Made by a program: the position numbers and the translations under genes | The notes under the pieces: generated by a model | Told to the model about the DNA's origin: nothing | Databases searched by the model: none | Seen by the model: only the letters and a program-made list of their open reading frames with translations | Source: an uncultured Armatimonadetes bacterium | Lineage (GTDB): Bacteria > Armatimonadota > UBA5829 > DTJY01 | Direction of reading: 5' to 3' | NCBI GenBank assembly: GCA_963717145.1 | Contig: OY970325.1 | Coordinates: 1,312,001 to 1,376,000, forward strand | Length of the DNA: 64,000 nt | In this document: one piece after another, positions 1-64,000 of the stretch | Layout: each line of letters starts with the position of its first letter | How positions within the stretch are numbered: the first letter of the stretch is position 1

Positions 1-1717
1 CGTTCGGCGCAGAATGATTGTACTCGCTGACGACGAACGGCTTGCCGGCGACGCGATGAAGCGCCATCCAGGTGAGCGAGTCGTCTCCCGGCTTCGCCAC
101 CATCGGAGTGTTGAGAATGCTCCAGTCTGTGCCATCCCAGGACTTGTGTGGGAAGTATGGATGCTGCCAGTAGCGATGGTCGTCCGCGTAGTCCATGAAA
201 GACTCGCGATACATGCCGGCGATTCCCCCCATGCATACCTGACTGTCTATCACGAGAGACTTCGAGCCGAGGGTCTTCTTGACGAACTGATGCATCTCCT
301 GAGCATATGCGCGCTCAGTATCGACAGCGAAAGCCAGGAAGTCCATACGCTGCTGAGCCGTATACATGGTGGTCGGGAATGCGATGCCGCCCGATTCGAG
401 GCCGGCGTCATCCGGCAGGCCGCCTCCCCCACCCCGCCGAAGCTCGATTCCCGCTAGCCAGACCTCACCGATCGCGTTCTGGAAGTTGAAGCTCAGCCTC
501 GTATGCTTCGGCTCGACCTGCGACGCATAGAAGGAGTACTCGAACTCCCGCCATTCGGGAGTCAATTTGACCGCTCGGGAGAGGCCGACATCACGCCAGG
601 GTGATATGTCCAGGCGGACATCCAGGCGTATCTCTCGCGGCTGGTCGGAGCGCGCCCGGAAGCGGACGGTGTACGGCTTGCCCTCGACCAGATCGAGGCC
701 GAGTTGGTGGACCTGGAAGTGCCAGGCCTGAGCGCCGGGATTCGTGAGTTTCGCGTGGAGGCACTTCATACCGGGCTGAGGACCGTCCATGACCTCCATC
801 GAGGCCTTCGCAGGGGAGGGCGCCTCGAGCAGCCAGCGCTCCGTCCCGGCCGAGAAGTCGGAGTTCGTCAGGATATTCGCGCCGATCGGTTCACTTCCGG
901 CCTTCCATGCCATGCGGAGGTTCTCCGTCGAGGAGTACTTCGCCCGCAGCCACGTGACCCACTTCTCCCTCAACTGAGAGAGATAGTATTCCGGCCAATC
1001 GGCGACACTGCCGTCGAGGCAGTAGTCCACCAGGCTGTTCTCGTTGTTGATCTCGATCATGGCGACCGACGGCTCGTCGACGTAGCGGGTCTTGGTGTAC
1101 GGATTCAGATGGGTGAGAAGCTGCGTGGCGTACTCCTTCTGGAGGGCGATCATCCGTGGCTCGAAGTTGTCCACACCCTTATCGTACTTCGGCAGTCTCG
1201 CTGTTTCGAGGAAGCCGTCAGCCTCGGTAAACTTGCGCGTGACGTGAAGGTTGATGTTGGCGTATATGCCCCGAAGCTTGAACTGGCTGATCAGGTAGTC
1301 GAGCCTATCGAGTTGCCCGGCATCGATGTGCTGCTTATCCTTGAAAGCCGGGTCCCAGATGCCCAGGGGAGAGTACATGGCATCCATGCTGTGAAGCCGA
1401 ACGCAGTTGATGCCGAGTTTCGACAGTCTCAGTGCCAGGCGTTCGGCAACTGCGTGTTCCGGAAAACATCCCGAATATCCGAGATTCACCCCGAGGTAAC
1501 GAACGCGATTCCCCTTGCCGTCGAACAAATGGCCGTCCATCGCCCGAACGAATCCGCCCTTCCCCGCAGGGCACTCGTTCATCCACGACATATCGGTCGC
1601 GTCGTGGGCGACGTCCATTGTCTCGACCGAGAATGGGAACATGGCGCTATCCACGGCCGGAACGGCGGCCGATGCCAACACCAGCCTCACGGCCAGACTC
1701 ACGATCACTTTCATCAT
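1..1717 (-). CDS. Secreted glycoside-hydrolase-like protein with carbohydrate-binding (CBM4/9-like) domain; truncated by window start
   Basis: Manual minus-strand translation from ATG 1717/1714: signal-like MKVIVSLAVRLVLASAAVPA, then MFPFSV...GFVRAMDGHLFDGKGNRVRYLGVNLG...LSKLGINCVRLH. Frame appears open to base 1. The + ORFs 14..457 and 704..1750 are its in-register antisense shadows. Confidence 0.75.
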   Translation of the reverse strand, partial: MMKVIVSLAVRLVLASAAVPAVDSAMFPFSVETMDVAHDATDMSWMNECPAGKGGFVRAMDGHLFDGKGNRVRYLGVNLGYSGCFPEHAVAERLALRLSKLGINCVRLHSMDAMYSPLGIWDPAFKDKQHIDAGQLDRLDYLISQFKLRGIYANINLHVTRKFTEADGFLETARLPKYDKGVDNFEPRMIALQKEYATQLLTHLNPYTKTRYVDEPSVAMIEINNENSLVDYCLDGSVADWPEYYLSQLREKWVTWLRAKYSSTENLRMAWKAGSEPIGANILTNSDFSAGTERWLLEAPSPAKASMEVMDGPQPGMKCLHAKLTNPGAQAWHFQVHQLGLDLVEGKPYTVRFRARSDQPREIRLDVRLDISPWRDVGLSRAVKLTPEWREFEYSFYASQVEPKHTRLSFNFQNAIGEVWLAGIELRRGGGGGLPDDAGLESGGIAFPTTMYTAQQRMDFLAFAVDTERAYAQEMHQFVKKTLGSKSLVIDSQVCMGGIAGMYRESFMDYADDHRYWQHPYFPHKSWDGTDWSILNTPMVAKPGDDSLTWMALHRVAGKPFVVSEYNHSAPN

Positions 1718-1895
1718 CCTATTGCCCTTCCCGGCATGGGCCACCTGTGAGACCATGTCCTCACCAGAATATGGCCTGCCGAAGATTGTGTCAAGATGAA
1801 TGTCTCCAACCCCGCAGAAGTGTGGTAGAATGTGGAAGTCGGGTCCGCCATGACGGCGGCCGACCAATACTCAGGCAGGTACAGAATCAGTGGAT

Positions 1896-2366
1896 ATGCA
1901 GGGTAAGGGAACGGTAATAACCCAACAGGGCTACAATGATATAGTGAGCGAACTAGAGAACTTGCTGACCGTGGAGCGGCCTGCTGTCGTCGCGAGGCTC
2001 AAGGAAGCCATCGCGCTCGGCGATCTGAAGGAGAACTTCGACTACCACGATGCCAAGCGACAGCAGGGCATGATGGAATCCCGCATAAGGGATCTCAAGA
2101 GGATCCTCGACGACTCCGCCGTGATCGACTGCGCCAATGGAAACGGCGAGATCGGCGTCGGATCGAAGGTCATGGTTCGCGACCTGAACGATGATTTCGA
2201 GGACGAGTATATGATAGTCGGCCCACCGGAAGCCGATCCGACTGAGGGCAAGATATCGTATGAGTCGAACGTCGGGTCTGCTCTCCTCGGACGGAAAGTC
2301 GGCGACCGGGTATCGGTCGAGACCCCGTGCGGCGTGCTCGAATACGAGATCGTCTGCGTCCAGTAG
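1896..2366 (+). CDS. greA: Transcription elongation factor GreA
   Basis: EAIALGDLKENFDYHDAK and EADPTEGKISYESNVGSALLG motifs. Confidence 0.95.
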   Translation: MQGKGTVITQQGYNDIVSELENLLTVERPAVVARLKEAIALGDLKENFDYHDAKRQQGMMESRIRDLKRILDDSAVIDCANGNGEIGVGSKVMVRDLNDDFEDEYMIVGPPEADPTEGKISYESNVGSALLGRKVGDRVSVETPCGVLEYEIVCVQ

Positions 2367-2368
2367 CA

Positions 2369-2450
2369 ATGGTTGATGGTTCATGGTAAATGGTTGATGG
2401 GAGACATCCGCATCTACCACTCCCCATCAACCATCAACCATTCTCCATCA
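2369..2450. repeat. Inverted heptamer tandem-repeat hairpin, ATGGTTG/CAACCAT family
   Basis: atggttg-atggttc-atggtaa-atggttg-atgg ... ccatcaa-ccatcaa-ccattct-ccatca; the final tca is the stop codon of the minus-strand gene. Confidence 0.9.
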
Positions 2451-3863
2451 CTTCGCCTCCGCCGCTGGTGCTACCTCAGCCGAAGCCGGGTCCTGCACGG
2501 GGGCCGGCGACACGACCTCAGCCGCCGCTTTCTCCACGTCAGCCGGAGGAGTAGCAGTGGGATTCGAAACGGGCGCAGGTGGCACGGTAGTGCGCTTCTC
2601 TGCGTCGTACAGCATGTCGTACGTCGCATTCATCAGCTTGGCAAATCCCTGGCGCTCGGGCGAGTTGTAGATCGCGGAAGCGTTGTCGGCCGTCTCGTTC
2701 CAGTTGTAGTACCCGAGACCGTTTGCGGAAGCGGCGCAATCGATACCGAAGGCCACCGCCCTGTCGTTCGATGAATCGCCATAGAACCGGTATCCGAGGA
2801 CCACTTTCTTGCCGTTGAGCATCATCAGGTCCTGGTCCTTCTTCACCTGGCCGGACGATGTGTTGCCCACGGTGCGGATGAAGACGATGTTGGCAAACTC
2901 GACGATCCGCATATCATTCGCGTCGTTCCAGCGGTACGCGCCGGCGTCGGGGTTGTCGATGCTGAAGGGATACGCGATCTCGGCGGCCAGAAGAACATCC
3001 TTGTGCCTCTTGCGAACATCCGACGCGATATCGTTCAGCGCATTGCCGATGATCTTGGCGCGGAAGGCCATGTGTTCCTTCACGGCAACCGGCATCTTCT
3101 GCTTGTCCTCGAATGCGTAGTTGAAGATCGACTTGTCGCAGGGGTCAATCTCGTCGAAGGTCTTATAGCTGGTTCCCCACTTGGAGTTCAGTTGGTTCAG
3201 ATCGTAGTAGCTGGCCTTCATCCACTTGCGGAAGTAGTTGTTCGTGTCTTCGTCAAACGAGAGCGGCATGCCCTTGTCGTCACGCCATCCCGCCTCGACC
3301 ATCAGCGCCACGACCGGCCGAATCCGCTTGCCATCCTTGATCCGGAGCAGCGCGGGGTCGTTCTCGTACCGGTCCAGGTAGACGTCGATGTAGTGGGCCA
3401 GCGCGCTCCTGAACTCGCCGTCTCGGAAGTCGCAGGAGTCGGGAACAGGCTGCTTGTCCTGGTTCACCGCCTGCTTCAACTCGAGGCGCGAGAACTGCAT
3501 CAACCCCTGGCGGTCTCCCGCTTGCAGCTGCAACCACGGGAGGACGCTGACCTTCTCCTGGCCTGCGAGCTTGTACTCCCTGTCGAGCCAGAACCAGTCG
3601 CGGTTGACCGCCTGGCTGACCTCGTGATCGACGCAAATCGTATTGAAGCCAATTTCCCTCAGCCGCTGGAGGTCCTTTGTCACGGCGGCATCGTCGCTCT
3701 TCCACGGCTCCCACCAGTGGCCGAAGAAGTAGATAGACTTCAGCAGTTGGCCGTCCGCCAGTCGGATGGGATCCTGTGTGGTGATCTTGCCCGCCTGCAC
3801 GACCCCGGCCAGGATTATGAGCGCGATGCAGAGGACGAGCAATCTCGAATGCAGCCTTGACAT
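2448..3863 (-). CDS. Secreted glycoside hydrolase (beta-galactosidase/GH42-like TIM barrel) with Pro/Ala-rich tail
   Basis: Signal peptide; DLQRLREIGFNTI and FRKWMKASYYDLNQLNSKWGTSYKTFDEI motifs typical of GH42-like proteins. Confidence 0.65.
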   Translation of the reverse strand: MSRLHSRLLVLCIALIILAGVVQAGKITTQDPIRLADGQLLKSIYFFGHWWEPWKSDDAAVTKDLQRLREIGFNTICVDHEVSQAVNRDWFWLDREYKLAGQEKVSVLPWLQLQAGDRQGLMQFSRLELKQAVNQDKQPVPDSCDFRDGEFRSALAHYIDVYLDRYENDPALLRIKDGKRIRPVVALMVEAGWRDDKGMPLSFDEDTNNYFRKWMKASYYDLNQLNSKWGTSYKTFDEIDPCDKSIFNYAFEDKQKMPVAVKEHMAFRAKIIGNALNDIASDVRKRHKDVLLAAEIAYPFSIDNPDAGAYRWNDANDMRIVEFANIVFIRTVGNTSSGQVKKDQDLMMLNGKKVVLGYRFYGDSSNDRAVAFGIDCAASANGLGYYNWNETADNASAIYNSPERQGFAKLMNATYDMLYDAEKRTTVPPAPVSNPTATPPADVEKAAAEVVSPAPVQDPASAEVAPAAEAK

Positions 3864-4047
3864 TGAAACCTCCTGTCGTTCACTGGGAAACCGCGATTAT
3901 CGTTAGCCTGAAACCGGCGCATTACGGAAGCCGGCACAATTGCCGGTATTCTAGCATTCGATAGCTTTCAGGTCAAGGAACTGGACTCGCGAGAAACAAC
4001 TGGCGTCGGTGAGTTTGACAAAGACCCTCGCAAATCGTAGAATCCCT

Positions 4048-6255
<2,208 letters not shown>

Positions 6256-6263
6256 CAGAAGCC

Positions 6264-6695
6264 GTGGCCGAACCGAAACGGGCCTTCGACTGGGCGCGAG
6301 CGGTCTCAGCATGGGGGCCCGTCGTTATCTACATGGCGGGCATATCTCTGGCATCAGCACAGGAGACCATGCCTCTCGAGGGCCGGACCGCCCTCTCAGA
6401 TAAGGAGATACACGCGATCGCGTACCTCGGGCTGCTCCTCCTCGCCTATCGGGCAGCCACGATGATTCCGCTCAGGAGCGCCGTCGATCCGGTCTTCCAG
6501 GCGTTCTTCGTCACGATCCTGCACGGAGCGCTCGATGAAGGTCACCAGTATTTCGTGCCTGGCCGGCAGTGCGACCTTTGTGACTTCCTGGCTGACGTGA
6601 CCGGCGCACTGATAGCGGTCCTGGCAATCGTTTCCGTTCGCATTCTCACACGCAAGGGAGGAACCAAGAATGTCCGAAGAAGAGAAAGGCAATGA
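6264..6695 (+). CDS. VanZ family membrane protein
   Basis: DKEIHAIAY and GALDEGHQYFVPGRQCDLCDFLAD motifs. Confidence 0.9.
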   Translation: MAEPKRAFDWARAVSAWGPVVIYMAGISLASAQETMPLEGRTALSDKEIHAIAYLGLLLLAYRAATMIPLRSAVDPVFQAFFVTILHGALDEGHQYFVPGRQCDLCDFLADVTGALIAVLAIVSVRILTRKGGTKNVRRRERQ

Positions 6696-7080
6696 AATGA
6701 CCGATGAGCCCACAGTCGAGCCGGATGACATGGCTCGGGAGGGCGAAGCTCCGTCTGAGCCCCTGGAGGCCGAAGCTCCGTCTGAGCCGGCCCAGGAGCC
6801 GAGTATGGAGGATATCGCCGCCGGACTGCCTCCCGTGGATGTCTACTCGCTGTTGAGAACGTTCATCGGCATGCTCGGAGCGCAGTCCTGGCAGTGGATG
6901 GGACTCGTGAAGGACCCCTCCACAGGCAAGATCGAGAAGGACCTCGTGCAGGCTAAGATCGCAATCGACGCGGTCGCGGCGCTTGTGGCACAACTCGAGG
7001 GAAAAGTCAGCGCGTCGGAATCAGCCGAACTGCAGGGGATGTTGAGCGACCTGCGCATCAACTTCGTGCGCCAAAGCTAG
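6670..7080 (+). CDS. DUF1844-like protein
   Basis: MGLVKDPSTGKIEKDLVQAKIAID...LSDLRINFV; acidic N-terminus with EAPSEP duplicated. Confidence 0.8.
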   Translation: MSEEEKGNEMTDEPTVEPDDMAREGEAPSEPLEAEAPSEPAQEPSMEDIAAGLPPVDVYSLLRTFIGMLGAQSWQWMGLVKDPSTGKIEKDLVQAKIAIDAVAALVAQLEGKVSASESAELQGMLSDLRINFVRQS

Positions 7081-7081
7081 A

Positions 7082-7176
7082 CGGGGGATGGTTGATGGGC
7101 GATGGTTTATGGTTAATGGCGGACCGCTCCCCATCCGCCATCAACCATTCACCATCAACCATCAACCATTCCCCCG
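7082..7176. repeat. Inverted heptamer tandem-repeat hairpin, ATGGTTG family
   Basis: About 5 gatggtt-like units opposite about 5 aaccatc-like units, closed by cggggg/cccccg; overlaps the last codons (GNG*) of the convergent gene. Confidence 0.9.
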
Positions 7177-7602
7177 CGATTTCACCATACGAATCGCCGT
7201 CCCGCGATGGGGCGAGCTGTTCACCTGGACTTGGTCCATCAACTGGCGGATCAGGATGAGGCCGAACCCCCCATCGCTGTCAGGGTTGCGACGACCCGTT
7301 GCACTGTCGAATCCGGTACCGCGATCGATCACCTCGGCTACGATCCTATCGCCGTGCGTAGAGCATCGGACAAGGAGTTCCGCCGAAGATGAGACACCGG
7401 CGGGATAGGCATGACGTACCACATTGGAGCACGCTTCGGAGATCGCCACCTGCAGATCTTCGACCGCGCACCGCGGCATCGATATACCCTCGGCCAAGCC
7501 TGCTATTATCGACCGTATCAGCGATATGTACTTGGCCCTGCTCGGCACTCGGAGTTCGATATAATCATCAGCGCCTCTCAGCGCTGTAGTTCCGTTTTTC
7601 AT
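7162..7602 (-). CDS. Anti-sigma factor / RsbW-like HATPase protein
   Basis: DLQVAISEACSNVVRHAY, DRGTGF, GGFGLILIRQLMDQV. Confidence 0.9.
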   Translation of the reverse strand: MKNGTTALRGADDYIELRVPSRAKYISLIRSIIAGLAEGISMPRCAVEDLQVAISEACSNVVRHAYPAGVSSSAELLVRCSTHGDRIVAEVIDRGTGFDSATGRRNPDSDGGFGLILIRQLMDQVQVNSSPHRGTAIRMVKSRGNG

Positions 7603-7763
7603 GAGTGATCACCTCCACCTCATAGGGATGAAGCTGATCAGTCGCCCTGGCATCACAGCCATACGCATTTTACCCGAAGTCATCTCGGGCAAAACCGTAC
7701 TGCTACGGCATGAAGCAGGAATCACGGTCCGCCGGGCCAAACAATGTAGCTTGGAGGCGCATC

Positions 7764-8276
7764 ATGCCGGACAACGAACCAATGCAGCGGTTATGGTCAC
7801 CGTGGCGCATGGAGTACATCGAGAAGGCCGACGAGATACCCGGCTGCATATTCTGTGGCAAGCCCGCCGAACAGAAGGACCGGGAGAACGGCATCCTGCG
7901 CCGGGGAGAGACCGCATTCATCATGATGAACGCCTTCCCGTACAACACGGGCCACCTGATGATCGCTCCGTACAAGCACACGGCCGATCTGTACGAATTG
8001 AGCGACGAGGAGTTGCTGGAGATCAGCCACCTCGTACGATACTCCGTAAGTCTCCTCAAGGCGGTCATGAAGCCGGACGGGTTCAATCTGGGCGTGAATC
8101 TCGGGCGACCGGCGGGGGCAGGGTTCGCCGACCACGTCCACTGGCATGTCGTACCGAGGTGGAGCGGGGATACGAATTTCATGCCCGTGATCGGCAACAC
8201 CAAGGTGATGCCCGAGAGTCTCGAGGCAACTTACGAAAAGCTTATGCGCCGGATGAAGGAACTGGGAGAACCGTAG
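7764..8276 (+). CDS. HIT family hydrolase
   Basis: LWSPWRMEYI, CIFC, NAFPYNTGH, histidine triad HVHWHVVPRW. Confidence 0.93.
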   Translation: MPDNEPMQRLWSPWRMEYIEKADEIPGCIFCGKPAEQKDRENGILRRGETAFIMMNAFPYNTGHLMIAPYKHTADLYELSDEELLEISHLVRYSVSLLKAVMKPDGFNLGVNLGRPAGAGFADHVHWHVVPRWSGDTNFMPVIGNTKVMPESLEATYEKLMRRMKELGEP

Positions 8277-8277
8277 G

Positions 8278-8934
8278 ATGACCGAAGTCGAGGAGCGGTT
8301 GGAGGAGTTGCGGCAGCAGGTGCTGAGCTGCCGAGCGTGCGGGCTGTGCGAAACGGCCACCAATGTGGTTTTCGGCGAGGGGAATCCGAACACTCCCCTC
8401 GTACTGATAGGAGAGGGCCCCGGCGCGAATGAGGATGCCACCGGTCGTCCATTCGTGGGGCGCGCGGGCCAACTCCTCGACCAGGTCCTGCTGGAGAACG
8501 GCATCACGCGGAAGCACGTTTACATCTGCAACGTGCTGAAATGCCGGGCCAGCATCAGAGAGGGCAGCAGCATTCGCAACCGCCCGCCCAGCGCGGCGGA
8601 GGTCACCGCGTGCCTTCCCTGGCTCCAGAAGCAACTGGATATCATCAAGCCCATGGTTGTGTTGTGCCTGGGCGCACCGGCCGCAAACGTGATAATCCAC
8701 AAGGACTTCAGGATGACCAAGGAGCGCGGCATCTGGTTCACAAGTTCATATGCCGGATATGCGATGGCGGGTCTCCATCCGGCATACGTACTCCGCCAGC
8801 ACGGTGAGGCCTTCGACACCGCGCGCGCCTCGCTGGTGGCCGACATCGGGGCCGCTCGCAAGAAAGTCGTCGAACTGAAGAAATGCGTTAAGGAAGAACC
8901 GGAGGCCGAGCCGGAGAACCTGAACCTGTTCTGA
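8278..8934 (+). CDS. Uracil-DNA glycosylase family 4 (Fe-S)
   Basis: CRACGLC, VFGEG, IGEGPGANEDATGRPFVGRAG, HPAY motifs. Confidence 0.93.
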   Translation: MTEVEERLEELRQQVLSCRACGLCETATNVVFGEGNPNTPLVLIGEGPGANEDATGRPFVGRAGQLLDQVLLENGITRKHVYICNVLKCRASIREGSSIRNRPPSAAEVTACLPWLQKQLDIIKPMVVLCLGAPAANVIIHKDFRMTKERGIWFTSSYAGYAMAGLHPAYVLRQHGEAFDTARASLVADIGAARKKVVELKKCVKEEPEAEPENLNLF

Positions 8935-8947
8935 AAGAGCCGATTTA

Positions 8948-9033
8948 TCTGCGCGAGGTAGGGAACGGTCGCCGTCCCGTTCCGTCCCGCCGCAAACGGA
9001 ACGGGACGGCGACCGTTCCCTACCTCGCGCAGA
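8948..9033. repeat. GTAG-type REP hairpin (perfect 38-bp stem, 10-nt loop)
   Basis: tctgcgcgaggtagggaacggtcgccgtcccgttccgt (8948-8985) is the reverse complement of 8996-9033. Confidence 0.9.
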
Positions 9034-9073
9034 CAAACCGAGGAGCTCCTGCCGTTCGAAGGCTGCAACTAGA

Positions 9074-10431
9074 ATGATTGTTCAAAACACCCCGAGCCAA
9101 GTCGTCCTGCCGTGGATCGATCCCACGCGCGCATTCGCACAAGTGGCGGATCGGACGGGCTCGATCCTCATGGAGACCCAGCCAGGCTCCGGAGGTCGCT
9201 GGTCGATGATCTGCGCCGAGCCGTTCGCGGTCCTGGAGGGCCGGAATGGAACGGCCACACTCACCTCATCCGGCGGAACGGAATCCTACGCATCCGTCTT
9301 CGATGCCCTGCGACTCATACTCGCCGACCGCAGGGCGCTGATAGTCGCCGGGTACCTCGGGTACGAACTCCATGCCCACCTGCGAGATACGCCCATTCCC
9401 GTGCCTGATCCCGCCGAACCACTCGTGCCGGATTGCTGGCTCGGGCTCTACGACACCGCGCTCGTGTTCGATCATGATGAGCGGCGACTGGTCCTGCATC
9501 GATCCGACCGATCAACTACGTGGGACGCCGACTGGGAGCAACGGATCAGCCGTGCCGGAGAGATGGATCACAGTGCGCCACAGGGAAAGTGTTCTTCCGG
9601 CGAGCCGGTTTCCAGTTTCTCGAAGGCCGAGTACATCGATGCCGTGCGCAAGGTCAAGGGCTACATCGCATCAGGCGATATCTATCAGGCGAACCTCTCG
9701 CAGAGGTTCACGATTCCCACGGACGCGCCGCCCTGGGAGCTGTACCTCCGACTTCGCGAGTCGAACCCGGCGCCCTATGCGGCGTACCTGAACCTCGGGG
9801 GCTATCAGATCGTCAGCTCGTCACCGGAACTCTTCCTCGCATTTGACCCCACGACGTGCATCGCTGAGACGCGCCCGATCAAGGGCACGAGGCCACGGGG
9901 AGCATCCGAGCATGAAGACAGGCTGCTGGCGGACGAACTGCTGGCGAGTGAGAAAGACCAGGCTGAGAATGTGATGATCGTGGACCTCGAGCGAAATGAC
10001 CTCGGACGCGTGTGCCGATTCGGCTCGGTAGAGGTGCCGGGGCTCTTCACGCTCGAAAGCCATCCGACGGTCCACCATCTCGTTTCGACGGTCAAGGGGA
10101 CTCTTCGACCCGAGTGCGATCGAGTCGATCTGCTGATGGCGTGTTTTCCGGGAGGCTCGATCACAGGCGCCCGAAGATCCGCTCGATGGAGATCATCGCC
10201 GAGCTGGAGCCCGTGCCCCGATACGTCTACACGGGGTCGATCGGCTGGTTCGGTGCTGATGGAACGATGAACTTGAGCATAGTGATTCGAACCGCCGTCT
10301 TCAAGGACGGACTCTGCTACCTGCACGTTGGCGGCGGGATCGTGGCTGATTCCGATCCGGACATGGAATACCAGGAAACGCTCGATAAAGGGCGCGCTTT
10401 CTTCGAGGTGTTAGGATGTGCATCGATCTGA
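9074..10431 (+). CDS. pabB: Aminodeoxychorismate synthase component I; one frameshift near 10171 (probable sequencing error)
   Basis: GDIYQANLSQR, SSSPELF, PIKGT, AENVMIVDLERNDL; FPGGSITGA|PKIRSMEII is split by a missing C in a C-run. Confidence 0.88.
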
Positions 10432-11291
10432 ATGAAACTTGGGGACTCGTATACGTGAACGGCACGCTGATGCCTGCTGGTGAGGCGAGTGTGTCCGCGC
10501 TCGATCGCGGGCTTCTCTACGGGGATGGCTTGTTCGAGACGATCCGGGTGTACAACGGTATGCCGTTCATGCTCGACGCTCACATCCGACGCATGGGCGA
10601 CGGATGCGCGGTCATCGAATTCCCGCCACCGGATCCTGACGAGATCAGGCGCGCCGCACGTCAGGTCCTCGAGGCCAACGACCTCACCGGAGATGCCTAC
10701 CTGCGAGTCACCGTCACCCGTGGCCCGACCGGTCGCATGTGGACGGATCTCGGAGGTTCGCAGCCGACGCTGATCGCAGTGGCGAAGCCCTACTCGCCCC
10801 CGGACCATGGCAACGGATTGCGGCTCACTGTTTCCCAATCGTTCCGAAGCGACGAGCGCAGCCCGCTGAGCCGGATCAAGCAGACCGGCATCCTATGGAA
10901 GATCATGCCCAGAGTCCAGGCGCAACGCGCGGGCTTCGATGATGCGCTGCTGCTCAACACGTCCGCTGACATCTCTGAGGGGACTTCCGCGAACATCTTC
11001 TGGACAAAGGACGGCGCGCTGCATACACCTGCGCTCGAATGCGGGATCCTTCCCGGAATCACGCGATCGCTCGTCATACAAGTTGCGCGCGAGCACAACA
11101 TCGCTGTCACCGAGGGATGCTTCCCGATCGAGCATCTGCTCAGCGCGGACGAGGCGTTCCTGACGAGTTCGACCGCCGAGCTTGTCCCCGTCCGCTCCAT
11201 CGGCGACACCGAGTTCCCCGGCGGACCGATCACAGGTCTCTTGACACGGCTCTACCGTCAGAGGATACGCGTCTCCCAAACCTGCCCTTGA
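10416..11291 (+). CDS. pabC: Class IV aminotransferase / aminodeoxychorismate lyase
   Basis: DRGLLYGDGLFET, EGTSANIF, ILPGITR; directly follows pabB. Confidence 0.8.
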   Translation: MCIDLNETWGLVYVNGTLMPAGEASVSALDRGLLYGDGLFETIRVYNGMPFMLDAHIRRMGDGCAVIEFPPPDPDEIRRAARQVLEANDLTGDAYLRVTVTRGPTGRMWTDLGGSQPTLIAVAKPYSPPDHGNGLRLTVSQSFRSDERSPLSRIKQTGILWKIMPRVQAQRAGFDDALLLNTSADISEGTSANIFWTKDGALHTPALECGILPGITRSLVIQVAREHNIAVTEGCFPIEHLLSADEAFLTSSTAELVPVRSIGDTEFPGGPITGLLTRLYRQRIRVSQTCP

Positions 11292-11316
11292 TCGCACGGC
11301 GCAAACACGGTACAAT
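11288..11316 (+). promoter_or_regulatory. Sigma70-type promoter for the small MshEN gene
   Basis: TTGATC-17 bp-TACAAT. Confidence 0.55.
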
Positions 11317-11337
11317 AGCCTACGGAGGATTCAAGTC

Positions 11338-11553
11338 ATGGCAGACAACAAACCACTTGGTGAGATAATCGTAGATATGGGCTTCGCTTCGCGCGATCAG
11401 ATAATCGAGTGCCTCAACATGCAGACTGAGATACACCAGAAGGGGCTCGACCGAATCCCGCTTGGCTCGCTCCTGATCAAGACCGGGTATCTGACGTCCA
11501 ACCAGCTCGACAAGGCGCTCGTGAAACAGATGAGGCACCGGCTGCCGAACTGA
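11338..11553 (+). CDS. Stand-alone MshEN-like small protein (candidate c-di-GMP binder)
   Basis: Two motifs resembling RLGxxLxxxGxxxxxxLxxxLxxQ: PLGEIIVDMGFASRDQIIECLNMQ and PLGSLLIKTGYLTSNQLDKALVKQ; RBS GGAGG. Confidence 0.7.
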   Translation: MADNKPLGEIIVDMGFASRDQIIECLNMQTEIHQKGLDRIPLGSLLIKTGYLTSNQLDKALVKQMRHRLPN

Positions 11554-11560
11554 GAGCGGA

Positions 11561-11637
11561 TAGACATTAGACTCTGGACATTAGACTCCGGATGGAAGGT
11601 CCAATGTCTGACGTCTAAGGTCTAGTGTCTAATGTCT
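11561..11637. repeat. Inverted heptamer tandem-repeat hairpin, TAGAC(AT/TC) family
   Basis: tagacat-tagactc-tggacat-tagactc ... gtctgac-gtctaag-gtctagt-gtctaat-gtct; supplies the nfo stop codon. Confidence 0.88.
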
Positions 11638-12477
11638 CCCCCGCAATCCCTTCAACACCGCGATATCCCGGGCATGATCCTCGGGAGACTCAGCCGGCGA
11701 CTCGACGATAACTGCCAGGTCCGTGAGCGCCGGATGCTTCAGCAGGGCCGCAAACCCATCGATTCCGATCGTGCCTCGCCCTATGTTCGCATGCCGGTCT
11801 GCGCGAGAACCGACGGCGCTCCTGCTATCGTTCAGATGAAGCAGTTTCAGCCACTCCATGCCGACAACTGAGTCGAACTCGGCGAGAGTCCGGTTCACGG
11901 CATCCTCGCTCGACACATCGTACCCGGCGCCCCACAGATGCGCGGTGTCGAGACAGATTCCGAGCCTCCCGCCGAACTCCGACAGCCCGCTGAGAATCGC
12001 GCTCAGTCCCTCGAATCGGCTTCCGATGAGGTCACCCCCGCCCGCCGAGTTCTCCAGCAGCACTATGGCTGGTGAAGTGCTGTCCCCGAGGACTCGTCTG
12101 ACCGCATCCTGCACCCGAGGCACGCCCGCTTCCATGCCGTCGCCGCGGTGGCTGCCGATGTGCGTCACCACGAACTCAGCGCCGAGTGCATCGGCCCGGA
12201 CGAGTGAATCAGCCAGCGCATCGACTGACTTGGAGTAGATGGCCGCGTCCGGAGAGGCGAGGTTCAGAAGATATTGTGTGTGGACGACGACGGGGTGGAT
12301 ATCGTGCCGAGCGGTGAGACTCCGGAAGAGGGCGGCGAGATCATCCGGGATCGCACGGGTCCGCCAGGCGCTCGGGTTGGCGGCGAAGACCTGGATCGCC
12401 TCGCAGCCGATGCCCGCGGCCACTTCAACGGCCTCTGCGAGTCCCTTTCCGGTACGCTGGTGTGCGCCGATTCTCAT
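11629..12477 (-). CDS. nfo: Endonuclease IV
   Basis: MRIGAH, HTQYLLNLAS, LLENSAG, CLDTAH, HLNDS...DRHANIG. Confidence 0.95.
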   Translation of the reverse strand: MRIGAHQRTGKGLAEAVEVAAGIGCEAIQVFAANPSAWRTRAIPDDLAALFRSLTARHDIHPVVVHTQYLLNLASPDAAIYSKSVDALADSLVRADALGAEFVVTHIGSHRGDGMEAGVPRVQDAVRRVLGDSTSPAIVLLENSAGGGDLIGSRFEGLSAILSGLSEFGGRLGICLDTAHLWGAGYDVSSEDAVNRTLAEFDSVVGMEWLKLLHLNDSRSAVGSRADRHANIGRGTIGIDGFAALLKHPALTDLAVIVESPAESPEDHARDIAVLKGLRGRH

Positions 12478-12592
12478 GGCAGGATGACCTTCGGAGTGCG
12501 GTGGCTCGACACCGCCTTTTGCGGCTGTGGAATTCGGTGACGTGCCCCGGAAAGGCGGTGTCGAGCCACCGCACTCCGAAGGTCATCCTGCC
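12478..12592. repeat. REP-like element, TGGAGTGCG family, perfect 42-bp inverted repeat
   Basis: 12478-12519 is the exact reverse complement of 12551-12592. Confidence 0.9.
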
Positions 12593-12595
12593 TGG

Positions 12596-12913
12596 TCACT
12601 CGTCCTCGATCTCATCGAGCCCGTTAGGGGAATAGCTGAACGAGCTGGTCTCCTCGCCTCGGAAGACGGTCACCAGCATTTCCTCGCGCTCGAAACTGGG
12701 CAGGTAGGAGGAGACGATGTCGTCGTCAATGGCGGCAAGGAGTTCCTCTTCCTCCGAGAGCGTCACGTCCACCTCGAAGATCATGGTTACATGGACCGTG
12801 TAGTGGGCGTAGTGGACGTGGATCTGTCCCACTCGGCGCTCGCCCTCCCACACCACATATATCTCGGAGGATACAGTTCTCACCAGCCTGGAGAGCTTGA
12901 AAGTATCGGCCAC
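12596..12913 (-). CDS. Small acidic hypothetical protein
   Basis: 105-aa ORF with GGAG RBS and GTG start; protein-like composition. Confidence 0.75.
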   Translation of the reverse strand: MADTFKLSRLVRTVSSEIYVVWEGERRVGQIHVHYAHYTVHVTMIFEVDVTLSEEEELLAAIDDDIVSSYLPSFEREEMLVTVFRGEETSSFSYSPNGLDEIEDE

Positions 12914-13090
12914 CGCAGTCTCCTTCTATCAGTCATTCCCAACTCCAAAGATTATACGGCTTTCCGGCCATCTGCGCAAGGAATTCGGAGTTGGCGCCGC
13001 GATCGTTCTGAGTGTGCCAATACGAGTTTTGTTTTCCGAGGCCGTGGGTAATCGATACACAGGTCATCAGTGGCCGAAAGGGGTTGGACG

Positions 13091-13453
13091 ATGGAAGTCT
13101 GGCAGTTACTGATAGCGATATTCACGGGCATAATCGCCCTTAGCAACCTTTTGCTCCTCGGCGCAATCGCGTACCTCGCGTTCACCGTGAAGAACCTGCT
13201 GACGGACTCGGTTCAACCGGCCATATGTGAGGTCACTGAGACCATTAAGACCGTGAACGGGATGGTCGAGAGAGTGGAGCAGAAGGCTGAGAACATACTC
13301 GACATCAGCGAGGAGACCGCTCGTCGAGTTTCCGGATCTGTCGTTGCGGCAACTGACCTGGTTCAACACAGCGTCGCCGCTCCGTTTATCAATCTGGCCA
13401 GTATCATGGCAGGCGTTAGCAAAGCTGTAGAAACACTCAGGCGATCCGCCTGA
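13091..13453 (+). CDS. DUF948/YoxC-like membrane-anchored coiled-coil protein
   Basis: N-terminal TM helix plus heptad-like region; precedes a YtxH gene. Confidence 0.7.
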   Translation: MEVWQLLIAIFTGIIALSNLLLLGAIAYLAFTVKNLLTDSVQPAICEVTETIKTVNGMVERVEQKAENILDISEETARRVSGSVVAATDLVQHSVAAPFINLASIMAGVSKAVETLRRSA

Positions 13454-13469
13454 AAAGGAGGTATCGAAA

Positions 13470-13838
13470 GTGGCTCGTAAAGGAAACTTCATTCTCGGAA
13501 TAGCCATTGGCGCTGCAGCCGGAGCGCTCACGGCGCTTCTATATGCTCCCCGGCGCGGCGATGAAATGCGCGGGGAGATCAAAGACAAGGCACTGCAGGC
13601 CGGCTCCAAGGCCAAGGATGTTTGGAGCGACACGAAGGATCAGACTACAAAGCTCGCCGGATCGGTTGCCGACCGCTCGAAGCAGGTGGTGGAACGAAGC
13701 CGGGAAATGATCGGTAGCGGTGCGTCCAGACTTCGCGGGGCGATCTCGTCCGGACGCGAAGCCGCCCAGGAAAAGCGCGAGGAACTCGAGGCCGAACTGG
13801 ACCGAGAAGAGGAGATGATCGAAACGCTCGCGTCGTGA
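13470..13838 (+). CDS. YtxH domain protein
   Basis: FILGIAIGAAAGALTALLYAPRRGDEMR motif. Confidence 0.9.
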   Translation: MARKGNFILGIAIGAAAGALTALLYAPRRGDEMRGEIKDKALQAGSKAKDVWSDTKDQTTKLAGSVADRSKQVVERSREMIGSGASRLRGAISSGREAAQEKREELEAELDREEEMIETLAS

Positions 13839-13871
13839 TCAATCCCCCTGGCACATCGCGAGGTTGTTGAT

Positions 13872-13903
13872 GAGGCGGGCCTATGGCCCGCCTCTTTTCG
13901 TTT
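13872..13903 (+). terminator. Intrinsic terminator
   Basis: gaggcgggcc-tat-ggcccgcctc followed by ttttcgttt. Confidence 0.75.
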
Positions 13904-13978
13904 GCCACTGTAGGGAACGGCCGCGGCCCCATTTCCGTGGATGGCGGTATCCATCCAACTGAGCGCAACAGCGGGCGT

Positions 13979-15214
13979 TCACTGCGAAGTCTGCCTGGGA
14001 CTGAAATGGTCGCGAACGCCAATGACCTGCGTGACGAACCCGACCGCCATGATGGCCATCGAGATCAGGAAGACGTAACGAATCGGCAAGTCATGGGCAT
14101 GGAACTGAGAGACGATCAGCGCCCCCACAAACGGAGCCGTCGTGCCCCGAATGCCCAGCAGGAACGAATGGAGCGCCTGGTATTGCGACTCCCGGCCCTC
14201 ATCAGCAAGATGCAGGATACTGTTGAAGTAGCTGAGTTCCACCCCGCCCATTGTGAGGCCCGTGATGATCGAAGCGGGCAGGAGCATCCATACGTTGTCC
14301 GACAGGAAGTAGAACAGAGGCACGAAGGTAACCAGCAGGACGTTGATCGCCACCGCCTTGAGTGGGCTGCGCGCATCCACGAACTTCCCCCAGTAGAAGT
14401 ACGACAGCATCCAGATGACCGTCGCCGTGTTCGCGAGGATAGCCACCTGGGTCGAAGTGATGTGAAGCTGATCCACCTGGTAGACAGGGTACAGCGGCGC
14501 GACGATCAGGTTGCCGAACCCGAAGATGAAGACGGATGCCGTGAACCACCGGTAGTTGCGATCATCCCGCAGAATGCACAGCGTCGTCCTGATGAACTCC
14601 CAGGTCGGGGTCTTGCGGTTGTCGGGATGATTCGGGTCCACGGGTGCGGTCTTGACGGTGCCGAATGCAATCGACGATCCGACCCCGATCAGGCCCGCAA
14701 TGGGGAATATGTACTGGAAGCCGATCTTCCCGAGCAGCGGCCCGACGATCAGCGTTGAGAAGAATGTCATCATCGCCACGCCGATGCGTATGTACGCCAT
14801 GATCCGCCCGCGATGCGCATCCGGGTAGATCTCCTTCATCACGGCGGCATAGGCCGGTGACGCCACAGTCGCGATGAGCTGAATCCCACTCACCACAAGC
14901 GCGAACCGCAGCGGCGTTCGGGCAAAGAGCATCAGCAGGAAAAGGAAACGGGCGATCCCGGTTGACCACACCACGAAAGGGAGCTTCCGCCTCCCTTCCA
15001 TCGCGTTGGCATAGAAGAGGGCGAACATATGGCCGACGAACGGTGCGGCTGTCATCAGGCTGATCAACCCGACGCTCGCATGCAGCTTGTCCCGTGCGAT
15101 GAACCCGATGAACGGAAAGATGGCGCCTGTGTAGAAGCCGACGAGCATGCCTCCGATGGCATCCTTCCGATAGGCATCCCTCGCCTCCGCCGGCACCGCT
15201 TTCTCGAAAAGCAA
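13979..15214 (-). CDS. MFS transporter
   Basis: About 12 hydrophobic segments; MKEIYPDAHRGR and WGKFVDARSP loop motifs. Confidence 0.88.
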   Translation of the reverse strand: MLFEKAVPAEARDAYRKDAIGGMLVGFYTGAIFPFIGFIARDKLHASVGLISLMTAAPFVGHMFALFYANAMEGRRKLPFVVWSTGIARFLFLLMLFARTPLRFALVVSGIQLIATVASPAYAAVMKEIYPDAHRGRIMAYIRIGVAMMTFFSTLIVGPLLGKIGFQYIFPIAGLIGVGSSIAFGTVKTAPVDPNHPDNRKTPTWEFIRTTLCILRDDRNYRWFTASVFIFGFGNLIVAPLYPVYQVDQLHITSTQVAILANTATVIWMLSYFYWGKFVDARSPLKAVAINVLLVTFVPLFYFLSDNVWMLLPASIITGLTMGGVELSYFNSILHLADEGRESQYQALHSFLLGIRGTTAPFVGALIVSQFHAHDLPIRYVFLISMAIMAVGFVTQVIGVRDHFSPRQTSQ

Positions 15215-15215
15215 C

Positions 15216-16244
15216 TTACGACAATCCTTTCTCAGATCCGGGCTGTGCCGTCAGCACCTCGATCAGCGCCGCCATGTTCTCAGCGGGCACATCGGACGGA
15301 ACATCGTGCGACGGCGAGGCGATATACCCACCGCCGCGCCCGAGTTCTCGAAGAAGCATCCGGGTCTCGTCGCGCACCTCGTCCGCCGTACCGAGTGGGA
15401 GCAGCCGCTGGACGCTGATTCCTCCGAAGAACGAGAGCTGCCCGTGATAGCGCTTCTTCGTCTCGAAGACGTCCATCACTTCCGGCTGGAACGGGTTGAA
15501 GATGTTGACGCCGATCTCCACCAAGTCGGGCAGGACCGCCTTGACGTCGCCGCAGCAGTGGATCATCACGTACTTGCCCGCCTGATGCACCGCATCGTAC
15601 ATCCGCGCGATCCGCGGCTTGATGAACTCCCGCCAGAGCGCCGGGCCCATGAGCACACCCGCCTGGCTGCCCCAGTCGTCGCCGAACCGGATGCAGTCGA
15701 TGTCATACGTGACCGCGAGCCGAATCCGAGCGAGGTTGTACTCGGTGATCCGGTCGAGCAACTCGTGGGCAAACGAGGGATTCTCGAGCATGTCCACCAT
15801 GATCTGCTCCATGCCGCGCAGAGTCCAGGCCCTCTCGAAGAGGGAGAACCCCATGCTCACCACACGGAACTCGTCGGGATGGCCGGGGACGAATGCTTCA
15901 TACATCTCCCGAACACCCGGGGATTCGGGCGCGGGTGGCTGCCAGTTGCGCAGATCGGCCTCGGGGAGCACCTGGCCCTCGACGTTTCCGATGTCCTTGT
16001 CCACGGTTCGATTCCAGACCACGCCCCACGGATCTCGGAAGTACCCCGGCCTGATCTCCTCCCATGGGCTCTGGCTGTTCAGACGAAGCATGGCAAGGTG
16101 GTCGCCGATATGCTGCTCGAAATCGGGGTCGCCGTAGAACTCGACCATCTTCTCCCGCGCGGGGATCGTGAAGGTCACGTGGTACGGCACTATGTCGGTG
16201 TCTAGGAACTGAATCGCACGGTACACGCGCTCTCTCGGCGTCAT
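15216..16244 (-). CDS. Uroporphyrinogen decarboxylase (URO-D) family protein
   Basis: MTPRERV, FERAWTLRGME, GDDWGSQ, HCCG, GGGYIASPSH. Confidence 0.88.
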   Translation of the reverse strand: MTPRERVYRAIQFLDTDIVPYHVTFTIPAREKMVEFYGDPDFEQHIGDHLAMLRLNSQSPWEEIRPGYFRDPWGVVWNRTVDKDIGNVEGQVLPEADLRNWQPPAPESPGVREMYEAFVPGHPDEFRVVSMGFSLFERAWTLRGMEQIMVDMLENPSFAHELLDRITEYNLARIRLAVTYDIDCIRFGDDWGSQAGVLMGPALWREFIKPRIARMYDAVHQAGKYVMIHCCGDVKAVLPDLVEIGVNIFNPFQPEVMDVFETKKRYHGQLSFFGGISVQRLLPLGTADEVRDETRMLLRELGRGGGYIASPSHDVPSDVPAENMAALIEVLTAQPGSEKGLS

Positions 16245-16319
16245 GGCTGATCGTCTCCTGTTCTGCTCAAAGGATAGCCCCCGCCGCCGCACCGTGTCAA
16301 GGCAAAGCAGACACCTGTG

Positions 16320-16396
16320 ACGCTGTCATTCTGAGCGGAGCGAAGAATCTGTTCCTGGTATTGCCAGATTCTTCGCTCCGCTCAGAATGACAGCGT
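16320..16396. repeat. REP-like palindrome, TGTCATTCTGAGCG family (32-bp perfect stem)
   Basis: acgctgtcattctgagcggagcgaagaatctg / cagattcttcgctccgctcagaatgacagcgt; relative at 60842-60925. Confidence 0.88.
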
Positions 16397-16458
16397 GGGG
16401 AGAACCGCCAGCAGTTGTCGAATATACACTAGACTGATGCACGGAGGTATGAGGGAAC

Positions 16459-17289
16459 ATGATCGACATCCACATGCACATCGGAAGGCTGTACCACTCC
16501 ATGAAGGAGCCGTTCACCGCTGACGACGCGCTCCGATTCATGGACGCGAATGGCATCGAGAAGGCGGTACTGCTGCCGATCGAGAACCCGGAGGAGACGG
16601 ACTACTTCGTCACCACTGAGTACGTATTGCAGGAGGCCGAGCGCCATCCCGACCGGTTCATCCCTTTCTGCAACATCGATCCCAGGCGGGGAAGCGCGGA
16701 TCTATCCACCGACTTCCGCAGCATGATCAGGGAGTACTACGACCGGGGCTGCAAGGGATTCGGCGAGATCCTCGCGGGCTTACCTGTCGACGATCCGCGT
16801 CTGCAGAAGATCTACGAGGCGTGCGGGGAACTCCGCATGCCGGTTGACCTGCATATGGACACCCTGCGCTGCACGGATCAGATCGGCCTCCCCGGTCTGG
16901 AGGCGATGCTCCGGCAGTTCCCCGACACGGTCTTCATGGGCCATGCGATGCATTTCTGGTCGGAGATCGACGCTGATATGAAGGAGGCGGACAAGGGCGG
17001 CTACCCGGAACGACCCGTCAGGGCCGGCGGCACTCTGGTGAGACTGCTCGATACATACCCGAACCTCTATGGCGATCTCTCCGCCGGGAGCGGGTACAAC
17101 GCGATCACTCGCGACCCGGAGTTCGGCCGCCGGTTCCTCGAGGCGCATCAGGACAGACTGCTCTTCGGCACCGATAAGCTGAGGGAGGACCAGGAAATCC
17201 CGATCATCGAGCATCTGCGAACCGTGGGCCTCCCTCACGATGCTTACGAGAAGATCGCCTTCCGCAACGCGGAACGGATACTGCCCTGA
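16459..17289 (+). CDS. Amidohydrolase family 2 protein
   Basis: MIDIHMH, YGDLSAGSG, LLFGTD. Confidence 0.88.
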   Translation: MIDIHMHIGRLYHSMKEPFTADDALRFMDANGIEKAVLLPIENPEETDYFVTTEYVLQEAERHPDRFIPFCNIDPRRGSADLSTDFRSMIREYYDRGCKGFGEILAGLPVDDPRLQKIYEACGELRMPVDLHMDTLRCTDQIGLPGLEAMLRQFPDTVFMGHAMHFWSEIDADMKEADKGGYPERPVRAGGTLVRLLDTYPNLYGDLSAGSGYNAITRDPEFGRRFLEAHQDRLLFGTDKLREDQEIPIIEHLRTVGLPHDAYEKIAFRNAERILP

Positions 17290-17294
17290 GGACT

Positions 17295-18182
17295 ATGAAA
17301 CACTACGCGATTCCGGCTCTCATCATGCTGAACCTTCTGCTCTGCAGCGCACTGACCGCAGCACCATCGAAGCCCGCGTTCACCCTGTGGCAGCTTCCCG
17401 AGCAGACCCACAGCCAGATGATGTCCTACGTCATCCGCACGACCAACGGCAAGGTTGTCGTGATCGACGGTGGGACAGCGGGCGATGCGCCTTACCTGCG
17501 CGGATTCCTGGCCGCTCTTGGCGACAAGGTAGACATCTGGTTCATCTCCCATCAGCACGACGACCACTTCGGAGCGCTTGGAGAGATCCTCTCGAAACCA
17601 GGCGATCTGAGAATCGGGCGGATCTACGCATCGACCCTCGACGACGCATGGATCAAGCAATACGGAAACGAGGGCGAGTACAAGTCATGGATCGGCTTCG
17701 AGCAGGCACTCCGCGGTGCGGGCAAGCGGATCATCCAACTGCAACTGGGCCGCACGTTGCTCATCGACGGTGTGAGCATCGAGGTGCTGGCCGTTGCCAA
17801 CCCGGAGATCCATGCGAACGCGATCAACAATTCCAGCCTCGTCCTGCGAGTCTGGGATGCTTCCAAGTCGATCCTCTTCCTCGGCGACCTCGGTCCGGAG
17901 GGCGGTGAGAAACTCCTCCTCGGGAAGCTGCGCGATCGCCTGGACTGTGACTACGTCCAGATGGCGCACCATGGCCAGAACGGCGTGAATCTCGACGTCT
18001 ACCGGGCGGCTTCACCGTCCTCCTGCTTGTGGCCTACTCCCCGGTGGCTCTGGGACAACAACATCGACGATCGAGGGAAAGGGACCGGTCCCTGGCGCAC
18101 CCTCGAAGTTCGCGAGTGGATGGAGCAACTGCACGTCAAGTCCCACTACGTCTCCGCCAACGGCCTCCATCGCATCGACTGA
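17295..18182 (+). CDS. Secreted metallo-beta-lactamase-fold hydrolase
   Basis: Signal peptide; VIDGG, SHQHDDHFG, LFLGDL, MAHHG. Confidence 0.85.
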   Translation: MKHYAIPALIMLNLLLCSALTAAPSKPAFTLWQLPEQTHSQMMSYVIRTTNGKVVVIDGGTAGDAPYLRGFLAALGDKVDIWFISHQHDDHFGALGEILSKPGDLRIGRIYASTLDDAWIKQYGNEGEYKSWIGFEQALRGAGKRIIQLQLGRTLLIDGVSIEVLAVANPEIHANAINNSSLVLRVWDASKSILFLGDLGPEGGEKLLLGKLRDRLDCDYVQMAHHGQNGVNLDVYRAASPSSCLWPTPRWLWDNNIDDRGKGTGPWRTLEVREWMEQLHVKSHYVSANGLHRID

Positions 18183-18377
18183 TCGGCCACCTGCAGTGCT
18201 TTGCACTCCTGCACGAGACCCCCACAGCACTCCTGAAAACTGCAAGCAAGCTCATGGTTGACATTTCGCATGATCGCTTGTCTCTATCAGTGACCGAACT
18301 AGCGAATATGCACTGCAAAGCGCCGACGAGAGCGCACGAAGGCATATCGGGTTCGGCAGTTCAGGGGGAATGTTGTT

Positions 18378-19037
18378 GTGAAAAAAGCTATTCTTCTGCT
18401 CGTATTGTGTCTATCGGTCGCTGGTGCGAATGCCGCCACTATCTCTTACAGCGATACAGCACCGGCCGGCCTCACTTATTGGAGTCATGTGTTGACGCTA
18501 CCCAAGTTCGACCCGAGTCTCGGCAGCCTTCAGAGCGTGACCTTCCAGTTGGCAGCTCACGTCGAGGGCACCGCACAGTTCGAGAGCCTCGACGCCCAGC
18601 CCGCGACAGTGAACATGACGCTGGGAGCCATCCTCTCGCTCCTTCGACCGGACAACTCGGTGATCGTGACCGCAGCCCCGTCGGTGTCGACCAGCGATAA
18701 CGTGACGGCTTTCGACACGGTGATCGACTTCGCCGGAACGTCCGGAAAGATCTACCCCAACCTGACTGCCGACGCGTCGAACAGCGTCCAGTTTACCTCG
18801 CCGCCCGATGACCTCTCCGCGTACATCGGCGCCGGGACGTTCAATGTCACCGCTACGGCAGCCGGCAACTCCTACGGGAGTGGAGCGGGCAACCTGATAC
18901 TGCTGTTCCGGACTACCCCATCGGCGGCCGCGGAAGTCACCTACGAATATACACCCGTGCCGGAGCCATCCTCGCTGATTGCGCTCTGGTTCGGGGGACT
19001 GAGCCTCATCGGGCTCGCAACAAACAGAAGGCGATAG
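18378..19037 (+). CDS. PEP-CTERM surface protein (choice-of-anchor E-like domain)
   Basis: Signal peptide, LTLPKFDPSLGSLQSV, C-terminal VPEPSS + TM + RRR. Confidence 0.88.
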   Translation: MKKAILLLVLCLSVAGANAATISYSDTAPAGLTYWSHVLTLPKFDPSLGSLQSVTFQLAAHVEGTAQFESLDAQPATVNMTLGAILSLLRPDNSVIVTAAPSVSTSDNVTAFDTVIDFAGTSGKIYPNLTADASNSVQFTSPPDDLSAYIGAGTFNVTATAAGNSYGSGAGNLILLFRTTPSAAAEVTYEYTPVPEPSSLIALWFGGLSLIGLATNRRR

Positions 19038-19071
19038 CCAACGCCTCACAGCCACGAGAAGAGAGAAGATG

Positions 19072-19108
19072 GAAGGGCGGCTGCCAAGTTGCAGCCGCCC
19101 TTCTTACG
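19072..19108 (+). terminator. Probable intrinsic terminator
   Basis: 13-bp stem gaagggcggctgc/gcagccgcccttc after the PEP-CTERM gene. Confidence 0.6.
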
Positions 19109-19142
19109 TTTGGAGTGCGGTGGCTTGACACCGCACTCCAAA
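19109..19142. repeat. Minimal TGGAGTGCG-family palindrome
   Basis: tttggagtgcggtg-gcttga-caccgcactccaaa. Confidence 0.85.
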
Positions 19143-19328
19143 TTCATTTGCCAAGATGGTCGCCCTGGGCGATACAGAATATACATCTGCTTCGGCCCTG
19201 GGTATAAAAAGATCGGAGATTCCCTGATGGATTCGGAACAAACGTGTGACGGAAAGCATCCAGTTTAGTGTATAATGTAGTTCGGTCGGCAGCCGCCGTT
19301 TGTGGGGGCGAAGCATTGGCTACCGAAT

Positions 19329-21626
19329 ATGCGACCTGTCTGGGAATCGGCAGCCAATGCTTCGCCCCTACTGGAGCAATCGGTGCATACCATACCTGAG
19401 GAAGTCAAACAGCATATCGAGGGGCTGACCGACAGCCCGAATATCCGACTATCGGTCGAGAGCGATCTCTCCCCCGACGGCGAAATCGGAACGCAGTGGC
19501 TCGTCTCCACGGAGGACCGGCTCTACGTGATCTCGCCGGACCACGGGACTCCCATCGTCAGCCGCGACCTTACTCTTAAGGATGTGCTTGGCGTCAAAGC
19601 CGAGGCACAGGTGGGAAGTGGCTGCCTGATCGCGAACATCAAGGGCGAGTTCGTGCCCCTGATCCGATACTCGAACGCCATGACCAAGGAATTCGGGTAC
19701 GCGGCGAAGCGCATCGAGGCACTAGCGAAGGGCGAGGAGCCGCCGGTTGCGACTGAAGACGACCGGACTCGCCGGTGCGCGAAGTGCGCATTCCCGCTCG
19801 AAACCGGATCGGACATCTGCCCGAACTGTGTGAACCGGGCGCGCGCTATGAGGCGGCTGCTCAAATACGTCGAGCCGTACAAGAAGCTCACCATCGTCGC
19901 CGGCACGCTCATGCTCGCCAGCCAGGCGATGCAGCTCGCGCCACCGTATCTGACAAAAGTCCTGGTGGATGACATCTTCCGGAAAGCCGAGCCGTTCAAG
20001 GGCAGGGCGCCCGAGGCATTGAGGCTCGATATGCTCCACATGCTGGGGCTGATTGTTCTGGCGTTGATAGCCACCAAAGCTATCGCCACCGTGATGGGGG
20101 TATTCCAGTCGAGGATCACAGCCTATCTGGGCTCGAAGATGATCCACGACATTCGAATGGAACTCTATGGCGCGCTCGAACGGCTGACGGTTGCCTTCTT
20201 CGACAAGCGGCAGACGGGATCGGTGATCTCGCGAGTCTCCCAGGATACCAACGCACTGCAGGAATTCCTGGCGTTCGATATACAGTACATAGCCTCGAAC
20301 ACCCTGCTGCTCATTTTCGTGCTCGGGCTCATGTTCCAACAGAACTGGAAGCTGGCGGCGCTGACCATCCTGCCCGCGCCGTTCGCGTCACTGGCTGCGA
20401 TGCTGATCTTTACTCGCCTGCGATGGGTCTTCCGGCGGGTGTGGCACAGGTGGTCGAAGCTCCACAGCGTGATGTCCGATTCTCTCCAGGGCCTGCGGGT
20501 TGTGAAGGCGTTCGCGCAGGAGGACAAGGAGATAGGCAGGTTCCAGCGCCGAAGCAGTGACCTCGCTCAGGCGTCGATGCACGCGGAACAGACCTGGGCA
20601 ACTCTCCTTCCGATCATGTGGTTCGTGCTCAGTTCCGGGCAGTTCATCGTCTGGTACGCGGGCGGGCGAGGAGTGATCGATTCCGGCCTGACGACCGGCA
20701 CGCTCATCATGTTCATCGGCTGCATCGGGATGCTCTACGGCCCGCTCCAAATTGTGACCCGCATGTGGGACTGGATCGGTCGATGTCTCGCCGCGTCTGA
20801 GCGCGTGTTCGAGATCATGGACTCGCCCCGCGAGGAGTCCGATCCGGATCATCAGGTGCACATCCCGGACATGGAAGGGAGCGTCAAGTTCAACAAGGTG
20901 AAGTTCGGCTACGACAAGCATAACCCGGTCCTGCAAGAGATCGATTTCGAGATCAAGCCCGGAGAGATGATCGGCTTGGTCGGCCAATCGGGCGCGGGCA
21001 AGTCCACGATGATCAACCTCCTCGCACGGTTCTACCTGGCACAGGAGGGCTCGATCGAGATAGACGGCGTCGATATACGCAAGATCAACCTGGAGGACCT
21101 CCGCCGTCAGATCGGCATGGTACCGCAGGAGTCGTATCTGTTCTCAGGCACGATCTATGATAACATCGCCTACTCGAAGCCGAGTGCCACGCTCGAACAG
21201 GTGATCCGTGCGGCGAAGGCGGCGAACGCTCACGACTTCATCGTCGGCTTCCCTGACGGCTATGAGACGCAGGTCGGCGAGCGAGGCCAGTCGCTCTCCG
21301 GCGGTGAGAGACAGAGGATTGCGATCGCGCGGGCAGTCCTGCACGATCCGAAGATCCTGATCCTCGACGAAGCCACGAGTTCGATCGACTCGGCGACCGA
21401 GAAGCAGATCCAGCAGGCGCTGAATCGGCTTGTGAAGAACCGCACGACCTTCGCCATCGCACACAGGCTCTCGACCCTGGCCAATGCGGACAGGCTGCTC
21501 GTCCTCGAAAAGGGCAAGCAGGTCGAAATGGGCACTCACGAGGAACTCGTCAAGAAGGGCGGCGCGTATGCCAAGCTCGTCGAGTCGCAATTGGAGATGG
21601 CCAAGAATATCGGAGTGGGCGGATGA
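19329..21626 (+). CDS. ABC exporter (fused permease + ATPase) with N-terminal extension and CxxC..CxxC knuckle
   Basis: GQSGAGKST, LSGGERQR, ILDEATS; CAKC...CPNC; start codon uncertain. Confidence 0.93.
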   Translation: MRPVWESAANASPLLEQSVHTIPEEVKQHIEGLTDSPNIRLSVESDLSPDGEIGTQWLVSTEDRLYVISPDHGTPIVSRDLTLKDVLGVKAEAQVGSGCLIANIKGEFVPLIRYSNAMTKEFGYAAKRIEALAKGEEPPVATEDDRTRRCAKCAFPLETGSDICPNCVNRARAMRRLLKYVEPYKKLTIVAGTLMLASQAMQLAPPYLTKVLVDDIFRKAEPFKGRAPEALRLDMLHMLGLIVLALIATKAIATVMGVFQSRITAYLGSKMIHDIRMELYGALERLTVAFFDKRQTGSVISRVSQDTNALQEFLAFDIQYIASNTLLLIFVLGLMFQQNWKLAALTILPAPFASLAAMLIFTRLRWVFRRVWHRWSKLHSVMSDSLQGLRVVKAFAQEDKEIGRFQRRSSDLAQASMHAEQTWATLLPIMWFVLSSGQFIVWYAGGRGVIDSGLTTGTLIMFIGCIGMLYGPLQIVTRMWDWIGRCLAASERVFEIMDSPREESDPDHQVHIPDMEGSVKFNKVKFGYDKHNPVLQEIDFEIKPGEMIGLVGQSGAGKSTMINLLARFYLAQEGSIEIDGVDIRKINLEDLRRQIGMVPQESYLFSGTIYDNIAYSKPSATLEQVIRAAKAANAHDFIVGFPDGYETQVGERGQSLSGGERQRIAIARAVLHDPKILILDEATSSIDSATEKQIQQALNRLVKNRTTFAIAHRLSTLANADRLLVLEKGKQVEMGTHEELVKKGGAYAKLVESQLEMAKNIGVGG

Positions 21627-22180
21627 CGGACGAGACTGCTGTTGACCAGATAACCGAGACGAAATGGGAGACCGAGAAGAACCTCGATGAGGCAGCCAGC
21701 GTGCGGTACCTCACGGCGGATGATATCGAGCTTTTCAGCACGCCGGCGGGAGGATTGCGGCTCACGTTGAAGGACGAGAAATCGGTGCTCCGGGTGAAGG
21801 CCCGGCGCTGCTTTCCCTACTCGATGCCCGACAAGTTCATCTCGATCAGGGATGGAGGCGACGGAGAGATCGGCATCATCGCCAACCTGGGTGACATGCC
21901 AAAGGACTATCGGCGCTGGATCCAGGAGGACCTCGACATGCGGTACTACGTGCCGCTGGTGAAATCGATCAAGACGATCCGGCAGAGGTTCGGCGGCATC
22001 GAGTGGCATGTTGATACCGATCGAGGCCCGAAGCGCCTGATCACCAAGGGCGTGCACGACACGATGACCGAGGTCGAGATCGGCCGGTTCGTCGTCACCG
22101 ATGTGGACGGCAACCGCTACGAGATCCTCCTCGACAAGCTCGACCTCCCGAGCCGCGAATGGCTCAACCGGCTGATCTAG
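21623..22180 (+). CDS. DUF1854-like protein
   Basis: ARRCFPYSMPDKFISI, WHVDTDRG, DVDGNRYEI; ATGA-coupled to the ABC gene. Confidence 0.85.
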   Translation: MTDETAVDQITETKWETEKNLDEAASVRYLTADDIELFSTPAGGLRLTLKDEKSVLRVKARRCFPYSMPDKFISIRDGGDGEIGIIANLGDMPKDYRRWIQEDLDMRYYVPLVKSIKTIRQRFGGIEWHVDTDRGPKRLITKGVHDTMTEVEIGRFVVTDVDGNRYEILLDKLDLPSREWLNRLI

Positions 22181-22239
22181 GCCCCCGGATGCTGCGGGAA
22201 TGCTTTTCTTTCCCGCAGCATCGCCACACGCGAATCTAA

Positions 22240-22276
22240 GATCGACCTTGACAAGGTCGATCGGAGGGCGTAAATT
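22240..22276 (+). promoter_or_regulatory. hicAB promoter with a palindrome over the -35 box
   Basis: TTGACA(22248)-17 bp-TAAATT(22271); gatcgaccttg-a-caaggtcgatc inverted repeat at 22240-22262. Confidence 0.7.
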
Positions 22277-22285
22277 GGAGTTAGT

Positions 22286-22507
22286 ATGCCACTGACCGCA
22301 AGAGAGGTGATCCGGGCGCTGGAGCGCGCGGGCTGGCAGCAGACGCGGCAGAGCGGTTCGCATATACGCCTATACAATCCCAAGAAACCGGCAAACAGCG
22401 TTACGGTGTCCATCCATCAGGGGAACGAGATACCCGCCGGGACATTGCGCGCCATCCTGCGATCAGCAGGGCTAACCCCGGCCAAGTTCAAGGAGCTGTT
22501 GAAGTAA
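22286..22507 (+). CDS. hicA: HicA toxin (type II TA)
   Basis: VIRALERAGW, QSGSHIRL, VSIH, GTLRAILRSAGL. Confidence 0.92.
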   Translation: MPLTAREVIRALERAGWQQTRQSGSHIRLYNPKKPANSVTVSIHQGNEIPAGTLRAILRSAGLTPAKFKELLK

Positions 22508-22734
22508 TGACCCGTGAATATACTATGGTGCTGACTCCGGAGCCTGAGGGAGGGTTTACAATCACGGTTCCCTCCCTACCTGGCTACGTCGGCTATGCGG
22601 AAACCGAAGAGGAAGCGCTCAAGCTCGCCCAGGAAGGCATTAAGTTCCACATAGACTCACTCCTTGCAGAGGGACAGCCCGTGCCGGTGGAGGTCAGCGC
22701 GCCTCGTGTCCTCAAACTGCGGGTGGCGGCATAG
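22507..22734 (+). CDS. hicB: HicB antitoxin, short form
   Basis: GGFTITVPSLPG...ETEEEAL...GQPVP; coupled to hicA. Confidence 0.92.
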   Translation: MTREYTMVLTPEPEGGFTITVPSLPGYVGYAETEEEALKLAQEGIKFHIDSLLAEGQPVPVEVSAPRVLKLRVAA

Positions 22735-22758
22735 ATTCTTGAGCGGCCAGCGGCGCCA

Positions 22759-23778
22759 TCATGGGTTCTTGGCCTGGCGGAGGGCTTCGAGGGCGGCTCT
22801 GAGGGCCTGGACACCGTCATGGCCTGACGGGAGCCCGATCAGTTCGCCCTTTCTGATGCTCTCGGCGAACAGAGTATACATCCTGTCGAACGCCTTCGAA
22901 GGCGCGCTGATCGCTCTTCGGAAGCACTCGCCCTTCGTGTAGACGCTCAGCTCCTTCCGATTCCCCCACCCCTCGATGCTGCACTGCGAATCGTGGTAGC
23001 TGATCAAGCCGTCCGTGCCGATCAGGTCGTACCGCAGATTGGCTTCATGCTGAGGAGTATTGTGGGTATATGCCCAGCCGTTCTCGTTCAGCAGCATCAC
23101 GCCGTTCTCCATCTTGCACGTTGCGATCACGTGATCGGGGTTAGGCCAATCTTCGATGTAGACGCCCTTCGCGCAGATCTCCGCGAACTCGGAGCCGGAG
23201 TAGTACCGCCCGAGGTCGAAGTAGTGGATGCCGCAGTCGACGATCGGGCCGAGGCCTTCGGTGATCAGCATCCTGTACCGGTCGTCGCCGGCCCATCGCC
23301 CACCCATCCAGTTGCCGACACATCTGATCACCTTCAACTCGCCGATTGCGCCTGAGTCGAGCAGCCGCTTCATCTCGGGATGCGGCTCGGAGAGTCGGAG
23401 TTCGAAGTTGATGGCGAACAGCTTCCCGGCCTGCTGCATCGCGTCAACCATCTCCTGCCCCTGCTCGACGGTCGGTGCGATCGGTTTCTCGCCCAATACG
23501 TGCTTCCCGGCCGCGGCGGCATCCATCACCACCTGGTGGTGGTCCGGGAGGGGAACCGCCATGCCGATCGCGTCGATGTCATCGCGGGCGAGAAGTTCGT
23601 GATAGTCCGTATATGTGCCGTCGATGCCGTACTTCTCCTTGAGTTCCGCAAGGCGATCCTCACTCAGATCGGAAACGGCAACGAGGTCGATGACGTCGGT
23701 AAGCGAGGCCAGCGCGGGCAAGTGTCCGTAGCAGGCGACCGTCCCGCACCCGATCATGCCCATCCGTACTTTCTCCAT
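22759..23778 (-). CDS. Gfo/Idh/MocA oxidoreductase
   Basis: GMIGCGTVA, AGKHVLGEKPIA, DCGIHYFD. Confidence 0.92.
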   Translation of the reverse strand: MEKVRMGMIGCGTVACYGHLPALASLTDVIDLVAVSDLSEDRLAELKEKYGIDGTYTDYHELLARDDIDAIGMAVPLPDHHQVVMDAAAAGKHVLGEKPIAPTVEQGQEMVDAMQQAGKLFAINFELRLSEPHPEMKRLLDSGAIGELKVIRCVGNWMGGRWAGDDRYRMLITEGLGPIVDCGIHYFDLGRYYSGSEFAEICAKGVYIEDWPNPDHVIATCKMENGVMLLNENGWAYTHNTPQHEANLRYDLIGTDGLISYHDSQCSIEGWGNRKELSVYTKGECFRRAISAPSKAFDRMYTLFAESIRKGELIGLPSGHDGVQALRAALEALRQAKNP

Positions 23779-23800
23779 CACAATCCTCCCACCTCCGAAT

Positions 23801-23999
23801 ACCGTAGGGACGGCGCTTCCACGCCCGCCCGCACACCGTAGGGGCGGCGCTTCTATGCCCGCCCGCACACCGTAGGGGCGGTGCTTCTATGCCCGCCCGC
23901 ACACCGTAGGGGCGGTGCTTCTATGCCCGCCCGCACACCGTAGGGGCGGCGCTTCCACGCCCGCCCGCGCCGGGAGGCCGTTGAAGGCCTCCCCTACGG
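23801..23999. repeat. Tandem array of five 34-bp GTAG-type REP units plus an inverted terminal unit
   Basis: accgtaggg(g/a)cgg(c/t)gcttc(t/c)a(t/c)gcccgcccgc(a/g)c at 23801, 23835, 23869, 23903, 23937; then gggaggccgttgaaggcctcccctacgg. Confidence 0.92.
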
Positions 24000-24072
24000 G
24001 TGATACGCCAAGAAAGCCGGCCGCCCTTAGTAGAACGACCGGCTCCCTGAAAACCGAAAGATGTGCGAGTGC

Positions 24073-24321
24073 TTATGCGCCCAGCTTCAGGTGCACATAA
24101 TACACCATGGCCGTCAGCACCATGAATGAGATCGCAGCGTACTTCGTGAAGAGACTCAGCTTCTCATCGGCTCCGGGCTTGCCCCTGAAACTGGACGACA
24201 TCTTGCCGCCGATGGTCCCGCTCAGACCCTCACTCTTTGTCGTCTGTGACATGACGAGCGCAATCAACGCAACTGCGCTCAACAACTGACATACCGTAAG
24301 GATTACGCCTAATACACCCAA
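24073..24321 (-). CDS. secG: Preprotein translocase subunit SecG
   Basis: LVMSQTTKSEGLSGTIGG, two TM helices; GAGGTG RBS before TTG. Confidence 0.88.
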   Translation of the reverse strand: MGVLGVILTVCQLLSAVALIALVMSQTTKSEGLSGTIGGKMSSSFRGKPGADEKLSLFTKYAAISFMVLTAMVYYVHLKLGA

Positions 24322-24370
24322 TGCATTCCACCTCGCAGAAGAAGACCCCCGTCCGGGGGTCATTCGCCAG

Positions 24371-24399
24371 AGTATAGCATTTCAGAAGTCGCTTGTCAA
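24371..24399 (-). promoter_or_regulatory. Sigma70 promoter for secG
   Basis: Minus strand TTGACA-17 bp-TATACT with extended TG. Confidence 0.8.
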
Positions 24400-24402
24400 T
24401 CC

Positions 24403-24591
24403 CTAGCCGTCGGACGACTCGGACTTGGCCGGCTCATCGTCACTCTTCGCTAGCTCCTTGGTCGACTTCTTGAACTCCTTGATCCCCTGTCCCAGTGACT
24501 TACCTAGCTCGGGAATCTTCTTTGCTCCGAACAGGAGCAGGATTATGACCAGGAGGATTATCAGTTCCGGGCCATGTGGAATAGTAGGCAT
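24403..24591 (-). CDS. tatA: Twin-arginine translocase TatA
   Basis: [34 protein letters not shown]. Confidence 0.93.
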
Positions 24592-24633
24592 TTTGCATCG
24601 ATCCCTTTCTGCAACCACCCGGCTGCAAGCAAC

Positions 24634-24862
24634 CTAATCTCTATCGAGAGATGATACCTCGTCCGTGACGCAGGACACCTCGCTCTTGACCTCAGTGTCG
24701 ATCTGTTCCATCGACGACGTGAAATCCCTGGCCGCCTTCTTCAGTTCCCGCATTGCGGATCCCGACCGTGCGGCCGATCTCGGGCAGCTTCTTCGGACCG
24801 AAGAGCAGCAGGGCAATAAGCATTATGACGACGATCTCGTTTGTTCCGATCGAGCCGAACAT
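24634..24862 (-). CDS. TatA/TatB family subunit; +1 frameshift at about 24762 (probable error)
   Basis: MFGSIGTNEIVVIMLIALLLFGPKKLPEIGRTVG|SAMRELKKAARDF; extra G in a G-run. Confidence 0.82.
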
Positions 24863-24916
24863 TTCTCGAACCTCTAATACAGTATATCACAAATCTCAAC
24901 GGAACGCACGATCATC

Positions 24917-25851
24917 TTAGCGCGACAACTGCACGACCTCGACCTGCGCGGCGAGGGCGTCGATCTCCTCGCGCTTGCAGTACCCGGCTCCGAAGGTGGT
25001 CGCGTTGGCGGCCCCGCAGCGGTGCCCAATCGGACTGCCTCCTCGACGGTTCCACCCTTCTCCAGTGAATAGACAAATGCCGCCGCAAGCGCATCGCCCG
25101 ATCCGACCGCACTGAGAAACTCGATCTCGGGCGGACGAGCCCACCAGGTCTCCCCGCGGGTGCATGCAATCGAACCGTCACGTCCGAGGGTGACGACAAC
25201 GATCTCGACGTCGCCGCCGCTCAATTCCTGCGCAACCGCGGCGGTCTCCTCTATCGTGGCAAGCTGGCGGCCTATTACGTCCGACAACTCGTGGACGTTC
25301 GGCTTTGCGATATACGGATGTGCCCTCAGGCCCTCCGAAAGCGCAGCGCCGCTCGAATCGAGCACCGTCCGTACATTATAACGTTTCGCGATCGCGATAA
25401 GTTCCGCGTATATCGAATCCTGCACTCCGGGCGGTTTGCTGCCGGACATGACAACGTATTCCATCCCCTGCACGAGAGCCTCGTACTTGGTCATGAAGTG
25501 GCATAGCTCCTCGGCGGAGACCTCGGGGCCGACCTCATTCAGTTCGGTCTGAGTGCGGTGGACCGGGTCGAGAATGGCGACGCACACCCTCGATTCGCCG
25601 TGGATCCGCACCAGGTCGTGCTTGATGCCCTCGTCATTGAGGCCCTCGATGATCTGCTCGCCGCTGTGGCCTCCAACGAAGCCGGTAGCCAATGCCTCAC
25701 CGCCCAGTTCGTTATAGACGCGGGAGACATTGATGCCCTTCCCGCCGGCGGTTATGCGCCAGGCGGACGGGCGGTGTACACGGTCGACGGTGAAGCCCTC
25801 GACCGTGTACGTCTTATCGACCGCGGAATTGAGAGTTACAGTCAGGATCAT
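24917..25851 (-). CDS. 1-phosphofructokinase-family (PfkB) hexose kinase; frameshift at about 25012
   Basis: MILTVTLNSAVD, GGKGINVS, KPNVHE, SAVGSGD; C-terminus AANATTFGAG... continues in another frame. Confidence 0.88.
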
Positions 25852-25874
25852 CGTTCAATATCTCCGACGGATTG

Positions 25875-25955
25875 GGAACCACGGAGGCACAGAGGGCGCG
25901 GAGAAGACCATCACGCTCTCGTATTCCTCCGTGTCCTCCGTGCCTCCGTGGTTCC
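25875..25955. repeat. Inverted 8/9-mer tandem-repeat hairpin, CACGGAG family
   Basis: ggaaccacggaggcacagagggcgcggag ... ctccgtgtcctccgtgcctccgtggttcc. Confidence 0.85.
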
Positions 25956-25977
25956 GTTTCTCTCCACAAATCACTCG

Positions 25978-26006
25978 TTGACAGACGGAAACTCGTCTGG
26001 TATACT
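25978..26006 (+). promoter_or_regulatory. Sigma70 promoter for tRNA-Leu
   Basis: TTGACA-17 bp-TATACT, 12 nt upstream of the tRNA. Confidence 0.85.
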
Positions 26007-26018
26007 AAGCATCGAAAC

Positions 26019-26104
26019 GCCGAAGTGGCGGAATGGCAGACGCGCATGGTTCAGGACCATGTACCCGCAAGGGTGTAGGGGTTCAACTCCCCTCTTCGGC
26101 ACCA
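26019..26104 (+). tRNA. tRNA-Leu (CAG)
   Basis: Acceptor GCCGAAG/CTTCGGC + ACCA, anticodon arm catgg-TTCAGGA-ccatg, long variable arm, GTTCAA T-loop. Confidence 0.97.
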
Positions 26105-26119
26105 ACTCGATTTCAAGGC

Positions 26120-26956
26120 TCAGACATCTCGTCTGGGCCTTTTTGCCGTCCTCATTCTACGCCCAATGCTCCAGGTAGTCAAATCCTGCGCCCCATCGGG
26201 GCCTCCGGACTGAGAGACAGCCACCTCGGTTTCCCCCCTCAATTGCGTGTAGATATACACAAAGGCAAGTTGGAAGACCAGCAAGGTGACGATGATACCC
26301 ACACAGCACACAAGCAATCCTCCCACCATGAACAAGCCCAGGACGATTCCTCTACCGAGTAGCTTGAGCCGGATGCCATCAGTGAGCAGGGCGCTCCTTC
26401 GAAATGATTCGACAATCCCTCCGCCGTCGGCGGCCTCATAGTAAGCGAACCCGTACCGGAGAAGGACCGCGATAATCAGTGCGATGGAGGCAAAAGCCGC
26501 CATGAGCACTACGGCGGTTTCCAACGGATTCCCACGTGTCGACTTGATGAGGGCATCGAGGGGGAATATCGGAGGGATCGCATAGAATTCTCTCAGAACA
26601 CCCACGCCTGAGACCGCCACTGCCCCTACGGCCAAGGGGATTCCCATAATCGAGCCGATGGCCATATTGAGCCAGTAGACACCCATCCACTGGATGTACC
26701 TACGGAAACCTCCAAACAGATCACGGACCGCTGGGTATTGGCCCCGCACAGCCTTCAGATTAACAACGGCCAGTCCGCCGGCCAGGGGAGCACTGATGAG
26801 GATGGCAAAGATGAAGTGCGCGACTCTGTTCCGTCCTGCGACAAGCGACACGACGGTTTCGATGATCAAAACCGCGATCAGCACCCAAGCATATTCCCTG
26901 AACGCCTTCCAGCCGGCGGAGAGCGCCTCGCGACTACTGACCAGTCTTCCCTGCAT
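26120..26956 (-). CDS. Integral membrane protein (DUF975-like)
   Basis: Multiple TM segments; DLFGGFRRY, ESFRRSALLTDG, GLLVCCVGII. Confidence 0.75.
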   Translation of the reverse strand: MQGRLVSSREALSAGWKAFREYAWVLIAVLIIETVVSLVAGRNRVAHFIFAILISAPLAGGLAVVNLKAVRGQYPAVRDLFGGFRRYIQWMGVYWLNMAIGSIMGIPLAVGAVAVSGVGVLREFYAIPPIFPLDALIKSTRGNPLETAVVLMAAFASIALIIAVLLRYGFAYYEAADGGGIVESFRRSALLTDGIRLKLLGRGIVLGLFMVGGLLVCCVGIIVTLLVFQLAFVYIYTQLRGETEVAVSQSGGPDGAQDLTTWSIGRRMRTAKRPRRDV

Positions 26957-27060
26957 TCCGTCACCTTTCTGGATCAGTGTATGAGCCTGCCAGTCGCTTG
27001 TACGTTACCGGCACGCCGCCCGATCTCCTCTATGGCCGCCTGGAGCGAACGGCCGATTGC

Positions 27061-27089
27061 TTGACACGGCGTGCTCGGCGGGGTATACT
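27061..27089 (+). promoter_or_regulatory. Sigma70 promoter, about 360 nt upstream of the Mg-transport operon
   Basis: TTGACA-17 bp-TATACT. Confidence 0.8.
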
Positions 27090-27283
27090 CAGGATGGCCG
27101 TCAGCGGGCGGCTAATGTCTATACTCACTGAGGTGACGGTTGGTGGATACCGACCCGGCCAATAGTACCAAGCTGTGCTGCCGATGCGCGGGCAGTGGAT
27201 GCAGGAGGGCCATGTAGGGACTCGTCCGACTGGTTTGTCTCCATTCACCTCCTCTCCCCCGCCCCGCATCCAGCACTAGAACA

Positions 27284-27436
27284 AAATTCGAAATTCGAAG
27301 TACGAAATTCGAAACAACTCCGAAATCTCAGACTCGAATCAACGAAAGAATCGAAACTCGAGGCAAACGGAGCTTTCGGATGTCGAAATTCGGATTTGCA
27401 GTTTGTTTCGAATTTCGCATTTCGAATTTCGAATTT
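27284..27436. repeat. Large TTCGAAA-family inverted heptamer element
   Basis: aaattcgaaattcgaagtacgaaattcgaaacaa ... ttgtttcgaatttcgcatttcgaatttcgaattt. Confidence 0.92.
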
Positions 27437-27455
27437 GCCTTTCGGGAGGCTCATC

Positions 27456-28742
27456 ATGCAATTCCTGACTCAGGCGCTCGGCCGAACCGCTATCGACAGC
27501 ATCGGCGAACCGATCGGGAAGGTGCGGGACGTCATCGTCTCGCCCGCCGAACCGCTGCCCGTGGTGTCGGCGATAGTCGTGCAGAACGGGCACGGCCCGC
27601 TGCTGATCCCCTGGAAACAAGTGCGTGAGGAAGTCGATCGCTTCAGCCTTCCCGTCCGCAGAGACGGAATCAGAGCTTACTCCCCGAAGCCCGACGACAT
27701 CTGGCTCAAGAGGAATGTGCTCGACCGCCAGATCGTCGACGTTCACGACTACAAGGTCGTCCGGGTGAACGACGTGCGGTTCGTCGAGACGCCGGGCCAA
27801 GTGCGCCTGCTCGGGGTAGACGCGTCGAGTCGGGGACTGCTTCGAGAACTCGGGATCGAATGGGTGTCGGGCATCCTTCGTCTGATCCTGAGGAGGCCGG
27901 TCTCGGAGAAGATCATCGCCTGGGACGATGTGGAAACCCTCGAGCAGACCGCCGGTCCGATCAAGCTCAAGATCCCGCTCCAGAAGCTGTCGAAGCTCCA
28001 TCCCGCCGATATCGCGGACATCATCGAGCAGATGAACCCTATGCAGCGGGCCGACATCATCGAGAGCCTCGATGTGCAGACCGCGGCGGACGTTCTGCCC
28101 GAAACAACCGCTGAGATACAGGCCGAGATCATCGAGGACCTGGACCCTGACGATGCGGCCGATATCCTGGAGGAGATGGACCCGGACGAGGCGGCGGACA
28201 TCCTCGGCGACCTGTCTGAGGAACGCACGGAAGAGATCCTGAACGAGATGGAGCCCGAGGAAGCCACTGACGTCCGAGAGTTGCTCATCTACGAGGATGA
28301 GACCGCGGGCGGCCTGATGACCACCGATTTCGTGGTGCTCTCCGACAAGCAAACCGCTCAGGAGGCGATCAACCATCTCCGCGAGCTGACGCCGGACGCT
28401 GAGACGATCTACTACCTCTACGTCGTAACCGCTGGCGAGACGCTCGCCGGCGTGATCTCGCTGAGGGACCTGATCGTCGCTCAGCCTGGGACGCCGATCA
28501 CCGAGTTCATGGTCACCAGGGTCATCCACCTCCACCCGGAGGCCAGCGTGCGGGAGGTCGCCGAGTTGTTCCAGAAGTACAATCTTCTCGCGCTGCCGGT
28601 CGTCGACTTCGGAAACGAATTGAAGGGCATCATCACGGTGGATGACATCTTCGAGCACATACCGACGCGCGCATGGCGCGGGCGTCCCGGGAAGCGTCAG
28701 ACCGCCCCCGAGCAGATGCTCGAACACGAAGTCGAGGCGTAG
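27456..28742 (+). CDS. MgtE intracellular-domain protein (PRC-barrel + MgtE-N + CBS pair), no TM domain
   Basis: LDRQIVDVHDYKVVRVND, KLHPADIADI, acidic MgtE-N repeats, ETAGGLMT, CBS domains; RBS GGGAGG. Confidence 0.9.
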   Translation: MQFLTQALGRTAIDSIGEPIGKVRDVIVSPAEPLPVVSAIVVQNGHGPLLIPWKQVREEVDRFSLPVRRDGIRAYSPKPDDIWLKRNVLDRQIVDVHDYKVVRVNDVRFVETPGQVRLLGVDASSRGLLRELGIEWVSGILRLILRRPVSEKIIAWDDVETLEQTAGPIKLKIPLQKLSKLHPADIADIIEQMNPMQRADIIESLDVQTAADVLPETTAEIQAEIIEDLDPDDAADILEEMDPDEAADILGDLSEERTEEILNEMEPEEATDVRELLIYEDETAGGLMTTDFVVLSDKQTAQEAINHLRELTPDAETIYYLYVVTAGETLAGVISLRDLIVAQPGTPITEFMVTRVIHLHPEASVREVAELFQKYNLLALPVVDFGNELKGIITVDDIFEHIPTRAWRGRPGKRQTAPEQMLEHEVEA

Positions 28743-28746
28743 CTGC

Positions 28747-28856
28747 TGGAGTGCGATGGCTCGACATCGCTTTTCCGGGACGTGGCTCGACACGGCGGGT
28801 CCCCGAAGGCCGTCAAGCCGCCCGAGACCAAAGCGATGTCGAGCCATCGCACTCCA
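28747..28856. repeat. Composite TGGAGTGCG-family element
   Basis: 27-bp terminal inverted repeats; interior similar to 4109-4157. Confidence 0.88.
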
Positions 28857-28869
28857 TGCTGGAGAAGAC

Positions 28870-30186
28870 ATGCGCAAGAAGTTCACCAAAGCCAGGCTTC
28901 TTCTGATATTCGCGGCGATCGGCCCAGGATTGATCGCGGCGAATGCGGACAACGACGCCGGCGGAATAACCACGTACAGTCTGGCAGGCGCACACTTCGG
29001 CTACAGTCTGCTATGGATCCTTACCATCATCACATTCAGCCTGGCCGTGACGCAGGAGATGGGCGCGCGTATGGGTGCGGTCACCGGCAAGGGATTCGGC
29101 GGCCTGATTCGCGAGAAGTTCGGCGCGCGTTGGACAGGATTTGCGATATTCGTGATGCTGATTGCGAACCTCGGCACGACGAACGCGGAGTTCGCCGGTA
29201 TCGCCACCAGCCTGAAGATATTCGGCACGCAACTGGGGGCAATGGTTCCTCCCTCAGAGCGCAACTTCGCGGTCTCGATTCTCGTTCCATTCCTGTCGAT
29301 CAAATATGCGTGTTTGCCCTTCGCAGGCCTACTGGTCTACATGCTCATCGCGAAATTCGACTACCGACGCGTGCAGAAGGTCTTCCTGGTGAGCAGCGCG
29401 CTCTATCTGGCATACGTCGTGTCCGGCGCGCTCGCGCATCCTGACTGGTCAATGGCAGCGAAGAGCCTCGTGCATCCGACGATCAGCCTCGACACCGGCT
29501 ATCTGCTGATGTTCATCGCCATGGTCGGAACCACGATCACCCCGTGGGGTCAGTTCTTCATCCAGTCCTTTGTCGTGGACAAGCGACTCGGCGTGAAGGA
29601 CCTGCCATATGCTCGGGCGGACGTCTACATCGGCGCGTTCTTCACAGACTTCATCTCTTTCTTCATTATCGTCGCCTGCGCGGCCACGATCTATGCGACG
29701 GGAAGCCACATCACCGACGCCGCAGATGCCGCTCAGGCGCTTCGTCCGCTGGCTGGGCAGTTCGCATCGACACTGTTCGCATTCGGCCTGCTCAACGCAT
29801 CGCTGCTCGGCGCGGCGGTGCTTCCGCTCACCAGCGCATACGCGACGTGTGAGGCGTTCGGTTGGGAGGCGGGAATCGACAAAAAGCCGAGGGAGGCGCC
29901 GCTCTTCTACGGCCTATTCGTCTTCTTCATCGTGGCATCGACCCTGATCGTCCTCATCCCGGGGCTGCCACTCTTGACGATCATGGTCCTGTCTCAGGTG
30001 CTGAACGGCGCGCTACTGCCGATCATCCTGATCTTCGTAGTCAAGGTAACTAACGACAGACTGGTGATGGGCGAGCACGTGAATTCGCGGATCTTCAACA
30101 TCATCGCCACGGTCACGACGGCCGGGCTGATCGTCATGACGCTCTTGCTGCTCGCCTCACCGCTCATCGCGCGACTGGGGAGATGA
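28870..30186 (+). CDS. NRAMP-related divalent metal (probably Mg2+) transporter
   Basis: GPGLIAANADNDAGGITTY, QEMGARMG, GTTITPWGQF. Confidence 0.9.
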   Translation: MRKKFTKARLLLIFAAIGPGLIAANADNDAGGITTYSLAGAHFGYSLLWILTIITFSLAVTQEMGARMGAVTGKGFGGLIREKFGARWTGFAIFVMLIANLGTTNAEFAGIATSLKIFGTQLGAMVPPSERNFAVSILVPFLSIKYACLPFAGLLVYMLIAKFDYRRVQKVFLVSSALYLAYVVSGALAHPDWSMAAKSLVHPTISLDTGYLLMFIAMVGTTITPWGQFFIQSFVVDKRLGVKDLPYARADVYIGAFFTDFISFFIIVACAATIYATGSHITDAADAAQALRPLAGQFASTLFAFGLLNASLLGAAVLPLTSAYATCEAFGWEAGIDKKPREAPLFYGLFVFFIVASTLIVLIPGLPLLTIMVLSQVLNGALLPIILIFVVKVTNDRLVMGEHVNSRIFNIIATVTTAGLIVMTLLLLASPLIARLGR

Positions 30187-30194
30187 TCAGACGA

Positions 30195-30299
30195 GCAGAA
30201 CCCTCACCCCCGACCCCTCTCCCTCAGAAGGGCGAGGGGAGTGCCGGTCTGTCTCCCCTCGCCCTTCTGAGGGAGAGGGGTCGGGGGTGAGGGTTCTGC
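30195..30299. repeat. REP-like palindrome, CCCTCACCCC family (47-bp perfect stem)
   Basis: 30195-30241 is the reverse complement of 30253-30299; lies between convergent genes. Confidence 0.9.
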
Positions 30300-30300
30300 A

Positions 30301-33144
30301 TCAGCGGATGGTGTCCCGCTCGATCATCTGGATCCGGCGGAGGCGCGGGAGCACATTGATCGGGAGCGAGACCTCGCCACCGGGCGTCAACTCGATGCTG
30401 AACTCCGGCTGATCGATGTAGTGGAAGGCCGGGAGGTTGTAGTCGTATACCTTCACATCCCACAGTCCGGGCCTGAGGTCGCCCAGAGAGAACTCGCCAT
30501 CACGATCGGTCACCAGACGCAGCACCTCTTTTTCCGTTGCCGCTGTCTGAGGGGTCTCCTGCCTCGTGAAACCCAACAAGACATCACCGAGGCCGCCGAC
30601 CTCGACCGGTTTGCCGTCCGGGCTGACGACGCCGTCACTTCGGCCCGGCGCGCTGACAAACACAGCCGACTGGTCAGGTCGATCGGCCTTCTCAGGCTGG
30701 AACTCCAACAGCGACAGCTTGCCTCGCAGGCGAGCCGATCTCAGCACACCGATTTCCACATCGGCCGGCTTCCCTTCCGCCACTTCGACCACCATCGGCA
30801 GCCTGGCCGCGGTGACGCGATCAAGCCCGATCGAGTTGCGTTCGATGGACACGCTGCACGGTCCGGCCGCTACCGTATGGAACGTGAACCGACCACTCCC
30901 ATCGGTAACTGCGGTAGCCCCGTTGGCGGTCACGACGACGCGCGGAATTCCCGGCTTCTCCGGAGATTCAGCGTCGTATACCCGGCCGTATATGCTTCCC
31001 AGGTTCTTCTTCCGAGCGATGGGAATGCCAAACGGAATAGTATACGATAACTGGATCGCTGTCTCCGAAGCAGCAGTGCGATCGCTGTTTCTCAGACGCA
31101 GACTCCATACGCGCTCATCGGGCGCTTCATAGACGACCGTGGCGTAAAGCTGGCGGTTGTCTCTGTCCTCGTCCATTCTGAAGCGATTTGTCGAATAGGT
31201 CACGGCGAGAGACAGCCTGTCCGAGGGCTTCCAGTAGGCCGATCCGCCGATCGTGTTGTCTCTGGAGAGCAGTCGGCTGTCCTCATCGCCGTCGTCGCCG
31301 AAGAGGGTGTACAGACTGATATACTTGTTCGCGCCGGCTCTGAGGTTATAGTATACGGCGTATCGACTTACGTTGCGGGAATCCCCTGTGAGAAGATCGC
31401 GCTGGCGTCCGATATCCCAGTAGACCAGCAGGCTGGACGCAGTAAACGACTTGTTGACGCCGAATCGTGTCGCGTGCTCCTGGTAGTTGAAAGAGGCAGG
31501 ATCGAGCAGGTCCTCGCGTCGGAAATATAGTCGATCGAGTGATAGACTCGTGCTCGCGGAGAGATCGTAGTCCAGGCCGAACTGGTAGAAGTTCTCGAGC
31601 GGCGCGTCATTCTGCGAATCATCGCGATCGAGGTTTCTGCGCCACCTCTGTCCGGACGCGTTCCCCCTGAGCCGCTCCGCTATCGGGAAAGACACCGATA
31701 GGTCCGAGTAATCCGCGTCGTTGTAGTAGCCGAAGTAGTCGGGGGAGGCATGGATCGTGCCGAGAGAGTAGGATATGCCTCGGGACTTGCCATCCATCCG
31801 CAGCCTGTATGCCTGGCCACCCACGCCGTCGCTCCGATCGCTCGAGCACGTCCCAAGCTCGACCTCCATGTTACTTCCGGGGAACGGCTTCGCGGCTCCC
31901 AGCAGACTCAGCAAGCGGTCATCAAAGCCGGACGGACCTTCCTGAGACTTAGTCAGCAGGTTGAGAGTGAGATCAAGCCCGTTCTTGAGCTTCGTCCCGA
32001 CGTGAAGTCCCGCCTCACGACGATCCTCTGACGCCCATCGATCCTCGACGTAGTATCCCCCTGTGTTGAACTCCTTTCGGCGCAAGTCGAATCCCGCGCC
32101 GCGTCCGTAGCGGTAGTAGTCGGTCAGAGGAGAGAGCCCGTATACCTGGTCGCCAAGACGGAGGTCGAGATCCGGCGTGAAGTAACTCATCCTGTACTCG
32201 TCTCGCAGGCCGAAGAAACTGGTGTCCTCGATATCCGGCCCGCGGAAGAGAAAATCGACTGTCCGCATCCCGGCTTCGTCGAGGCTGCCATGCCCGGAGA
32301 GTTCGCCCTGCACCGCAGAACTGCCACTCCCGGCAACACCGGCGATTCGCACCTCAGAGGGTATCCGATGATACGTATCGGCACTCTCGCCTGAGATCGG
32401 CACGAGGTCCACAGAAACCGTGAGGCCAGGAGTGATGATCTCCTTGCCGTCGGTCGCGGTCGCGCGTATCGAGATGCAGTCGGACACGCGGCGCTTGAGC
32501 TTCTCGCTGGTTGACACCGTGGCCGTGACCACCTGAGTGCCCCCGGAGGGCAGATCGAAGCTCTCGACATCGAGCGTCATGGGGTTTTCCAGCGAACTCG
32601 ACGCCTGCAGAGTCACCTCTAACGGGGTATTGCTCCGATTCACCGCCCGGAACGTGATCTGGTAGGTGTCGCCCGCAATCACGGCGTCCGGCTTTGCCTC
32701 CAGCATGAGGTCAAGCCCGGTGACGGCGAGCACTGTGAGATCGATCGTGTCGGAATCCTGGATTCCGTAGTCGCGACGACTCATGACTGAGTAGGTGACC
32801 TGGAACGGCCCGGACGCTGCATTGCCGGGAACGAAGAATGCCACGAGGCGCACGACAGTCTGATAAGGGTCGAGCACAAAGCTCGTCGGTGGAATGACAG
32901 CCTGCCAGTCGGTCGGCAGCGTGAGGGTTTCGATGAATTCCTCGGATTGATCGGTGGTGCTTCGGACTGAGAAGGTGGCGCTGACGATTTGGCCCGGCGC
33001 CGTCTCAACGAGCTTTGGGGAAGCGGCGAGTACCTCTACTCCCTGACCTTTCCCTTGTGCAGTTAGCGGCAAGGCAGTTGACAGCAGGATTGCACATACG
33101 CAGAGGAGTTCGGCAATTGTTCTGCTATCTGATCTCCAAGGCAT
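30301..33144 (-). CDS. Usher-like outer-membrane protein (Ig-like N-domains, beta-barrel, C-terminal beta-sandwiches)
   Basis: Signal-like N-terminus, long amphipathic beta region, SYTIPFGIP then GRVYD...TDGSGRFTF; last gene of a pilin-pilin-chaperone cluster; start could be 33168. Confidence 0.65.
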   Translation of the reverse strand: MPWRSDSRTIAELLCVCAILLSTALPLTAQGKGQGVEVLAASPKLVETAPGQIVSATFSVRSTTDQSEEFIETLTLPTDWQAVIPPTSFVLDPYQTVVRLVAFFVPGNAASGPFQVTYSVMSRRDYGIQDSDTIDLTVLAVTGLDLMLEAKPDAVIAGDTYQITFRAVNRSNTPLEVTLQASSSLENPMTLDVESFDLPSGGTQVVTATVSTSEKLKRRVSDCISIRATATDGKEIITPGLTVSVDLVPISGESADTYHRIPSEVRIAGVAGSGSSAVQGELSGHGSLDEAGMRTVDFLFRGPDIEDTSFFGLRDEYRMSYFTPDLDLRLGDQVYGLSPLTDYYRYGRGAGFDLRRKEFNTGGYYVEDRWASEDRREAGLHVGTKLKNGLDLTLNLLTKSQEGPSGFDDRLLSLLGAAKPFPGSNMEVELGTCSSDRSDGVGGQAYRLRMDGKSRGISYSLGTIHASPDYFGYYNDADYSDLSVSFPIAERLRGNASGQRWRRNLDRDDSQNDAPLENFYQFGLDYDLSASTSLSLDRLYFRREDLLDPASFNYQEHATRFGVNKSFTASSLLVYWDIGRQRDLLTGDSRNVSRYAVYYNLRAGANKYISLYTLFGDDGDEDSRLLSRDNTIGGSAYWKPSDRLSLAVTYSTNRFRMDEDRDNRQLYATVVYEAPDERVWSLRLRNSDRTAASETAIQLSYTIPFGIPIARKKNLGSIYGRVYDAESPEKPGIPRVVVTANGATAVTDGSGRFTFHTVAAGPCSVSIERNSIGLDRVTAARLPMVVEVAEGKPADVEIGVLRSARLRGKLSLLEFQPEKADRPDQSAVFVSAPGRSDGVVSPDGKPVEVGGLGDVLLGFTRQETPQTAATEKEVLRLVTDRDGEFSLGDLRPGLWDVKVYDYNLPAFHYIDQPEFSIELTPGGEVSLPINVLPRLRRIQMIERDTIR

Positions 33145-33940
33145 ACTGGGCACCCCACACCGACTCATCGCCGTTGTCGATAACGACCAGAGCCTGGTAC
33201 TTGCCGGCCTTCAGGCCAGTCAAGTCAATGCTGTTCCGCGTCGAGCAGCCGGGAAAGATCCTAGTGCGATTGCACTTGAACTTGCCAGCATGCAAGCCCT
33301 TCTCGTCATAGATCTCGGCCCAGGTGGTGGGCCTCACCCACCTCTCGCCCGTGTTCTCGATATCGAGCTGCAGAGCGCGCTTCCCATCCGTCTCCGCTAA
33401 CCGCTTATCCAGGACTTTGATCTCGCGCCGGCCGGTATTCCCGATGTGCACGACCATCTGGATGCCGTAGCGGAGGATTGTCCGTACGCCGACTGTGACC
33501 TTGCCGTCCTCGGATGGAGCGGCCTCGGGCACGACAGCAGCTATCGGCTCCACCATCAGCATGCTCCAGTAGGTGCCCGAGAGCTTGTCATCTTTGGGGA
33601 CCTGGATGGCGTAGTAGACGACGAGCACTTCCTTCGCCGGGATCGTGAACTGCTGCGGCGAGAAGGTGATCCAGGAGGCATTCGACCGTGGGCAGGATCC
33701 CGGCTTGTCGTAGGCACTAGTGCCGTCGCAACGGAAAGTGTAGTCTGTCTGGTAGACCCGCGCTTCCTGAGGCACGTCGGCGGCGTTTCGGAGCACAATC
33801 CTGCCGTCCTTCCTTGCGCCTGGCTGGAGTACGGCCTCATCGGTCAGGCCGGTGATCACATCAACTCCGGCAGCACACTGTGTCAAGCAGGCGCATAGGC
33901 AGATAACCGAGACAAAGGTAGTCGTTACAGCCTTGAGCAT
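33125..33940 (-). CDS. PapD-like periplasmic pilus chaperone
   Basis: Signal peptide, SNASWITFSPQQFTIP, GTYWSMLMVEP, LDIENTGE: two Ig-like domains. Confidence 0.7.
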   Translation of the reverse strand: MLKAVTTTFVSVICLCACLTQCAAGVDVITGLTDEAVLQPGARKDGRIVLRNAADVPQEARVYQTDYTFRCDGTSAYDKPGSCPRSNASWITFSPQQFTIPAKEVLVVYYAIQVPKDDKLSGTYWSMLMVEPIAAVVPEAAPSEDGKVTVGVRTILRYGIQMVVHIGNTGRREIKVLDKRLAETDGKRALQLDIENTGERWVRPTTWAEIYDEKGLHAGKFKCNRTRIFPGCSTRNSIDLTGLKAGKYQALVVIDNGDESVWGAQYALEIR

Positions 33941-34440
33941 TATGTGTCCACCACTGTGTAGACTATGGACGTCGAATATGTGCCGGGCGAGATGCTGATC
34001 GAAGTGCCACTCATGTCGAAATGCACCGTGATGCCGATCCTGTCCCCGGCCCCGGAGAAGAACGCGCTGTCACTGGCCGTAATCTGCAGGTATGAGAGGC
34101 CTCCACTGATCGATCCAAAGCCGAAGCCGGCCCCGGTTCGCTTCACAAGAAGCGTGAGACCGGCCGGCCAGTTCGTATCGGATCTTCGGACATCTATGCG
34201 CCAGTTGTCCGAAGTGCCGGTCGTGTTGTAGACGGTGAGGGCAAGCTGATACGCTCCACTCTCACAGAGGCTGGGAAGGTTGCTCCCTGCGCCGGACACC
34301 AGATTGCCGGCATTGTGCACAAGCGACCAATTGCCTACGGAGTTGATGTCTATTGCCTGGCACCTGCCAGTACAGAGCAGTGCAGCCAGTACCACTACAG
34401 CCAACCTCAGAAAACCGGTGATACTCAGTGGGTTCTGCAT
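33940..34440 (-). CDS. Minor pilin-like secreted beta-sandwich protein
   Basis: Signal peptide; C-terminal PGTYSTSIVYTVVDT strand. Confidence 0.65.
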   Translation of the reverse strand: MQNPLSITGFLRLAVVVLAALLCTGRCQAIDINSVGNWSLVHNAGNLVSGAGSNLPSLCESGAYQLALTVYNTTGTSDNWRIDVRRSDTNWPAGLTLLVKRTGAGFGFGSISGGLSYLQITASDSAFFSGAGDRIGITVHFDMSGTSISISPGTYSTSIVYTVVDT

Positions 34441-34502
34441 GGCAAGCTCCAGGTGATGGTTCAAGGGGGTGGCCGTTGCCACCCCACCAATCGGTCGCGG
34501 TG

Positions 34503-34989
34503 CTACGAGCCGGCCGTGACGGTCAGAGTGACCGTCTTGTTCGCCGAACTGATCACGCCGGCAGCGGCGGTTGCGCTGAACGAATAGGATATCTGCTTAC
34601 CGGACTCAGCCAGAGTCGAGATAGCAGTCACCAGATCCGCCGCGGTCGCCGTCAGGGTGACGGCCGCCGGCGCTGGTGGCTCCTGTCGGGGCAGCCAGCG
34701 TGATGCTCAGGGTCGTATTCGCCGGCATGGCGGTGTTGATGGCGCCGGTGATCTTCCTGTTCGACTGGTTGGTAGTTATAGCGTATGAGGTTGTCGTATC
34801 GGTCGCTGCAGTCGGCTGGGAGCCGGCCGTGGCAGCGCTCACAATCAGTGCGGCGGGATTGCCGCTCACGGAGATCTCGTTGATGGCCTGGACCTCATAG
34901 GTCACCGTCTGCTGGGCTGTGTTTCCCGCCACTGCGGCGGTGCCAGCCAATACCAGCAGAGCCATCATCAGTGCAATTGCTGTTTTCAT
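34503..34989 (-). CDS. Major pilin-like subunit; +1 frameshift at about 34663
   Basis: MKTAIALMM signal; AQQTVTYEVQAINEISVSG...APTGATSAG|AVTLTATAADLVTAISTLAESGKQISYSFSATAAAGVISSANKTVTLTVTAGS*. Confidence 0.7.
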
Positions 34990-35326
34990 TTTGCTCGAAT
35001 CCTCCCTGATCCTGGGCTATTCCCCCGTCATTGATATACCTTCGATAGTTGTCCGCAGCATCTGTAGTTGCTGTCTGCGGTCGGCTTCACCCTCCTCTCC
35101 ATAGGCCTCTGCGCAGCATCCTGTGCCGGCGAAGGTATCGGTACGACGCGATCGTCTGACAAACAGATCGGTATGGCCTACGCTGATCTGGCGCGCTGTT
35201 CTCACGCCCACTGGGTGATGCCCAATAAGCGAGACACGTTAAACATCATATGTGCGCCATCAATAGTGTAATGAGACGAGTCGGACGTGCGAATGCGGTT
35301 GCAGGTGAGGCCATCGAAGGCCTCAC

Positions 35327-36100
35327 CTACGGGGTCTTCAGAAGTGTGATCGCGAGGTCGAGATTGAAGCGGACGGTCTGCTTGTCCCATCTCAGAACGA
35401 CCGACGCGCGATTCGCCGGGGTCTCGGAAGTGACCTCCTTCGGCTTCGGGAAGGTTACGGTGACGTCGCTGGTCTTCTTGGGAGTACGCGCAAACGTGAC
35501 CTTCACAACCTTCCCAGGGACGCGAAGCACCTCCTTCAAAGCCACCTTGCCCTCCTCATCCCATCCGGGCTTGTCGCCGACCTCGATCGACACCAGCGCC
35601 ATCTCGGTCTCACCAGTCGTCGCCAGGGTTGCGCGATCGAACATGTAGAGCATGTATACGCCGGGTTTGGCGATCTTTGCCTTGTCCTTGGGTGAGGACG
35701 TTTCGACGAGGAGCGAGACGGCCCCGATGATGCGGCCGGAATCGATCCCCTCGAACTGCACATTGACCGGCACGGACGCCTGGTAGACACTGATGGCGGG
35801 GATATCGCCCCACTTCTCCTCACGCCACTTGAACTTGACGTCAGGGTTCGCCGAGACTCCGTCCTTGAGGAGCAGGCCGCTCTCGCCACGGGACTCGTTG
35901 GCGATCAGGATGGCGATCTGGGCCAGTTTGGCCCTATGAAGCTCCTTCGTGAGGCCGGCGATGTCATCGGGCCATCCGGCGGTGCTGTCGGTCCAAAGAT
36001 CCGCGACCTCTTCCGACGTGTCTGTGGGAAGCGCCCCGAATGCGACACAGGCCGGAGAGATAGTGGCAAGCAGTAAGATGCAGATCAGTGCTCTAGACAA
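35327..36100 (-). CDS. Secreted hypothetical protein, paralog 3 of a tandem triplet
   Basis: Signal peptide; shares AKLAQIA, WGDIP, GAVSL, GVYML, LRW with its neighbours. Confidence 0.75.
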   Translation of the reverse strand: MSRALICILLLATISPACVAFGALPTDTSEEVADLWTDSTAGWPDDIAGLTKELHRAKLAQIAILIANESRGESGLLLKDGVSANPDVKFKWREEKWGDIPAISVYQASVPVNVQFEGIDSGRIIGAVSLLVETSSPKDKAKIAKPGVYMLYMFDRATLATTGETEMALVSIEVGDKPGWDEEGKVALKEVLRVPGKVVKVTFARTPKKTSDVTVTFPKPKEVTSETPANRASVVLRWDKQTVRFNLDLAITLLKTP

Positions 36101-36118
36101 TTGAACTCTCCTCGGCTC

Positions 36119-36784
36119 CTAGATCATCATGAAGTCCACGTCGACGACCCGGAACATATAGCTCTCCCGCTTCCAGGCGAGATCGATGGTCACGCGATTG
36201 CACGGGTTGTCGTCGGCGAGAAGCTCCTCCGTGGGAAACCAGAGGCCTACATATGGATGCGCAGAGCCCCGGCTGATGTCGGAGTTCTCAAGCCCGACTC
36301 GACCGAGTTCGCGGTAAGTGACCCGACCATCGCTCTCTGTTTTGACCTCGATCAGGAAGACCCGCTTTGCATGCTGTGAGTATGCCAACAGATACACACC
36401 GCTGGTTATGCCCGGCCCACCGACGATGGTCGCGTTCTCGAGCAGGTGGAGAGCGCCGAGCAGCCTGCACTCGCCAACGCCCTTGAGGTCGGCATCGACC
36501 GGCTCGGAAACCCGATACGCCTTGGCGGACGGCAGGTCTCCCCAGTCGGTCCTTCATACAATGATGCCTATACTGGGGAAAGCTCCAGCGCCTGACGATA
36601 TCAACAGCCGGCTCTTGCCGCCTGATTCGCGCTGGACGACCAGAGCGATCTGACCAAGTCTGGCCTTCAGCACTTCCTTCACCATGGTCGAGCACTCTGT
36701 CTCAGGCAACAGCAGTTGGGCGTGTGCTCCCTGCCCGAGCTGAAGTGCGATCAGCACGATTGCCATGATAGTCACCAGGGGCAT
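36119..36784 (-). pseudogene. Paralog 2 of the triplet, interrupted by an in-frame TGA at 36554-36556
   Basis: Same frame on both sides: PSIGIIV*RTDWGDLPSAKAYRVSEPVDADLKGVGECRLLGAL, colinear with 36797..37453. Confidence 0.75.
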
Positions 36785-36796
36785 GACCGTTCCTCC

Positions 36797-37453
36797 CTAT
36801 CGCATCGGAACCACGTCGAGCAGGCGGAACATGTAGCCCTCCTGCTCCCATGCGAGATCGAGTGTGAGGCGATACGGCGGATTGTCGTCCTGCAGGGGCT
36901 CGATGTTCGGGAAATATGCGCCAACATAAGGCTTCGATGTGCCCTTGCTCATCTCCGGCTTGACACCGCCGAGTGACTTGTATGCGACCCGCCCGTCACC
37001 ATGTACTCTGACGTCAACTACCACAACAATGTCAACGTCCGAACGGTATGCGAGCAGGTGGACCCCGACCGGCGCTTCGCCACCGCCGATGATATCCGCC
37101 TGCTTGGTAATGAAGAGCGCGCCGAGCAGCCTGCACTTCCCGATGCCCGCGAGGTCGGCATCAAGCGGCTGGGAGACACGATATGCCCTGGCATGCGGCA
37201 GATCGCCCCAGTTGGTGGACCGGTATATCCTCGACATGGATGCCCACGCGGTCGCGCCGGACGCGATCATCAGCCGGCTCTTGCCGTCGGATGCATCATG
37301 GACGACCACCGCGAGTTGGCCGAGCCTGTTCTCCAGCAGTTCGCTCATGAGGAGAGGTCGCTCCGTCTCGGGCGACTGCGCGTGTGTGCCCCGGGACAGG
37401 GCACACAGGACGAAAACAGCTATCACAGTTCGGACCGTATGAGTGGCCGGCAT
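36797..37453 (-). CDS. Secreted hypothetical protein, paralog 1 of the triplet
   Basis: Signal peptide; NRLGQLAVVV, TNWGDLP, CRLLGAL, DDNPPYRLTLDLAW. Confidence 0.78.
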   Translation of the reverse strand: MPATHTVRTVIAVFVLCALSRGTHAQSPETERPLLMSELLENRLGQLAVVVHDASDGKSRLMIASGATAWASMSRIYRSTNWGDLPHARAYRVSQPLDADLAGIGKCRLLGALFITKQADIIGGGEAPVGVHLLAYRSDVDIVVVVDVRVHGDGRVAYKSLGGVKPEMSKGTSKPYVGAYFPNIEPLQDDNPPYRLTLDLAWEQEGYMFRLLDVVPMR

Positions 37454-37459
37454 GGCGCT

Positions 37460-38530
37460 CTACTCCGGACTCGCGGACTGCGTCGTGGACGAGAATCCGC
37501 CGCTTGGTGGGCGCTCCAGGCCTTTGCACGCAGCGAGCTTCCCGGCGGCCTCGAGAGCGGTCCTGAGGGCGGCCGAGTTGCGGATATCGTCCTTGTACTG
37601 CTCCTCTGTGGCACCGGGATACGCTCGGTCGATCGTCAGCCAGTTGAGCCTGGAGGGAAGCCACATCTCATCGGCGATGATCACCGGATTCGGGAACGCG
37701 AGAGATGAGATGGAAGTCCAGAACGCGCCCATGTAGATACGCTCTCCGTTCACCAGGAGCACGAATGGGATGCCTCTGATCAGGCGATTCTCCGGCGGAC
37801 TCGGCTTCGGAAGCTTCTTCAGAGCCTCAGGGGTCAGCTTGAACCAGTGATCCTCCCAGGAGTAGCAGACGAAGTCGTCAAGCGCGAAGAGCGGCTTTGT
37901 CTGCAGCGTGATGTCGTCCAGCTTTACCTTGAGAGCATCCACGGCATTCATCTTCTCGTCAGCCAGGAGGTAGATGCCGAACTCGGCGCTGACCGACTTT
38001 GCCTGGTGCTGCTTGATGAACTTCTCGATCTCGCCGCCGGAGACCACTTTCACATTGGCCGGAACCTTGATTTCGCTGAGTTGAATGCTGCAGCCGAGGT
38101 AGAGGTTCACAGTAACATAGCGCTTGTACGGGTGGTCCTTGGCGATGCCGCCGTCGGGGATCATCGGCGGCACGACGAACACATACCAATCGAAGGCATA
38201 GGTTGCGGGCTCTCCAATCCTGTCCTTTACCTCGCCCTTCCCGGAGTGAAGGACGAGAGTATGTGAAATGCCCTCGAGTTTGCCGTATGCTTCCATGAAG
38301 GCATTGAAGGTCGCTGCATCGCCCGAGAAATAGAAGTTGTCCTGGAAGTTCACCCAGTTCGCGTACACCGGCTTCCACGCGCCGAGCAGGTTGGCCAACC
38401 CCGAGGGCCACTCGGTCTGCTGGATAATCGGATGATCCGGGCCGTACTCGCCTGCGAGGGCGAAGGCAGGTGGACAGATGATTGCAGACACACCGACGAT
38501 GAGAAGAAGGAATACTCCAAGTCTTAACAT
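37460..38530 (-). CDS. Secreted two-domain hypothetical protein
   Basis: Signal peptide from ATG 38530; 356-aa ORF co-oriented with and closely spaced to the triplet. Confidence 0.72.
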   Translation of the reverse strand: MLRLGVFLLLIVGVSAIICPPAFALAGEYGPDHPIIQQTEWPSGLANLLGAWKPVYANWVNFQDNFYFSGDAATFNAFMEAYGKLEGISHTLVLHSGKGEVKDRIGEPATYAFDWYVFVVPPMIPDGGIAKDHPYKRYVTVNLYLGCSIQLSEIKVPANVKVVSGGEIEKFIKQHQAKSVSAEFGIYLLADEKMNAVDALKVKLDDITLQTKPLFALDDFVCYSWEDHWFKLTPEALKKLPKPSPPENRLIRGIPFVLLVNGERIYMGAFWTSISSLAFPNPVIIADEMWLPSRLNWLTIDRAYPGATEEQYKDDIRNSAALRTALEAAGKLAACKGLERPPSGGFSSTTQSASPE

Positions 38531-38613
38531 GATAACCCCCCGCCAGAAAAGTGCTTCTTGAGTAATCAGACCCTCGAAGCCGGGAGATCCTTCAAAAAAA
38601 GACCCGCTCTCCA

Positions 38614-39162
38614 TCAGCCGTTAGCCATGCTCTTGCCCGCTGACCTGAGGACTTCGAGCTTGGCCTCGAGGTTCTGGCGTCGGACGGGGATAAGATCGAC
38701 GACATCGAAGCTCGCCGTGCGGAGGATCCACTCCATGCGGGTCGTGCACTCCGGCGCTCCGCCTCCACCACCTCCTGCGACACAGATGCCGACCGCGGGC
38801 TTGCCCTCGATCCCTGCCCTGCCGTCGTCGTGGACACAGGTCCGGCGCAGGCGGTTGAGAAACGCCTGGAGGCTCTCGCTGAGGTCGGACCAGTAGACAG
38901 GCGTCGCGAAGACGACTGCATCGGCGGCCTTGATCTTTGCCACAAGACCAGCGAGATCATCCTCGATGATGCATCGGCCCTGGGAGCGGCAGATGCCCCA
39001 TCCGTCGTTCTCGCACTGGCGGCACCGCTCGATCTTCATCGGCGGGAGCGCGATCAACTCGGACTCCCCGCCGGCGTCCTTGACGCCCTCGAGGAATGCC
39101 TTCGCGGCCTTGGCGGTCTGGCCGTCGGGATTTCGGCTTCCGGATACTATCAGCACTTTCAT
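38614..39162 (-). CDS. Flavodoxin-fold (iron-sulfur flavoprotein-like) protein
   Basis: IVSGSRNPDGQT, CRQC..C..C, ADAVVFATPVYW. Confidence 0.88.
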   Translation of the reverse strand: MKVLIVSGSRNPDGQTAKAAKAFLEGVKDAGGESELIALPPMKIERCRQCENDGWGICRSQGRCIIEDDLAGLVAKIKAADAVVFATPVYWSDLSESLQAFLNRLRRTCVHDDGRAGIEGKPAVGICVAGGGGGGAPECTTRMEWILRTASFDVVDLIPVRRQNLEAKLEVLRSAGKSMANG

Positions 39163-39187
39163 CAGCTTACCTCCTTCAGTGGAAAAC

Positions 39188-39246
39188 CCGTAGGGGCGGG
39201 CTTCAACGCCCGCCAGAGCCGGGAGGCCGTTGAAGGCCTCCCCTAC
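39188..39246. repeat. GTAG-type REP doublet
   Basis: ccgtaggggcgggcttcaacgcccgcc ... gggaggccgttgaaggcctcccctac; right half identical to the end of the 23801 array; its GTAG gives the hflX stop. Confidence 0.88.
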
Positions 39247-40505
39247 TCGGACGCGCGCTTGTACTTCTCCAACTTGCCGGCGACGTCCTGGGAGACCTGG
39301 GCCTCGACGAAGATGCGCTCGGGCGTGTACTCGACGCCGATCACTCGTCCGCTGTCGTAGCAGAGGGAGACGAGGTCGCTCCGCTCGTAGGGGATATCGA
39401 GCGATACGTACACGAGCAACTCCTGGATCGTCTTGATGAGCTGCTCCATCAGCTGCGGGATGCCGTCTCGCGTGGCGGCCGAGATGTAGACGCTGTTCGG
39501 CACATCGGCGACGAGCTTCCGCAGGACGTACTGGTCCTGGATGAGATCGCTCTTGTTGAAGACCGTGACCGTCGGCTTGTCGTCGGCATCGAGTTCGCGG
39601 AGGACCTGGTGCACCGCGGCCATCTGCTCCTCCATGTGACCATGGCTCGCATCGACAACGTGCACCAGGAAGTCCGACTCGGTGACCTCCTCCAGGGTCG
39701 CGCGGAATGCCGCGACGAGATCGTGCGGGAGGTTCTGGATGAAGCCGACTGTGTCGGTCATCAGCACCGCCCAGCCGTCGGGGAGAACTACTCGCCGGGT
39801 CGTCGGATCGAGCGTAGCGAAGAGCTTGCGGTCGACGAGCACCTCCGAGCCGGAGAGCGTGTTCAGGAGAGTCGATTTCCCCGCGCTGGTATATCCGACG
39901 AGCGCCGCCGATGGGAACGGGAGCTTCCGCCGAGCTTGACGTTGAACGTCCCGATGCTTCCGTACTTCCTCGATCTCCTTCTCCAGGTCGGCGATCCGGG
40001 TCCGGATGCGCCGCCGATCGCTCTCCAGCTTGGTCTCACCGGGGCCGCGCATGCCGATGCCACCCTGCTGCCGCTCGAACTGGGTGTATAGACTGCCGAT
40101 CCGTGGCAGCAGGTAGTGAAGCTGCGCCAGTTCGACCTGCAGTTGGCCCTCGTGCGTGTGCGCGCGCTGGGCGAAGATATCGAGGATGAGTTGGGTCCGG
40201 TCGACCAGGCGAGTATCGATGGCGTTCCCGAGGTTCCTGAGCTGAGTCGGCGTGAGGTCGCCGTTGATGATCACGAGGTTCGCATCGAGGTCCTTGATGT
40301 CCGCGTACAACTCCTCGGACTTCCCGCGACCCAGGTAGTAGGCGGGATCGGGGCCGCGTCGCTTCTGACTGAACTCGCCGACGACCTCTGCGCCGGCCGT
40401 ATCGGCCAACTCCTTCAGTTCATCAAGCGACGCCTGATCCCGCCCGTCGTCACCAGACTCGAGGCTGACCAGGATCGCCCGGTCTGTTATGTTGATATCA
40501 TGCAT
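39243..40505 (-). CDS. hflX: GTPase HflX
   Basis: DRTQLILDIFAQRA, GMRGPGETKLE, GYTSAGKSTL, LFATLDPT, DTVGFI. Confidence 0.97.
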   Translation of the reverse strand: MHDINITDRAILVSLESGDDGRDQASLDELKELADTAGAEVVGEFSQKRRGPDPAYYLGRGKSEELYADIKDLDANLVIINGDLTPTQLRNLGNAIDTRLVDRTQLILDIFAQRAHTHEGQLQVELAQLHYLLPRIGSLYTQFERQQGGIGMRGPGETKLESDRRRIRTRIADLEKEIEEVRKHRDVQRQARRKLPFPSAALVGYTSAGKSTLLNTLSGSEVLVDRKLFATLDPTTRRVVLPDGWAVLMTDTVGFIQNLPHDLVAAFRATLEEVTESDFLVHVVDASHGHMEEQMAAVHQVLRELDADDKPTVTVFNKSDLIQDQYVLRKLVADVPNSVYISAATRDGIPQLMEQLIKTIQELLVYVSLDIPYERSDLVSLCYDSGRVIGVEYTPERIFVEAQVSQDVAGKLEKYKRASE

Positions 40506-40515
40506 GGGAAGTACC

Positions 40516-40705
40516 GTAGAACACAGAAACATGGAAGGACACGGAAGCACGGAAAGATCTATCTATCAGGAAGCCAGGAAGATAGGAATCCAGGAAAGAG
40601 ACTTCAGATTTCGCCCTTTCCCCTTCCTGCCTTCCTAGCTTCCTGGCTTCCTCATGATGCCTTTTCTGTGTCTTCCGTTTCCTTCTGTGCTTCTGTGTTT
40701 TCTGC
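40516..40705. repeat. Nested inverted tandem-repeat elements (8-mer CAGGAAG family inside an 8/9-mer CAC(A/G)GAA family)
   Basis: Outer arms 40516-40556 and 40661-40705; inner arms caggaagc-caggaaga-taggaatc-caggaaag and cttcctgc-cttcctag-cttcctgg-cttcct. Confidence 0.85.
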
Positions 40706-41887
40706 CTAGAAGTGCACGCCGTGCTCTCTCAGCCGGGCGATCGCCTCGGTGACTCGGTTGCCGTTCGTGTCGCCGCTGACGGTGAGCGAGAAGCGGATGT
40801 AGCCCTCTCCGTACTGGCCGTACCCGATCCCCGGCACGACGAGCACCCCTGCTTTGTCGAGGAGCATCTTGGCAAACTCGATCGAAGTATACCCCTGCGG
40901 GACCGGCGCCCACACGTAGAGCGTCGCTTTGCTCCTCGGGAGTCTCCATCCCAGGCTGTTCAGGCCGTCTATCAGTATGTCCCGACGCTTCTGATAGACC
41001 GCGATCGTCTCGGGATTGCCATGGAGGTTGTCCAGGGCATACGCGGCGGCCTCCGCGATCGCCGGGAACTGCTTGGAGTCCACATAGGATTTCATCTTGC
41101 CGAGCCCGCGAAGTACGTCTGCATTACCGACCGCCATCCCGATGCGCCAGCCGGTCATGTTGTAGGTCTTGGATAGCGAGTGAATCTCTATGCCGACGTC
41201 CTTCGCGCCCGGGGTCTGAAGGAAACTCGGCGCGACATAGCCATCGTAGGCGACCTCTGTGTACGCGGCATCGTGACATACAATGATCTCGTTCTCCTTC
41301 GCAAACGCGACCACATCGGCGAAGAACTCAGGCGTGGCACATGCGCCGGTCGGATTGTTCGGATAGTTGATGTACATCAACCGGGCCTTCCGCGCGACCT
41401 CCGTCGGAATCGCCGACAGATCGGGCAGGCAGCCGTTCTCGGGAAGCAGCGGCATGACGTGCCCCGTCCCTCCTGCCATCTCCGTGTTGATCTTGTATAC
41501 AGTATAGCCTGGATCGGGTACGAGCGCTAAATCACCGTCTCCGATAAATGCCCATGCGAGATGCGCGAGACCCTCTTTCGAGCCGATAATCTCGATGACC
41601 TCGCCCTTCGAGGCATCGAGTTTGACGCCAAACCGCCGATCATACCAGCGAGCAACGGCCTTGGTAAACACCGGCCAGCCGTAATCGGTCTCGTCGTAAC
41701 GATGCGTGCCCGGATCGTTCGCCGACCGAGTCAGCGCATCGATGATCGGCTGCGGCGTCGGAAGATCCGGATCACCGTTCCCGAAATCGATCAGGTCGCG
41801 TCCCTCGGCTATGGCCTTTGCCTTCGATCGGGAGATCTCCGCGAAGAGATACGGCGGCGTATTCTCGAGTCTCTGAGCGTATTGCAC
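40706..41887 (-). CDS. dapL: LL-diaminopimelate aminotransferase
   Basis: PPYLFAEI, GSKEGLAH, NYPNNPTG, HDAAYTE, SLSKTYNMTGWRIG; follows dapF; GGAGG before GTG 41887. Confidence 0.85.
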   Translation of the reverse strand: MQYAQRLENTPPYLFAEISRSKAKAIAEGRDLIDFGNGDPDLPTPQPIIDALTRSANDPGTHRYDETDYGWPVFTKAVARWYDRRFGVKLDASKGEVIEIIGSKEGLAHLAWAFIGDGDLALVPDPGYTVYKINTEMAGGTGHVMPLLPENGCLPDLSAIPTEVARKARLMYINYPNNPTGACATPEFFADVVAFAKENEIIVCHDAAYTEVAYDGYVAPSFLQTPGAKDVGIEIHSLSKTYNMTGWRIGMAVGNADVLRGLGKMKSYVDSKQFPAIAEAAAYALDNLHGNPETIAVYQKRRDILIDGLNSLGWRLPRSKATLYVWAPVPQGYTSIEFAKMLLDKAGVLVVPGIGYGQYGEGYIRFSLTVSGDTNGNRVTEAIARLREHGVHF

Positions 41888-41901
41888 GAAATCCTCCAAC
41901 A

Positions 41902-41995
41902 AGACATTAGACCATAGACCTTAGACCAGGGGACGGCATCTCCGCCCCTCGTCCAAGGTCTACGGTCTAATGTCCAAAGTCTAAAGTCTAAAGTC
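41902..41995. repeat. Inverted heptamer hairpin, TAGAC family
   Basis: agacat-tagacca-tagacct-tagacca ... gtccaag-gtctacg-gtctaat-gtccaaa-gtctaaa-gtctaaa-gtct; supplies the dapF stop. Confidence 0.88.
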
Positions 41996-42836
41996 TGATC
42001 TTCCCCTGATACACTTCGACCGCGGGGCCGGTCATGTACACATTGCCATCGTCCCGCCAGTCGATCGACAGATCCCCGCCGGGGAGATGAACGGTCGCGC
42101 ACCGAGCGGTCTTCCCTGTGAGCGATCCGGCCACGACCGTTGCACAGGCCCCGGTCCCGCACGCGAGCGTGACGCCGGCGCCTCGTTCCCATACCCGCAT
42201 GATGACTTCTTCCGGCGAGATCACCTGGGCGAAATCGACGTTCGTCTTCTGCGGGAATGCGGGGTGCGTCTCGATACTTGGGCCTATCTCCTCGAGTGGC
42301 ACATCGGCTGCGCAGTGGACGAAGATCACGCAGTGCGGAATGCCCACATTCACACAGGTGATCTCCAGGCGCTGGCCGTTCACATCGAGCGGCTGAAGGA
42401 TCACTTGTCCGGTATACCCAGTGACCGGGATCTCAGCGGCGTCGAGCTTCGGAGCGCCCATGTTCACGGTCGCGGAAACCGCCAGGCCCTCCTGCCCCTG
42501 CACCTCGACGTATTTGGTACCCCCGAGCGTCTCGATGCTCACGGATTCCTTCATGAGGCCGCGATCGAACAGGTACTTGGCAAAACACCGAGTGGCATTG
42601 CCGCACATCTCGGCCTCGCTGCCATCGGAGTTGATGATCCTCATGCGGTAGTCAGCGGCATCCGACGGGAGCACCAGAACCAGGCCGTCCGCGCCGACAC
42701 CGAAATGCCGCTCGCAGACCTGTTCCGAAACCTTCGCCAGGTCGAATCCTTCCAGCGGACCCATGCCCTGCACGCAGTCCACGAAGATGAAGTCGTTGCC
42801 GGCTCCGTGCATCTTCACGAATTGTACTTCGGGCAT
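41988..42836 (-). CDS. dapF: Diaminopimelate epimerase
   Basis: FVKMHGAGNDF, GVGADG, NSDGSEAEMCGN, WERGAGVTLACGTG. Confidence 0.96.
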   Translation of the reverse strand: MPEVQFVKMHGAGNDFIFVDCVQGMGPLEGFDLAKVSEQVCERHFGVGADGLVLVLPSDAADYRMRIINSDGSEAEMCGNATRCFAKYLFDRGLMKESVSIETLGGTKYVEVQGQEGLAVSATVNMGAPKLDAAEIPVTGYTGQVILQPLDVNGQRLEITCVNVGIPHCVIFVHCAADVPLEEIGPSIETHPAFPQKTNVDFAQVISPEEVIMRVWERGAGVTLACGTGACATVVAGSLTGKTARCATVHLPGGDLSIDWRDDGNVYMTGPAVEVYQGKIRL

Positions 42837-42837
42837 T

Positions 42838-43113
42838 CTACTCTTCCGCGGGCGGTGTCTGCTCGCCGGTTTCCTTCGGGAAGTCCTGTACGTTGGTGGA
42901 GACCTGCTTTGCAGGAACGACCGATGCAATGGCATGCTTGTAGACCATCTGTGTCGGCTTACCGGGGCTGTCGAGCAGCACGGTGAAGGCATCGAAGCCT
43001 CTCACGTGCCCCTTCAACTGCACGCCGCCGACCAGATAGATCGTGAGCGGGATGTTCTCCTTTCGCACCTGGTTCAAAAACACGTCCTGCAAGTTAACCT
43101 GTCCCTTGTTCAT
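42838..43113 (-). CDS. hfq: RNA chaperone Hfq
   Basis: [37 protein letters not shown]. Confidence 0.96.
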
Positions 43114-43184
43114 GTAACACTCCTTCGTCCCGGCGGACTATCCTGCGTCCGCCTACCTCTACTGGGTTTTTGGGATGCTCTCGA

Positions 43185-44117
43185 TCAGGCCTCTGCCCTG
43201 AGCGTGGCAGCGATGCCTTCCGCAATCTCCGAGGCCGAACGGCCCTCGACATCCAACCACCGGATGTCAGGGTCCGCACGGAACCACGTCAACTGCCTCT
43301 TCGCAAACCGCCGGGTATCCCGCTTCAGGAGTTCGATCGCCGCAGGGAGATCATACTCGCCGAGCAGATAGCCCGCGATCTGTTTGTACCCGAGGCCCTT
43401 CATTGCCGGCAACTCCGGATCATATCCCTGATCCATGAGCCGCCGAACTTCTTCCACCAATCCGGCCTGGATCATGTCGTCAACCCTGTGCTCGATCCGC
43501 TCGTACAGCATCGGTCGCTTCACCGTAAGGCCGAACATCTTGACTGAATGAGCTACCTCGGCACTGCCCGCGGTCTCGTGAAAGTGCGAGATCGGTTTGC
43601 CGGTAGCATGATACACTTCCAGCGCCCGAACCATCCGCTTGATATCCTTCGGATGTAATCGGGCAGCCGTGGCCGGATCGACTGCGCAAAGCTGCTCCAG
43701 CAGATATTCGCCACCGAGATGCTCGGCTTCCTCCTTTAGTCGGGTCCGCAGTTCCTTATCGGGAGCGACTTGAGGGATATTGAAACCGCCGGTAAGCGCC
43801 TTGACGTACATTCCGCTGCCGCCGACGAAGATCGGCATCTTCCCACGGCCGACTATACCCGCAATGCACTCGTCGGCCAAACGGCGGAACACGGCCGCGC
43901 TGAACTCCTCGTCGGGACGCACGACATCGATGAGGTGGAACGGCACGGCTCTCTGCTCTTCCGGGGTCGGCTTGGCGGTACCAATGTCCATACCCTCGTA
44001 GACCGCCATCGAATCGGCCGAGATGATCTCGCCGCCGATCATCCGCGCGAGACCGATTCCCACAGCCGTTTTCCCCACCGCGGTGGGTCCGACTATCCCG
44101 ACTAGCATCCCGTGCAT
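43185..44117 (-). CDS. miaA: tRNA dimethylallyltransferase
   Basis: GPTAVGKT, ISADSM, DIGTAKP, TRRFAKRQLTWF. Confidence 0.97.
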   Translation of the reverse strand: MHGMLVGIVGPTAVGKTAVGIGLARMIGGEIISADSMAVYEGMDIGTAKPTPEEQRAVPFHLIDVVRPDEEFSAAVFRRLADECIAGIVGRGKMPIFVGGSGMYVKALTGGFNIPQVAPDKELRTRLKEEAEHLGGEYLLEQLCAVDPATAARLHPKDIKRMVRALEVYHATGKPISHFHETAGSAEVAHSVKMFGLTVKRPMLYERIEHRVDDMIQAGLVEEVRRLMDQGYDPELPAMKGLGYKQIAGYLLGEYDLPAAIELLKRDTRRFAKRQLTWFRADPDIRWLDVEGRSASEIAEGIAATLRAEA

Positions 44118-44297
44118 CGAGTTTGTCCTTCGTGCGCCGGAAAATCCTCCGAAGTATAGCACAAACGGCTCCCTACCGCAAGCTAATGCCATGCCTGTAG
44201 CATATCGGAGGGACGCCTGCACGGTTGCTCTGCCACCGGATGGGTTGGTTTCCTGCGTTCCAGGATGTATAATGGGGCATTGCAGGAGGAACGGGAA

Positions 44298-44981
44298 TTG
44301 CGAAGACTCATACCGATAGCTATGGCAGCCGCCTTGGTCGCCGGATGTGCCGGCCAGATCATCCGCCCGAAGATCGAGGCGGGGATCGAGAAAGCCCTGC
44401 CCGGCTACATCGGGCCGGCAAGAGAATACCGGGTCAAGGCAAGCGGCTCATCGACCGCCATGATCAACGGCGAGTTCAGCGCGCTCCACATCACCGGACG
44501 TGAGGTCCAGGCGACCAAGGACCTCACGATCGATCTCCTGACAGTCGAGATGAAGGACGTCAAGGCCGATCCATCGACGCGCAAGCTTCGTAGCGTCGGC
44601 TCGACGACATTTCAGGCGGAGATCACCGAGCAGGCCGTGAACGCCTATGTGAACGCCAGCAGACCGCAGGGCAACGAGGTCCGCGTCGACCTCGAGCCGG
44701 GCAAGATCACTGTGATCGCTCGTCCCACGTTCTATGGCATCGGCGCGGAGGTCCGCGTGACCGGGAGGCCCGCGATCGCCGGTGGGAGCAAGGTGAACTT
44801 CGTCGCGGACAAGGCGTCGGTCAGTATCGTCCCAGTGCCCGCGTGGGTGGTCAATAAGCTGCTCGATCTCGTCAACCCGGTACTCGACCTGAATCAGATG
44901 AAGTTCCCGGTCTCGCTCACTTCGGTGACCATTGAGAAAGACACCGTGCAGTTGGCAGGCAAGGCGGATTTCAAACCGTAG
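44298..44981 (+). CDS. DUF2993/LmeA-like lipoprotein
   Basis: AGGAGG + TTG start; lipobox LVAGC; beta-rich sequence ending LNQMKFPVSLTSVTI. Confidence 0.7.
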   Translation: MRRLIPIAMAAALVAGCAGQIIRPKIEAGIEKALPGYIGPAREYRVKASGSSTAMINGEFSALHITGREVQATKDLTIDLLTVEMKDVKADPSTRKLRSVGSTTFQAEITEQAVNAYVNASRPQGNEVRVDLEPGKITVIARPTFYGIGAEVRVTGRPAIAGGSKVNFVADKASVSIVPVPAWVVNKLLDLVNPVLDLNQMKFPVSLTSVTIEKDTVQLAGKADFKP

Positions 44982-45023
44982 GGAATGCAGAGTGCAGAGT
45001 GAACTGCCAAGGGGGAGACAGTC

Positions 45024-48000
45024 ATGCCTGAGGAAGTGGAAGTACACCTCGAGACCATCGAACTGCCGACCTATGAGACGATGTCTGAGAAGCCGGACCC
45101 GTGGTTCGGAAAGCGTCTCGGCGCGCATACCTACCCATACCGCCTGCAGGACGGCCTGACGAAAGAGCGCGTCATCCGCCGATACGATGCCATCATCCTG
45201 GAGAACGAACTCCTGCTGCTGACCGTGCTCCCCGACTTCGGATGCAGGCTCTTCTCGGTCTACGACAAGCTTCTCGGCCGCGAGGTCTTCCACCGAAACG
45301 ACTGTATCAAGCCGACGTTGATCGCCACTCGCGGGGCATGGATCTCCGGCGGCATCGAGTTCAACTTTCCGGTAAGCCACTCGGTCTACACGCACTCGCG
45401 CATCCCATTCACCACCAGGCGCAATCCGGACGGCTCGGCGTCGGTGATCTTCGGGCTGACTGAACGCATGACTGAGATGCGTTTCACCGTCGAGGTCCGA
45501 CTCGCGCCTCAGGAGTACCGCTTCTCGGACACGATCCGGCTCTACAACGGCACTCCCCTGCCCCGTCGGCACTACTGGTGGACTAACGCAGGGGTCTACT
45601 CGACTCCCGATACACGGCTGATCTATGCGATGACGCGCGGCATCTCGGGCGCATACGGCGAGAACACGACGTGGCCGATCCATGACGGCATCGACCTGAG
45701 CCGGATAGGAAGCCATGCCTTCACCGGCGATGTGTTCGGCGCTGAGACCTACGACCAGTTCTTCGGCGTCTACTACGACCAGGCCGGCTGCGGGGTCGCC
45801 CACTGGTCGAAGCAGGATGAGATGCCCGGTCGGAAGGTATTCTGCTGGGGTCAGGACGAGATGGGCAAGCTCTGGCAGAGCATGCTCACAGAGAACGCCG
45901 GCGACTACCTCGAGATCCAGTCCGGCCGATTCGCGACCCAGAGCGATTTCGGATTACTCCAGCCGCACGAGTTGGTGACCATGACCGAGTACTGGCTGCC
46001 GGTCGGTCCGACCGGCGGCTTCGTGAAGGCTCACAGAGAAGGTATCATCAACCTCGGCCCGGATGGATCGGTCGCGGTGCAGATGACTCGTCCCGTCCGA
46101 GGCGCAACGGTCAAGATCATGGGGCAAGACAGGATGACTGGTGACCTGGCCGCGGGAGAGGTCTACCGCTTCGAAACCTCCGGCGATGCGGGAGACACAT
46201 CGGTCGAGGTGCTCGACGCAGACGGGAATGCGGTGCTTGCATACGATCCCCAACAGAAAGATCGCGTGCATGACATCGTCCCTCGAACCAGCGTGTTCCC
46301 TGAGCAGACTGAGACGGCGGATGAGATGCTTCAGGCCGCCAACGCCTCCGAGCGGTTCGACTCGTCGGATGCGGCGATCAGGCGCCTCGAGCAGTTGATG
46401 GTCACCGAGCACGAGGTCGAGGGGCGAAAGGGATTGGCGCGATTCGCACTCAGGGCCGGGCGCTGGGAGGATGCCGAAGAACAGGCACGGGCGCTTCCCG
46501 AGGGCGACCACGAGGCGAATGCTCTCCTCGCGCTGGCACTCGATGGTCAGGGTGATGACGCCAGGGACCTATGGCAATCACTCGCCTGCGATGCATCGTT
46601 TGGGGTGCTCGCGAAACGTCGGGTGGCGGAGAGCTTCATCCGCCAAGGGGAATGGGATGGGGTCGCAGGGCTCGTCCTGGGTTCGCCCGACCCGATGCTC
46701 TCGCTGCTGGGAGTGATCGCCGAGAGGAAACTCGGACTCACGAGCGACAGACTTTCAACCCTGATAGAGGCCGATCCGCTATGGAGACATGCCCTGTGGG
46801 AGAACTTCTTCCGCAAGAGGAATGAACTCCCCGAACTCACCAGCGAGACCTTCCAGGAGGACATGGACGCCGCCGGAATGTACCTCGACCTCGGATTGCT
46901 CGATGAGGCGAGGGCTGTGGTGGAGGCGTGGACTAGTGCGAGGCCGCCGAGTGATCCGTTCCTGCGAGTGCTCATCGAGGAGTTGGACATCGAGCCGCCA
47001 TCAGAGTACCGGGCTGATGAGTGGGGAATCGTGAACTGCTTTGCCCACCGAGACATCCTGATGCGTCTGATCGAGAGTCGCGACGACGCCGAGTCGCTCA
47101 CCGATCTGGGGAACATGCTTTATGCCCGCGGGCGGATCGATGAGGCAATCGAGAAGTGGCATGCGGCTCAGGAGGGGTATCTGCCGCGCCGGAACCTTGC
47201 GATCGCCCATTGGCACAAGAAGGATGACCTTCAGACCGCCTACAGGTACATGCGCGGGGCGAGCGATCTATGTCCGGGCAGTCCCGCCATCCTGCGGGAT
47301 TGCGATATCCTGGCCGACCTGAGCGGGAACGAGTCGGACCGGCTCGAAATCGTCACGCGGATCATGAAATATGCGCCGGAGGACAGCGGGTGTCTCGAAC
47401 GGGCGGTCCGAGCATACCTGGCTGCTGACAGGCTCGACGACGCGATCGACTTGCTTCAGACCAAGACCTTCTTCGTGGCGGAGTTGGCGTACCAGACCCG
47501 GATACTGTACGTGTGGGCGATGATCGGGCGCGGGATGCGCAACATGACCGAGGAGCGATATGCCGATGCCGCCGTGGACTTCCGCGCGGCGACCGAGTAC
47601 CCGCCGAACCTCGGCGCGAGCCGGTTCCACGATTCGAGTGACGCTCAGGCGCTCTTCCTCTTGGGCGAGGCGCTCAGTAAGCTCGGCGACACGGAGGACG
47701 CGCGGAAAGCGCACGCATCGGCGGCGGACGATATGCCAGTCAGGGGAACGGAGCAGGCATTCTACGTCGGACAGGCACGGGATCGACCCGGGAGAGACGA
47801 TGCCCGTGAGGCCCGGAAGAAGATACTCCCGGCCGACCAATCAGCAGACACCCCTGAGGCTCAGGCGCGGTTGAACTACCTCAAGGGACTGGAACGCCTC
47901 GCGGCCCATGACCCCGATGCCTCTGCGGAGTACTTCAGGCTTGCGCACGAGTTCCTGCGTGCGAATCCGGCGAAGATGAGACGGTACATGGAGTCGCTGG

Positions 48001-48056
48001 CGTACACCCGCTCAGAGGGCCGCAGAGTGCCGATCGCAGTCTGGGAGAATGGTTGA
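45024..48056 (+). CDS. DUF5107 + TPR domain protein
   Basis: LENELLLLTVLPDFGCRL, GAWISGGIEFNFP, YWWTNA, YLEIQSG; helical TPR-like C-terminal half. Confidence 0.85.
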   Translation: MPEEVEVHLETIELPTYETMSEKPDPWFGKRLGAHTYPYRLQDGLTKERVIRRYDAIILENELLLLTVLPDFGCRLFSVYDKLLGREVFHRNDCIKPTLIATRGAWISGGIEFNFPVSHSVYTHSRIPFTTRRNPDGSASVIFGLTERMTEMRFTVEVRLAPQEYRFSDTIRLYNGTPLPRRHYWWTNAGVYSTPDTRLIYAMTRGISGAYGENTTWPIHDGIDLSRIGSHAFTGDVFGAETYDQFFGVYYDQAGCGVAHWSKQDEMPGRKVFCWGQDEMGKLWQSMLTENAGDYLEIQSGRFATQSDFGLLQPHELVTMTEYWLPVGPTGGFVKAHREGIINLGPDGSVAVQMTRPVRGATVKIMGQDRMTGDLAAGEVYRFETSGDAGDTSVEVLDADGNAVLAYDPQQKDRVHDIVPRTSVFPEQTETADEMLQAANASERFDSSDAAIRRLEQLMVTEHEVEGRKGLARFALRAGRWEDAEEQARALPEGDHEANALLALALDGQGDDARDLWQSLACDASFGVLAKRRVAESFIRQGEWDGVAGLVLGSPDPMLSLLGVIAERKLGLTSDRLSTLIEADPLWRHALWENFFRKRNELPELTSETFQEDMDAAGMYLDLGLLDEARAVVEAWTSARPPSDPFLRVLIEELDIEPPSEYRADEWGIVNCFAHRDILMRLIESRDDAESLTDLGNMLYARGRIDEAIEKWHAAQEGYLPRRNLAIAHWHKKDDLQTAYRYMRGASDLCPGSPAILRDCDILADLSGNESDRLEIVTRIMKYAPEDSGCLERAVRAYLAADRLDDAIDLLQTKTFFVAELAYQTRILYVWAMIGRGMRNMTEERYADAAVDFRAATEYPPNLGASRFHDSSDAQALFLLGEALSKLGDTEDARKAHASAADDMPVRGTEQAFYVGQARDRPGRDDAREARKKILPADQSADTPEAQARLNYLKGLERLAAHDPDASAEYFRLAHEFLRANPAKMRRYMESLAYTRSEGRRVPIAVWENG

Positions 48057-48119
48057 TGGTTGATGGTCGATGACATTCGCATTCCCAATCAGCCATTGAC
48101 CATGAACTATCAACCATTT
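48048..48119. repeat. Inverted heptamer hairpin, ATGGTTG family
   Basis: aatggtt-gatggtt-gatggtc-gatg ... agccatt-gaccatg-aactatc-aaccatt; supplies NG* of the DUF5107 gene. Confidence 0.88.
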
Positions 48120-48120
48120 C

Positions 48121-49860
48121 CTATGCTGCCTTCAGCGTCATGCTAAGCTCCTCGCTCTCGACCATCACCTTGCGCTGCACTTCGTCGATCGTGGTAATGC
48201 CCGCGAGCACCTTTGCCGTGCCGTCCTGCGCCATCGTTCTCATCCCTTGGGCTATCGCTAACTGGCGCATTTCGGGGGCCGACGCCTTTGTCATCGTCAG
48301 CTTCCTCAACTGGTCGGTCATCACCAGAACCTCGTTGATACTCACTCGGCCTTTGTAACCCGAACCGCTGCAGTTAGTACAGCCCACGGCATGGTACAGT
48401 GTGACATCGTCGTCGGAAGCGAGGCCGAGCAGGGACTTCGTCTTGTCGTCCGGCTGGTAGGCGGCCCTACAGTCCGGACAGAGCACGCGAACGAGCCTCT
48501 GCGCCACCACGCCATTGATCGCCGAACCCACGAGGAATGGCTCGACATCCTGGTCGATCAGACGCGTGACCGCGCTGGGAGCGTCGTTGCAGTGGAGCGT
48601 GCTCAGGACCAGGTGACCGGTCAGCGCAGCTCTGAACGCAACGTCGGCGGTCTCCGTGTCCCTGATCTCGCCGACCAGCACGATATCCGGATCCTGCCTG
48701 AGAATCGCGCGGAGTTGATTCGCGAAAGTGAGGCCGATCCTGGTGTGCACGTTGGTCTGGTTGATACCCTCCATCTCGTACTCGACCGGATCCTCGACCG
48801 TCATGATGTTCGTGTTCTCGGATCTCAGAATGTTGAGAGCGGCATAGAGCGTCGTGGTCTTGCCGCTTCCGGTGGGACCTGTGACCAGGATGATGCCATG
48901 CGGACGGGTGACCAGCTTCGTGAAGACGGACAACTCGTGCGGCGCGAAGCCCAATTCCTCGAGTGGGATGATCCCACTCGCCCTATCCAGGATTCGGAGA
49001 ACCACTCTCTCGCCATACAGGGTGGGCGAGGTGGAGACACGCAAGTCCACAAGCTTCTTGTCCAGACGCACCGTAATGCGTCCATCCTGCGGGAGTCGTC
49101 GTTCCGAGATGTCGAGTTCGGACATGATCTTGACGCGCGAGGTGATGGCAGCATGGAGGCTTCTCGGCAGACTCTTCACAAGATGGAGTTCGCCATCGAT
49201 CCGGAACCGTACGTCTATGCTATTCCGCCGCGGCTCGATGTGAATATCGCTGGCCTTCTGCCGAACTCCCTGTGTGAGAAGTACGTTCACCATTCGAACA
49301 ACCGGCGCGCGATGGCTCTGCCTTTTGACCTCGTTAATGTCCTCGCCGTGCTCGTATTCCTCGCCGGTGGCCAACTCCATTCCCGCGGCCTGCTGAGCAG
49401 CGCTCTGGAGATCATCGGAGCCACTGCCGCCGTATTGCTTGTTCACTGCGTCGGTGATCCGCCATTCGGTGGCAAGGGCGGGCTCCACGCGGCACTTCGC
49501 CTCCAACTGCACGAGGTCCATGGCCTCGACATCGAGCGGGTTCGCCATTGCCACGGTCAGTCGGTCCTCGGTCATCGAAATGGGGATGAGATTGTAGGTA
49601 CGAGCGGTCTGTTCGGAGACCAGTATAACCGCTTCCGGCGCGCATTCCGCATCCTGGAGATTGACGTAGCCGACATCGAGTTGGAGAGCCCGGACTTCCG
49701 TGATCTGTTCCTCGGTCGCAAGCCCCCAAGCTATAAGTATCTCGCCGAGCCGCTTGTGCGTCTGGTTCTGCTCGTCAAGCGCCTCGTGGAGCTTCTCCTC
49801 AGTGATGATACCTCTGGAGACCAGGATGTCACCGAGCGGCTTCTTATAAAACTCTTCCAT
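48121..49860 (-). CDS. PilB/GspE-family assembly ATPase with N-terminal MshEN domain
   Basis: KPLGDILV...KRLGEILI; ASDIHIEP, GPTGSGKTTTL, LRQDPD, TGHLVLSTLH, Cys4 zinc site. Confidence 0.93.
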   Translation of the reverse strand: MEEFYKKPLGDILVSRGIITEEKLHEALDEQNQTHKRLGEILIAWGLATEEQITEVRALQLDVGYVNLQDAECAPEAVILVSEQTARTYNLIPISMTEDRLTVAMANPLDVEAMDLVQLEAKCRVEPALATEWRITDAVNKQYGGSGSDDLQSAAQQAAGMELATGEEYEHGEDINEVKRQSHRAPVVRMVNVLLTQGVRQKASDIHIEPRRNSIDVRFRIDGELHLVKSLPRSLHAAITSRVKIMSELDISERRLPQDGRITVRLDKKLVDLRVSTSPTLYGERVVLRILDRASGIIPLEELGFAPHELSVFTKLVTRPHGIILVTGPTGSGKTTTLYAALNILRSENTNIMTVEDPVEYEMEGINQTNVHTRIGLTFANQLRAILRQDPDIVLVGEIRDTETADVAFRAALTGHLVLSTLHCNDAPSAVTRLIDQDVEPFLVGSAINGVVAQRLVRVLCPDCRAAYQPDDKTKSLLGLASDDDVTLYHAVGCTNCSGSGYKGRVSINEVLVMTDQLRKLTMTKASAPEMRQLAIAQGMRTMAQDGTAKVLAGITTIDEVQRKVMVESEELSMTLKAA

Positions 49861-49901
49861 GCAAAAACCTCATTCTACACCAGGCAGCCAGCCTGCATAG
49901 T

Positions 49902-50147
49902 TCAGGACACGGACTGATCGGCCGAATCACCGAGATCGCTCAGCAGGCGACGGATCTCCCGAGACCTGTTGGCGGTCTCTTCCGAATCCGCTTCGATCGT
50001 CACCACGAGGACGTCGCCCTGACCGGTTTCCGACGGCAGAAGGATTCTCGGCCAGATCACCGCCTGCGACTCATCGTCTCCGAGTATCAGGACCGCCCGA
50101 TCGCCCTCGAACCGGTCCACGAATGCGCTCACCCGCGCGGTGCTCAT
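49902..50147 (-). CDS. DUF3006 family protein
   Basis: VDRFEGDRAVL...LP...GDVL; ATGA-coupled to the ComEC-like gene. Confidence 0.85.
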   Translation of the reverse strand: MSTARVSAFVDRFEGDRAVLILGDDESQAVIWPRILLPSETGQGDVLVVTIEADSEETANRSREIRRLLSDLGDSADQSVS

Positions 50148-50986
50148 TCCGTATACTCCGTCCATACTCGCCGGCCGTCGGTCGAGATGACGACGTCGCC
50201 GTTCTCGTCGGTCCGGAACACTTGAGCGCCGGCGGCCGACAGCCTGCCGAGCGTCTCCTTGCCGGGCTGCGCAGACTCCGACTCCGGATCGGCGCTGATC
50301 ACAGCGTACTCCGGCTTCACGATCTGCAGGAACTCATTCGACGTAGTCCCGTTGCTGCCATGACCAGCCACCTTGAGCACGGTGCTGCGAAGGTCGTGAT
50401 ACTCCGCAAGCAGTTGAGCCTCAGACTCCGGTGATAGGTTGCCGGTCAGCAGGAAACCGATGTCCCTGTAGCTGAACCGCAGGACGATCGGATCGCCTGT
50501 TCCGCCCTTGAGCGGCCAGATGACCTCGAAATCCACGCCGTTCGATACACTCGGCCGGCGCTCTTCAGTCACTGTCTTGTAGTCGATCCTGCGCTGCTTG
50601 ATGCTCGCAATGACCTGCTCATACGTCGCACTGCCCGAGGGCCCGCCGGCATCGAGGACTTCCGATACCCCGAACCGGTCGAGAACCGCCTGCAGCCCGC
50701 CGATGTGATCCTCGTCCGAATGAGCGATGACCAGCAGATCGATCCGTGGCACGCCTTGCCGAGCCAGGTACGAGATCAGATGGTCCGATCGGTCGGCATT
50801 CCCGGCATCCACCAGCACGACGCGGTTGTCCGGCGTCCGGATCAGAGTGCAGTCACCCGGCCCAACGTCAACGAAATGGACGGAAAGCCTCGGCTCCTCG
50901 GTCGCCGGTCTTCGACTGAGTGCGATATACCACGCCGCCAGGCCCAGCAATACTATCAGTAGAATTATAGGCAGAAGTCGTCGCAT
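50144..50986 (-). CDS. ComEC/Rec2-related MBL-fold protein
   Basis: VHFVDVGPGD, LVDAG, HSDEDHIGG, VAGHGS, FRTDENG. Confidence 0.88.
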   Translation of the reverse strand: MRRLLPIILLIVLLGLAAWYIALSRRPATEEPRLSVHFVDVGPGDCTLIRTPDNRVVLVDAGNADRSDHLISYLARQGVPRIDLLVIAHSDEDHIGGLQAVLDRFGVSEVLDAGGPSGSATYEQVIASIKQRRIDYKTVTEERRPSVSNGVDFEVIWPLKGGTGDPIVLRFSYRDIGFLLTGNLSPESEAQLLAEYHDLRSTVLKVAGHGSNGTTSNEFLQIVKPEYAVISADPESESAQPGKETLGRLSAAGAQVFRTDENGDVVISTDGRRVWTEYTE

Positions 50987-51277
50987 GGGTTAGCTCTGAA
51001 GCTCTCTTTCGATGGAAGTTTTCGTTCGCTACAGGTTTCCACGATCCGAGCCGTCTTTCCTGCGGAAACGTACCTTGCGGAATCTGGGCTGAAGGTATAC
51101 TATGATCGCATGGTGGGTATGATTGCCATGACTTGCTAGCTATGTGGAGAATCGACCATGAGCTTTGGGGGCGACGGTGGTATTGTCTTGACGACTGGTT
51201 GCTCATCTAGGCATCCGGATTCGGAGCCACATGGTCGGTGACAACCGGCCTCAGAAGTGGTTAGCGGCGGCCCAACG

Positions 51278-51756
51278 TCACTTGAACAGCCTGTCAACTA
51301 GGCTACGCGCACGGTTGCGCTCCTGTTGGTTACGCATCTCTTCTTCTGCTTGTTTTGCCTTCTGACGCTCTTTCTCTTCCTTGGCTCGGCGGTCTCTGTA
51401 CTGCTTGACCAGACGAGTGATCTCTCTGTCGTTTGACGCTACAAGAGTCGCGCAGAACTCAGCTAGTACGGAAAACCCGTCGCTTTCTACCCAACGGCTA
51501 TGGCCATCGTAATCCGAGTCATATGTTCCACAGGCATGATGGATGTGCTTCCCATCCATCTCAAGATCGTAATAGGCGGTACCGTTGTCGGAGGCGAAGT
51601 GGCTAAGCCTAAAGTGATGACCCTCGCCTGGACAGAGAAGGTAACAGTGCCAGCGCCTACGTGGGGGGCGTCCACCTCCATGCTTTCAACACGCCATCCA
51701 GACTGGATACGAGAAAGGATCTCCGCGAGAACTGCCTTATCTTTGATGTAGTCCAC
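51278..51756 (-). CDS. Hypothetical protein with charged coiled-coil C-terminus; probably one gene split by a frameshift near 51630
   Basis: ORFs 51487..51756 and 51278..51559 overlap; the second frame is open upstream as GEGHHFRLSHFASDNGTAYYDLEMDGKH. Confidence 0.45.
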
Positions 51757-52009
51757 CGTTTTTGTCCTTCACGGCACGCTCTAGCTAATATCGGCGATTT
51801 CTCTTGCACCCCGGGATTGGCTTCGCAAGATTCGATACAATCATCGCGAGACACGCGTGCTCTTACTTATTGTATGGTGATGCAGCGAAGCCGGTCAAGT
51901 CCCAACTTGGTAAGACACTTTGCCCCGATGGATCCTTCGCGCCATCTCGAGGACGTGTACGTTGCCAACACGTCCCATCCGGGAAGTATGAGCCGAAAAC
52001 CAGGAAATG

Positions 52010-52039
52010 TTGACACTCGGGTTTGGGGACTGGTATCAT
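52010..52039 (+). promoter_or_regulatory. Sigma70 promoter of the ileS leader
   Basis: TTGACA-18 bp-TATCAT with extended TG. Confidence 0.75.
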
Positions 52040-52062
52040 AGGAATAGTTATTCTCGATGGGC

Positions 52063-52467
52063 AGAGGCGATGACGAGGAAGAGTACCCGCCCGGCGCAGG
52101 CCGGGAAATCCGAAACTCGAAACACGAAATTCGAATTGCGGACTTTGCGGTCAGGTTACAGAGAACCGGGTAAGCTGAGAACCGGGGCCGAGTCGCGTGG
52201 GGAATATCACCTCCGAGCCGGAGCGGCGAAAGGGAAGTCATCAGTTATCGGTAATCAGTTATCAGTAAGACCGAGACCGATCACTGATCACTGATTACCG
52301 ATCACCGAGTAGTTGCTCCCGGGCGGTTCCCGTTACAGAACCGAGGTATGCGGATCGTCCAAGTACCTGCGAAGGTCCGGGCTGTGAAGCGCGGGCGAAT
52401 CGGGGTGGTACCACGAAGGCTTATGAGCCTCTCGTCCCTGCTGTGGGGATGAGAGGCTTTTGTTTTG
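52063..52467 (+). promoter_or_regulatory. T-box riboswitch (Ile, specifier AUC)
   Basis: GCGATGA..AGGAAGAGTA stem I base; AGAGA/GCTGA distal motifs; specifier ATC at 52206-52208; T-box AATCGGGGTGGTACCACG at 52398-52415; terminator agcctctcgtccc/ggggatgagaggct + U-tract. Confidence 0.92.
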
Positions 52468-52471
52468 GGGA

Positions 52472-52534
52472 GGTTATGGATTCTGGGTTTTGGGTTATGG
52501 GGAACCCCGAAACCCAAAACCTACAACCCATAAC
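52472..52534. repeat. Inverted heptamer hairpin, TGGGTT(A/T) family
   Basis: ggttat-ggattct-gggtttt-gggttat-gggg / ccccga-aacccaa-aacctac-aacccat-aac, between the T-box terminator and the ileS RBS. Confidence 0.85.
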
Positions 52535-52553
52535 AATTCTGTGGAGGTATCGC

Positions 52554-55500
52554 ATGTTCAAAGAGGTCAAGAGCGGGTTGAGCTTCCCTGAGATGGAGCA
52601 TCGATGTGCTCGAGTTCTGGGAGGAAGGACACATATTCGACAAGCTGCGGGAGAAGAACGCCGGCCATAAGCACTGGTCGTTCATCGACGGGCCGATCAC
52701 GGCGAACAACCCGATGGGCGTTCATCACGCATGGGGCCGCACCTACAAGGACATCTTCCAGCGCTTCAAGGCGATGCAGGGGTTCGAGCAGCGATACCAG
52801 AACGGCTTCGACTGCCAGGGCCTGTGGGTGGAGGTCGAGGTCGAGAAGGAACTCGGGCTCAACTCGAAGCGGGAGATCGTCGAGTACGGGCTGGACAAGT
52901 TCGCCAAGGCATGCCGCGCTCGCGTCGAGAAGTATTCCGCCATCCAGGCCGAGCAGTCGAAGCGGCTCGGGCAGTGGATGGACTGGGACCACTCCTACTA
53001 CACGATGGATGACACCAACATCGAGCACATCTGGCATTTCCTCAAGAAGTGCCACGAGAACGGATGGCTCTACAAGGGCCAGCGCGCGATGCCGTGGTGC
53101 GCCCGATGCGGAACGTCGCTCTCCCAGCACGAGCTGATCGATTCCTACCGCGACATGACGCACACATCGGTCTTCCTCAAGCTGCCGATCAAGGAGCGCG
53201 AGGGCGAGTACATGCTGGTCTGGACGACCACTCCCTGGACTCTGACCGCGAACGTCGCACTGGCGGTCCATCCGGATCTCGACTACGCGAAGGTGAAGCA
53301 GGCCGACGGCATCCTGTATCTCTCCGCCGGAACGGTCTCGCAGGCTCGACGGCGAGTACGAAGTGCTCGGTACGGTCAAGGGCAGCGAACTCGTCGGCCT
53401 CCACTACCAGGGCCCGTTCTTCGATCTGCCCGCTCAGCAGGGGATCGATACCGCAGGTCGTCGCGTGGGACGACGTCGGTGAGGAGGAAGGCGTCGGCGT
53501 CGTCCACATCGCTCCCGGATGCGGCGCGGAGGACTACGAGCTGTCTCAGAAGCTCGGCCTGCCGGTGCTCGTTCCGATCGACGAGAACGGCTACTACTAC
53601 CCGGGATTACGGCTGGCTCGCGGAGCAAGTCGGTCGGCGAAGTCGCGCGGATGATCTTCGAGGATCTCGAGAAGAAGGGCATTCTCTACAAGACTGAGGA
53701 GTACGAGCACCGCTATCCGGTCTGCTGGAGATGCCAGGACGAACTCGTGTTCCGCCTGGTGGACGAGTGGTTCATCGCCTGCGATCACATCCGCGAGCCG
53801 ATGACGGCGAGGCGCGGAAGGTGCGCTGGGTGCCGGATTACGCGGGCAAGCGCATGGAGGACTGGCTCAACAATATGGGCGACTGGTGCATCTCCCGGAA
53901 GCGGTTCTGGGGACTGCCGCTGCCGTTCTTCAAGTGCGAGTGCGGAGAGATGACGTTCATCGGCTCGCAGAAGGAGCTTGAGGAGATGGCGGTCATCGGG
54001 CATGGAAGGACTGAAGGAACTCCATCGTCCGTGGATCGACGATGTGAAGATCAAGTGCCCGAAGTGCGGCGGCACGGCGGAGCGGATCCCCGAGGTCGGC
54101 GACTGCTGGCTCGACGCGGGAATCGTCCCCTTCTCCACACTCGGTTACCTGAACGAGGACAGGTCCTACTGGGAGAAGTGGTTCCCGGCGGAGTTCGTCG
54201 TCGAGATGCGGGAGCAGATCCGCCTGTGGTTCTACTCCATGCTCTTCATGAGCGTGACCCTGGACGGGACGAGTCGCCCTACAAGTCGGCGCTCGTCTAC
54301 GAGAAGGTCCACGACGAGCAGGGCCGACCGATGCACAAGAGCCACGGCAACGCGATCTGGTTCGACGAGGCGGTCGAGAAGATGGGCGCGGACGTCATGC
54401 GCTGGATCTACGCCGGCTCGAACATCCAGACAAATCTGAACTTCGGCTATCAGCAAGGGCGATGAGGTCGTGCGCAAGCCTGCTCACTCTCTGGAACGTT
54501 TACTCGTTCTTCGTGACCTACGCTGTGGTCGATGAGTGGAAACCTGATGGGACGCATGGGACTGATGGGACCGATGGGTCGGAGCTGGATCGGTGGATCC
54601 TGTCGCGGCTGCAATGCCCTGGTGAAAGCGACCACCGACTCGCTGGAGGAGTACGACGCAGCCGAGGTCACCCGCTCGATCGACACATTCGTGGACGATC
54701 TCTCGAACTGGTACGTCCGCCTGAGCCGCCGACGGTTCTGGAAGAGCGAGTCCGACGAGGACAAGCAGTCGGCCTACTCGACGCTCTATGAGGTGCTCGT
54801 CACGCTGACCAAGCTGCTTGCGCCGATCATGCCGTTCATGGCCGAGGAGATGTACCGCAACCTGGTGCGTCTCGGTCGACCCGAATGCGCCGGAGAGCGT
54901 CCACCTCTGCGACTGGCCGGCCGCCGATGAGTCGCTGATCGACACACGGCTGATCGAGGAAACCGACGCCGTGATGAAGGTCGTCCGGCTCGGACGGTCG
55001 GCCCGGAACGCATCGGGGATGAAGGTCCGCCAGCCGCTTGCCAAGGTGACGGTCAAGCCGTCGAGCAAGAGCGAGAGCGAAGCCGTGGTGCGCAATGAAC
55101 GACTGATCCTCGACGAGTTGAACATCAAGGGTCTGGTGTTGACCGAGGACGCGACCGGCCTGGTCGGCTACACCATCAAGCCGAACCTGCGCACCCTCGG
55201 CCCGAAGCACGGAAAGATCCTCCCAAAGATCACAATTGCGCTGGCCGAGGCGGACGGCTCAGTGATCGCGGCCAGGGTCGCCGCCGGTGAACCGTTCGAT
55301 CTGGTGGTCGCCGGGGAAACGTTGGCCCTCGACTCGAACGATGTGATCGTCGAGACGACCGCGCCGGAGAACCTCTCCTGCGCCGAGGAGTCCGCCACTG
55401 TCGTCGCAATCGACACGCAACTGACCGACGAGCTGATCCAGGAGGGCATGGTCCGCGACCTGGTGCGCCAGATCCAGAACATGCGGAAGGATTCGGAGTT

Positions 55501-55684
55501 CAACGTCGACGACCGCATCACCATCGAGTACTCCGCGACCGGCAACCTGTCGGAGGCAATCGAGGCCTGGTCGGACTACATCCGACAGGAGACGCTTGCG
55601 AATTCCCTCACGCCCGGGGACGACTCGCTCGCGAAGGTGAAGATCGCCGGCGAGGAGATCGGGCTGAGTCTCGCGAAGGCGTAG
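52554..55684 (+). CDS. ileS: Isoleucine--tRNA ligase (type 2, GVHH signature); roughly ten frameshifts, probably consensus errors
   Basis: [72 protein letters not shown] recovered across frames; Ile T-box upstream. Confidence 0.92.
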
Positions 55685-55839
55685 ACTCGCTGCTTCGAGA
55701 TCAGGTCCCGGGTGTGCCGGCTCACTGGTATGCCCGGGTTCGACCGTCCACCGCTCCCGGTTTCACACAGCCTCCTCCAAGGTAAACTCAATCCGTGTAT
55801 TGCTATACGGAGCGACTACCTACAGAGGAGGATTTCCAC

Positions 55840-56679
55840 ATGTCCAGTTTCATGCGCGCTGCAGCGGCCCTTGTCGTCCTGCTGCTTATCGTGGTGCTGA
55901 TCGGCTGTGGGAGCGGCATCAACCGAAACAATGGTCTGATTGCATTCCAATCAGGGGCGAGCCCGGACATTTACGTCGTGAATGACGATGGAAGCGACCA
56001 GCATCTCATTATCGCCGATGGAAAAGAGCCCGCACTGAACCCCGGGAGGGCGGAAGTGGCCTTCGCTCGCGGCGGCAACATCTACAGCGTTGCTCTCAAC
56101 GGATCCGGGCTAACCAACATCACCAACCACGGTCTGGGAGTAAATGCGTCGAATCCGGCGTTCAACCATCTGGGTACCCGGATCGCGTATGTCTTGTCTC
56201 CAACGGTGCCCAACGCGATACGTACTATTTTCGTGATGGATGCTGACGGCGACAATGACAACTCCCTCACGCCGGGCGATGATCCGACGTTCAGTCCGGA
56301 TGACAGCCAGATCATCTTCGTGAATCAGCCTGATCTCTACAGGATCGACGCTGACGGTTCCGACTTGACTCGGCTCACCAACCATGCCCCCGGCGAACTG
56401 GTCAATGATCCATCGTTCAGCCCATCTGGTGACCGGATAGTCTTCGAGTTTGCCGCGTCCGGTATGTCGACGCCGAGCCTGCATTCGATCGAGATCGCAG
56501 GACTTGCCGAATCGGTCTTCCTGGACGACGCCGCTCAGCCGTCGTTCAGGCCACTCGGAAACCTGGTTGCTTTTGTGCGAGGTGGGGCGGTCTTCAGCGC
56601 CAATGTCGATGGCTCGGGGCCAAAGCAGCTTAGCGCGGGACATGATGACGCCGAGCCTGATTGGTCTATGAAGCACTAG
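55840..56679 (+). CDS. TolB-like beta-propeller (PD40 repeat) lipoprotein
   Basis: Lipobox LIGC; repeated P(A/T/S)F(S/N)PxG/D..I(A/V/I)F units. Confidence 0.85.
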   Translation: MSSFMRAAAALVVLLLIVVLIGCGSGINRNNGLIAFQSGASPDIYVVNDDGSDQHLIIADGKEPALNPGRAEVAFARGGNIYSVALNGSGLTNITNHGLGVNASNPAFNHLGTRIAYVLSPTVPNAIRTIFVMDADGDNDNSLTPGDDPTFSPDDSQIIFVNQPDLYRIDADGSDLTRLTNHAPGELVNDPSFSPSGDRIVFEFAASGMSTPSLHSIEIAGLAESVFLDDAAQPSFRPLGNLVAFVRGGAVFSANVDGSGPKQLSAGHDDAEPDWSMKH

Positions 56680-56839
56680 CTCCCGCCGCATCATGTATGT
56701 AGCCGCACCAGGCCACAAACAACCGACCTGGTGCATGATTGGTGTTTGCAGCTTCGCAAGCGGAGGAGATAATAGTGGAACCTTAAGCCGTTTCCATACG
56801 TCAAAATCGGTACCGCAGGAAGAAAGGCAGGTTTCACGG

Positions 56840-57472
56840 ATGAACAAATTCTATCGAACCCTTGCGATCTCCGGCATGCTCGTCGTCTTCTCCTTCTCCA
56901 TCGCAGCCCCAACCTTTGCGGGCACGGAGGGAAGGCGGAACACGGCGGTTGCCCTTACCGCAGCCACCGCCTACAGCTTTCTACAGAAGAACGACAGGGC
57001 GGCCCTGCTCGGCGGACTGGCGTCGGCTCAGGCGTGGAAAAGCTATGAGGATTCCCGCAAGCGTGACAGCCGGCAGAAGAGCAGCAGTTACTCGCGCGCA
57101 TCTTACGCAAACTACTCTCGCCCTGCAAACTCCAGGTCAAGCACGTATGCACGGCCCGCGGTCTATCGGACTACATCGTCGTCTGCATCGAGCACAGGAA
57201 CTGCCCAGTTGAAGGCTAAGCTCCAGAAGCTCGAGGCGCAGAATGCCGAGTTGAGACGCGAGGCGGAGATCAACCGGCTGAAGGCGGAGAACGTCGCACT
57301 GGCGAACGAACTCGCACAGCAGAGAGGCACCCTGGTCAATCAGAGCGCTGAGATCGCCGACACCCGCTCCAGCATGTCGACGTTTCACACGGCCATCACG
57401 GCGGTGGTCATACTGCTGGCCATCGGTCTCATGTTCGGGGTCAGCAAGCTGTCGAGGATCCGCAGTAACTGA
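56840..57472 (+). CDS. Hypothetical exported protein with Ser/Arg-rich linker, coiled coil and C-terminal TM helix
   Basis: Signal peptide, LKAKLQKLEAQNAELRRE, hydrophobic C-terminus; followed by a terminator. Confidence 0.7.
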   Translation: MNKFYRTLAISGMLVVFSFSIAAPTFAGTEGRRNTAVALTAATAYSFLQKNDRAALLGGLASAQAWKSYEDSRKRDSRQKSSSYSRASYANYSRPANSRSSTYARPAVYRTTSSSASSTGTAQLKAKLQKLEAQNAELRREAEINRLKAENVALANELAQQRGTLVNQSAEIADTRSSMSTFHTAITAVVILLAIGLMFGVSKLSRIRSN

Positions 57473-57484
57473 ATAACGTATTTC

Positions 57485-57521
57485 AGAAAGGGGGTCTGTC
57501 CGATGACAGACCCTCTTTTTT
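57485..57521 (+). terminator. Intrinsic terminator
   Basis: aaagggggtctgtc-cgat-gacagaccctcttttttg. Confidence 0.85.
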
Positions 57522-57575
57522 GTAAGAGGTTCTGGCCGGCGGTGTGTCGTATGGATATGTGACACGGAGGCAGAC

Positions 57576-59615
57576 GTGAATTCCATGCGAATGATGCTCT
57601 TGATGCTCATCCTGACATGCGGAATGGAGGCCGGAATGGAGACACTCAAGGTCGGTGCAGTACAGGACCGGCGCTTCGATGAGGTGCGTCATCTCGATAT
57701 GACTTACAGCTGCAAGGCTCCGACGACCGTCGAGGCGTGGAAGCAGCGGGCGGAGCACCTGCGGGCGCAGATACTCACCGGCGCGGGCCTGATGCCGATG
57801 CCCGAGAAGACGCCGCTCAACGCAAGGGTCTTCGGCCGGATCGAGCACCAGGACTACGCCGTCGAGAAGGTCTACTTCGAGAGCTTCCCCGGCTTCTACG
57901 TCACCGGCAACCTCTACCGTCCCAAGGGCAAGGGGCCGTTCCCCGCTATCCTCAACGCGCACGGACATTGGGCCAGCGGCCGGTTGGAGGACACGGATCG
58001 GAGTTCGATCCCCGGACGGTGCATCACCTTCGCCAGGCAGGGCTACGTCGCCTTCTCCATCGACATGATCGGCTACAACGACTCCTCACAGCTCAAGCAC
58101 CGCGAGGATCTGATCGGCGAACGGTTCCGCCTGTGGGGGATCGGCATGGGCGGGCTGCAGCTCTGGAACAGCATCAGGGCGGTCGATTTCCTGCTCGGCC
58201 TGCCCGATGTCGATCCCGATCGGATCGGCATGACCGGCGCATCCGGCGGCGGGACGCAGACGTTCCTGCTCACAGCGGTCGATGATCGAGTGAAGTACGC
58301 CGCGCCGGTGAACATGATTTCGAGCACGATGCAGGGCGGGTGCGTCTGCGAGAACCCGCCGCTGATCAGGGTCGACACGAACAACATGGAGATCGGGGCG
58401 ATGGCCGCTCCCCGCCCGTTGATGATGATCTCGGCAACCGGCGACTGGACGAAGCTGACGCCGGAGGTCGAGTTCCCGGCGGTGAAAAGCGTCTACGATC
58501 TGCTCGGGGCATCGGAGAAGGTCGCCTGCGTGCGGATCGATGCCGAGCACAACTACAACAAGGACAGCCGGGAAGCCGTCTACGCCTGGTTTGGCAAGTG
58601 GATTCTCGGCAACCCCGACGCCAACGCGTTCAAGGAGCAGCCGTTCCAGGCGGACAAGCCGGAGGATGTCCTCGTCTTCGGCAAGTATCCGCATCCCTTG
58701 AATGCCCTCGATGCGGACGGGATCGTCCGGAGCCGGATCGAGGCGTCGGAGAGGCAGGTTGCATCGAAGAAGCTACACGACGCCGAATCGCTCGCGGCCT
58801 TCAGGAAAACGTATGCCGATGCGCTTCGTCACGCTCTGGCGGTCGAGACGCCGACTGTCGGGGATGTCGTCTCCGAGAACCGCGGCACTTCGCTCGGTGA
58901 TGGAGTGGAGGCGACGAAGTTCGTGATCGGACGGAAGGCCAAGGGGGATACAATCCCTGCTCTGTACCTGAGGGCCGAGGGAAAAGTCGAGCAGGACGTA
59001 ATCGTAGTCGTTCACTCCGGGGGGAAGGCTGCGCTCTTTGAGAATGACAAGCCGACATCCCTCGTCCGCGGTCTGCTCGACAAAGGTCATGCCATGCTTG
59101 CCATAGACTGCTTCGGGATCGGGGAGCATTCCGCTCCACCCGAAGCCGCCGATCGGACGAAGCGGTACGGGTTCTTCGATACCTACAACCGGACGGACAC
59201 CATGGAACGGGTACAGGACATCCTCACCGCCGTTGCCTTCATGAGACTACCGTCGCCAGTCAGCCTGATGGGCATCAGCCTGATGGGGATTGGGGACGGC
59301 GGACTGTGGTGCCTGCTCGCCCTGCCGTTTGCGCCAAAGATCGAATCGGCAGTTGTGGACGTCGCCGGGTTCGACACGTCGAGCGACGAGGAGTTCATCG
59401 AGCGGCTGTATACCCCTTCCCTACGGAGAGTCGGTGATCTGCGAACCGCCGGGGCGCTCGTTGCGCCGAGACGGCTCGTGATCCACAACACGGGCGGGCG
59501 CTTCGAGACCGAGTTCATCCGCGATGCGTACAAGGCTTCCGGGCATCCCGAGTCACTGGCGGTGAGACGCATGCCGGCGTCGGATCTGGCGATCATCGAG
59601 TGGCTGCGGCGGTAG
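57576..59615 (+). CDS. Acetylxylan esterase-like protein with two alpha/beta-hydrolase domains
   Basis: VTGNLYRP, HGHW, nucleophile elbow GMTGASGGGTQT, GGCVCEN. Confidence 0.85.
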   Translation: MNSMRMMLLMLILTCGMEAGMETLKVGAVQDRRFDEVRHLDMTYSCKAPTTVEAWKQRAEHLRAQILTGAGLMPMPEKTPLNARVFGRIEHQDYAVEKVYFESFPGFYVTGNLYRPKGKGPFPAILNAHGHWASGRLEDTDRSSIPGRCITFARQGYVAFSIDMIGYNDSSQLKHREDLIGERFRLWGIGMGGLQLWNSIRAVDFLLGLPDVDPDRIGMTGASGGGTQTFLLTAVDDRVKYAAPVNMISSTMQGGCVCENPPLIRVDTNNMEIGAMAAPRPLMMISATGDWTKLTPEVEFPAVKSVYDLLGASEKVACVRIDAEHNYNKDSREAVYAWFGKWILGNPDANAFKEQPFQADKPEDVLVFGKYPHPLNALDADGIVRSRIEASERQVASKKLHDAESLAAFRKTYADALRHALAVETPTVGDVVSENRGTSLGDGVEATKFVIGRKAKGDTIPALYLRAEGKVEQDVIVVVHSGGKAALFENDKPTSLVRGLLDKGHAMLAIDCFGIGEHSAPPEAADRTKRYGFFDTYNRTDTMERVQDILTAVAFMRLPSPVSLMGISLMGIGDGGLWCLLALPFAPKIESAVVDVAGFDTSSDEEFIERLYTPSLRRVGDLRTAGALVAPRRLVIHNTGGRFETEFIRDAYKASGHPESLAVRRMPASDLAIIEWLRR

Positions 59616-60762
59616 CTCAACCGGCGGCCAGAGCTCCTCCATCGTGACGATGCCGCCCTTATCGACGGCAGCACGAACCAGCAGCCCGGTGAGCACCGAC
59701 TCATAGGCCGTGCGCGGTCCGCTGATCGTCTGGCCGCCGGACTTGATGCACCTGAAAAAATCGGACAGCAACTCCCGTGTGTTGTTCGCAGTCGTCCCGA
59801 CCTCTTTCACCGTCGGCGTGACCTTCGGGTCGTCCTTCATCTTGTAGGTGAACTTGCCGAGGCCCAACTCGCAGCCACCCTTGGGACCTGCCACCCGCTC
59901 GTAGGTGCCCCTGAACGCGTCGGTGTTCGGGCAGATCCATGAATGGTGGAACATCAGCGTGAACCCGTTCTCCCACTCGATGGTCGAAGTGTAGTAATCC
60001 GTCACATCGCGGTTCGGCTCGACGAAGATGTCCTTCCGACCCTTCCCGAACGCTCGGACCGGCCTCGATCCGAGCAGCCAGCAGTAGACGTCCCACGTAT
60101 GAATCGCCTGCTCGAGCATCCAGTCGCCGGAGTACTTCCTCTGCGCGAACCAGCCCCGCAGGCGCCGACGCGTTGTCCCATGCCGCCCGTCCTTCGACGA
60201 GCGGACCCACTTCCCCGGCCTGGAGGAGCTTGATCGACTCTATGTACCGCGGATCGGTTCGGCGCTGGCAGCCGATCTGGGCGACGAGCTTGGGGTTCTG
60301 ATGCTGCGCCTGCAGGATGGTCTTCCCTTCCTTGATACTGATGCTCATTGGCTTCTCGCCATAGAAGTTCTTGCCGGCGCCGTAGCAATCGTTGTACATC
60401 GCGCCATGCCAGTAACACGGCGTGGCGATCACGACCGCATCGAGGTCTTTGCAGGCGAGGAGGTTGCGGTAATCCCGGTCATCCTTCCCATAGGTCTCAG
60501 GCTTCCGCTTCTGGGCCTTCTCGACTGCGGCGACGGCCTTGTTGAGGTTGTCAGGAGCGACATCGCAGATCGCGAGGATGTCGACACTCCCGAGCGCCAG
60601 AAGCTCGTTTAGCAGCACCGTGCCCCTGTTGCCGACTCCGATGCATCCGACGCGCATTCGATCGGTCTGCCCGAACCCCGGGCCGCCGATCGCGACCTGT
60701 CCGAGCCCGACCGCTGCGCTTATCTTGAGGAAATCACGCCTCGTGTATGTCTTATCCTGCAC
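59553..60762 (-). CDS. Tat-exported Gfo/Idh/MocA oxidoreductase; frameshift near 60160, 3' end uncertain (about 59617)
   Basis: TRRDFLK Tat motif, GCIGVGNRG, YGEKP; SGDWMLEQAIH continues in another frame. Confidence 0.82.
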
Positions 60763-60841
60763 GGGTACTACCTCCGGGGCGGAAACAAACTCCGCCCTCA
60801 ATGGAGTTATACGCCCCCGCGGGCCGTAGTACCTCTGCACT

Positions 60842-60925
60842 CGCCCTGTCATTCCGAACGCAGTGAAGAATCTAGCACTCTGCGTCAAGCCGGATTCTTC
60901 ACTGCGTTCAGAATGACAGGGCGAG
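60842..60925. repeat. REP-like palindrome, TGTCATTC family
   Basis: gccctgtcattccgaacgcagtgaagaatc / gattcttcactgcgttcagaatgacagggc. Confidence 0.85.
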
Positions 60926-60929
60926 TAGC

Positions 60930-61571
60930 TTATGTCAGGTACTTCGCAAACCAGTCGCGGGCGAGGCGCGCGACCTCCTCCAGCGTGCCCGGCTCCTCGA
61001 AGAGATGCGTCGCTCCGGGAACGATCTTCATCTCCTTGATGCCGGAGAGATGTTCCATCGCCTCCTGGTTCATCGAGATCACCGGCCAGTCGTTACCGCC
61101 GACGATCAACAGTGTCGGCGCGGTGACTTCGGGTAGGTATGGGATGGCCAGATCGGGACGCCCGCCACGCGAGACGACCGCCTTGATCTCGTCGCCGGAC
61201 TCCGAGGCCGCCTGGAGTGCCGCCGCCGCGCCCGTGCTCGCGCCGAAGTACCCGATTGTCACATCCTTAGTCTCCTCATTCGACGCAACCCATGCAGTCG
61301 CGCCCACGAGACGCTCGGCAAGAAGGTCGATATCGAACACCTTCCGCCGATCGTCCGATTCCCATTCCTCGAGTAGATCCAGCAGGAGCGTCGCCTGCCC
61401 GCCCTGCTGCAGGACCTCCGCCACAAAGCGGTTCCGGGGGCTGAACCGGCTGCTCCCACTCCCGTGCGCGAATATGACGATCCCCTGAGCGCCCGGCGGG
61501 ATCCTCAGATCACCCTCGAGGTGCACGTCTCCGGCCTGGATGCTGACGGGGCGTTCCATCACTGTGCCCAT
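60930..61571 (-). CDS. Dienelactone hydrolase family protein
   Basis: FAHGSGSSRFSPRN, GYFGASTGA, VSRGGRPDLA, GATHLFEE. Confidence 0.9.
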   Translation of the reverse strand: MGTVMERPVSIQAGDVHLEGDLRIPPGAQGIVIFAHGSGSSRFSPRNRFVAEVLQQGGQATLLLDLLEEWESDDRRKVFDIDLLAERLVGATAWVASNEETKDVTIGYFGASTGAAAALQAASESGDEIKAVVSRGGRPDLAIPYLPEVTAPTLLIVGGNDWPVISMNQEAMEHLSGIKEMKIVPGATHLFEEPGTLEEVARLARDWFAKYLT

Positions 61572-61722
61572 GATTGACCTCCTGTTAACGGATCGGACCG
61601 ATTCCTGCTATCAAGGTTTCGTTCCCGCAGGGGACGCAGCGCAAAACATCGGCGTGCGGCTGCCTTCCTGCACACAGAGGGCCGGATAAGTGGTATCATA
61701 TGCGCGACGGAGGGGACAAGAG

Positions 61723-62949
61723 ATGGGATCAGAGATCGGGATTGAGAAGAGAAGCCTCCTGCGCTCGCTCGGGCCGGGGTTCATCACCGCTGCGGTGGTG
61801 ATCGGGCCGGGAAGCGTCACGGTGGCATCGAAGATCGGCGCGTCGGCCGGCATGAGCCTCCTGTGGGCGGTGATCGTCGCAGGGAGCTTCATGATGCTCT
61901 ACACTGCGATGTCCGCACGCATCGGGGTGCTGAACAAGCACTCGCTGCTGACACTCGTTGCGACGCACTACGGGAGGTGGCTCGCCGTCGTGATGGGCAT
62001 CCTCGCGTTCGTGGTGTGCGCGTCATTCCAGATGGGCAACTACCTCGCGTGCAGTACGGCCCTCAAGACGTTGACCGGCATCCACGAGATGGTCTGGATG
62101 GCGGTGGTCGGCCTGACTGCGCTTGTTTTCGTCTTCGCAGCGAAGAAGCTCTACCAGGCGATGGAGAAGGTGATGCTCGCGCTCGTCATGTTCATGCTGG
62201 TGGCATTCATCATCAATCTGATCGTGTCGAAGCCAACCCTCAGCGAGGTCTTCGCGGGCCTGATCCCGAGCCGATGGCCCGGAGCGATGACCGGCCTCGT
62301 CACCGCGATGGTCGCGACGACCTTCTCCGTGATCGCAGCGCTCTACCAATCGACGATGGCCCAACAGAAGGGATGGGGCGCGAGCGATCTCCGACTCGGC
62401 TTGACTGACACGATGGTCGGCATCGGCGTTCTCACGGGCATCTCGATAGTGATCACAATGACATCGGCGTCGGTCCTGCGAGGCGCGGTCATTGCTGATG
62501 CGAGCGATCTGGCAAGGCAGCTCGACCCGCTCCTCGGGCATGCGTCGGTGATCATCTTCAGCCTCGGATTCCTGGCAGCTTCGTTCAGCTCGACGATCGT
62601 GAACGCAATGATCGGTGGCGGACTGCTTGCCGACTCGATGGGGATGAGTTCGGACATCAACGCCCGGCCATCACGGATGCTCACTGCATTCGGCATGGCA
62701 GTCGGGATGGCGGCGGGCATCTACACGCTTTTCACGAACACTCCACTCGGCGGGATCGTCCTGGCCCAGAAGAGCACAATCCTGGCGGTCCCTCTCTGCG
62801 CGCTGGTGATGATCGTGCTCGCGAACGACAAGCGCGTGGTCGGCACACACCGCAACTCGCTCCTGTCGAACGCCTGGGCGGTGGTCGCACTCCTGGTGCT
62901 CGTCTGGATGAGCGTCTATCGGGTGATGGAGATGGTGGGAAATGGTTGA
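61723..62949 (+). CDS. NRAMP-family-like transporter
   Basis: LGPGFITAAVVIGPGSVT, FQMGN, MVATTFS; about 11 TM helices. Confidence 0.82.
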   Translation: MGSEIGIEKRSLLRSLGPGFITAAVVIGPGSVTVASKIGASAGMSLLWAVIVAGSFMMLYTAMSARIGVLNKHSLLTLVATHYGRWLAVVMGILAFVVCASFQMGNYLACSTALKTLTGIHEMVWMAVVGLTALVFVFAAKKLYQAMEKVMLALVMFMLVAFIINLIVSKPTLSEVFAGLIPSRWPGAMTGLVTAMVATTFSVIAALYQSTMAQQKGWGASDLRLGLTDTMVGIGVLTGISIVITMTSASVLRGAVIADASDLARQLDPLLGHASVIIFSLGFLAASFSSTIVNAMIGGGLLADSMGMSSDINARPSRMLTAFGMAVGMAAGIYTLFTNTPLGGIVLAQKSTILAVPLCALVMIVLANDKRVVGTHRNSLLSNAWAVVALLVLVWMSVYRVMEMVGNG

Positions 62950-63003
62950 TGGTTGATGGCTGATGGCCCCCCATTAACCATCAACAATCAACCATTCACC
63001 ATC
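62941..63003. repeat. Inverted heptamer hairpin, ATGGTTG family
   Basis: aatggtt-gatggtt-gatggct-gatgg / ccattaa-ccatcaa-caatcaa-ccattca-ccatc; supplies NG* of the transporter. Confidence 0.88.
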
Positions 63004-63012
63004 GGGGTTTCT

Positions 63013-63447
63013 ATGCCAAACGTCCACAAAGACTTTCACGGGTGCTTCAGTTTCGGGCTGAAGTTCCTGCTCGAAAACTACGGGCCCGCCGAGATGCAGG
63101 AGTACCTGCGCCGCGTCGCTCGCACCGTCTACGCGCCTCTGATCGAGTCGATCCGGGATCGAGGACTCCCGGCGCTGGAGGATCACTGGCGCGCGGTCAT
63201 GTCGATCGAGGAGGCGGATTTCGACCTTCACTTCACGGACGACGACAGGCTCGTGCTCCAGGTCAGGGAGTGCCCGGCGATCACTCACATGCAGGCGCGC
63301 GGATACAAGGTGTGCCCGCGGTTCTGCAAGGCGACCCGCATCGTGAACGATGAGATCTGCCGACGCGCAGGGTACATCTCTGAGATCACCTACGATCAGG
63401 ACACCGCGTCCTGCACTCAGCGGTTCCGGAAGGAGGCCGACCGATGA
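63013..63447 (+). CDS. Small Cys-motif protein (V4R/ATC-hydrolase-like)
   Basis: HKDFHG, ECPAI, CPRFC, C-terminal SCTQRF. Confidence 0.65.
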   Translation: MPNVHKDFHGCFSFGLKFLLENYGPAEMQEYLRRVARTVYAPLIESIRDRGLPALEDHWRAVMSIEEADFDLHFTDDDRLVLQVRECPAITHMQARGYKVCPRFCKATRIVNDEICRRAGYISEITYDQDTASCTQRFRKEADR

Positions 63448-63881
63448 TCTCCTGCACCGAGTTCATCATGGCCTACAGCGAGTTGTTCGCGTTCATCGAG
63501 GAACGCCATGGCAAGGACGAGCTGATCCGCTTCTGGGAGGAGTTGGCCGACGAGTTTCTCTTCAACCTGCGCGACCTCGTGGCCGAGAAGGGCTTCGAGG
63601 GGATGCAGGAGTACTGGGGCCACACGCTCTCCGAGGAGGGCGCGGACTGCCGGATAGTGCTCACGGATGATGAGTTCCGCCTCGAGATGAACGAATGCCC
63701 GTCGGTGGCGATTCTCCGTCGGAACGAGCATCTCACGCCCTACCCCGACTACTGCGAGCACTGCAAGGTGCTCTACCGCCGGGTGATCGAGCCGTTCGGG
63801 TTCAAGTGCGAGACGACGGTGCTCGATCCCGTGATGGGTCGGTGCGTGCTTCGGATGACGAGGGAGGGAAATGGAAAATGA
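63444..63881 (+). CDS. Paralogous small Cys-motif protein (V4R/ATC-hydrolase-like)
   Basis: MISCTEFI, ECPSV, YCEHC, GRCVL; ATGA-coupled to the previous gene. Confidence 0.68.
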   Translation: MISCTEFIMAYSELFAFIEERHGKDELIRFWEELADEFLFNLRDLVAEKGFEGMQEYWGHTLSEEGADCRIVLTDDEFRLEMNECPSVAILRRNEHLTPYPDYCEHCKVLYRRVIEPFGFKCETTVLDPVMGRCVLRMTREGNGK

Positions 63882-63961
63882 AACATGCAAACTGTAAAAT
63901 GAAAAAGGGGACATGGGGCTGGATTTTGCCTTTTGCACTTTGCATTTTGCACTTTTCATTT
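63870..63961. repeat. Inverted heptamer hairpin, AAAATG(C/A) family
   Basis: aaatgg-aaaatga-aacatgc-aaactgt-aaaatga ... ttttgcc-ttttgca-ctttgca-ttttgca-cttttca-ttt; supplies the TGA at 63879. Confidence 0.85.
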
Positions 63962-64000
63962 CCCCTATGCGCAAAGTCCGCGCCGTCGATCGCGTGGCAG

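Follow-up and report, generated by a model that had tools for sequence, protein, structure and literature searches.

An ileS T-box leader of an Armatimonadota bacterium with three blocks of short tandem repeats at sites that appear permissive

The ileS gene of the Armatimonadota genome under study (G000; the genomes of relatives are labeled G001 to G010, G030, and G034) was found to be preceded by a T-box leader that retains its conserved motifs while holding about 190 extra nucleotides in three blocks, each of which includes period-7 repeats. The leader lies within the window, the 64,000-nt stretch of DNA that was analyzed, which is part of a single 5.37-Mb contig of 60.6% G+C. Our preferred reading, to which we assign a probability of about 0.68, is that this is an ileS T-box of working type in which the repeat blocks are tolerated passengers, placed at permissive sites and older than the species. 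From comparison of sequences and predicted folds, we infer that the leader remains responsive to tRNA-Ile and that its blocks are neutral.

A search of 751 nt with the Rfam T-box model (RF00230) matched the leader at 47.5 bits (E 3e-9), and a whole-genome search with the same model returned the same match. Stem II, the Stem IIA/B pseudoknot, and Stem III were all aligned between Stem I and the antiterminator, with the IIA/B hairpin carrying CCGUUA (Table 1). The T-box sequence GGGGUGGUACCACG at 52402-52415 includes a UGGU bulge (52406-52409) complementary to the ACCA end of tRNA, and the terminator shares CUCGUCCC with the 3′ strand of the antiterminator in the model alignment, such that the two structures are mutually exclusive. 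One tRNA-Ile(GAT) gene ending in ACCA was found in the genome and fits both the AUC specifier and the UGGU bulge. The Stem I motifs (GA/K-turn, AG bulge, and distal loop) were kept in all 10 orthologous ileS leaders, and the IIA/B pseudoknot GGUUC/GAACC reads GGCUC/GAGCC at the same place in G006, where both sides have changed. When the whole of Stem I was folded by RNAfold, the canonical structure was not recovered (z −0.7); a helix with many non-canonical motifs would be expected to give such an outcome, and the result was given no weight as evidence.

At the RF00230 gathering score of 93 bits the leader went unreported, its 47.5 bits being about half of the cut-off, and a window-wide scan at that score returned only a tRNA. 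The shortfall can be attributed to the blocks, because scores drop as leaders lengthen: leaders of 259-285 nt scored 100-112 bits, those of 304-332 nt scored 73-97 bits, and those of 377-426 nt scored 48-73 bits, with the G000 ileS leader at 382 nt; compact orthologues serve in this comparison as stand-ins for a leader edited to remove the blocks. By every feature of sequence and structure tested, the curated score excepted, the ileS leader is a member of the T-box family, and since its score is below the gathering cut-off, routine annotation would overlook it.

Table 1. Features of the ileS leader and related elements (window coordinates unless marked as coordinates of contig C1 of G000).
Feature	Position	Strand	Basis or remark
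Sigma-70-type promoter: TTGACA, 18 nt, TG-TATCAT	52010..52039	+	11/12 hexamer matches; TG before −10
T-box leader, full model length	52061..52442	+	RF00230 positions 1-219 (all 219 model positions)
Stem I with specifier loop	52067..52216	+	Sequence and model alignment
GA/K-turn motif of Stem I: GAUGA; AGUA	52069-52073; 52082-52085	+	Aligned to model
Stem I block, 55 nt, 5′ strand, between lower helix CCCGC and upper helix GCGGU	52091..52145	+	Insert states; relatives
GC hairpin of Stem I block, 5 bp	52090-52105	+	Fold
TTCGAA-rich heptamer hairpin of Stem I block	52109-52142	+	Fold
AG bulge AGAGA; distal loop GCUGAGA (Stem I)	52160-52164; about 52173-52179	+	CAGAGA and GCUGAGA aligned to model
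Specifier codon AUC (Ile), followed by A, within GAAUAUCACC	52206..52208	+	Sequence, model alignment, anchor parsing
Stem II; GAAA 52228-52231, AGUA 52308-52311	52218..52322	+	Model; closing helix kept; fold z −5.4
Stem II tip block, 71 nt: ATCAGTT/ATCGGTA units paired with GATCACT/GATTACC units	52234..52304	+	Insert, fold, relatives
Stem IIA/B pseudoknot: CGG..CCG hairpin; loop GGUUC 52325-52329 complementary to GAACC 52338-52342	52320..52342	+	Sequence, model
T-box sequence and antiterminator	52399..52438	+	Sequence, model, tRNA 3′ end
Intrinsic terminator: 16-pair stem 52425-52459, then T tract	52425..52467	+	Fold z −4.7
Post-terminator hairpin, 62 nt: GGTTATG-type units and complement	52473..52534	+	TRF; centroid fold z −3.4
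Shine-Dalgarno (SD) GGAGG 52543-52547; ileS start ATG 52554-52556	52543..52556	+	N-terminus MFKEVKSG matches orthologues
ileS (class II-type IleRS)	52554..55684	+	Only copy found
valS post-terminator hairpin	C1 1057529-1057600		7- or 8-base repeats
ilvD post-terminator hairpin	C1 1600230-1600299		7- or 8-base repeats
ilvB post-terminator hairpin	C1 3107878-3107982		7- or 8-base repeats

The extra RNA was placed by the covariance model in insert states rather than in normal stem positions, with 55 nt immediately preceding CAGAGA and 64 nt falling in the loop of Stem II. Period-7 arrays were called by TRF at 52111-52135, 52236-52268, 52276-52308, 52472-52501, and 52506-52534 (scores 30-52). An earlier note, made from the letters of the DNA, had described the three additions, had held that they leave the T-box hallmarks undisrupted, and had named an assignment of these stretches to normal stem positions as a refutation; the model alignment bears the note out on both points, with all hallmark motifs intact. 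Its heptamers GAAATCC, GAAACTC, GAAACAC, and GAAATTC in Stem I were located at 52105-52132 and continue to 52137, its ATCAGTT hairpin between GAAA and AGUA was recovered as an ATCAGTT/GATCACY hairpin, and its hairpin between the terminator and the ribosome-binding site as a GGTTATG/CCCAAAA hairpin.

The Stem I block folds as a pair of small hairpins (z −1.8, a stability equaled by 7 of 200 shuffles). While the distance from AGTA to AGAGA is 78 nt in this leader compared with 20-23 nt in leaders lacking the block, the 3′ strand of Stem I is of normal length (42 nt from AGAGA to the specifier, compared with 41-45 nt), and thus the block represents an extra branch on the 5′ strand. Its site is an internal loop in compact orthologues, where CCCGC is followed by GCGGGCAGGGCUAC (G003), compared with CCCGC, the 55-nt block, and then GCGGUCAGGUUAC in G000. 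When the blocks were examined by BLAST, the repeat part of the Stem I block was found at no fewer than 10 other loci in the genome, and its GC hairpin had no other genomic copy. The GC hairpin reads CCGGC/GCCGG in G000, CCAGC/GCUGG in G006, and CCAGG/CCUGG in G005 and G010, with two positions changed on both sides, which suggests common descent of the Stem I block and some pressure to remain paired. The Stem II block forms a near-perfect hairpin atop an intact closing helix (z −5.75 for the block alone). Every block has a repeat family with other copies in the genome, the BLAST similarity being at the level of arrays only (17-53 nt at 87-100%).

We also investigated the distribution of such repeats across the genome. 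TRF called 597 period-7 arrays with 167 canonical units, of which AACCATC was the commonest (150). Although about 80% of the genome is coding, 338 of 558 period-7 loci were intergenic, according to rough gene calls made for this analysis (3,896 genes). A stop codon lay within 20 nt in 169 of 281 cases and a start codon in 50 of 261. A pattern of three ATGGTTG units (up to two mismatches) gave 225 matches in G000 and 0 to 21 in ten family relatives, a comparison in which short-read metagenome-assembled genomes may under-assemble repeats; the reversed control of the pattern gave 0 matches. Heptamer arrays were also detected in frame inside genes. In the ligA open reading frame (ORF; 4084-6255), a GAAATTCG/TTTCGAA-type heptamer hairpin lies in frame at 4686-4752, within the adenylation domain of the NAD-dependent DNA ligase; the ORF stays open across the hairpin, and its match to Pfam exceeds the length of the profile by about 18 residues. 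A 160-nt hairpin with arms of AAATTCG/TTTCGAA arrays (27280-27440) was found directly upstream of the SD of a gene with MgtE-N and CBS domains (start 27457). The window also includes a G+C-rich tandem repeat of period 34 at 23801-23968 (4.9 copies, 94% matches, TRF score 287) that overlaps the 5′ end of an oxidoreductase ORF (22759-23868, minus strand).

The cyanobacterial STRR heptamer repeats are 7-base tandem units of several families that are mainly intergenic and often paired into hairpins. The G000 repeats likewise have tandem units of about 7 bases, several families, and many, mainly intergenic loci; they differ from STRR in phylum and in units. Similar to REP/REPIN and MITE-type elements, the G000 repeats form hairpins, are intergenic, occur in many copies, and are tolerated in transcripts and sometimes in frame. 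Unlike these elements, they were not seen to have a fixed full-length consensus, terminal inverted repeats, or target duplication, and their hairpin arms are tandem arrays of variable copy number.

The leader was then compared with those of relatives, as the earlier note had proposed. The nearest ileS genes were 76-90% identical to that of G000, and a T-box was found upstream of ileS in 10 of 11 relatives with this ileS type (E up to 0.001). The exception was G009, which belongs to the same family and is 97% complete; its ileS is intact (locus L007), and no T-box was detected before this gene or anywhere in the genome; this lineage seems to have lost the whole of its T-box regulon control. The compact leaders of G002, G003, G007, and G034 were without any of the three blocks. 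G006, by contrast with these compact orthologues, has all three in the same places before an intact ileS frame of 1,048 amino acids. G001 has no Stem I block; its Stem II carries a one-armed GATCACC array and its Stem III a heptamer hairpin, and its terminator is followed by the same GGTTATG-type hairpin as in G000. In G005 and G010 the site of the Stem I block is occupied by a longer hairpin, and Stems II and III have inserts of unrelated sequence. Core segments were 84-93% identical between G000 and G006, compared with 64-72% for the blocks, which nevertheless still fold (z −2.3 to −6.0). By these comparisons the blocks appear to predate the species and to evolve faster than the core, yet to stay paired. 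The earlier note had proposed a leader colonized by three repeat families; the three repeat blocks stand, and the colonization is not fresh, as G006 shares all of the blocks and the ilvB leader two.

A search of sequencing runs for this stretch matched four metagenome DNA runs and no RNA run. Contigs of relatives from the four DNA runs were also examined; these are about 88-99% identical to the region and are not from the source organism, the runs having contained 5-7% of sampled words. In these contigs (i) 52088 or 52090 is joined to 52154 with 8-10 other letters, such that the Stem I block is missing; (ii) 52233 is joined to 52305 with 6-7 other letters, leaving out the Stem II block; and (iii) 52469 is joined to 52543, leaving out the post-terminator hairpin. 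The sides of the Stem I joints span only 27-28 letters and make these joints supporting rather than decisive, several joints being under 30 letters and singly weak. The discrete length differences from both orthologues and the contigs of close relatives argue that the blocks are more than chance. In a tree of ileS DNA, G000 was grouped with G001 and G006. At depth this tree conflicts with family labels (G030 and G034 nest in family f1), so it was not used for gains and losses, and it does not distinguish two gains of the Stem I block from a single gain followed by many losses.

Across the family, 33 T-box matches were identified in 10 of 11 genomes, upstream of ileS (specifier AUC), valS (GUC), ilvB (GUC), ilvD (CUC), and one probable aspS. 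Segment lengths were cut at conserved anchors defined by regular expressions, by which 29 of the 33 were parsed to the T-box sequence and 4 were not. At least one oversized segment was found in 14 of the 29 parsed T-boxes, confined to Stem I, the Stem II region, and the Stem III region. From AGTA to AGAGA the baseline is 20-23 nt, and oversized segments of 70-78 nt were found in 4 of 29, namely only the ileS leaders of G000, G006, G005, and G010; from AGAGA to the specifier it is 41-47 nt, with 57 nt for ileS of G005 and G010. The Stem II region (specifier to CCGTTA, baseline 54-71 nt) was enlarged to 101-168 nt in 11 leaders and the Stem III region (CCGTTA to GGTGG, baseline 27-80 nt) to 93-147 nt in 7. 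No change in length was detected at the K-turn, specifier loop, AG bulge, or T-box bulge in the 29 parsed T-boxes. A wider scan of 80 ileS upstream regions by regular expression parsed 9 leaders of Armatimonadota type; the other 71 failed, including all those titled Chloroflexota. The confinement of oversized segments to recurring sites fits the earlier note's proposal that insertions occupy structurally neutral positions.

Taken together, these results are consistent with the following model. The sigma-70 promoter would drive a leader of about 500 nt, in which the AUC specifier of Stem I would read the GAU anticodon of tRNA-Ile and the UGGU bulge would pair with the uncharged ACCA end, stabilizing the antiterminator against a strong terminator. 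To this design three additions have been made with the conserved motifs left untouched: a two-hairpin branch in the internal loop of the Stem I 5′ strand, an extension of the Stem II tip by about 27 pairs, and a hairpin between the terminator and SD. The blocks consist of the short, mostly 7-base tandem repeats found at several hundred places in the genome. Such repeat DNA may arise or land widely, with only those copies surviving in the T-box that fall at sterically free places, namely the apical loops of stems, one internal loop, and the stretch that follows the terminator. Several points may speak against this reading. Stem I acts as a ruler between the anticodon and elbow contacts of tRNA, and a branch within it could impair tRNA binding; the GC hairpin of the Stem I block covaries in three lineages; and every one of the four G000 T-box leaders has a hairpin ahead of its SD, with hairpins of the same unit family kept in the valS and ileS spacers of relatives, which hints that the blocks are not neutral. 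The sub-threshold Rfam score and the broken reading of ileS in this assembly also count against it, and the site statistics depend on the regular-expression anchors and the rough gene calls.

The sites might instead be set by the mechanism of insertion or expansion, with hairpin tips or T tracts favored (e.g., by slippage seeded locally), rather than by selection. We regard this alternative as unlikely, though it retains more weight than any other. It would account for the recurrence of sites, including the 11 of 29 oversized Stem II regions, as well as for the strong positional bias of arrays toward stop codons genome-wide; in addition, the post-terminator units of valS resemble by eye the tail of the adjoining terminator (GGAGCTTG beside repeated GGAGTGNT), and in ileS TTTTGG stands beside GGTTTTG. 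However, unrelated, non-heptamer inserts were found at the same sites in G005, G010, and G008, arrays also occur in frame inside genes, the GC hairpin of Stem I is without another genomic copy, and no candidate mechanism or enzyme was identified. That different kinds of sequence are found at the same sites in different lineages favors a selective filter over homing by one element.

The sister T-box leaders of G000 were compared with regard to the hairpin that follows the terminator. The ilvB leader (L003 1411-1829, minus strand) was 82% identical to the ileS leader (window 52061-52553) over its whole length; the two share the Stem II hairpin (83% identity over 70 nt) and the post-terminator hairpin, and differ in the specifier (GUC compared with AUC) and in the Stem I block. 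As paralogous leaders within the genome are as similar as orthologous leaders between genomes, the Stem II and post-terminator blocks were inherited or copied between leaders rather than gained twice, and the likeness of the ilvB and ileS leaders suggests recent duplication or gene conversion between leaders. A stable repeat hairpin was found between the terminator and SD in four of four T-box leaders of G000 (z −3.4 for ileS, −4.1 for valS, −5.9 for ilvD, and −5.2 for ilvB), a count that is taken as a lead only, as it was made after the pattern was seen and the leaders are related, those of ileS and ilvB not being independent. TRF called arrays in three of the four. The arms of the valS and ilvD hairpins are composed of GGAGU-type (SD-like) units and their complement. 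As a base rate, a 6-8-mer array accounted for 14 nt or more of the 100 nt upstream in 281 of 3,896 roughly called genes, and an array of 6-8-mers was present in none of the three control riboswitch leaders of G000 (TPP and two cobalamin); FMN and SAM-I riboswitches were not found in the genome, which limited the control set to these three. Relatives carry hairpins of the same unit family at the corresponding site, upstream of valS in G001, G004, and G006 and upstream of ileS in G001 and G006.

These observations bear on a second alternative, that the repeat hairpins have been taken into service as RNase III sites or 5′ stabilizers, with the Stem I branch adding a contact to tRNA. The low base rate, the controls, the GGAGT-type valS spacer hairpins at one place in four genomes, the covarying GC hairpin, and an intact RNase III gene in the genome all lean toward it. 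Precedents are provided by the RNase III cut in the terminator of the S. aureus met T-box, which controls mRNA decay (PMC7913692), and by the functional insertion stem Sa of staphylococcal glyS (PMC9177973), as described in the available parts of these articles. Since the RNase III gene is intact and such cleavage has a precedent, processing at the long hairpin duplexes is a testable idea. On balance we consider this service doubtful, because compact orthologues and close relatives manage without any block, the terminator-to-SD spacers are unstructured in G002, G003, G005, G008, and G010, the repeat units differ in sequence between leaders, and the same repeat classes are mostly located just after stop codons and also inside coding frames. 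A more specific form, in which the post-terminator hairpin is a selected module (e.g., an RNase III entry site or 5′ stabilizer) and the Stem I branch a new four-way-junction form that still measures tRNA, is slightly more doubtful again; if true, every mRNA under T-box control in this Armatimonadota clade would gain a further, post-transcriptional level of regulation.

The state of ileS itself raises the question of whether the leader could be a decaying relic before a pseudogene, with repeats piling up in the absence of selection. The sub-threshold Rfam score and about 13 frameshifting indels in ileS would agree with such decay; alignment to three orthologues shows 12 places between 52601 and 54870 where one or two bases have been inserted and one where a single base is missing, none in homopolymers and all within ileS, with neighboring genes that look whole. 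However, this is the only ileS in a genome rated 98% complete, and in the frame of its orthologues it has 0-1 stops and 84.5% amino-acid identity, a ratio of synonymous to non-synonymous codon differences (240:161) close to that between two intact orthologues (235:143), and an ordinary branch length. With the intact ileS behind the same three blocks in G006 and the unbroken set of T-box motifs also counting against it, decay is very improbable. At 10 or more of the indel places the contigs of relatives showed a one-base gap difference (nine extra bases omitted and one missing base restored), and the window's remaining large ORFs match their Pfam profiles over the full length. As the only copy, and with no sign of relaxed selection, ileS probably carries local errors of the assembly consensus, which appear to be the most likely explanation of its frameshifts rather than pseudogene formation. 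In a separate part of the window (9074-10270), an ORF for a chorismate-binding enzyme next to a class IV aminotransferase gene ends at profile position 184 of 257 and may represent another frameshift or a truncated gene. That the blocks themselves are artifacts of long-read consensus in repeat-rich DNA is scarcely credible: the same 3 kb holds many single-base insertions resembling consensus errors, yet independent assemblies (G006, G001, and G005/G010) have blocks at the same places, the same Stem II hairpin is found in the ilvB leader elsewhere in the genome, and the arrays are genome-wide.

With tolerated passengers at permissive sites as the preferred reading, the leader can be set beside known systems. 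Canonical T-boxes (RF00230; e.g., the Bacillus tyrS and ileS leaders) have the same domains and motifs in the same order upstream of an aminoacyl-tRNA synthetase gene and likewise have a specifier matching a tRNA of the genome; the G000 leader differs from them in its added blocks, in the branch inside Stem I, and in its Armatimonadota host. A literature search found no paper on T-boxes in Armatimonadetes. Insertions in T-boxes have been described to occur in every domain with function unknown, according to the available part of a review (PMC7583486), and the S. aureus met leader also carries one (the part of PMC7913692 at hand). Similar to the G000 blocks, stem Sa and the met insertion are lineage-specific helices on a conserved core that can hide the element from standard searches; in contrast, they are conserved within the genus and have not been traced to genomic repeats (the word "repeat" occurs 0 times in the available text of PMC9177973), whereas the G000 blocks can be traced to a class of repeats found throughout the genome and differ from one close relative to the next. 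A pneumococcal BOX element separates two trp T boxes, which seem to have kept their regulatory function (Croucher et al. 2011, PMC3049150, available part); it is likewise an interspersed repeat co-transcribed with T-box leaders, but is placed between two complete T boxes, while in G000 a single T box has the repeats within its own Stems I and II. The accessible portions of the literature on T-box insertions gave no description of genomic repeats in these two stems.

Overall, the leader is a natural map of where a T-box can carry cargo rather than a new kind of regulator. Tolerance is seen at the tip of Stem II, in the Stem III region, at one internal loop within Stem I, and in the post-terminator spacer, and these permissive sites could be used to engineer T-boxes that carry tags or aptamers. 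Of most experimental worth are the Stem I branch and the post-terminator hairpins, the former, kept before an intact ileS in G006, being a ready-made test of the tRNA ruler model. Genome-wide short tandem repeats offer a concrete source for some of the unexplained lineage-specific insertions of T-boxes, and as leaders swollen by repeats fall below the Rfam cut-off, T-box regulons would be under-annotated in repeat-rich phyla.
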